From Williamwhitmania taraxaci (GTDB lineage: Bacteria > Bacteroidota > Bacteroidia > Bacteroidales > Williamwhitmaniaceae): a DNA stretch of 24,000 nt. The stretch is taken from positions 22,789-46,788 of the forward strand of contig NZ_FMYP01000029.1 in assembly GCF_900096565.1 (NCBI RefSeq). The letters are read 5' to 3'. The translations under genes were made by a program, and so were the position numbers. Numbering within the stretch: position 1 is the first letter of the stretch; every line of letters starts with the position of its first letter. The notes under the pieces were generated by a model that was not told the DNA's origin, ran no database searches, and was given only the letters and a program-made list of their open reading frames with translations. Positions 1 to 24,000 of this stretch are shown here, one piece after another.

Positions 1-849
1 AACCAAACAGAGTTCGGAGATGGTTCCTGCACCTGCCCGTGAAACCACCAAGTCGGCAGCGGCATAGGCTAAATCCATACTATATATAAAGTCGAAAGCC
101 TTAACGTTGGGAACCGAGTAACTACTTAGCACGCGTCGAGCATCGAAAATATAACTCTTACCCGTTTGCCATATCAGTTGAACATTCGAATGCGCAAGTA
201 AGTCCAGATTCTTAGAAATGCTAGTATTTATGGTTTTGGCACCCAAACTGCCCCCAAGCACCAGAATCGTTTGCTTACAGGGATCGAGATTGAAGAACTC
301 TTGGGCTTCCCGGCGCAGGCCATTAATCTTTCGTTTACTCAAGTCGGATCTCACAGGATTCCCCGTAAGCATTATCTTTTCCTTAGGAAAGAACTTCTCC
401 ATACCCTCGTAAGCCACACATATCTTTTTCGCTCTGCGGGCAAGCAACTTATTGGTTAGCCCAGCAAAGCTATTTTGTTCCTGAATCAGTGTAGGGATTC
501 CCATACCCGAGGCGGCATACAAAGTTGGTCCGCTGGCATAACCGCCCACGCCGACCACCACATCGGGATTGAAATCCTTAATAATCCGACGAGCTTGCCT
601 TAAACTCTTCAATAATTTAAAGGGCACTGCTAGATTCTTTAAGGTAAAACTCCGCTGGATACCAACAACAGGTAAACCAACGATATCGAAACCAGCCGCA
701 GGCACCTTTTCCATTTCCATGCGACCTTCGGCACCAACAAATAAGATTTCAGCATCAGGAACAGCCGCTTTAACTGCCTGAGCAATTGATATGGCAGGAA
801 AGATATGCCCGCCAGTACCACCACCACTAACTATTAGCCTTAATCCCAT
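1..849 (-). CDS. murG: MurG, undecaprenyldiphospho-muramoylpentapeptide beta-N-acetylglucosaminyltransferase. Partial: the N-terminal ~283 aa are present and the C-terminus runs off the window.
   Basis: Absent from the ORF track because it has no stop in the window. Hand translation of the minus strand from the ATG at 849-847 gives MGLRLIVSGGGTGGHIFPAISIAQAVK. Codons 60..1 give AADLVVSRAGAGTISELCLV. Both are classic MurG signatures. The gene follows ftsW as in dcw clusters and overlaps the ftsW stop by 23 nt. Confidence 0.85.
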   Translation of the reverse strand, partial: MGLRLIVSGGGTGGHIFPAISIAQAVKAAVPDAEILFVGAEGRMEMEKVPAAGFDIVGLPVVGIQRSFTLKNLAVPFKLLKSLRQARRIIKDFNPDVVVGVGGYASGPTLYAASGMGIPTLIQEQNSFAGLTNKLLARRAKKICVAYEGMEKFFPKEKIMLTGNPVRSDLSKRKINGLRREAQEFFNLDPCKQTILVLGGSLGAKTINTSISKNLDLLAHSNVQLIWQTGKSYIFDARRVLSSYSVPNVKAFDFIYSMDLAYAAADLVVSRAGAGTISELCLV

Positions 850-2002
850 CTTCTTCAATTTTTTTATCATTTTCGGCCTCTTCCATACTACGGCTCACGC
901 TCAATATAATCCCTAGAGCTAAGCTGGTAAAGAGAAGAGAACTACCTCCCATACTAACCATTGGCAATGGCTGCCCTGTAACGGGAAAGAGGTGTACCGC
1001 CACAGCCATGTTCACCAATGCCTGAAATACAAGCATTAAGGTGAGTCCTACCGCTAAAAAGGCAGGGAACGTTCGCTTACTTTTTCGGACAATTACGCCC
1101 GCCCTAAAGAGCAGAAACAGATATAGGAATAATACAATTACGCCGCCTACTATTCCATATTCTTCAATTATAATGGCATAAATAAAGTCGGAGTATGGGT
1201 GAGGTAAATAATTTCGCTGTGTGCTATTTCCAGGACCCTTGCCAAAAATACCGCCAGTAGCAATAGCGATCTTTCCCTGCTCCACTTGGTATCCTGGACC
1301 TCCATCCTTCGAACCCACAAAGCGTTCGATACGGCTCTGCCAAGTACCAATACGACCTCCTTGAGAGGTTTTTGAGGCAATAAGAATAAACAGTCCAAAC
1401 GCTACAACTGCAATCCCCACCAGCATACCCAAATGCTTCATGCTGATGCGACCAATGAAAAGAAGTAGCATACAGACTAACCCCAATAAGGCTGCAGTCG
1501 AAAAGTTTGCAGGCAAAATGAGCAGGCAAACAATCCCAATATGTGCAATGAGCGGAAGAAAAGTTCCCTTAAAGTCTTTTATTTGATCTTGCTTTTGCGC
1601 CAACATCTTTGAGACAAAGATTATTAGGGCAAGCTTTGCCAAGTCGGAGGTTTGAATAGTAAAGCCCAAACCAGGAATCACCAGCCACCGCGATGCTTGG
1701 TTAAGATTTGCACCAAAGAGCAAGGTAAACAACAGTAGCGGAATGCTAGCATACAGAAGTATTTTGCCAAACTTGGAGAAAAGGCGATAAGGCATCAGGT
1801 GAGCAAAATACATAATCATGAACCCTACACCCAAAAACATCAGCTGCTTCAGAAAGTAATAGGTAGTATTTCCCTCCTTGAAACGATAAGCAAGCGTACC
1901 AGTAGCCGAATAGACAACCAGCAGTGATACTATCATCAGCAAGAAGGCAACCATCCAGATAATTCTGTCGCCCTTAAAGTATGTTGGCAGTGCTGTTTTC
2001 AC
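827..2002 (-). CDS. ftsW: FtsW/RodA/SpoVE (SEDS) family cell-division peptidoglycan polymerase
   Basis: 391-aa polytopic membrane protein with the SEDS-like motifs PHPYSDFIYAIIIEEYG and SMGGSSLL. It sits between murD and murG. The start is GTG at 2002; the KGDRIIW segment typical of the family lies just after it. Confidence 0.85.
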   Translation of the reverse strand: MKTALPTYFKGDRIIWMVAFLLMIVSLLVVYSATGTLAYRFKEGNTTYYFLKQLMFLGVGFMIMYFAHLMPYRLFSKFGKILLYASIPLLLFTLLFGANLNQASRWLVIPGLGFTIQTSDLAKLALIIFVSKMLAQKQDQIKDFKGTFLPLIAHIGIVCLLILPANFSTAALLGLVCMLLLFIGRISMKHLGMLVGIAVVAFGLFILIASKTSQGGRIGTWQSRIERFVGSKDGGPGYQVEQGKIAIATGGIFGKGPGNSTQRNYLPHPYSDFIYAIIIEEYGIVGGVIVLFLYLFLLFRAGVIVRKSKRTFPAFLAVGLTLMLVFQALVNMAVAVHLFPVTGQPLPMVSMGGSSLLFTSLALGIILSVSRSMEEAENDKKIEEDGIKANS

Positions 2003-2080
2003 TCAACAATTAGTTACATTGATAAACTCTCCCAACTTTTCCTCACCTATTGGAGTGGAACTGTTGGAAAACAAATGCAT

Positions 2081-3412
2081 TTATAGTTTCCGAGCAGCTT
2101 CCTTAAACTGGAGGCCCCGGTCTTCATAATTCTCAAACAAATCGAAGCTAGCGCAAGCAGGCGAAAGGAGCACAGTATCGCCCTTTTCCGCAAGTTCATA
2201 CGACCGCTTCACCGCCTCCTCGGCCGACTTTGCATCGACAATAGTGGCGATAACACCATCAAAAGCAGCATGAATCTTGGCATTGTCCACACCAAGGCAA
2301 ACGATTGCCCTCACCTTTTGCTTCACCAATTCCATCAGTTCATTATAGTCGTTGCCCTTATCAACACCTCCAACAATCCACACAACTGGTGTGGTCATAC
2401 TTTCGAGGGCATACCAAGACGAATTGATATTCGTAGCCTTGGAATCGTTAATAAAGGTAATACCTCGCACCTTAACCACCGGCTCGAGGCGATGCTCTAC
2501 CCCTTGGAAGTTGGCGAGACTATCGCGAATAAACTCTTTTCTAAGGTGCAAAACATGGCCGGCAACAGCAGCAGCCATGGAGTTGTAAACGTTATGCTTA
2601 CCTTTTAATGCCAGCTCTTCAATATTCATACTGAATTCAGAGTTGTTATATTTTACATGCAACGATGTTCCATCACTATAGGCTCCATTTTCTACCGGCC
2701 CGTTAAGGGAAAATGGCAGATATTCGGCTTCGTTTTGATATTCGGGTAAGTACTTCAACGTCTCGGGATCGTCGGCACAGTATAGAAAGGAGTCGCCCTT
2801 CCCCATATTCTGCACCACCCTAAACTTCGAACGGGAGTAATTCTCCATGATATATTCATACCGATCGAGATGATCGGGGGTAATGTTCATCAGAATTGCG
2901 ATATCGGCCTTAAACTCATACATGCCATCGAGTTGAAAGCTGCTGAGTTCAATAACGTAGTAATCATAATTCTCCAACGCAACCTGCAGAGCAAAGCTTT
3001 GACCAATATTCCCAGCCAAGCCTACGTTGAGTCCTGCCGACTTCAGCATATGGTATATTAGACTTGTAGTTGTAGTCTTACCGTTACTGCCAGTAATACA
3101 AATCGTTGTAGCCTTGCAATACCTGCCAGCAAACTCAATCTCAGAGATTACAGGAATATGTTTTGCTTTAAGAGCCTTAACAATAGGAACTTTATCAGGA
3201 ATGCCGGGACTCTTCACCACCTCGTCGGCGGCAAGAATAATTTCTTGCGAATGCTGTTGCTCCTCCCAAGTAATTCCATGAGCGTTCAGCAAATCTTTGT
3301 ATTCCTTTTTTATTGGTCCAAAATCGGAAACAAAAACCTCAAAACCCTTAAGTTTTGCAAGCACTGCGGTACCAGCTCCGCTCTCCCCTGCTCCTAACAC
3401 AACCAGCTTCAT
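2081..3412 (-). CDS. murD: UDP-N-acetylmuramoylalanine--D-glutamate ligase
   Basis: 443 aa. N-terminal Rossmann motif VLGAGESGAG and Mur-ligase P-loop ITGSNGKTTTT. dcw position between mraY and ftsW. Confidence 0.9.
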   Translation of the reverse strand: MKLVVLGAGESGAGTAVLAKLKGFEVFVSDFGPIKKEYKDLLNAHGITWEEQQHSQEIILAADEVVKSPGIPDKVPIVKALKAKHIPVISEIEFAGRYCKATTICITGSNGKTTTTSLIYHMLKSAGLNVGLAGNIGQSFALQVALENYDYYVIELSSFQLDGMYEFKADIAILMNITPDHLDRYEYIMENYSRSKFRVVQNMGKGDSFLYCADDPETLKYLPEYQNEAEYLPFSLNGPVENGAYSDGTSLHVKYNNSEFSMNIEELALKGKHNVYNSMAAAVAGHVLHLRKEFIRDSLANFQGVEHRLEPVVKVRGITFINDSKATNINSSWYALESMTTPVVWIVGGVDKGNDYNELMELVKQKVRAIVCLGVDNAKIHAAFDGVIATIVDAKSAEEAVKRSYELAEKGDTVLLSPACASFDLFENYEDRGLQFKEAARKL

Positions 3413-3414
3413 GG

Positions 3415-4668
3415 TTAGCGAATCTTTAGTGTAACAATGGTAACTACAGCTAACATAATGGCAATGATCCAGAAGCGCGTAACAATCTTTGGTTCTGGAT
3501 AACCTTTCTTCTGATAGTGGTGATGCAAGGGAGACATAAGAAACAGCCTACGCCCTTCTCCATATTTACGTTTAGTATGCTTGAAATATGATACCTGAAG
3601 CATTACCGATATACTTTCGACAAAGAATACGCCGCACAATATTGGAATAAGCAACTCCTTGCGCACCATGATGGCGAAAACAGCAATAATTCCGCCTAAG
3701 GCTAAACTGCCCGTATCGCCCATAAATACTTGAGCGGGGTAAGAGTTATACCAGAGAAATCCCACCGTTGCGCCAATTAATGCAGCAACAAACACAACCA
3801 ATTCCCCCGAATGCGGGATATACATTATGTGAAGGTAATCGGCAAAAATTACGTTACCCGATAAGTAGGCAAATATCCCCAAGGTGACACCAATAATGGC
3901 CGAGACCCCGGTGGCCAACCCATCCAGCCCATCGGTGAGGTTTGCTCCGTTCGAAACTGCAGTAATAATAAAGATACAGGCAGCCACAAACACCAACCAC
4001 GACCACTTTTCGGCTGTTTCGTGAGGTAGAAAAAAGAGAATATCGGCGTAATCGAACTCGTTGTTTTTTACAAACGGTATAGTCGTTTGGGTTGTTTTCT
4101 TTTCGGGGCCTAGGAAAACAGTGCGCTGCTCTGTAGCATCCATGGTGGAAACCACTTGCACTTCGGAACCGGGGGTGGTCATGGAGGTCTTTTCGCGAAC
4201 CACCACATCGTTGCTCATGTAAAGCGTTAAGCCTACCATCAGGCCTAAGATCACCTGTCCAAGGATTTTCATCTTTCCCGATAAGCCCGCCTTATTCTTG
4301 CGGAATACCTTTATATAATCGTCGGCAAAACCTACAGCCCCCATCCAAATGGTGGTAGCAATAAGCAGCAAAATGTATACGTTGGTTAAATCGGCCAACA
4401 GAAGGGTTGGGATTAAAATGGCAGCAAGGATAATCAAACCACCCATGGTAGGAGTCCCCCTTTTCTGCATTTGCCCTTCCAGACCCAAATCGCGAATTTC
4501 CTCTCCAATTTGAGAGCGTTGTAAGTAGCGAATTATGACCTTGCCAAAGAACAGCGTAAATAGCAAGGAGATAATAATAGCCAATGCCGACCGGAAGGAT
4601 AGGTAGTGAAACAACCGTGCTCCCGGGAAATTGAACTGCTGTAGATAGTTGAATAGATGGTATAACAT
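3415..4668 (-). CDS. mraY: Phospho-N-acetylmuramoyl-pentapeptide transferase
   Basis: 417-aa membrane protein with the MraY hallmarks GTPTMGG and [13 protein letters not shown]. dcw position. Confidence 0.9.
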
Positions 4669-4677
4669 ATCCTCAGA

Positions 4678-6138
4678 TTAAATACTTTCAAATACTTCTC
4701 TCAAAACCTCTTTGTCGTCGAAGTGATGTTTCACCCCGTTGATTTCCTGGTAGGTCTCATGACCTTTCCCGGCAACCAGAATAATATCGTTGGCACGGGA
4801 TATGGCACAAGCAGTCTTAATTGCTTCCTTCCTATCCACAATCACCAATACCTTGGCAGCACTGCCTTCGGGGATTCCCGCCTTCATATCGTCAAGGATA
4901 TCCTCAGCACGCTCATTTCTTGGATTATCGGAAGTGAGAATTACCATGTCGCTATTCTCTACGGCAATACGAGCCATCACAGGACGCTTGGTTTTGTCTC
5001 GGTTTCCGCCAGCACCTACCACCGTAATGAACTTCTGCTCCGGCTTGCGAATCTTGTTGATTGTGGAAACCACGTTCAGCAAGGCATCGGGAGTGTGTGC
5101 GTAATCTACAATAGCGGTAATCTTCTGCTTCGATCTAACGTATTCAAATCGTCCCGAGACAGGAGTCATCGCGCTAAGCACAGTGAGCATCTCCTCCTTA
5201 GCAAATCCCAAAAGAATGCCAGTGGAATACACGGCCAATAGGTTGTAGGCATTAAACTCCCCAATAAAGCGAGTCCATACTTCCAAGCCATCAATCTTCA
5301 GCTGCATGCCGTCAAAATCGTTCTCAATAATCTTACACTTAAAGTCGGAGGCCGATTTAAGCGAATAGGAATGTACCGATGCCTTTGTATTTTGAACCAT
5401 CACCTTGCCGTTGCGGTCATCGGTGTTGGTAAGAGCAAACGCAGACGCGTCGAGGTCGTCGAAAAACAACTTCTTGGCCTTGATATACTCATCGAAGGTC
5501 TTATGGTAGTCGAGGTGATCGTGGGTAATGTTGCTGAATACTGCACCGGCAAACTTCAACCCGGCAATGCGTCGCTGCACAATAGCGTGCGAACTAACCT
5601 CCATAAAGCAGTAGCTACATCCCTCATCTACCATCTCCCTAAGCAGCTTATTTAACTCAACGGCATCGGGAGTAGTATGGGTGGCATCCAAGACTCTATC
5701 TTCAATATAGTTGGCAACGGTGGAGAGTAATCCTGCCTTGTAGCCCATCGATCGCACGGCATTAAACAGCAGTGTTGCAGTGGTGGTTTTACCATTGGTT
5801 CCGGTAATCCCTACCAGCTTAAGCTCCTTCGAAGGAAATTCGTAAAAGGCATCGGCCAAGCGACCAAGGGCCTCCGTAGTATCGGCAACTTTAATATAGG
5901 TAACCTCCGATTCCAACTGCTCCGGCAACGTTTCGCAAACCACAGCCTTTACACCCCTCTTTACCACATCGGCAATATAGGCGTGGCCGTCGGCCTGAGT
6001 TCCCTTAACAGCAACGAAAAGCATACCCTCGGCCGCCTTACGCGAATCGAAGATAATCCCCTCTATAGTGATCGATGTTTGGCCCTTTACCTCCAACACA
6101 GCTACCTGCTTGAGTATATCGTTGAGTTTTGTTGCCAT
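4678..6138 (-). CDS. murE: UDP-N-acetylmuramoyl-L-alanyl-D-glutamate--2,6-diaminopimelate ligase
   Basis: 486 aa. P-loop GITGTNGKTTT and the DNPR motif (TSDNPRNE) typical of meso-DAP-adding MurE. The ATG shares one nucleotide with the ftsI stop (TAATG at 6140-6136). Confidence 0.9.
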   Translation of the reverse strand: MATKLNDILKQVAVLEVKGQTSITIEGIIFDSRKAAEGMLFVAVKGTQADGHAYIADVVKRGVKAVVCETLPEQLESEVTYIKVADTTEALGRLADAFYEFPSKELKLVGITGTNGKTTTATLLFNAVRSMGYKAGLLSTVANYIEDRVLDATHTTPDAVELNKLLREMVDEGCSYCFMEVSSHAIVQRRIAGLKFAGAVFSNITHDHLDYHKTFDEYIKAKKLFFDDLDASAFALTNTDDRNGKVMVQNTKASVHSYSLKSASDFKCKIIENDFDGMQLKIDGLEVWTRFIGEFNAYNLLAVYSTGILLGFAKEEMLTVLSAMTPVSGRFEYVRSKQKITAIVDYAHTPDALLNVVSTINKIRKPEQKFITVVGAGGNRDKTKRPVMARIAVENSDMVILTSDNPRNERAEDILDDMKAGIPEGSAAKVLVIVDRKEAIKTACAISRANDIILVAGKGHETYQEINGVKHHFDDKEVLREVFESI

Positions 6139-8258
6139 TACCTAAGCGTTATATGAATTTGACTTCCTTTAACTACCCTTGTTCCCGACTGTATCGACTG
6201 ACCAACAACCGCCCCATGTCCCGAGAAGTTTACCCGCATGCCTGCATTCTCGAGCAGAAAGAGAGCGTCCTTTAACCCCATATCCATTACGTTTGGTACT
6301 AAGTTTTGTATTATGGTGCGCTTTTTGAACTCCACATAATCGCCCTTGCCTTGGGTGCTGATCCATGTGGTGTTAATCCCATCGTCGTAAACGGGAATAT
6401 CCAAATCGTTACATACCTCTTGAAGGTCTTCACGATAACCGCCCTGCGAAACTGGCATATCAATTGCTTTGCTTGGTCGGCTCAGTGGTTCGTGCCACTC
6501 CAGACTCTTGGCATAAACCTTATCGGCAATCTCCTTAAAGATTGGCCCCGAAACCACATTTCCGTAGTATACCGCATTACTTGGGGAACTAACCACCACA
6601 ATGCAGCTATACTTAGGATCGTTGGCAGGAAAATAACCTACAAATGAAGCCTGATAGGTCTTCTGTCCCTCGTAACCATAACCACCCTTTCCCCGTGCGA
6701 TTTGAGCCGTACCTGTTTTTCCGGCTATTGAGTAGGTATCGTTTTTAAGATTCTTGGCCGTGCCATCGGTTACCACTCCTTCGAGAATACGCCTCACCTT
6801 ACGCAGCGTGGAGCGATTACAAATGCTTGAGGTCAATACCTCAGTACTAAATGTCCGGATAGTGCTGCCGTGCTTACGTAACTCCTTAACGAATAAAGGC
6901 TTCACCATTTTGCCACCATTAGCAATTGCATTATAAAAGGTGAGCGTTTGTAGGGGAGTAACCCTCACTTCGTAACCTATAGACATCATGGGTAGCGAAA
7001 CACCCGACCAATACTTATCGCCTGGATACTTAATTTCGGGAGGAACCTCACCCTTTATCTGAAGGTTGAGCGGCTCATTCACCTTCATGCTATATAGCCT
7101 ATCGATGAAGCTTGTCTCCTTACCCTTGTAGTGCTTAATCATGAGCTTGGCTACGCCCACATTCGACGAAAGTTCAAACACCTGCTGCACCGAAAGTTTT
7201 CCTAGCCCGCCCTCATGGGAATCAACGATCCACTTGTCGAAGTAAAGGAACCGCCCATTTTCCGTATCCACGGAATCATCGAGATCCACATATCCATCTT
7301 CGAGCAGTGCAATCAACGAGGCAATTTTGAATGTAGAGCCGGGTTCGGTGCTTTCCGCAATAGCGTAGTTGTATGCCTCGGAATAGCTTCCATCGCTGTC
7401 ACGCTTAAGGTTTGCAATGGCGCGTATTTCACCGGTTTCCACTTCCATAAGGACTACTGAGCCATGCTCGGCATTATGTGCCGAAAGCTGCTTGCGCAAT
7501 GCGTTTTGTGCTACGTCCTGAAGGTCGATATCGAGCGTAGTAACCACATCAATCCCATCCTCAGGGCTGATTGCCTCATCGCTATTTACGGGAATCCAAG
7601 TCTTTCCTGCAATACGCTGGGCCAATACCAATCCAGCTTTTCCCTTTAACTCATGGTTGAAGGAGCCTTCAATACCAACCGCAACACCGCTTTCGTTAAC
7701 GCCTCCAATGGTTCGCGCCGCCAAGTAGTCGTTGGTTCGAATCCGTCGATTGACCTGAACAGGCATAAATCCCCCTACATTCTTCGGTAACCGAAGAATA
7801 GGAAAGGTCATAAGCCGCTTTAATTCAATATAGTTTACCAGCCGAGGATGAATCATAAAGTAGCGCGATCCCTTATCGTGCTTCCTTCCATTCACCAAAA
7901 AGGAGCGGTAGCTATAGGCCGATCTATCGCCAAACATCCGAGCAAGGCAATAGGCCAAGGAGTCAACCTTGTCGTAGAAAATTTCGTTGGTCAATCCAGC
8001 TGCGCGAAGGTCTATCCGCACCTCGTAGTATGGCACCGAGGTGGAGAGCAACCTACCATCCATGGCCAAGATATCGCCACGGCTGGGCTCAATAGCAAGT
8101 TCTCTGAATGTAATATTCTGTGCCTTCTCACGTAGTCCTGGTCCCTCAACAAACTGGATGTAAATAGCCTTGCCAATGATGAGCATCCCCATCATTAACA
8201 CGAAGAAGTAGACTGCTGCTACTCTCCAAACTACATCCGATTTAATTGAACCTGCCAT
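6138..8258 (-). CDS. ftsI: Class B penicillin-binding protein / division transpeptidase (PBP3-like)
   Basis: 706 aa with an N-terminal TM helix. Transpeptidase triad motifs are STFK (GSTFKIASL), SSN (LSSNVG) and KTGT (AGKTGTA). C-terminal PASTA-like tail. dcw position. Confidence 0.9.
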   Translation of the reverse strand: MAGSIKSDVVWRVAAVYFFVLMMGMLIIGKAIYIQFVEGPGLREKAQNITFRELAIEPSRGDILAMDGRLLSTSVPYYEVRIDLRAAGLTNEIFYDKVDSLAYCLARMFGDRSAYSYRSFLVNGRKHDKGSRYFMIHPRLVNYIELKRLMTFPILRLPKNVGGFMPVQVNRRIRTNDYLAARTIGGVNESGVAVGIEGSFNHELKGKAGLVLAQRIAGKTWIPVNSDEAISPEDGIDVVTTLDIDLQDVAQNALRKQLSAHNAEHGSVVLMEVETGEIRAIANLKRDSDGSYSEAYNYAIAESTEPGSTFKIASLIALLEDGYVDLDDSVDTENGRFLYFDKWIVDSHEGGLGKLSVQQVFELSSNVGVAKLMIKHYKGKETSFIDRLYSMKVNEPLNLQIKGEVPPEIKYPGDKYWSGVSLPMMSIGYEVRVTPLQTLTFYNAIANGGKMVKPLFVKELRKHGSTIRTFSTEVLTSSICNRSTLRKVRRILEGVVTDGTAKNLKNDTYSIAGKTGTAQIARGKGGYGYEGQKTYQASFVGYFPANDPKYSCIVVVSSPSNAVYYGNVVSGPIFKEIADKVYAKSLEWHEPLSRPSKAIDMPVSQGGYREDLQEVCNDLDIPVYDDGINTTWISTQGKGDYVEFKKRTIIQNLVPNVMDMGLKDALFLLENAGMRVNFSGHGAVVGQSIQSGTRVVKGSQIHITLR

Positions 8259-8262
8259 ATAA

Positions 8263-8652
8263 TTACCAAATCGACTTCTTTATCGTTCTAGGTGGTTTAA
8301 CCGATTCTTCCAAATCGATTCCATTATCCCTTACCATGCGCGCCACTTCCGTTTGCCGGCTAATATTCATAAGTTCAGCAGCCGTTGTTATACTCTCGGA
8401 GCGAAGGTTCACCACCTCTTTTCGCAACTTTTCGCTCTCGCTAACGATCCGCTCGGTGCGAAAACGGTTACCAATGTATAATACCGTCAACAGCACAATG
8501 AATCCGAGGTAGGGAATCTGCTTAACAAATGGCTCTTTGGCCAGCATGTTGCCGGTCATTAAACCCTTTAGCGGATTCGACTTCTTTGACCCTTTCTTGG
8601 GCTCCTCGTCGGGGTCCTTCTCAAATTCTACTGGCTTTTCCTTCGCAACCAT
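8263..8652 (-). CDS. FtsL-like small bitopic cell-division protein
   Basis: 129 aa. Charged N-terminus, a single TM helix (IPYLGFIVLLTVLYIG), then a helical/coiled segment. It occupies the ftsL slot between rsmH and ftsI. No catalytic motif, so the call rests on position and architecture. Confidence 0.6.
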   Translation of the reverse strand: MVAKEKPVEFEKDPDEEPKKGSKKSNPLKGLMTGNMLAKEPFVKQIPYLGFIVLLTVLYIGNRFRTERIVSESEKLRKEVVNLRSESITTAAELMNISRQTEVARMVRDNGIDLEESVKPPRTIKKSIW

Positions 8653-8657
8653 ATCCC

Positions 8658-9557
8658 TTACACTTTTTGAACTACCCGTAATCGAGCACTGCGCGCCCGA
8701 GTGTTCCGGTTATTCTCCTCCTCCGAGGGTTCAATGGGCTTGCGGGTTACCAGCACAAATGGGTTGGTAACCTTTCCAAAGAAATCTTTGTCGGCAACCC
8801 CCTCAACATTCCCCGTCTTCATATAGTTTTTTACAAGCCTATCCTCGAGTGAATGGTAGGTAATTACCGCCAAGTAACCGCCCGGACGTAACATTTTACC
8901 CGATTGCTCGAGCATCAGCGCCAGGCTATCCATCTCTCCATTCACTTCGATTCTAATGGCCTGAAATACTTTGGCCAAGAATTTATTCTCCTGCATTTTG
9001 GGAGTCTGAGGCTCAAGCACCCGTATGAACTCCTCCACGGTGTTGATGGGGCCCGACTCCCTTGCGGCAGTTATCAATCCCGCCACCCGATGCGGCTTGT
9101 CCACCTCGCCATAATCCCTAAATATCCGGGTTAATGTTTCGTGTGGATAGCTGTTTATCACCTCTTTGGCCGAGAGAATGGCTGCGGTATTCATCCGCAT
9201 ATCCAAATCACCCTCAAAGCGGAAGGAAAATCCCCGCTCGGGTGTATCAATATGGTGCGACGAAATGCCTAGATCGGCTAGAATACCATCCACCTCCTCA
9301 ATTCCTTGCTGACGGAGATATCCGCGCATATACTTAAAGTTGCCTCGGATAAGCGTTAACCGCTCATCATCGGGCTTATTCTTATGTGCATCTGGGTCTT
9401 GATCGAACGCATAAAGCTTCCCACGGCTATCGAGCCGATGGAGAATCTCCCCCGAATGACCACCACCACCAAAGGTGAGGTCCACGTAAACACCCCCGGG
9501 TTTTATGCCAAGAGCATCCACGCTCTCCTTTAAAAGAACAGGAACATGGTAGCTCAT
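8658..9557 (-). CDS. rsmH: 16S rRNA (cytosine1402-N4)-methyltransferase RsmH/MraW
   Basis: Motifs YHVPVLLKESV, DLTFGGGGHS, DLGISSHHID and ITYHSLEDRLVK. The track start at 9566 is TTG. I prefer the ATG at 9557 (MSYHVPVLL). Confidence 0.9.
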   Translation of the reverse strand: MSYHVPVLLKESVDALGIKPGGVYVDLTFGGGGHSGEILHRLDSRGKLYAFDQDPDAHKNKPDDERLTLIRGNFKYMRGYLRQQGIEEVDGILADLGISSHHIDTPERGFSFRFEGDLDMRMNTAAILSAKEVINSYPHETLTRIFRDYGEVDKPHRVAGLITAARESGPINTVEEFIRVLEPQTPKMQENKFLAKVFQAIRIEVNGEMDSLALMLEQSGKMLRPGGYLAVITYHSLEDRLVKNYMKTGNVEGVADKDFFGKVTNPFVLVTRKPIEPSEEENNRNTRARSARLRVVQKV

Positions 9558-9566
9558 TGCAAACAA

Positions 9567-10031
9567 TTATTGATTAATACCTCCTAAAATACTCTCTGCA
9601 AGCGCTGCAAAATCTTGTTCAGGTTGGCTTACCTTCTCGTAACGCTCCTTATCCCATATCTCAATCTTGCCATCCTGCCCTGCCAACACCAACTCCTTGC
9701 CCGCTTCAATGGTTTCGAGCAACCGTTTGGGCAGCAGCAATCGGCCTCCCGAATCGAGTTGCACCTCGGCCGTTCCCCTGAAGAATTCCCGCAAAAACAG
9801 GTTGTGCTGCTTATTGTAAGGGTTCACCGATGCGCGAATTATTGCGCACTGACGCTCCCACTCCTCTCCCGGGTATAGCACCAAACATTTCTCAAAAATG
9901 TCTTTCTTTACAACGAAGTTATCGGGCGTAGACGAGGCGGCAAGCTGCTTTTTGAAGGCCGCCGGTAGTAAAACCCGCCCCTTCTCATCAACCTTGCATA
10001 CATAATCGCCTATAAAAGTTGTCATTGCCAT
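9567..10031 (-). CDS. mraZ: Transcriptional regulator MraZ
   Basis: Two SpoVT/AbrB-like halves, each with a DxxxR motif (DEKGRVLLP and DSGGRLLLP). First gene of the dcw operon. The track start at 10082 would run through the promoter and operator repeats, so I prefer the ATG at 10031 (or 10025). Confidence 0.85.
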   Translation of the reverse strand: MAMTTFIGDYVCKVDEKGRVLLPAAFKKQLAASSTPDNFVVKKDIFEKCLVLYPGEEWERQCAIIRASVNPYNKQHNLFLREFFRGTAEVQLDSGGRLLLPKRLLETIEAGKELVLAGQDGKIEIWDKERYEKVSQPEQDFAALAESILGGINQ

Positions 10032-10067
10032 TACACTTCTTGTGAAAGTAAAGTTAGGACAAAAATA

Positions 10068-10105
10068 CCCACTTTTATACACATTATCCCACTTTCACCC
10101 ACTTT
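10068..10105 (-). promoter_or_regulatory. Three direct repeats of AAAGTGGG (read on the minus strand): candidate MraZ operator upstream of the dcw promoter
   Basis: The plus strand shows CCCACTTT at 10068-10075, 10088-10095 and 10098-10105, with 20- and 10-bp spacing (helical phasing). A -7-like box TAACTTTA (minus strand, 10049-10056) lies just downstream. MraZ of E. coli and Mollicutes is known to bind phased GTGGG/GTG-containing repeats at its own promoter. Confidence 0.6.
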
Positions 10106-10213
10106 GTTGATAACTTTTCGTCATAATATTCGAATCGATTAGCAACTGCGGTAATCTCAAGCACTTTGTTAACTTGGTGTTGAGAATACGTAGTGACGGA
10201 TTAATAAATATTT

Positions 10214-10221
10214 TACCTTTG
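10214..10221 (+). promoter_or_regulatory. Bacteroidetes-type -7 promoter box TACCTTTG for the acyltransferase operon
   Basis: Exact match to TAnnTTTG, 20 nt upstream of the ATG at 10242. It overlaps the GTG at 10221 that the ORF track uses as a start, which argues against that start. Confidence 0.45.
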
Positions 10222-10241
10222 TGAATTTAACCGTTGTGAAC

Positions 10242-11129
10242 ATGGGGCAAACCGAAAATACGGATAGCGTTGCCAAAGATGCTTCCGCCAACTTTATCGA
10301 CGTTGAAGGCCTTATTGCCAAGAAGAGTCCGAAGCTTTTAAAGATGCTCCCCAAATGGTTGATTCGCTACCTTAAGCGAATCGTGCATCAGGACGATTTG
10401 AACGGCATGATCCGCCGTCTGGGACACCTTCAAGACATTGAGTTTGTAAACGCTTGCCTTGCCGACATGGGGATAAGCTACACCGCACAGGGGCTGGAGA
10501 ACCTACCCGCCAATGGTCGATTCATATTCGCCTCCAACCACCCGCTTGGGGGCCTCGATGGCTTAATTCTGCTTAGCGAAATGCAAAAGCACTTCCCCGA
10601 TATAAAGTTCGTGGTAAACGATCTGCTCATGAACCTCGATCAGCTTTCGGGGCTCTTTGTCCCTGTAAATAAGCATGGCGGGCAAAACATCGACTACGTA
10701 CGCCGCATTGAGAATACCTACGCCTCCACGGCGCAAGTTCTTTACTTCCCCGCCGGCCTTTGCTCCCGCCGAATTGGCACCGCTATCATGGACTTGGAGT
10801 GGAAGAAGAGTTTTGTGTCCAAGGCAATAAAGCACCAGCGCGACATAGTACCTATATTCTTTGAGGGACGCAACTCCAATTTTTTCTACAATTTGGCGCG
10901 CGTTCGCAAATTCTTCGGCATCAAAGCGAACATTGAGATGCTTTACCTTGTTGATGAAATGTTTCGGCAAAAGGGAAAGGCCATAAACCTTATTGTAGGT
11001 GAACCAATCCCTTACACCACTTTTACTAAGGAAAAAACGCCCCAGGATTGGGCTCTCTTTATACGAAAAAAGGCTTATGCGCTAAAGAACTCCGGCAAAA
11101 AACAGCAGCGGTTCAATGATGGCGTATAA
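10242..11129 (+). CDS. PlsC-family lysophospholipid/lyso-lipoamino-acid O-acyltransferase (GlsA/OlsA-like)
   Basis: Acyltransferase block I (FASNHPLGGLDG, an NHx..D type) and block III-like YFPAGLCSRR (cf. FPEGTR). Immediately followed by a GNAT/OlsB-like gene. Confidence 0.7.
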   Translation: MGQTENTDSVAKDASANFIDVEGLIAKKSPKLLKMLPKWLIRYLKRIVHQDDLNGMIRRLGHLQDIEFVNACLADMGISYTAQGLENLPANGRFIFASNHPLGGLDGLILLSEMQKHFPDIKFVVNDLLMNLDQLSGLFVPVNKHGGQNIDYVRRIENTYASTAQVLYFPAGLCSRRIGTAIMDLEWKKSFVSKAIKHQRDIVPIFFEGRNSNFFYNLARVRKFFGIKANIEMLYLVDEMFRQKGKAINLIVGEPIPYTTFTKEKTPQDWALFIRKKAYALKNSGKKQQRFNDGV

Positions 11130-11162
11130 ATAAAAAAGTTACATTTGACAAATTTCAATACT

Positions 11163-12125
11163 ATGCAACCACTAATTGCCCCAGTGGACAACTCCCTCAT
11201 CATTAAGGAACTTACACGGGAAAAATTTCTTCGCAGAACAAACAACGGTGGAAATAAACTGTACATTGTAACCGCACACGACTCGCCCAACATTATGCGC
11301 GAAATTGGTCGCTTGCGCGAGCTCACCTTCCGCGTAGCTGGCGGAGGAACCGGATTGAGTATGGATATCGACGAATTCGATACCAGCGAAAACCCCTACA
11401 AGCAACTTATCGTTTGGGATCCAAAAGATAGGGAGATACTGGGCGGCTATCGCTTCCACGTGCTTCATCATAAGGACGATCACATGAACATAGCTACTTC
11501 GGAGCTATTTTCCTTTACCGATAAATTCTTGGAGGGATACCTTCCTCATATGATAGAGTTGGGCCGCAGCTTTGTGCAGCCAAACTACCAAAGCACCGGC
11601 CGCATTAGCAAGGGAATGTGGGCCTTGGATAACCTCTGGGATGGCTTAGGTGCCCTCACGGTGGAATACCCCGAAATTAAATACTTCTTTGGCAAGGTTA
11701 CCATGTACCGCTCATACCACATGGAGGCGCGAAACTATATCCTTTACTTCCTCGACAAATACTTTGCCGATAGGGAAAACCTCGTAATCCCAAACTTCCC
11801 CATCGAGCTCGACATCAACCAAGAGGAGATGCAAAAGGTATTTATTGGCAACACCTACCAAGAGGACTACATTATCCTCAACAAGACGGTGCGTGGCTTG
11901 GGCGAAAACATTCCTCCACTCATCAACGCCTACATGAACCTCTCCCCCTCCATGAAGGTGTTTGGCACCGTGCTAAACCCTCACTTTGGCGATGTAGAGG
12001 AGACGGGGATTCTGCTCACCATAAGCGATATTTACGCCAAGAAGCTCGATCGGCACGTGAAAACGTTCCTCCGTAGGCCACGATTCTTGGACCGACTGAA
12101 AAGCAAAAAAGATTCCATTAGATAG
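11163..12125 (+). CDS. GNAT-fold hemolysin-like N-acyltransferase (OlsB/GlsB-like lipoamino-acid synthase)
   Basis: 320 aa from the ATG at 11163. It contains ELGRSFVQPNYQ, the OlsB/Acetyltransf_5-type core I recall for amino-acid N-acyltransferases. Paired with a PlsC-like gene, as in ornithine-lipid and glycine-lipid loci. Family assignment is from memory of motifs, not a search. Confidence 0.6.
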   Translation: MQPLIAPVDNSLIIKELTREKFLRRTNNGGNKLYIVTAHDSPNIMREIGRLRELTFRVAGGGTGLSMDIDEFDTSENPYKQLIVWDPKDREILGGYRFHVLHHKDDHMNIATSELFSFTDKFLEGYLPHMIELGRSFVQPNYQSTGRISKGMWALDNLWDGLGALTVEYPEIKYFFGKVTMYRSYHMEARNYILYFLDKYFADRENLVIPNFPIELDINQEEMQKVFIGNTYQEDYIILNKTVRGLGENIPPLINAYMNLSPSMKVFGTVLNPHFGDVEETGILLTISDIYAKKLDRHVKTFLRRPRFLDRLKSKKDSIR

Positions 12126-12148
12126 TTCGTTTTACCACAAAAACGACA

Positions 12149-12183
12149 GAGGGCCGCTCCGCAAGGGGGGGCCCTCACTTTTT
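12149..12183 (+). terminator. Rho-independent terminator of the acyltransferase operon
   Basis: GAGGGCC (12149-12155) pairs with GGCCCTC (12170-12176). The inner CUCC/GGGG pairs close a GCAA tetraloop. A T-run follows at 12179-12183, 24 nt after the stop codon. Confidence 0.7.
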
Positions 12184-12334
12184 ATAGGTGATAGTTAAAG
12201 GACAATTATGCTCCAAATGCGTGTCTGCTGCCGAGGAGTATTTGTTCCGAAAAGAGCGCTTAAAACCACCTTTTTGGAGAGTACTCCAATCGGACGGTTC
12301 CTTTTTTAAATCGGGGCGTATCGTTTACCTAAAA

Positions 12335-12366
12335 GGACCGCCCCTTTTTGGGAAAAGGGGCGGTCC
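12335..12366. terminator. Perfect 14-bp GC-rich hairpin, probable bidirectional terminator
   Basis: GGACCGCCCCTTTT (12335-12348), loop TGGG, AAAAGGGGCGGTCC (12353-12366). A-run on the left and T-run on the right. Lies in a convergent intergenic region. Confidence 0.6.
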
Positions 12367-12377
12367 GATTTTAAAAA

Positions 12378-12409
12378 GGGGCGTATCGTTTTCGAAAACG
12401 GAACGCCCC
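12378..12409 (-). terminator. Terminator hairpin directly downstream of the HU-like gene
   Basis: GGGGCGT..ACGCCCC encloses the palindrome CGTTTTCGAAAACG. On the minus strand it is followed by a U-run (plus-strand TTTTAAAAA at 12369-12377). It begins 22 nt after the HU stop. Confidence 0.6.
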
Positions 12410-12431
12410 GTTTGAATATTAGCAAAAACGG

Positions 12432-12812
12432 CTATGACTTTTCGTACTTTAGGGTGGCGATCATGTCGCGGAGATCGGTTCCGGGGCGGAAGGTAATCTT
12501 GGCATCGCGAATCATGGAGGAGTGGAATTTCTCCGAGCTCTCGGCTCCCTCGCTCGAGATGCCCACCTGGAACGAACCAAAGTCGCCAAGCCGAACAATC
12601 TTCCCTTGCGACAGCTCCTGCACGAGCATTTGCACAAAGGTATCGATTACCGCCACCACATCGGCGGGATTGACGGTAGAGCGCGCCGAGATATCGGTCT
12701 TTAAGGTTTTGAGGCTTACCTCGCCCGTGCTCACTGCCTGGGCATAAAACTTTTTGAGTGCTTGCCGGTCTTGTGGATTTGCCCGCTCCACCAGCACATA
12801 CTTAACTGGCAT
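12432..12812 (-). CDS. HU-family (Bacteroidetes HU_2-like) DNA-binding protein
   Basis: 126 aa. The core KIVRLGDFGSFQV resembles the HU/IHF beta-arm entry motif (GfGtF). The overall layout matches the histone-like proteins common in Bacteroidia. GC content is host-like. Confidence 0.7.
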   Translation of the reverse strand: MPVKYVLVERANPQDRQALKKFYAQAVSTGEVSLKTLKTDISARSTVNPADVVAVIDTFVQMLVQELSQGKIVRLGDFGSFQVGISSEGAESSEKFHSSMIRDAKITFRPGTDLRDMIATLKYEKS

Positions 12813-12954
12813 AGGATTAAAATTAGGTTAGTAAATAATTTTAACTGATTGTCTAAAAAGACAAAACCAAGTTACAAAACCATCCATATACGAAGGGCAT
12901 TTTTACCAGTTTTTTGACGAACGGAAAAGGTGGGGCATATGAAGAGGGCGAGAA

Positions 12955-14214
12955 TTATCCAAAATACTGGCTTAGATTAGTTGGGGTTGCAACTATCTTA
13001 TCAATTAGATCATTGTTTACAATCCAAAGTTCATAACGTTCAATGTCGCAATCATAGTTATTTTTAAGTATGCTATGATTTAACTCAAGCCGTAACCAAT
13101 ACTTTGTAAGTTCGTGATCTATTCTAAGTAATTCATTTATATCTTTAGTCTCTGCTTTAATCTTTTCTTTAAAGATTAAAAGGCATGGCCGCTCAATAGT
13201 TAATGAACCAATGATGTCTACAAGAACATACTTCCCATTATCTTGTGGTATTAACAAATCTACTTGACTATAAACTTTCCTGGCATCGTCCTTTATAAAT
13301 AGATTGAATAGTAAACTATCACGATCGATATACTCTTTCAATAATCTATTCAAAACTGAATGCGAAATGATTCTTCTATTTTTGCCCTTTGTGCTCAGAT
13401 AGAGAAATGCAGCATGATGTAATCTACTACCTGATTGCCTTTCTTTCTCGAAAGAATCTGATTGAAAACTAAATTTATCATCCTCTTCAAGCATTTTCAT
13501 TGAAGATCGATAATCTGGGTAATGGTCAGAAAATTCATCAACATTAATGCCAGCATCTTTGCTTAATGTTTGATGTTTAACTGTTATTTCATCGTAAAGA
13601 AAAGACAAGGAATCAAGGGGAATAAACTCTTCACTATATGTTCCTTTTCGGGTATTGTACCAGCCACATTTAATCTTAATAGAAGAAACTTCTTTAATCA
13701 AACAGTTTTCCAACTTTGTATCATATAACTTAGGACTGTCTACCTTTTCAAACCCTTTTACAAAAAACAATGGCGAAATAAATCGATTAATGTAACGTGA
13801 CTTACTCGGTTCCATCTCATTTGCAAATTGTTTCATTACCTCAATAACTCTTGTTTTCAGGGTCAATACAGTTCCTAAGGATAAAGATTCAATGTTCACA
13901 GAAGAAATATGATGCTGAAATTGAGTTAAGTGAGGTTCCAGAAACCAAGCATCCTTTACCTGACCCAATTCAAAATCAAACCATTGGCATAAATATTTAT
14001 TGTGAGAACTCACCTGTTTCGAGGTTTTTTCATCAAAAATATGCTCTGGTTTAGGATTGTGATTAACTTCTATCACCAGCATAAACGGCGCATCAAACTC
14101 TTTGCTGTTATGATTACCTAAAGCCCAATTACCCGCTTGATTTAAATTAGGATGAGAAGTAATTGCAACTATATCACCGATTTCAAAAATAGGTTTGATA
14201 TTTTTTGTTTCCAT
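12955..14214 (-). CDS. Uncharacterised protein (419 aa from the ATG at 14214; 436 aa if the TTG at 14265 is used). Divergent partner of the reverse transcriptase, with two tandem ~95-aa repeats and a distinct C-terminal domain.
   Basis: A long uninterrupted ORF in very AT-rich DNA, where stops are frequent. Internal repeat: KQVSSHNKYLCQWFD versus KEVSSIKIKCGWYN, each preceded by a G-[DT]-[IV]-[VL] strand and an [AS]P-hydrophobic strand. No signal peptide or TM helix. No family motif recognised. Confidence 0.75.
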   Translation of the reverse strand: METKNIKPIFEIGDIVAITSHPNLNQAGNWALGNHNSKEFDAPFMLVIEVNHNPKPEHIFDEKTSKQVSSHNKYLCQWFDFELGQVKDAWFLEPHLTQFQHHISSVNIESLSLGTVLTLKTRVIEVMKQFANEMEPSKSRYINRFISPLFFVKGFEKVDSPKLYDTKLENCLIKEVSSIKIKCGWYNTRKGTYSEEFIPLDSLSFLYDEITVKHQTLSKDAGINVDEFSDHYPDYRSSMKMLEEDDKFSFQSDSFEKERQSGSRLHHAAFLYLSTKGKNRRIISHSVLNRLLKEYIDRDSLLFNLFIKDDARKVYSQVDLLIPQDNGKYVLVDIIGSLTIERPCLLIFKEKIKAETKDINELLRIDHELTKYWLRLELNHSILKNNYDCDIERYELWIVNNDLIDKIVATPTNLSQYFG

Positions 14215-14215
14215 T

Positions 14216-14249
14216 TTTGTTTTAAAGGTAGAAATAATAGTTACTTTTG
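14216..14249 (+). promoter_or_regulatory. Candidate Bacteroidetes promoter (TTTG-N22-TACTTTTG) driving the RT leader and RT gene
   Basis: TACTTTTG at 14242-14249 is the only exact TAnnTTTG match on the plus strand between 14215 and 14640. A TTTG -33-like element lies at 14216-14219; the spacing is 22 nt against a consensus of 19-21. The predicted TSS is near 14255. Confidence 0.45.
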
Positions 14250-14383
14250 GTTGGGTTGGAGCCAATTATTTAAAGTGTTGCAGTTAATTGCGTCAATGTA
14301 TTGAAGGTTCTTTTTATAATTTTCAATCAACTATTAGCAACGGTTAATAGGGAGAAGAGTTAATGTAATTTCGGACATTCCCA

Positions 14384-14401
14384 AATTCATTCGAATGAAT
14401 T
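14384..14401. promoter_or_regulatory. Perfect 18-nt palindrome AATTCATTCGAATGAATT in the RT upstream region (operator or RNA hairpin)
   Basis: Read directly; it is self-complementary over all 18 positions. It lies between the predicted promoter (14242-14249) and the first possible RT start (14443). Confidence 0.4.
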
Positions 14402-14442
14402 GGTGAATTTCCTTGAGCATTAGGCCAAGCATGTAATCTATT

Positions 14443-16227
14443 ATGCACTCTAGAAGTAATTCTACAGGAATCATAGATGACACTGCTATCAGCAAGGCTA
14501 GGTTAGTATTTATCACTATCATGGTTTTCTGCAAAGTCAAAATTGACCCAGTATTCAATTACTTGGATAGTGGCGCACTAGAAATAGGTATGCAACATTT
14601 ATTTACAACACTGGGGTTGGCTCCTCCCATCTTTTTACAAAATGAAATGAAACCCAATAAGGATTGGTTTAAGCCTAAAGGCTATCTTCATCTCGATGAT
14701 AAGATTACATTCGACCAACGCAACTTGATCCAGCGAAAGGTATCGAACGTAAGTTTTGTGGGTAATCATGCTTTCCTACCCCTCCTATATAAAACAGTAA
14801 CTCAGAGAAAGTATAAAAAGATAAAACAACCAAATGGAATCGTTAGACGCAGCCATACGGAAATAAAAAACGGTAAGGTTATTCCCACCAAAAAAGTCAG
14901 GCCAATAATGTATGCATCACACCTCGATGCTCAAATTTATGCCTACTATGCCAATAAAGTTCTGGGTGAGAAATATGAAAAATTACTTAAACAGACGCAC
15001 GCACTAAGCAACTGCATTTGTGCCTACCGAAAAATCCCTTCGGATGATGGAACGAAGAAGAAGAATAATATAAGTTTTGCCCACGATGCCTTTCAGGAAA
15101 TAAAGCGAAGAGGCGAATGTGCTGCCATCGCACTTGACATTGAAAGTTTTTTTAGCTCGCTCGACCATGTCGTTTTGAAACATCAATGGTGCCAACTACT
15201 TGGCAAATCGATTTTGCCCAAAGATCATTACAATATCTTCAAATCAATTACCCGTTTCCATTATATTAACATTAATGACTTTAAAACAACGCATAATGGA
15301 TTTGACGAAGCCCATATTGCTGAGTTAAGAAAGAAAGGAATCCACTCCTTTCTGGAATCGCCCAAAGAGTTGCAAGAACTCATTCGCACTAAGCAAATTC
15401 TAGTTCACAAAAATCAATTCGTAAGAAAGAAAGAGGCTGTAAATGTATTGGTTGGCATACCACAAGGGCTTGCTATAAGTGCAATGCTTGCCAACATCTA
15501 TATGTATGCCTTCGATAAAATGATATATGAGGAGCTGGTTTTGAAACGAGGCGTATTTTATAGAAGGTATTCGGATGATATTGTTCTTGTATGTGAAACA
15601 GATGAACGCAATGAGGTTTTATCTTTTGTGATGGATGCAATTCGAGGCAAAGAAACTCAATTAACTATCTCCGAGAAAAAAACTGAAGTGTCTACTTTCA
15701 AAAAGGAATTTGTCGGTAAAGAAGAACGACTACAGGTATATAGGGAAGAGACAGGAACTCCCAGATATAATGTACCTTTCGTTTACCTTGGTTTTGAGTT
15801 CTACGGTTATCAAACCCTAATAAAGTCAGCCAACCTTGCAAAATACTATCGCAGATTAAAGGATTCAATTCGAAGAGCAAGCCGTAGAGCAGACAGAAAA
15901 AAGGAGAGAGACCTTTCTGACGAAAAAATTCTCTTTAAGACAAAATTGTTTCGCCAATTAACCTTTAAGGGAAGGAAGACAAGAATGCTAAAGATCAAAC
16001 GATCAAAACGTATTAAGGATATGTTTGGCAACTGGCAGTATATAGTAGAAGAGTCTCCGCGAAAATACCGAGGGAATGTCTTTAGGTATGTGTATAATGC
16101 AGCCAATGAGATGAACGCCCCTGAAATAAAAAGACAGTACAGGAATCATTGGTCAATAATGGAAAAAACGGTTAATGCATACAATTTTGTGAACACTAAA
16201 CTAAATCAAGAGAAAAAGACATCGTAA
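14443..16227 (+). CDS. Reverse transcriptase (RNA-directed DNA polymerase), stand-alone Abi/UG-like type. The start is uncertain; alternative ATGs are at 14590 and 14647.
   Basis: All RT blocks are present. These are KVRPIMYASHLDAQIY (motifs 1/2), CAYRK, AIALDIESFFSSLDH (motif A, Asp at nt 15136-15138) and GIPQGLAISAMLANIYM (motif B). The remainder are YRRYSDDIVLV (motif C, YSDD at nt 15568-15579), LTISEKKTEV and FVYLGFEF. A basic helical thumb-like tail follows (RGNVFRYVYNAA). Confidence 0.92.
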   Translation: MHSRSNSTGIIDDTAISKARLVFITIMVFCKVKIDPVFNYLDSGALEIGMQHLFTTLGLAPPIFLQNEMKPNKDWFKPKGYLHLDDKITFDQRNLIQRKVSNVSFVGNHAFLPLLYKTVTQRKYKKIKQPNGIVRRSHTEIKNGKVIPTKKVRPIMYASHLDAQIYAYYANKVLGEKYEKLLKQTHALSNCICAYRKIPSDDGTKKKNNISFAHDAFQEIKRRGECAAIALDIESFFSSLDHVVLKHQWCQLLGKSILPKDHYNIFKSITRFHYININDFKTTHNGFDEAHIAELRKKGIHSFLESPKELQELIRTKQILVHKNQFVRKKEAVNVLVGIPQGLAISAMLANIYMYAFDKMIYEELVLKRGVFYRRYSDDIVLVCETDERNEVLSFVMDAIRGKETQLTISEKKTEVSTFKKEFVGKEERLQVYREETGTPRYNVPFVYLGFEFYGYQTLIKSANLAKYYRRLKDSIRRASRRADRKKERDLSDEKILFKTKLFRQLTFKGRKTRMLKIKRSKRIKDMFGNWQYIVEESPRKYRGNVFRYVYNAANEMNAPEIKRQYRNHWSIMEKTVNAYNFVNTKLNQEKKTS

Positions 16228-16348
16228 TCTACGCAGCATTCATATATAACTTTCCTCGCAAATTGGCGTTCTTCTGCCTTTACTTCCTTTCCACTAGAAT
16301 TAATCAATATCCGAAACTTCATATACGTCCAAGCCTACCACATCATAT

Positions 16349-16386
16349 AAAAAAACCCCCAAGGATTGCACCTTGGGGGTTTGTTG
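16349..16386. terminator. Bidirectional rho-independent terminator shared by the RT gene (+) and purF (-)
   Basis: A7 run, then CCCCCAAGG (16356-16364), loop ATTGCA, CCTTGGGGG (16371-16379), then TTTGTTG. It lies between convergent genes. Confidence 0.75.
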
Positions 16387-16515
16387 CGATTACTTCAAAC
16401 CGATAACTATATAAAGTCGTTGTGTGATTGTCATTTGATTGTGATGCAATAAACCAAAAAAATCCGAAACTCCTACTCTCGCTTACTCATTTTAATAAGA
16501 TTTAACACTCCGCCC

Positions 16516-18414
16516 TTAGTAGGCTCTCTCCTTCCTACCCTCAATAAAGTTGATAAAGGAGGTGTTTACCACCCTATTACCACCAGGTGTTGGGTAGTTT
16601 CCGGTAAAATACCAGTCGCCAAGATCGTTGGGGCAGGCGGCATGAAGTCCCTCAATGGTTTGGAATACCAGCTGCAGGTCGGCCTTCATATCGGCCGGAC
16701 GGAGCATCTGGCCAATTTTATGCGCAATTTCGGTAGGACTAAAGGGGCTGTAAATTCCCTTCACATAGTTCATCACCTCCTCCTTGGGTAGGTTTTGCTG
16801 CTCCTTACACTTTTGGTAAACCGAATCGATGATGCTTTGCCTTCCCGTCTCCTTGAGCAGCTCAATGGCAGCACGGAAGGCGGCAAAATCGCCGAGGTTG
16901 CTCATATCTATCCCATAGCAATCGGGGTAACGAATTTGAGGGCAGCTGCTCACCACCACAATCTTCTTGGGTTGTAGCCTATCGAGAATGCGGAGGATGG
17001 ATCGTTTAAGCGTGGTTCCGCGCACTATGGAGTCGTCAATCACCACGAGGTTGTCTGTTCCCGCACGAACGGCCCCATAGGTAACATCGTAGACGTGGCC
17101 CACCAGATCGTCGCGGCCGCTATCCTGCGAAATAAAGGTGCGGAGCTTCACGTCCTTAACGGCAATTTTCTCCACCCTTGGTCTAGATGCGATAATGGTA
17201 TCGAGCATTTCGGGTGTAATGGTAACTCCCGCCTTTATAATTGCTTCCTTTTTCTGGTTCAGCATATGGGTCTCTACCCCCTTTACCATACCATAGAATG
17301 CCGTTTCGGCCGTATTTGGAATAAAGGAGAATACGGTATCGTCCAGCTCGTTGTTCACGGCCTCAAGGATGGCAGGGGTAAGCAACTCACCCAATTTCTT
17401 CCGCTCCTTATATATATCGCTATCGGTTCCGCGCGAGAAGTATATTCGCTCAAAAGAGCAAGACTTACGCTCCTGCGGCACACGAATTTCGTTGTGGCTA
17501 ACACTCCCGTCGCGGCGAATGATTAGGGCACAACCCGGCTTTATCTCCTGCACCTTTTCGATGGGAACGTTAAGTACCGTCTGGATTACCGGACGCTCAC
17601 TGGCCACCACCACAATCTCATCGTCTTGGTAGAAGAACGCCGGACGAATGCCCCACGGATCGCGGGCCACAAAAGCATCGCCATGACCGAATAGCCCGGC
17701 AAGGGCATATCCCCCGTCGAAATCTTTAGTTGCGCGCTGAAGCACCTTTTCAATGCTAAGGTTGTTTTGAATGAACTCCGAGATTTGGGCGTTGCTCATT
17801 CCCTCATTCTTATACTGGCGGAAGAGGAGTTGGTTTTCGTCGTCGATATAGTGGCCCAGCTTCTCGAGCACTGTTACGGTATCGGAAACGTCGAGTGGAT
17901 GCTGGCCCAGCTCAATAAGCTTGTTGAAGAGCTCCACCACGTTGGTCATGTTGAAGTTTCCGGCGAGCACCAAGGTGCGTGTTTTCCAGTTATTCTCACG
18001 CATTACCGGGTGCACATACTCTATGGAATGGTTACCAAAGGTTCCGTAGCGCAGATGTCCAAGGTAAAGATCGGCTGCAAACGGTATGTTGTGCAGGGCA
18101 AAGTTGGGGTCGGCTTGCTTTTCGGGTTCGAGTGAAAAGCGATTAATCCCCGCAGAGATATGATCGAACACCTCCTTTATGGGAGAGGCTGAGTTGGAGC
18201 GAATCCTATCGATATAGCGTTTCCCAGGAGGCAAGTTAAGCTTAATACCGGCTACACCGGCGCCATCTTGTCCTCGGTTGTGCTGCTTCTCCATAAGCAG
18301 GTAAAGCTTTTGGATTCCATACTGCCAAGTGCCGTATTTCTCCTGATAGTAGCTAAGTGGCTTCAGTAATCGGATGAGGGCTATGCCGCACTCATGCTTA
18401 ATTTGGTCGCTCAT
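16516..18414 (-). CDS. purF: Amidophosphoribosyltransferase (glutamine PRPP amidotransferase), long Bacteroidetes form
   Basis: Ntn-amidotransferase start (MSDQIKHECGIALI) with the catalytic Cys after a short propeptide. PRTase motif VVIDDSIVRGTTLK. 632 aa. Confidence 0.88.
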   Translation of the reverse strand: MSDQIKHECGIALIRLLKPLSYYQEKYGTWQYGIQKLYLLMEKQHNRGQDGAGVAGIKLNLPPGKRYIDRIRSNSASPIKEVFDHISAGINRFSLEPEKQADPNFALHNIPFAADLYLGHLRYGTFGNHSIEYVHPVMRENNWKTRTLVLAGNFNMTNVVELFNKLIELGQHPLDVSDTVTVLEKLGHYIDDENQLLFRQYKNEGMSNAQISEFIQNNLSIEKVLQRATKDFDGGYALAGLFGHGDAFVARDPWGIRPAFFYQDDEIVVVASERPVIQTVLNVPIEKVQEIKPGCALIIRRDGSVSHNEIRVPQERKSCSFERIYFSRGTDSDIYKERKKLGELLTPAILEAVNNELDDTVFSFIPNTAETAFYGMVKGVETHMLNQKKEAIIKAGVTITPEMLDTIIASRPRVEKIAVKDVKLRTFISQDSGRDDLVGHVYDVTYGAVRAGTDNLVVIDDSIVRGTTLKRSILRILDRLQPKKIVVVSSCPQIRYPDCYGIDMSNLGDFAAFRAAIELLKETGRQSIIDSVYQKCKEQQNLPKEEVMNYVKGIYSPFSPTEIAHKIGQMLRPADMKADLQLVFQTIEGLHAACPNDLGDWYFTGNYPTPGGNRVVNTSFINFIEGRKERAY

Positions 18415-18710
18415 ATGGTAGGTCAGTTCTTTTTAGTGGAAGTGAAAACGGATCGCACAAAATATCAGAAGCGCACTCCAGCCGGTAGGTGTTATGGGCC
18501 TTACCATAACAACAAACAGTTGTGCGCACGGTATGTTTATTGGTAAAAACGAATGCTCCACCAAAGGAGATGGACGATGGCTGCGTTGGGATGATGTAAC
18601 TATATAAACAAAGCGATCCGGCTTCTGCAAGGGTGGAGATGACTTCTCCTCGTATTTGATACGATGCCTGCTTAAGCCGGATGTTGTTTCGTGAAGTGCT
18701 CATTTGCCTT

Positions 18711-19181
18711 TCAGTCTGCTCTTGGATAACTTATGGTTTCCTGAATAATGAAGGCCCGCGGGAAGTCTTTGGCAATTTGTTTAAAAACCCTCATCGCCTC
18801 GTATCGGTTTCGGAAATTGCCCACCGACACCTTAAAGTAGGGATTGTCGTAGTATCGGTAACAAGGGATGTCGGGGAATTTGGCAATGAACTCTGCAATG
18901 ATATCCATCGATTTCTGCCGCGATTGCTGGCTATTGTCCCGATATATGCGCACCCTAAAACCAGGAGCACCTTTGGCCTTAGCGTTTTGAAATCCCACCT
19001 GGTTGCACAGCAACTCTATTTCTGGATCTTGTAGTATAGTAACTTTACCTCCATTCTCCTTTGGAGTTTGAAGTGACTGGAAGTAGGGAATGTATCCCTC
19101 CTTTTCTGAGGTGTCTCCCTGAGCTTGCGATGAAAAAGGAGCCAATGCCAAACAAATAATTAATGCTATTCGGTGCTTCAT
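18711..19181 (-). CDS. SPOR-domain (peptidoglycan-binding) secreted protein
   Basis: Signal peptide MKHRIALIICLALAPFSSQAQ. The C-terminal region FRVRIY...YFKVSVGNFRNRYEAMRVFKQIAKDFPRAFII matches the SPOR beta-alpha-beta-beta pattern. Confidence 0.7.
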   Translation of the reverse strand: MKHRIALIICLALAPFSSQAQGDTSEKEGYIPYFQSLQTPKENGGKVTILQDPEIELLCNQVGFQNAKAKGAPGFRVRIYRDNSQQSRQKSMDIIAEFIAKFPDIPCYRYYDNPYFKVSVGNFRNRYEAMRVFKQIAKDFPRAFIIQETISYPRAD

Positions 19182-19274
19182 TACTCTTGGTAAGTAAGAT
19201 TTAAGTAGTTAGCAAAAGCCATCCGCTCAACTATGCGGCAAAGTTATTCATTTTATGATATAAGCCCAACTATT

Positions 19275-19754
19275 TTAGTTGGTTCCCTTAATCTGAGTAG
19301 CTATCTCGCCGAGGGTTTGATCCTTAAACTCAAAATTCTTACCGAAGAGCCCAACTTTCACCCGGATTTTACCGGTAATGCGAATCTTCGCGGCTAACTT
19401 TTCGGGGTTTCCGGACAGTAATACGGATCCACCCATAAGCATATTCTTCAGCTCCAACACAATGGTGGCAGGAACATCGCCAGTATACATTTTTGGAATG
19501 ATCACCTTATCTTTAAGGGTAAGCTTACCCAGCTGCTGCTTCCCAAGCACGGCATCGAGGTCTATCTTCTTAATTTTAATCTTCCTGTTGTTGGGGTTTT
19601 CCACCTTAGCCACAAGATCAATATTTACTTTGTTTCCTTCCAGTGAGTTCACTTGCACATTATCCACCTTCGAAACAACGATTCCCTTTAGGCTTCCGCA
19701 CGACGAAAAAGTTGCAACCAGAAGAGCCAAAACAATTAATCTTACTATTTTCAT
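19275..19754 (-). CDS. LEA_2/LEA14-like (NDR1/HIN1-like) lipoprotein
   Basis: Lipoprotein signal with a lipobox (LLVATFSSC). The beta-rich body has the pattern VNIDLVAKVENPNNRKIKIKKIDLDA typical of LEA type-2 domains. Assignment is by pattern only. Confidence 0.5.
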   Translation of the reverse strand: MKIVRLIVLALLVATFSSCGSLKGIVVSKVDNVQVNSLEGNKVNIDLVAKVENPNNRKIKIKKIDLDAVLGKQQLGKLTLKDKVIIPKMYTGDVPATIVLELKNMLMGGSVLLSGNPEKLAAKIRITGKIRVKVGLFGKNFEFKDQTLGEIATQIKGTN

Positions 19755-19817
19755 AAAGACACATTAATTAAAAACGAAAATCTACTGAACAACGAAGATA
19801 AGCTAGAACTATTGCGG

Positions 19818-20570
19818 CTACTCGCCTGCTTCTATTTCCGCCATAATTTCATCAGTCATTTCCATGTTATGGTAAACGGCAACAACATCATCGATCTCCT
19901 CAAAATCGTCAATCATTCGAAGAACCTTCATAGCAGTTCGAGCATCTACTGGCTTTAAATCGTTGGGAATACGGCGCAACTCGGCGTTCTCCACCTCTAT
20001 CTCCATAGCCTCAAGAGCCTTTTGCATACGGCCAAAGTCTTCCATTGCCACGGTAATCTCAATAGTATCATCGTTTACCTCAATCTCCTCGGCACCGCCC
20101 TCAATTGCACCCATCTCAAAATCGTCCATGCTCTTAACGTTGGCAGCCGGAATGGTGAATACGCCCTTACGGTCGAAAAGGAAACTCAGCGATCCGTTAG
20201 TGCCTAAGCTACCTCCCTTTTTTGTAAAGATGGAACGAACAAAAGAAACAGTGCGGTTATTGTTGTCGGTGAGCGTTTCGACAAATATGGCAACTCCGCT
20301 AAATCCATACCCCTCAAAAGTAAGCTCTTGTATACCGGTTTTTTCTTGGTCGGCCTTAGTAATGGCGCGCTGAATATTCTCTTTGGGCATGTTTGCCCCT
20401 TTAGCGTTATTGATGCAAAGCCGTAGCTTAGTATTGGTCTCTGGGTCGGGCCCACCATCCTTCACGGCAACCATCATCTCCTTAATAATACGGGAAAACA
20501 TTTGCGAACGCTTGGCATCTGCCGAACCCTTTTTCCTTTTAATAGTAGACCACTTACTATGACCAGACAT
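19818..20570 (-). CDS. yebC: YebC/PmpR-family probable transcriptional/translational regulator
   Basis: Canonical N-terminus MSGHSKWSTIKRKKGSADAKRSQMFSRIIKE. 250 aa. Confidence 0.9.
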   Translation of the reverse strand: MSGHSKWSTIKRKKGSADAKRSQMFSRIIKEMMVAVKDGGPDPETNTKLRLCINNAKGANMPKENIQRAITKADQEKTGIQELTFEGYGFSGVAIFVETLTDNNNRTVSFVRSIFTKKGGSLGTNGSLSFLFDRKGVFTIPAANVKSMDDFEMGAIEGGAEEIEVNDDTIEITVAMEDFGRMQKALEAMEIEVENAELRRIPNDLKPVDARTAMKVLRMIDDFEEIDDVVAVYHNMEMTDEIMAEIEAGE

Positions 20571-20617
20571 AACTCCTAAAGATTAGATTTTGAGGGGATA
20601 TAAATAAAATTTGAGCC

Positions 20618-20625
20618 CAAAAATA
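20618..20625 (-). promoter_or_regulatory. -7 promoter box TATTTTTG (minus strand) upstream of yebC
   Basis: Plus-strand CAAAAATA at 20618-20625 is an exact TAnnTTTG on the minus strand, 48 nt upstream of the yebC ATG. Confidence 0.35.
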
Positions 20626-20862
20626 GCAATTTAACCGCTCACTTCCTTTTATAAAATGCTTTTTTATCGGAAGCAACCCAACTAACCCCTATCTACGTTA
20701 CTGATATATGGAAAGATAAACTGAATATTTAAGCCCCACAATGTTCGTTGAATTACGCACAAAAGCCAAGACGAAGCTCCCCGTGTAGATTTAGGAATAT
20801 TAGGTTAGTTTCAAATTTATTGGAATCGATCATTGAGAACAATAAAAGTTGTAATTTGCTAT

Positions 20863-20870
20863 TAACTTTG
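20863..20870 (+). promoter_or_regulatory. -7 promoter box TAACTTTG upstream of miaB
   Basis: Exact TAnnTTTG, 16 nt upstream of the ATG at 20886. It lies inside the implausible N-terminal extension of the track ORF. Confidence 0.45.
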
Positions 20871-20885
20871 CAAAAAAAAGAAGAA

Positions 20886-22280
20886 ATGAGTAGCCTCTTC
20901 CATAAAGACAAACCTCGGTATTTTCGCAGCGTTAAGCCAGTTTACAACGAGAGTTTACCCAAAGTGTATATTGAAACCTACGGCTGCCAAATGAATTCGA
21001 GCGACTCCGAAGTTGTGGCATCCATCATGCAGGCTAATGGCTACTCCATTACCGAGAACCTCAACGAAGCCGATATAATCCTTATAAATACTTGCTCCAT
21101 TCGCGACAACGCCGAAGTACGGATATGGGGTAGACTTGAGAACTTGCACATCGAGAAGAAGAAACGACCCAGCTTACTGGTAGGGGTAATTGGTTGTATG
21201 GCCGAACGATTGAAGGAAAAACTCATCGAGCGTGATAATTTTGTGGATTTGGTAGTTGGCCCCGATGCTTACCGAGAACTTCCGCAGCTTGTAAGGGCAG
21301 CAGAGGGCGGTCAGAAGGGCATCAACGTGCTTCTTTCGCGCGAGGAGACTTATGCGGAAATCAGCCCCATCAGACTCGACAAGAATGGCGTTTCCGCCTT
21401 TGTCTCCATCATGCGTGGATGCAACAACATGTGCTCCTACTGCGTGGTACCTTACACCCGAGGTGCCGAGCGAAGCCGAGATCCACATACCATTGTGCGC
21501 GAGGTTGAAGAACTTTTTGCAAATGGTTACCGGGAAGTAACGCTATTAGGGCAAAATGTGAACTCCTACGGATGGGAAAATAAAGAAGAGAGCGTCAACT
21601 TTGCCGAATTGCTCGAGATGGTAGCCCGCGTAAACCCATCGCTTCGCGTGCGCTACTCCACCTCCAATCCCAAGGATATTTCGGACGAGGTGCTCTATAC
21701 CATGGCCATGTACGAGAACATCTGCAACAGCATCCACCTACCCGTTCAGTCGGGAAGCACCCGTATGCTGGAGTTAATGAATAGAGGGTATTCCCGCGAG
21801 TATTACATGTCGCGTATCGAATCCATAAGGAACATTCTCCCCGACTGCTCCATCACCACCGATATTATTGCCGGATTTTGTAGCGAAACGGAAGAAGATC
21901 ACCAACAAACACTCTCGCTTATGGAGTGGTTGAAGTGCGATTATGCTTTCATGTATAAATATTCCGAGCGCCCAAATACAAAGGCTGCCAGACACTACAA
22001 GGACGACGTTCCCGAAACGGTAAAATCGCAGCGGTTGGCTGAAATTATTTCCCTGCAGGGCAAAATCTCCCTAGCGAGCAAGAAGAAGGATATTGGAAAA
22101 TCGTTCGAAGTGCTGGTTGAGGGTGTTTCGAAACGTTCAACCGAATTTCTTTATGGACGAACCTCTCAAAATAATGTGGTTGTATTCCCCAAGGAAAACC
22201 TCAAAATTGGTGACTATGTATATGTGGAGATCACTGGCTGCACGTCGTCAACGCTTATAGCAAACGTGGTAGCAGAGTAG
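20886..22280 (+). CDS. miaB: tRNA-2-methylthio-N6-dimethylallyladenosine synthase (radical SAM methylthiotransferase)
   Basis: UPF0004 N-domain [15 protein letters not shown], radical-SAM cluster [15 protein letters not shown], and a C-terminal TRAM-like domain. Start chosen at the ATG at 20886 (MSSLFHK), giving 464 aa. Confidence 0.88.
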
Positions 22281-22319
22281 TATATTAGTTCCCGCAAACA
22301 TCGTATAATTCATAAAGAA

Positions 22320-22346
22320 CCCCGGCAGATCACTGTCGGGGTTTTT
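22320..22346. terminator. Terminator between convergent miaB and the rsmB-like gene
   Basis: CCCCGGCAG (22320-22328), loop ATCA, CTGTCGGGG (22333-22341; one G-U pair), then T5 (22342-22346). A-rich on the left side. Confidence 0.7.
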
Positions 22347-22398
22347 ATTAACCAATCGGAAGAACATTAGCCAACCGTTCTGTTTACTTTTAGACTTA

Positions 22399-23622
22399 TT
22401 AGGCATTCCTACCTATGAGTGCCATATAAAATCCATCGCCTTCGGTTTCGGAAGGGAAGAGTTGAATCTCCTTAACTAAATAGAAGTTAGAATTCTGGGC
22501 AAGGAAAGCCTCTACCTGTAATCGGTTTTCCGAGGGTAAGATACTACAAGTGGAGTAAACCATTTGACCACCGGGCTTAACCATAACCGAGTAAGATGCT
22601 ATGATCTCCCGCTGCTGGGTGTGTAAGTTTTCAAGGGTAGTATCCTTCATTAGCCACCGAGCCTCTGGATTACGTCGCCAAACGCCCGTTCCGGTGCAGG
22701 GAACATCCAGCAGCAACCGATCCACCAAATCGTGGAAGGGTAAGAATGCATTTGGGATGGCGGCATCTACCGACTCCACATTCAACACACCTGCACGTTG
22801 TGCTCTGCGACGCATGGTTGATAGTTTATAAACTAGGTTGTCGGCAGCTACCAAGCGACCCTTGTTTTCCATCAAGGCTGCAAGATGAAGCGTTTTTCCA
22901 CCGTTGCCGGCACAAGCATCCATCACCAACATCCCCGGTTTGGGGTCCAGTAGTTCGGCAACGCGTTGAGAGGAAATATCCTGAAACTCAAAGAGCCCTT
23001 CATGAAATTCATGGGTAAGAAACAGATTTCCCTTTCTATCCATCACCAACCCATTTGCCACATCCGTTGCCTTGGTGCAGTTGATGCCCTGGTCGGCAAA
23101 CTTTTGCTGTAAGTCGTCGACCGTCGTTTTTAATGTATTAGCACGTAGTGCTTGTAAGGGAGAACTGTTTAGGGCATCTAACTCCTTTTCCCATCTATCG
23201 CCCAACTCGGCCTTACCCAGGACGAAAAGCCAATCGGGAACGGAGAAGCGGATAGCAGGATTCGATTCGGCATTTGAGGCTACCCGAGTAAGGTATGCCT
23301 TAAAGTTGAAACGAGGCAACTCAAGCCGCTTGGGCACTTGAATATCCCTCCAGAGAATATATGCGGATGCCAACAAATAGGAACGCTCAATGGGTTTATA
23401 CCCACTAAAGTTCATTCCCGACTCCAATAGCCGTTTGTTGCGTAAAAGATCGTAGAACATTTCGGAGACGCAACCCCTATCGCGATTATTCAACCCTTTC
23501 TTCTCCAGAAATAAGCGTTGCAATATCTTATCGGCATAGCCGGGCTCTACCTCAAACCGCCGCACCGCCTCGGTTAGAAGGAATAGCGTTAACTCATCCG
23601 CATGCTTTACTGTAATGGCCAT
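22399..23622 (-). CDS. RsmB/NOP2/Sun-family RNA (cytosine-C5)-methyltransferase
   Basis: SAM-binding motif MDACAGNGGKT, catalytic motifs LLDVPCTGTGVWRRNPE and VYSTCSILPSEN. Start moved to the ATG at 23622 (MAITVKH); the upstream 38 codons of the track ORF are AT-rich junk-like sequence. Confidence 0.8.
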   Translation of the reverse strand: MAITVKHADELTLFLLTEAVRRFEVEPGYADKILQRLFLEKKGLNNRDRGCVSEMFYDLLRNKRLLESGMNFSGYKPIERSYLLASAYILWRDIQVPKRLELPRFNFKAYLTRVASNAESNPAIRFSVPDWLFVLGKAELGDRWEKELDALNSSPLQALRANTLKTTVDDLQQKFADQGINCTKATDVANGLVMDRKGNLFLTHEFHEGLFEFQDISSQRVAELLDPKPGMLVMDACAGNGGKTLHLAALMENKGRLVAADNLVYKLSTMRRRAQRAGVLNVESVDAAIPNAFLPFHDLVDRLLLDVPCTGTGVWRRNPEARWLMKDTTLENLHTQQREIIASYSVMVKPGGQMVYSTCSILPSENRLQVEAFLAQNSNFYLVKEIQLFPSETEGDGFYMALIGRNA

Positions 23623-23790
23623 TGTAGTTTTATTAAAGCGCAAAAGTAAAAATAAAATATGCTTATACCATAATACCTTATATCCGCAACATAAAAGCAT
23701 AAAATAATCGGGAACCCCTGTAATAATAATCATCACAAGGCTTTCCCGATTAAAATATTTTCACCTACTTAGGTGAAAACATCGTAGCGG

Positions 23791-24000
23791 ATGAAAATTA
23801 CATATTCTAGCGACACCATCAACTCTTTTGGCGGAATAAATTTTGCAGACAAAATTATCCGGGAGGCCTCTATTTACGACACCATAGACCAAACGCTTGG
23901 CATTCGGGGAGTTAAGGCACAGTATTCCTACAGTGATTTGTTTCGATCCTACCTCATGCTGGTTTTATGCGGCGGCGAATGCGCCGAGGATATTACCGAA
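23791..24000 (+). mobile_element. 5' part of a DDE transposase gene (IS1380/IS4-like insertion sequence), truncated by the window edge
   Basis: Not in the ORF track because it has no stop. The ATG at 23791 opens a frame to 24000: MKITYSSDTINSFGGINFADKIIREASIYDTIDQTLGIRGVKAQYSYSDLFRSYLMLVLCGGECAEDITE. The FGG...LG.RG..A.YSYSD...L.GGECAEDI pattern matches my recollection of IS1380-family transposase N-termini. Hairpins at 23705-23752 and 23758-23779 lie just upstream. Confidence 0.55.

Follow-up and report, generated by a model that had tools for sequence, protein, structure and literature searches.

Layout and insertion site of the locus

The window, a 24,000-nt stretch of Williamwhitmania taraxaci DNA, contains a block of low GC content (32-38% over 12801-16400 against ~ 47% in the flanks) that harbors two long divergent ORFs, at 12955-14265 (-) and 14443-16227 (+). 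Both ORFs and the sharp drop in GC had been described in the original prediction. The ORFs are confirmed and the drop is present, but the single-line values of 28% and 60% quoted for it overstate the contrast. The block had been said to hold exactly two components; a third is a structured ncRNA of ~ 380 nt (14253-14632, +) that occupies the spacer between the divergent genes and was missed in the first reading. No tRNA was found in the whole window, and no second RT, integrase-like or transposase-like ORF among the ORFs of the 12900-16400 block, as had been stated.

Fourteen related metagenomic contigs carry, immediately after purF, a homologue of the GNAT-like acyltransferase gene located at 11145-12125 of the window, and HU, RT and partner genes are absent between the two in these syntenic contigs. 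Because the 14 relatives join purF straight to the acyltransferase homologue, the insertion gap can be placed at ~ 12126-16515, and the DRT2 system discussed below is inserted between the GNAT-like acyltransferase gene and purF in W. taraxaci. The gap contains the low-GC DRT2 block along with a gene for a HU-HIG family DNA-binding protein (12432-12812, -; Pfam HU-HIG E 5e-35; 54% GC). This HU-like gene had been regarded as the host border, which it probably is not, as it lies inside the gap and is absent in the 14 relatives. It shares the insertion gap of DRT2, yet is not a part of the system; a HU gene adjoins DRT2 in 0 of 80 loci. A GC-rich hairpin (AAAAAACCCCCAAGG / CCTTGGGGGTTTGTT; inverted repeat I3, 16350-16385, no strand assigned) lies between RT and purF, which converge, and likely serves as a bidirectional terminator.

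Reverse transcriptase and structured RNA

The plus-strand gene encodes an RT of 526 aa with the active site YSDD (14647-16227, +), recognized through PADLOC, Drt2 structures and the NCBI annotation (P0002). Its match to the PADLOC Drt2 profile PDLC03757 has an E value of 2.7e-132, the next best being UG17 at 1e-23; Drt9, like UG17, is a far poorer match than Drt2. Residues 6-453 align with the solved K. pneumoniae Drt2 structures 9c0i, 9lje and 9lv7 (E ~ 3e-56), followed at a distance by Drt3a (3e-8). The NCBIfam Drt2 match reaches 353.9 bits, under the equivalog cut-off of 390. YSDD is invariant across 18 RT homologues. A 594-aa RT with intact catalysis had been proposed, of which the catalytic site stands but the length does not: the extra 68 codons overlap the ncRNA, homologues and profiles begin aligning at residue ~ 64-75 of the longer ORF, and the start at 14647 agrees with the NCBI annotation. 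By profile and structure matches, the enzyme is assigned to DRT2/UG2 (class 2 UG/Abi) in a Bacteroidota lineage.

The ncRNA forms the functional center of DRT2 and was delineated by alignment of relatives, covariation and a single-sequence fold. Nested long-range helices (14253-14267/14617-14632, 14273-14282/14591-14600 and 14290-14294/14572-14576) enclose an unpaired core, with 5' hairpins that include a handle hairpin at 14328-14350 and 3' hairpins at 14552-14569 and 14578-14587. Aligned with six relatives, its ends are conserved and its middle is variable. RNAalifold predicts 75 pairs, 37 with compensatory changes. Pair counting finds 93.4% of cells paired, with both sides changed in 33 of 63 pairs; 0 of 500 shuffles equal this pairing, and slid controls are 32-51% paired. 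Folded alone, the window's RNA adopts the same helices at -107.1 kcal/mol (z = -4.5). Strand-specific G-U pairs identify the plus strand as the ncRNA strand. Rfam returned no match for the ncRNA.

A candidate promoter for the ncRNA/RT transcript at 14216-14249 (+) consists of TTTG (14216-14219), N22 and TACTTTTG (14242-14249), and ends 3 nt ahead of the first ncRNA helix. Bacteroidetes promoters usually have spacers of 19-21 nt, and the spacer of this candidate is 1 nt longer. Its assignment to the Bacteroidetes type was read from the sequence against the published consensus, given along with an A at -3 rule (PMC6847099).

Predicted template and repeat junctions

In DRT2, the RT copies part of a structured ncRNA into a tandem-repeat neo gene, a mechanism solved in 2024 (PMC12039810; bioRxiv 10.1101/2024.05.08.593200). 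The predicted template in the window lies in the unpaired core of the ncRNA, covers 177 nt (14358-14534, +; edges inferred) and, read on the minus strand as a neo repeat unit, encodes 59 aa, LQKTMIVINTNLALLIAVSSMIPVELLLECIIDYMLGLMLKEIHQFIRMNLGMSEITLT. Alternative edges at 14365-14535 give 171 nt, likewise a multiple of 3. The template sits in a 222-nt stop-free minus-strand frame (14337-14558) in DNA of 34% GC. For the window alone, this antisense open frame has p ~ 0.055; of the frames in the reverse-complement concatemer, exactly one is open, at a chance of 3.6% (p ~ 0.036) for its composition. Flanking the template are two direct repeats, AGT-1 (14358-14360, +), which corresponds to ACA-1 of the K. 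pneumoniae system, and AGT-2 (14535-14537, +), the landing site of the template jump predicted from the clade alignment and the concatemer. The two copies match exactly in the window and in the relatives L001 and L002; the other four relatives keep only AG. The window and its six relatives have units of 177, 174, 183, 177, 174, 174 and 177 nt, all multiples of 3 and circularly open. In this seven-sequence clade, neither the open frame nor the flanking repeats alone suffice to pin down the template edges.

The antisense open frame recurs in 80 relatives, with a median of 250 nt versus 150 nt on the sense strand. For Flavobacteriia, an unbiased boundary scan yields a single best pair, GTA...GTA, with units of 180-207 nt that are open in 39/39 cases. 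The same pair is also best by the direct-repeat criterion alone, and the distance between repeats chosen in this way is still a multiple of 3. Altogether, 46/46 units are circularly open in the antisense and 5/46 in the sense direction, at a chance of ~ 1.8% per unit. The neo frame has a T frequency at codon position 2 of 0.46, against 0.26-0.31 in other frames, and ILVMF residues make up 46% of the units on average and 53% of the window's 59-aa unit, matching the hydrophobic bias reported for Neo (PMC12039810). A third-codon-position excess was not found between related units (415/365/420, p = 0.10; disjoint pairs p = 0.57), so Neo does not evolve under purifying selection of the classical amino-acid type.

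The window's repeat junction reads TTTG-N19-TAACT|TTG, in agreement with the Bacteroidetes promoter consensus, and is followed by an in-frame ATG. The unconcatenated genomic context, TAACTCTT, breaks the promoter box. All 7/7 clade junctions have the form TAnnT|TT(G/A), a result that depends on the AGT register of the template edges. Promoter-like sites span the junction in 17/20 cases versus ~ 3.3 expected, and in 5/5 versus 0.8 expected under the strict consensus, with a recognizable junction promoter in only 16/46 units. From these motifs, the predicted neo gene appears adapted to Bacteroidetes promoters.

K. pneumoniae DRT2 (Gao 2020; Tang 2024, bioRxiv 10.1101/2024.05.08.593200; Wilkinson 2024, PMC12039810) shares many of these features. 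Its RT is homologous (E 3e-56), and its ncRNA immediately precedes the RT gene and has a poorly conserved template between 5' and 3' scaffolds that are conserved. A trinucleotide direct repeat flanks a template unit whose length is a multiple of 3, no stop interrupts the reverse-complement concatemer, which encodes a hydrophobic repeat (predicted from sequence in the window), and the promoter is complete only at the repeat junction, ahead of an in-frame start codon. The window differs in the lengths of the RT (526 versus 425 aa), of the ncRNA (~ 380 versus ~ 280 nt, with unrelated sequences and no Rfam or profile match) and of the template (177 nt or 59 aa versus ~ 120 nt or 40 aa). AGT replaces ACA as the flanking repeat, and the window is predicted to have a Bacteroidetes -33/-7 promoter whose -7 box is cut by the junction, unlike the sigma-70 -35/-10 promoter of K. 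pneumoniae, where the junction falls between the two boxes. Moreover, an accessory gene is always present in the window's kind of system, unlike in K. pneumoniae.

The YodC-family partner and competing explanations

The accessory protein of 419 aa (12955-14214, -; start and length from the NCBI annotation, P0001, hypothetical protein) begins with a tandem YodC-like beta-barrel region, followed by a linker modeled with low confidence and, at the C-terminus, by a nuclease-fold domain (AF2 pLDDT 70 overall). It has no Pfam match, and had been considered unassignable. However, residues 27-225 of the 436-aa ORF align to positions 4-195 of the 354 in PADLOC RTasWYL-YodC (E 1.3e-31), and its N-terminal half matches RTasYodC (E 3.3e-25). 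Residues 1-208 (13591-14214, -) form the YodC-type region common to all variants, and conservation across 119 representative proteins is confined to them. AF2 gives them a confident beta-rich fold, with weak Foldseek matches to tandem Tudor, Agenet and SAWADEE-like barrels; some family members match DUF2158. Residues 285-419 (12958-13362, -) are modeled as a Cas4/RecB-like PD-(D/E)xK-fold domain (pLDDT 81, pTM 0.77). Foldseek against the PDB returns MGME1 (E 2e-4, TM 0.56) as well as AddA, RecE, Cas4, AdnAB and Exo5, with 9 matches at E <= 1e-3 and TM values of 0.5-0.56 for MGME1, AddA, RecE and Exo5. D319, D333, Y315, Y372 and R375 are invariant, the two acidic residues lying on adjacent strands as in Cas4/RecB nucleases. 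Sequence similarity of this domain to those nucleases was not detectable, and its alignments lack the conserved Lys of the canonical (D/E)xK motif, the QxxxY motif and the Fe-S cysteines.

Of 80 Bacteroidota loci, 77 contain the partner along with the RT; the remaining 3 contigs end upstream of the RT, so co-occurrence holds in 77/77 assessable loci. UG2 variants 2 and 3 were already described in 2022 as adjoining cluster 315 (YodC) or 103 (YodC + WYL-like) (Mestre et al. 2022, PMC9226505), the partners modeled in PADLOC as RTasYodC and RTasWYL-YodC. Elsewhere the partner is either a YodC protein of ~ 250 aa without an extra domain or YodC with a C-terminal WYL domain, and its C-terminal type tracks the RT/ncRNA clade: Flavobacteriia partners match RTasYodC over full length, and Cytophagia/Sphingobacteriia-type partners RTasWYL-YodC. 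The window's partner shares the N-terminal YodC-type region but aligns to no more than roughly the first 200 positions of either profile and carries the Cas4/RecB-like domain in place of WYL. Outside the window this domain occurs only in L001-L004, L055 and L062, and its partner type accounts for ~ five representative clusters among 1.84 billion proteins. As judged from the predicted fold, the domain is undescribed, belongs to neither published partner type, and is what is new here.

Since the UG2-YodC pairing is published, the locus joins a known RT group to a known partner as far as the shared N-terminal domain is concerned. The prediction of an RT-based defense module is supported, as the RT belongs to a described anti-phage family, but that of an undescribed system with a new pairing does not; on sequence grounds, the locus is a known DRT2 anti-phage system. 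By homology with K. pneumoniae DRT2, the RT would bind the ncRNA and reverse-transcribe the ~ 177-nt template, and upon phage infection the concatemer would turn double-stranded. At each junction a Bacteroidetes sigma-A promoter would then arise (TTTG-N19-TAACT|TTG, with CAGAAAACC and ATG downstream) and drive a stop-less mRNA for a repetitive Ile/Leu-rich Neo of 59-aa units, which would arrest the cell (abortive infection). We regard this core reading as probable. More speculatively, the partner may be an accessory factor rather than an effector, with its tandem YodC barrels joined to a swappable nucleic-acid module (Cas4/RecB-like here, WYL or none elsewhere). It might sense or process single-stranded nucleic acid, either first-strand cDNA or a phage product, and thereby gate neo synthesis. 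This specific role is a tentative suggestion.

Instead, the partner might be a transcriptional regulator that binds the divergent promoter region and de-represses ncRNA and RT on infection, like the WYL-type repressors of other defense systems, leaving the neo core unchanged. The divergent genes do share a short control region, with an AT-rich palindrome between partner and ncRNA starts in six relatives (alignment columns 26-53), and WYL domains, which regulate several defense systems (PMC9226505), are present in many partners. Nevertheless, none of the variants showed an HTH or any other recognized DNA-binding domain, the window's variant has a nuclease fold without WYL, and the partner is co-directional with the RT in four loci, making this role rather unlikely. 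A partner acting as the effector, its nuclease domain activated or guided by RT/ncRNA cDNA against phage or host DNA and the antisense frame being incidental, would account for the constant co-occurrence, the resemblance to the ssDNA nucleases MGME1, Cas4, Exo5 and RecE, and the invariant D319 and D333. Tang et al. also note that Neo annotation is difficult in divergent DRT2 clades and allow for alternative mechanisms (bioRxiv 10.1101/2024.05.08.593200). Yet a nuclease domain is missing from the majority of partners within this RT clade, so the nuclease cannot be the general effector. Together with the missing catalytic Lys, the stop-free 3n circular frame and hydrophobic bias kept in 46/46 units, and the sufficiency of RT and ncRNA for defense in K. 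pneumoniae (PMC9226505), this renders an effector role decidedly improbable. The literature searched contained no functional test of any YodC partner.

The antisense frame could also simply encode a small hydrophobic protein, as a conventional minus-strand gene that shares a transcript with the partner and is never concatenated. As a linear ORF it spans 14334-14558 (74 codons from TTG, 62 from ATG at 14522) immediately upstream of the partner, and multiple-of-3 indels and hydrophobic bias would be equally expected. Such a gene is highly improbable in view of the plus-strand RNA structure of the region (covariation, G-U pairs), the Flavobacteriia repeat distances, the clustering of promoter-like sites at junctions, the lack of a third-position excess, and an RT homologous to an enzyme shown to act through concatemers. 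It is barely credible that the locus is a degenerating relic of a DRT2 element that was acquired horizontally and no longer functions: the insertion is isolated from other defense or mobility genes and the RT falls below the NCBIfam cut-off, but both ORFs are intact and full-length relative to homologues, and YSDD, ncRNA helices, template frame and junction motif are all kept. The favored DRT2/neo reading has parallels in DRT9 (poly-dA, PMC12483538) and DRT10 (tandem repeats, PMC12632851), in which a class 2 RT and an ncRNA likewise yield templated repetitive cDNA as their immune output; unlike the predicted neo gene, their products are homopolymers or short repeats that are protein-primed and untranslated.

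Assignment of the locus to DRT2

The locus is a DRT2 system, of a known kind and in a Bacteroidota form. The best PADLOC model for its reverse transcriptase (RT; 14647-16227, + strand) is Drt2 (E 2.7e-132), with UG17 next at 1e-23. The solved chains of K. pneumoniae Drt2 (9c0i, 9lje and 9lv7) match RT residues 6-453 at E about 3e-56, and the next-best solved-structure match, Drt3a, reaches only 3e-8. Against the NCBIfam Drt2 equivalog (NF041746), the RT scores 353.9 bits, under the cut-off of 390 bits, which explains its public name, 'reverse transcriptase domain-containing protein'. NF041746 appears to be tuned to an enterobacterial-type clade, and we treat the sub-threshold score as evidence of divergence within the Drt2 family rather than of exclusion from it. 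Compared with the K. pneumoniae protein (9c0i), the window RT is about 100 aa longer. Short insertions occur at several places, and the C-terminus is extended. This extension of ~70 aa (residues 454-526) is without counterpart in the solved structures and is kept across the Bacteroidota clade, for example at R475, G476, N477, Y481 and H501. A search of 2.9 million viral contigs returned no relatives of the RT.

Much of what the original prediction had read directly from the DNA holds up. Two long divergent ORFs are present at 12955-14265 (-) and 14443-16227 (+), the RT catalytic motif YSDD is intact and invariant in 18 homologues, and the low-GC block is real, with 32-38% GC across 12801-16400 versus about 47% in the flanks. 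There is no tRNA in the window, and neither a second RT nor a recognisable mobility gene in the block. Housekeeping genes border it on both sides: ftsW, murD, mraY, murE, ftsI, mraW, two acyltransferases and an HU gene on the left, and purF, yebC, a MiaB-like radical-SAM gene and rsmB on the right. The 594-aa ORF was correctly named as an RT, but its length was overestimated. NCBI annotates 526 aa from a start at 14647, and homologues and profiles align only from that start, indicating that the first 68 codons of the ORF are not RT. That the system is undescribed is not upheld: at the domain level, the RT belongs to the characterised DRT2/UG2 group and a known partner family is matched as well. 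The pair of ORFs is genuine, but the ncRNA component upstream of the RT had been overlooked. In current annotation, such systems carry only the labels 'reverse transcriptase domain-containing protein' and 'hypothetical protein', and the long RT ORF swallows the ncRNA.

The ncRNA and the predicted neo template

DRT2 acts via an ncRNA located directly upstream of the RT (PMC12039810). We fetched 80 Bacteroidota loci carrying RT relatives at 37-51% identity, and aligned the window spacer with those of its six closest relatives. In this seven-sequence alignment, the 5' and 3' blocks are conserved and the middle is variable. A structured ncRNA occupies about 14253-14632 on the + strand, directly upstream of the RT gene and in the same orientation. 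RNAalifold places three nested long-range helices around hairpins and an unpaired core, with compensatory changes in 37 of 75 pairs. At the RNA level, 63 pairs are 93.4% paired across the seven sequences from which the structure was itself derived, and both sides have changed in 33 of them. None of 500 shuffles equalled the real alignment, and slid controls were 32-51% paired. The window RNA folded alone adopts the same helices (z = -4.5), and strand-specific G-U pairs identify the + strand as the RNA. Rfam gave no match to the region, neither at the gathering threshold nor at E <= 1, and nhmmer profiles of the ncRNA ends reach no further than the seven-member clade.

The stretch that separates the partner start codon from the ncRNA start contains an AT-rich palindrome. 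The window version (14225-14249) reads AAAGGTA-N11-TACTTTT and resembles a pair of -7-type boxes placed back to back and pointing away from each other. In five relatives (L001, L002, L004, L055 and L062; alignment A2, columns 26-53) it is near-perfect over ~28 bp (CTAAGATAAATAT/AATATTTAACTTAG). The element may be an operator, or else two divergent promoters that overlap.

The templates of DRT2 are known to be flanked by ACA repeats and to have a length divisible by 3, and their reverse-complement concatemers carry a stop-free frame and a promoter completed at the junction (PMC12039810). In the window, a stop-free minus-strand frame of 222 nt (14337-14558) spans the unpaired core of the ncRNA. 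Taken alone, a frame of this length is only marginally unusual (p about 0.055). Across the 80 loci the antisense open frame recurs, its median length being 250 nt versus 150 nt in sense, at 25-38% GC. We predict the template, and thus the unit of neo, the tandem-repeat gene copied from it, at 14358-14534. Read on the - strand, its 177 nt form one circular open frame that translates to LQKTMIVINTNLALLIAVSSMIPVELLLECIIDYMLGLMLKEIHQFIRMNLGMSEITLT, of which 53% is ILVMF. An imperfect 20-nt hairpin without loop spacer (14373-14412; GGACATTCCCAAATTCATTC / GAATGAATTGGTGAATTTCC, 85% complementary) lies inside the predicted template, and may give it an internal structure like the helices of its K. pneumoniae counterpart.

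Within the seven-member clade, the template borders lie in conserved blocks, and the units measure 177, 174, 183, 177, 174, 174 and 177 nt, all seven combining a length of 3n with a circular open frame. The flanking AGT...AGT is exact in three members (the window, L001 and L002) and reduced to AG in the other four. A column-pair scan of the seven sequences fixed the template edges neither by open frame nor by direct repeats. The scan is non-discriminating in this clade because any in-frame sub-segment of the open frame passes, and direct repeats alone were too noisy to single out the AGT pair. An alternative register at 14365/14536 gives a 171-nt unit, also a multiple of 3, but it lacks the junction promoter described below. 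A loose regular expression combining junction promoter, 3n length and open frame was dropped as a test, as in AT-rich DNA it excludes far too little, matching 75 of the 80 loci, many times each.

The larger sister group of Flavobacteriia loci (L005-L053), with the template region some 100-330 nt before the RT, was analysed in a less biased way. Here the distance between highly conserved anchor columns shifts almost only by 3 (197, 200, 203, 206, 209 and 224). We scored all offset pairs in 39 sequences by circular open frame and by flanking direct repeat, and one pair was best on both criteria. Its circular frame is open in 39/39 sequences, and it carries the longest direct repeat, GTA...GTA, exact in 27 of them, with units of 180-207 nt. 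A linear ORF would also produce indels of 3n; a repeat-to-repeat distance that is itself a multiple of 3 is required by the concatemer model only. The scan on the repeat criterion alone, over all residue classes, therefore discriminates between the two, and it returned the same pair, with a unit length that is a multiple of 3.

Pooling both groups yields 46 units, of which all have a circular stop-free frame in antisense and five have one in sense, with a chance expectation of about 1.8% per unit. The frequency of T at codon position 2 is 0.46 in the neo frame versus 0.26-0.31 in the other frames, in agreement with the hydrophobic bias reported for Neo, the encoded protein (PMC12039810). An excess of changes at the third codon position is absent between related units (415/365/420, p = 0.10), and a purifying-selection test on 12 disjoint pairs of related units gave p = 0.57. 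The combination of stop avoidance and position-2 T enrichment without third-position excess, observed over the 46 units, is unusual for a translated sequence. The missing excess fits the published description of the template as the least conserved part of the ncRNA (PMC12039810), yet it removes one line of support for neo. Overlapping RNA-structure constraints could account for it, as could selection on composition only. Constraint on neo appears to act on the absence of stops, the 3n length and hydrophobicity, and not on a particular amino-acid sequence. Annotation of Neo has been found difficult in divergent DRT2 clades, a difficulty that might reflect alternative mechanisms (Tang et al., bioRxiv 10.1101/2024.05.08.593200).

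The junction between successive units offers a further point of comparison. Bacteroidetes promoters consist of -33/-7 elements, TTTG/TANNTTTG, the latter refined to TAHHTTTG, and initiation is favoured when position -3 relative to the start codon is A (PMC6847099; PMC9723704). The reverse-complement junction of the window reads AATTTGGGAATGTCCGAAATTACATTAACT|TTGCAGAAAACCATG; it runs from TTTG through N19 and TAACTTTG into a short leader rich in A and then an in-frame ATG, with A at position -3. A concatemer of 177-nt units would carry the junction ...ACATTAACT|TTGCAGAAAACC. The arrangement is TTTG-N19-TAACT|TTG, and the same box in the unconcatenated genome reads TAACTCTT; in silico, the predicted promoter is thus reconstituted only at the repeat junction. 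This putative promoter is of the host's own Bacteroidetes type, and a change of the -7 box from TAACTTTG to TAACTCCG is predicted to abolish its activity. All seven clade junctions read TAnnT|TT(G/A). Among the Flavobacteriia, 11 of 39 units have a -33 TTG/TTTG before the junction and a -7 TAnnTTT(G/A) after it, and the other 28 have no recognisable junction promoter. These 11 share the K. pneumoniae geometry, with the junction between the boxes, whereas in the window's clade it splits the -7 box. A junction promoter is recognisable in just 16 of 46 units. Of 20 promoter-like sites, 17 span a junction versus about 3.3 expected under uniform placement, and under the strict consensus 5 of 5 do so versus 0.8 expected.

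The divergent partner protein

The second ORF, annotated at 12955-14214 (-) and encoding 419 aa, had been described as unrecognisable, a description that does not survive profile searches. The PADLOC run that assigned the RT to the known Drt2 model also matched this partner, over its N-terminal region, to two RT-associated models: RTasWYL-YodC (E 1.3e-31, profile positions 4-195 of 354) and RTasYodC (E 3.3e-25, with the best-scoring stretch at positions 3-92 of 219). RT and partner do co-occur across genomes. An HMM of the shared N-terminal region detects the partner in 77 of the 80 loci, and the three loci without a hit are on contigs that extend <560 nt beyond the RT on its upstream side. 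Orientation relative to the RT is divergent in 73 cases and co-directional in 4; the latter are Flavobacterium-type loci (L030, L041, L046 and L049), with the partner upstream of the ncRNA (about 2700-3580 or equivalent, +).

Partner types sort by clade. In Flavobacteriia they are about 250 aa long and match RTasYodC at full length (positions 2-218, E about 1e-91). Cytophagia/Sphingobacteriia-type genomes have partners of 370-450 aa that match RTasWYL-YodC at full length (E 1e-103 to 1e-113) and also Pfam WYL. By our own assignment, these two types correspond to UG2 variants 2 and 3, respectively. In the window and six relatives (L001-L004, L055, L062), the partners measure 409-447 aa, match only the first ~200 profile positions and add a nuclease-fold domain. 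The window protein thus shares the N-terminal YodC region of variant 3 without its C-terminal WYL-like domain, and at 419 aa it is larger than the variant 2 partners (RTasYodC, about 220-250 aa), whose profile it covers only partly. We regard it as an architectural variant of the YodC partner that lies outside the published models.

Sequence searches with this protein reach little beyond its N-terminal half. Pfam gave no match to it, and no WYL domain was detected in it or its five closest relatives. A word-indexed protein search retrieved only the query itself. An exhaustive search of 1.84 billion representatives found 119 relatives, nearly all limited to residues 1-205, with five matching through the C-terminus. 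The partner-family profile returned only noise against PDB sequences. A profile of the C-terminal domain scored nothing among 5.8 billion proteins, a weak negative, as the source proteins themselves failed to score.

Structure prediction offers a greater level of detail. In the AF2 model (pLDDT 70), residues 1-208 form a beta-rich region predicted with confidence, residues 209-291 a linker of low confidence, and the C-terminus an alpha/beta domain. Tandem barrels of the Tudor/Agenet type bear a weak resemblance to the N-terminal half. Modelled alone, the C-terminal domain reaches pLDDT 81 and pTM 0.77, and its PDB matches are exclusively Cas4/RecB-type PD-(D/E)xK nucleases, nine of them at E <= 1e-3. 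They include MGME1 (E 2e-4, TM 0.56) as well as AddA, RecE, Cas4, AdnAB and Exo5. The modelled domain has the alpha-beta-beta-beta-alpha-beta core fold of these nucleases. D319 and D333 are invariant; two residues past D333, however, I, V or L stands in place of K, and the absence of the canonical (D/E)xK lysine makes nuclease activity uncertain.

The association of UG2 RTs with YodC genes was described in 2022, and these genes were suggested to be accessory because RT and ncRNA suffice in K. pneumoniae (Mestre et al., PMC9226505). Our literature search found no paper on the window-type partner, and none that addresses what any YodC partner does.

DRT2 is among the most unusual gene-expression mechanisms known, and the present locus bears on two questions about it, namely the infection trigger and the neo strategy in divergent clades. 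Together with its 80 relatives, it makes Bacteroidota DRT2 concrete, with predicted edges of the template, a Neo unit of 59 aa and a putative host-type junction promoter. The ncRNA and predicted neo follow the same logic as in published DRT2, but the parts are lineage-specific (AGT repeat, 177-nt unit, Bacteroidetes promoter). Being essentially always present, in three domain architectures, the partner naturally suggests itself for the regulatory step that is missing. We tentatively propose, while considering the whole less likely than not, that the YodC partner is an obligatory third DRT2 component with a sensing or licensing role, and that neo has been rebuilt with lineage-specific promoters. 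Under this proposal, the partner would, in a large Bacteroidota branch of DRT2, sense infection or license first-strand cDNA for second-strand synthesis. It would bind or trim single-stranded nucleic acid via an exchangeable C-terminal module, which would be absent, a WYL domain or the Cas4/RecB-like domain of the window, and the Bacteroidetes -7 box would be assembled from both template ends. A near-obligatory partner with a swappable module offers a route to the trigger or the licensing step of DRT2.

The insertion site and the HU gene

To define the borders of the insertion, we compared the window with 14 metagenomic contigs in which purF (16516-18414 in the window) has the same upstream neighbour(s), namely a 156-aa ORF and, where the contig reaches, yebC. 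In all 14, a homologue of the GNAT-like acyltransferase (11145-12125) comes directly after purF, and the HU, RT and partner genes are absent from this junction. The comparison indicates an insertion gap of about 12126-16515, which includes the HU-HIG gene (12432-12812, -). The GNAT|purF junction is the majority pattern and not a universal one: in L081 (7918-10210), which carries the closest purF relative (71% identity), an elongation-factor-G-like GTPase follows purF instead.

The HU gene was considered as a DRT2 component and rejected, as none of the 80 loci has it next to DRT2. Its GC content of 54%, versus 32-38% in the DRT2 block, together with this absence elsewhere, indicates that it was probably acquired separately. 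Two acquisitions at one site, or relocation of a host gene, would explain its position in the gap. No convincing target-site duplications or terminal inverted repeats were found around the block.

The spacer between the GNAT-like and HU-like genes (12126-12431) is rich in GC hairpins, of which the one at about 12141-12177 is a likely terminator. The spacer also contains a perfect 32-nt palindrome, GGACCGCCCCTTTTTGGGAAAAGGGGCGGTCC (about 12335-12366), and two copies of a 14-nt direct repeat, GGGGCGTATCGTTT (about 12313-12326 and 12378-12391). These elements may act as terminators, or may form a small repeat element that marks the insertion's edge.

Follow-up and report, generated by a model that had tools for sequence, protein, structure and literature searches.

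The 24-kb stretch of DNA analysed here (the window) carries a reverse transcriptase (RT) gene, a structured region directly upstream of it on the same strand, and a divergently oriented YodC-like gene (Table 1). By its profile and structure matches, the RT is a divergent DRT2/UG2 enzyme. The PADLOC Drt2 profile matched it with E=2.7e-132, against 1e-23 for the next family, and the comparison with the solved Klebsiella Drt2 structures 9c0i and 9lje gave E=3e-56 over residues 6-453. The NCBIfam Drt2 model (NF041746) was by far the best family and matched over the full length; its score of 354 bits lies under the equivalog cut-off of 390, which points to a divergent Drt2 subfamily. Plasmid relatives of the RT are annotated as drt2. 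In PADLOC, the similarity to Drt9, Drt3a and UG17 was far weaker than that to Drt2. An RT of the retron clade was also considered and rejected, since the best retron-type profile among those listed, RT_Ec107-like, gave E=1.9e-10 compared to 1e-132 for Drt2.

An earlier, sequence-only reading of this DNA had named three possible start codons for the RT, the ATGs at 14443, 14590 and 14647, and its arithmetic of the corresponding leader lengths was correct. The homologues begin with MxxxKDWFKxRGY at the position equivalent to 14647, and most of them have no open in-frame extension. The third ATG was thus retained and the other two were dropped. The extension of the coding sequence to 14443 was rejected also because the Drt2 profiles match only from residue ~64-70 of this long ORF.

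The protein encoded by the divergent neighbour was matched by the PADLOC profile RTasWYL-YodC (E=1.2e-31, residues 10-208), and a YodC-like gene was found upstream in 80 out of 80 loci with enough sequence. A WYL Pfam domain is present in 5 of the 14 aligned long forms, while the C-terminal half of the window protein had no Pfam match. When PDB sequences were searched with a YodC-like protein profile, no match was returned. The YodC/WYL-like neighbour would probably act by sensing or regulating.

Table 1. Features of the locus, in window coordinates.
Feature	Position	Strand	Basis
YodC-like accessory gene, long form, WYL-like C-terminal half, divergent from RNA and RT	12955-14214	-	PADLOC
Possible -33 element TTTG	14216-14219	+	Seen in sequence; weakly conserved
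Bacteroidetes-type -7 box TACTTTTG	14242-14249	+	Sole exact match in spacer; equivalent place in related loci
P1 closing helix, 5' arm (10-bp core 14258-14267)	14249-14267	+	RNAduplex, swap test
Second long-range helix, 5' arm, pairs with 14591-14600	14273-14282	+	RNAduplex
Pseudoknot helix, 5' arm GCGUC, pairs with GGCGC 14572-14576	14290-14294	+	Type-swap test
Hairpin H1, ATTGAA/TTCAAT, 10 bp in minimum-energy fold	14300-14327	+	Covariation
Hairpin H2, CTATTA/TAATAG	14331-14350	+	Covariation
Antisense stop-free frame, 74 codons, spans whole unit; repeat peptide LQKTMIVINTNLALLIAVSSMIPVELLLECIIDYMLGLMLKEIHQFIRMNLGMSEIT	14337-14558	-	ORF translation
Candidate template unit, 171 nt (57 codons), from GTA (14365-14367) to base before GTC (14536-14538)	14365-14535	+	Homology to GTA...GTA anchors
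Perfect 18-nt palindrome AATTCATTCGAATGAATT, tip of first template stem-loop	14384-14401		Shuffles
3' scaffold: helix J (14547-14551/14611-14615), hairpin (14553-14558/14563-14568), small GAAA hairpin (14578-14587)	14533-14636	+	Model R1, covariation
P1 closing helix, 3' arm, then U5 (14632-14636)	14615-14632	+	Swap test, model R1
DRT2-type reverse transcriptase, 526 aa	14647-16227	+	PADLOC, PDB structures, start conserved among homologues

Predicted promoter and fold of the upstream RNA

The sequence-only reading had placed a promoter far upstream of the RT. A re-scan of the plus strand confirmed TACTTTTG as the sole exact TAnnTTTG between 14215 and 14640, and the TTTG proposed as its partner was found at its given position, with 22 nt between the two. 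The motif as such does not exceed chance, with 23 matches in the window compared to 21.4 expected. A TAnnTTT[G/A] box is, however, located a few nucleotides from the start of the closing helix P1 in 65 of 84 related loci, and it is this position, not the motif itself, that makes the box credible. The -33 element is weakly conserved: TTG or TTTG occurs in the -33 window in 12-15 of these 65 loci. Transcription is predicted to start from the -7 box at about 14254-14257, and with the RT starting at ATG 14647, ~390 nt would be transcribed ahead of the gene. Only 11 nt separate the 3' arm of P1 and its U-run from the RT ATG, and the conserved box lies beside P1; the RNA and the RT gene would share one transcript with this box as its promoter.

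The same reading had considered the leader to be the cognate structured non-coding RNA of the RT, and had pointed to conservation and covariation in homologous upstream regions as a check. Both were clearly found. We examined ~85 Bacteroidota relatives, with several tests performed over 84 loci. The covariance model R1, built without the window, matched 84 of 100 loci, and its sole match in the 24 kb was at 14533-14636 (45.7 bits, E=1.6e-8). This match to the 3' domain, the DRT2-type RT, and the conservation of spacer length and structure in the Bacteroidota homologues all support the earlier proposal. R1 had no match in the sequences upstream of drt2 genes from Pseudomonadota and Thermodesulfobacteriota, and homology of the RNA with that of the characterised system is therefore not demonstrable. 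A search of Rfam 15 gave no match at gathering thresholds in the 24 kb, and chance-level matches alone at E<=10 in 14000-14900. The predicted fold of the entire RNA is more stable than those of its shuffles (-107.1 vs -85.0 +/- 4.9 kcal/mol, z = -4.5).

Its overall plan comprises a 5'/3' closing helix, two covarying hairpins, a poorly conserved centre and a pseudoknotted 3' scaffold. In the window, the 5' arm of P1 pairs with 14615-14632 at -24.1 kcal/mol (RNAduplex). Over the 84 loci, cognate arms gave a median of -20.3 kcal/mol, compared to -10.5 for swapped arms. The arm sequences are wholly different between clades and their complementarity is retained; in the family alignment, the T-run after P1 is nearly invariant. 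The 5' domain also pairs with its own scaffold better than with a swapped one (RNAduplex, -15.4 vs -11.5 kcal/mol, p=3e-17), and one locus, L082, has a perfect 11-bp version of the second long-range helix. For the pseudoknot helix, which crosses helix J, a fully pairing 5-mer was found 20-25 nt after P1 in 74 of 83 loci, compared to 16.5% for non-cognate scaffold types, with 21 sequence types covarying. These comparisons show a predicted fold in which the 5' domain and the 3' scaffold are locked by the pseudoknot and the ends are paired via P1.

Within the scaffold, 93.3% of the positions examined for covariation over 84 loci are paired, against 69.6% in shuffles, and none of 500 shuffles scored as high. 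RNAalifold on an alignment made from sequence alone gave one scaffold hairpin, and the other helices were obtained with a hand-set structure and realignment to a covariance model. A third scaffold hairpin, TTTAT/ATAAA, paired poorly and was rejected; pairing with the 5' domain probably takes its place.

The leader, a stretch of 430 bases, had previously been described as a series of four short hairpins, two of which were upheld. H1 has changes on both sides at all 6 pairs and is 88.8% paired (15 loci), and H2 has them at 5 of 6 pairs and is 74% paired. Their covariation score was 0.656, compared to 0.295 for shuffles, and slid controls were 31-47% paired. The hairpin CAATTA/TAATTG at 14263-14290 proved spurious, with 70.7% paired vs 68.8% in shuffles and an overlap with the better-supported closing helix. 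TAGAA/TTCTA at 14451-14464 falls within the unalignable template region, and in the minimum-energy fold it forms only the end of a stem. As predicted here, the RNA is a closed, pseudoknotted fold, and not four small hairpins.

Such a structure also bears on a simpler view of the region, as a long 5' untranslated region controlling translation of the RT (an attenuator, or riboswitch-like), or with 14443-14646 as an N-terminal extension of the RT. The mechanical ORF does run from 14443, and P1 with a U-run so close to the RT start could attenuate. This view is opposed by the starts of the homologues and the reach of the Drt2 profiles described above, by the lack of an Rfam family match, and by a ~380-nt pseudoknotted fold with an antisense coding constraint, which far exceeds the needs of a leader. 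We consider it highly improbable.

The candidate template region and its antisense open frame

The centre of the RNA shows little sequence conservation, and its predicted fold has three stem-loops. Most likely, this segment of ~171 nt loops out as a template. We infer the boundaries of the unit, 14365 and 14535, from positional homology to the GTA...GTA anchors of Flavobacteriaceae. These flank the region in most Flavobacteriaceae-type loci; in the window, GTA (14365) is matched with GTC (14536), identical at 2 of 3 nucleotides. A search of the window's clade for direct repeats of at least 5 nt marking a jump site found no consistent repeat. The perfect palindrome of 18 nt, AATTCATTCGAATGAATT, noticed earlier in this region is real, as 0 of 100 shuffles reached 18 nt. 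In 27 of 84 loci there are perfect palindromes of 10-22 nt, centred at a distance of 140-159 nt upstream from the scaffold. Their position is kept, while their sequences differ and are often centred on TCGA or ACGT.

What the sequence-only reading did not contain is the antisense open frame, which on present evidence is the key functional feature of the region. The frame is open in 70 of 84 loci, compared to 5.3 expected; by itself, the window's open frame is not significant (P=0.07). Among the Flavobacteriaceae-type units, 53 of 57 are fully open antisense, against 1.2 expected, and 1 of 57 on the sense strand. Stops are found 0-8 nt outside the unit on both sides and none inside, including the 20-58 nt before the first ATG. 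The anchor-to-anchor length is a multiple of 3 in 46 of the 57. In the window's own clade, members of the same subgroup differ in length by multiples of 3. In one Flavobacteriaceae subgroup, the length of the units is not divisible by 3. The peptide is hydrophobic in a frame-specific manner (GRAVY 0.77 vs -0.12). AlphaFold modelling of three repeats gave a pLDDT of 51, a low confidence at which the model can be described as "helical" only.

If the window unit is joined circularly, the junction codon is ACT, and therefore no stop arises at the repeat junction. The predicted sense-strand junction, GTTTTCTGCAAA followed by GTAATTTCGG, is a sequence absent from the genome, and the 57-residue repeat would read ...GMSEITLQKTMIV... 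across it, with SEIT passing into LQKT. For Flavobacteriaceae, the junction predicted in locus L021 is ...GAAATTTAC followed by GTACCTTTGC. An exact -7 box stands at +1 of the antisense unit in 10 of 57 loci, and in 3 loci a perfect TTTG-N20-TAnnTTTG is formed only across the junction. At the junction assumed for the window, we found no -7 box (TACTTTG, one base short) and no -33 element at the right spacing. The open frame, its steps of three, the hydrophobic peptide and, in some loci, the junction promoter are, as far as sequence can tell, the hallmarks of a DRT2 neo gene.

If the frame is so consistently open, might it not be simply an ordinary gene? The RNA could serve the RT as scaffold or template, and the frame could be a chromosomal small gene whose product is a hydrophobic peptide of the membrane, such as a toxin or an effector. 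The abundant sense RNA might restrain it as in type I toxin-antitoxin systems, and no repeat gene would be made. In-frame ATGs do occur 4-81 nt into the unit, with a stop soon after it, and in some loci a -7 box closely precedes the first ATG in the linear genome as well. Gene callers predict such ORFs (63 aa in L165, 45 aa in L166), the peptides are hydrophobic like small toxins, and an ORF across both anchors would also have a length in multiples of 3. An ordinary gene would, however, have no need for the open stretch ahead of the first ATG that is seen in 53 of 57 loci. The conserved RNA ends, moreover, are read in all three frames in different subgroups, indicating that these ends are conserved as RNA and not as protein. 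The -33 partner of the -7 box is present only across the junction, the ORF is retained in either orientation of the YodC gene (it persists in all 8 loci where this gene is flipped), and the homologous characterised system makes neo. With these points against it, we regard the ordinary small gene as unlikely.

The effector might also be the DNA itself. The RNA would then template repetitive or homopolymeric DNA that acts as such, in a DRT9- or DRT10-like manner, or it would serve as a decoy or sponge, with the open frame not being the effector. Other UG RTs of class 2 are reported to produce DNA that is a non-coding repeat or a homopolymer. Substitutions in the frame show no third-position excess (169/147/160 by codon position) and the synonymous excess is modest, 23% vs 15-16%; the amino-acid sequence is therefore barely conserved, as this proposal would have it. 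It is also favoured by the window's lack of a junction promoter and by the perfect palindrome at a conserved template position, suggestive of a role at the DNA level. Without translation, nothing explains why stops are avoided in a single frame, why the lengths change in steps of three and why the hydrophobicity is specific to the frame. The RT is also far nearer to Drt2 than to Drt9, Drt3a or UG17. An effector acting as DNA thus appears distinctly unlikely.

A candidate repeat gene in Bacteroidota DRT2 systems

The explanation that we favour, and consider probable when taken as a whole with the repeat gene included, is that 14250-14636 encodes the non-coding RNA of a DRT2 (UG2) defence system in Bacteroidota. 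This RNA would be the template for an antisense repeat gene that arrests or kills the cell. The RT would bind the pseudoknotted RNA core and, upon phage infection, copy the template repeatedly by jumping between GUA 14365 and GUC 14536. The resulting tandem-repeat DNA would be made double-stranded and its opposite strand read as an endless open frame. The encoded hydrophobic, helical repeat of 57 residues would then arrest or kill the cell.

In DRT2, the ncRNA is encoded directly upstream of the RT and there is one start site; short repeats flank the template, the scaffold is pseudoknotted, and neo lies in antisense (Tang et al., 2024, 10.1101/2024.05.08.593200; Wilkinson et al., 2024, PMC12039810). 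The present system resembles that of Klebsiella pneumoniae in several respects. The RTs are homologous over their full length, and the ncRNA is directly upstream on the same strand, so close that the RT could hardly have a promoter of its own. The template, which is conserved least of all parts of the RNA, forms three stem-loops and lies 5' of the pseudoknotted scaffold; in most Flavobacteriaceae-type loci, it is flanked by short conserved trinucleotides. The antisense frame is free of stops with a length in threes, and the promoter halves lie at opposite unit ends, here in a subset of loci. There are also clear differences. The predicted RNA is ~380 nt here vs 280 nt in Klebsiella, and shares no detectable sequence or covariance-model similarity with it; its ends are closed by the long P1 helix. 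The candidate unit measures 171-189 nt (57-63 codons) vs 120, and GUA (GUC in the window) takes the place of ACA (ACA-1/ACA-2) as the flanking motif. The candidate promoter conforms to the Bacteroidetes -33/-7 consensus and has its -7 box 1 nt away from the junction, and the repeat peptide is strongly hydrophobic. Finally, the RT is ~100 residues longer and is invariably accompanied by a YodC(-WYL) gene.

For UG2 variants 2 and 3, Mestre et al. (2022) described exactly this gene pair with its constant spacer, and predicted group-specific RNA structures; the main text of that study contains no template, antisense ORF or mechanism. There, the accessory gene is judged optional, whereas it is present in 80 of 80 loci of the clade examined here. 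Compared to variant 3 (YodC+WYL) of that text, the window protein has the YodC part, and its C-terminal half is the portion without a Pfam match. Conceptually, the RNA is similar to telomerase RNA and to DRT10 (UG17), with a repeatedly copied template situated between a boundary helix and a pseudoknot. It differs in having a unit of ~171 nt with a reading frame, and in an RT that matches UG17 with E=1e-23 against 1e-132 for Drt2. Retron msr-msd is alike in that a structured RNA beside the RT has its ends closed by a long inverted repeat, P1 resembling a1/a2. Here, by contrast, the RT is not retron-type, the RNA is upstream and co-oriented in a different layout, and no retron RNA family in Rfam was matched.

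It has been reported that Neo is not readily annotated in divergent clades, and other mechanisms have been suggested there (Tang et al., 2024, 10.1101/2024.05.08.593200). It is tempting to speculate, rather tentatively, that the Bacteroidota systems form a distinct three-part DRT2 variant. In such a variant, a template of 171-189 nt would give rise to a membrane-inserting repeat polypeptide, and the -33/-7 promoter would exist only at the junctions. The palindromic hairpin would self-prime the second strand, and the obligatory YodC/WYL protein would gate that step by sensing nucleic acid. If true, this would explain why Neo escaped annotation in divergent DRT2 clades.

To the best of our knowledge, DRT2 is the only characterised system so far that writes a gene absent from the genome of the cell, and this has been shown only for Klebsiella-like systems. 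The favoured explanation would extend the same hidden-gene signature across a phylum-level clade, the Bacteroidota, where no neo gene had yet been identified. The Bacteroidota loci concerned run into the hundreds, and public records mostly name their RT "reverse transcriptase domain-containing protein". Gene callers at present misread the RNA gene, predicting small ORFs in both orientations and giving the RT a spurious N-terminal extension. Specific units, frames and junction sequences are now available for testing. The clade would differ from the characterised systems in its RNA architecture, the promoter grammar of its hosts, a hydrophobic repeat protein and an ever-present third gene.

The reverse transcriptase and its YodC-like neighbour

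The reverse transcriptase (RT) matches the PADLOC Drt2 profile (E=2.7e-132) and the solved Klebsiella Drt2 structures (E=3e-56), and shares about 30% identity with drt2-annotated genes on plasmids. Its NCBIfam Drt2 score of 354 bits falls under the equivalog cut-off of 390, and the RTs closest to it share just 50-56% identity; it belongs to a divergent DRT2 subfamily. In the mechanical reading frame (14443-16227), the Drt2 match begins only at about residue 64-70. In nearly all of 77 homologues the protein starts with MxxxKDWFKxRGY where the window has ATG 14647, and an open in-frame extension upstream is absent from most. Homologue starts and profile match thus define an RT of 526 aa, separated by a 432-nt spacer from the ATG of the divergent gene. 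The two other start codons considered in the sequence-only reading, at 14443 and 14590, are present in the sequence, as is 14647. Mechanical and public gene calls place further false ORFs in the RNA genes of related loci: one of 124 aa in L161 (1380-1754, plus strand), and short ones in L165 (1686-1877, minus) and L166 (1965-2102, minus) that represent fragments of the antisense frame discussed below.

The comparison covered 80 Bacteroidota genome loci, 80 metagenome loci and 7 contigs of the closest proteins, with Prolixibacteraceae-like, Flavobacteriaceae, Cytophagales, Chitinophagales and Sphingobacteriales relatives. In an iterated search of the 84 loci hit by the RNA model, every one of the 80 with enough sequence proved to have a YodC-like gene upstream; 72 of these genes diverge from the RT and 8 share its orientation. 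Flavobacteriaceae have short forms (~235-250 aa); long ones (~375-440 aa) are seen in Cytophagia/Sphingobacteriia as well as the window's clade. The Pfam WYL domain was found in 5 of 14 long forms, and not in the window's own protein. The RT and YodC-like pair can be assigned to the UG2 'variant 2/3' of Mestre et al., and in this clade the YodC-like gene looks obligatory rather than accessory. The neighbouring genes look housekeeping; upstream of the system lie an acyltransferase (PF19576) and a GNAT-like gene, and downstream a protein with a glutamine amidotransferase domain. No obvious defence island surrounds the system within the window.

Features of the locus (window coordinates)
Feature	Position	Strand	Remark
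Housekeeping-like neighbours	10221-12125	+	
YodC-like gene	12955-14214	-	divergent; matches RT-associated YodC/WYL-YodC profiles
TTTG	14216-14219	+	22 nt from -7 box
-7-like box TACCTTTA	14222-14229	-	3' end 8 nt before YodC-like gene ATG (14214)
-7 box TACTTTTG	14242-14249	+	
P1 arms	14249-14267, 14615-14632	+	GGAGCCAA/TTGGCTCC
Antisense stop-free frame	14337-14558	-	spans unit
Candidate unit	GTA (14365-14367) to base before GTC (14536-14538)	+	171 nt / 57 codons; by positional homology
Palindrome	14384-14401		18 nt
RT N-terminal 'extension'	14443-14646	+	68 codons; false ORF in RNA gene, mechanical call
Scaffold model match	14533-14636	+	45.7 bits, E=1.6e-8
U-run	14632-14636	+	after P1 3' arm
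RT	14647-16227	+	
Housekeeping-like gene	16516-18414	-	

Predicted promoter and fold of the leader RNA

The first ~19 nt after the -7 box pair with a segment just 5' of the RT start, forming a closing helix (P1). Its arms are wholly different in sequence between clades (in Sunxiuqinia GTTTCTGAAACCAAG/CTTGGTTTCAGAAAC, in Flavobacteriaceae GTAAGGAAGTTCT/AGAACTTCTCTTAC), while complementarity is kept. The median is -20.3 kcal/mol for cognate and -10.5 for swapped arms; the 5th percentile of swaps is beaten by 81% of cognate pairs. A swap test also supports a further 5'-3' helix (14273-82 with 14591-14600). A 3' scaffold model, built from 72 loci with the window left out, matches the window once and 84 of 100 loci. 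In the 84-locus alignment its three helices are 93.3% paired (69.6% in shuffles; 22-44% in slid controls), with 319 double-sided changes against 97 in shuffles. GGCGC (14572-14576), which follows the first scaffold hairpin, pairs with GCGUC (14290-14294). The partner 5-mer, 20-25 nt after P1, pairs fully in 74 of 83 loci, compared to 16.5% for non-cognate scaffold types, and 21 covarying types occur, e.g. GGTTC/GAACT, GGTAC/GTACC, GGCTC/GAGCT and GGTCA/TGACC. Since this helix crosses scaffold helix J (14547-51/14611-15), the RNA core is a pseudoknot. Folding the complete RNA gives z = -4.5, with the central region forming three stem-loops, the first capped by the palindrome.

The hairpins proposed at 14300-14327 and 14331-14350 (H1, H2) are real and covary in 15 loci of the window's clade; the one proposed at 14263-14290 is not. 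The fourth, at 14451-14464, falls in the central segment, which does not align between loci. The proposal that the leader is a template-like RNA cognate to the RT is supported by the scaffold match, the P1 swap test and covariation, which in the relatives' upstream regions involves scaffold, H1/H2 and pseudoknot. The homologue starts, the scaffold match and scaffold covariation rule out both a plain leader and an N-terminal RT extension. The leader is very probably the structured ncRNA of the RT. No Rfam family matches it, nor does the scaffold model match the sequence ahead of drt2 genes in other phyla; we regard it as a putative DRT2 ncRNA of Bacteroidota-specific architecture.

The promoter elements lie where the sequence-only reading had placed them, and the -7 box is the sole exact plus-strand TAnnTTTG between 14215 and 14640. 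Such matches are common in the window (23 on both strands, 21.4 expected), so the box has no significance by count. The promoter inference gains support from the relatives: 65 of 84 loci have a -7-like box within a few nt of where P1 begins. From its overlap with this region, the minus-strand box points to promoters arranged back to back and to a YodC mRNA with almost no leader. A U-run follows P1 in nearly all loci (family alignment A4, columns ~112-120), ~10 nt before the RT start codon; together they could end most transcripts, making the RNA far more abundant than RT mRNA.

An antisense frame in the central segment

In Klebsiella DRT2, a 280-nt ncRNA directly upstream of the RT, sharing one start site with it, carries a 120-nt template between ACA motifs and a basal stem, and a pseudoknotted scaffold in its 3' part. 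Rolling-circle reverse transcription yields double-stranded tandem-repeat DNA that has a promoter only across repeat junctions, and the antisense strand carries a stop-free frame, 'neo' (10.1101/2024.05.08.593200; PMC12039810).

Upstream of the RT in the related loci, the longest stop-free run has a median of 249 nt antisense versus 159 nt sense, at a constant location. Of 57 non-redundant loci, 46 keep a multiple of 3 between the RNA-level anchors bounding the central segment, GATTAR...GTA and CGTA...scaffold (198, 201, 204, 207, 210, 216, 189, 123), and one antisense frame of this interval is fully open in 53 (1.2 expected from shuffles), compared to a single locus for the sense strand. The 150 nt upstream of the covariance-model-defined scaffold start are open antisense in 70 of 84 loci (5.3 expected). 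The sense strand of these 150 nt is open in 19 (4.1 expected), an excess that may be a side effect of the hydrophobic codon content of the opposite strand. In the window's clade, H2-to-3'-anchor distances form three subgroups, each differing internally by multiples of 3 (191/185/182; 187/184/160/136/118; 186/162).

Several loci have in-frame stops 0-8 nt beyond the unit, on either side, and none inside. The conserved RNA end sequences are read in all three frames depending on subgroup, indicating that the ends are conserved as RNA and that the frame constraint covers exactly the part between. The peptides are hydrophobic in the open frame only (median GRAVY 0.77 versus -0.12), with a membrane-like 19-residue window in 39 of 52 open-frame peptides against 11 of 104 in other frames. 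Their residue-by-residue conservation is poor; synonymous changes reach 23% in the open frame versus 15-16% in the others, with no third-position substitution excess in the antisense frame. Were the RNA to template a non-coding repeat product, these frame-specific constraints would be left without explanation.

The multiple-of-3 rule is broken in one Flavobacteriaceae subgroup (distance between GTA anchors). In L008, L009, L017 and L088 (181 nt) the antisense frame continues through the scaffold (IEPLAEFSTHVA...). L012, L029 (182 nt) and L016 (185 nt) have no fully open antisense frame and may be decayed or use another jump site; L102 measures 184 nt. In the two closest GTC-type relatives, L162 (1560-1671) and L166 (2036-2129), the anchors lie about 93-111 nt apart, making the central segment much shorter. 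An extra AAAGTT motif sits ~48 nt 5' of the usual one, a stop directly precedes the usual 3' anchor, and the template of these loci may stop at the inner motif.

The serious rival is that the antisense frame is an ordinary small gene, from which a hydrophobic product, ATGs and a stop would be expected, and gene callers do call such ORFs. However, the frame is already open throughout the 20-58 nt ahead of the first ATG, the unit ends are read in three frames, the ORF is kept in 8 of 8 loci with a flipped YodC gene, and the -33 element is found only across the junction. This last point comes from circular antisense units built for 57 loci, which contain 17 exact TAnnTTTG boxes, 11 of them at +1 or +2 after the junction. 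In three loci (L010, L021, L032), a minority, a perfect TTTG-N20-TAnnTTTG arises only on joining two units, which is the Klebsiella DRT2 logic in the Bacteroidetes promoter consensus.

The candidate unit of the window

In the window, the joined unit ends give codon ACT, so the antisense frame is endless. The repeat peptide LQKTMIVINTNLALLIAVSSMIPVELLLECIIDYMLGLMLKEIHQFIRMNLGMSEIT (GRAVY 0.99) is predicted, with low confidence, to be helical. The flanking motifs agree at just 2 of 3 nt, GTC replacing GTA across the window's whole subgroup; TACTTTG at the junction misses a -7 box by one base and has no suitably spaced -33 element; and the open frame by itself has P=0.07. The case for the window therefore depends on the family.

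The palindrome is real, none of 100 shuffles reaching 18 nt. Perfect palindromes of 10-22 nt centred 140-159 nt upstream of the scaffold occur in 27 of 84 loci, with differing sequences (TATATCGATATA, CCCAACGTTGGG, TTATCAATCGATTGATAA, TTCTTAAACGTTTAAGAA and others). As the loop is itself self-complementary, a role in DNA or on either strand alike is suggested, and one may speculate about fold-back priming of the second strand.

Neither the Klebsiella DRT2 papers nor the main text of the UG2 survey by Mestre et al. report a neo-like gene for this clade. Judged from these comparisons, the RNA family bears the signature of a neo-like repeat gene, and we consider it fairly probable that the full DRT2/neo-like mechanism would operate at this locus.
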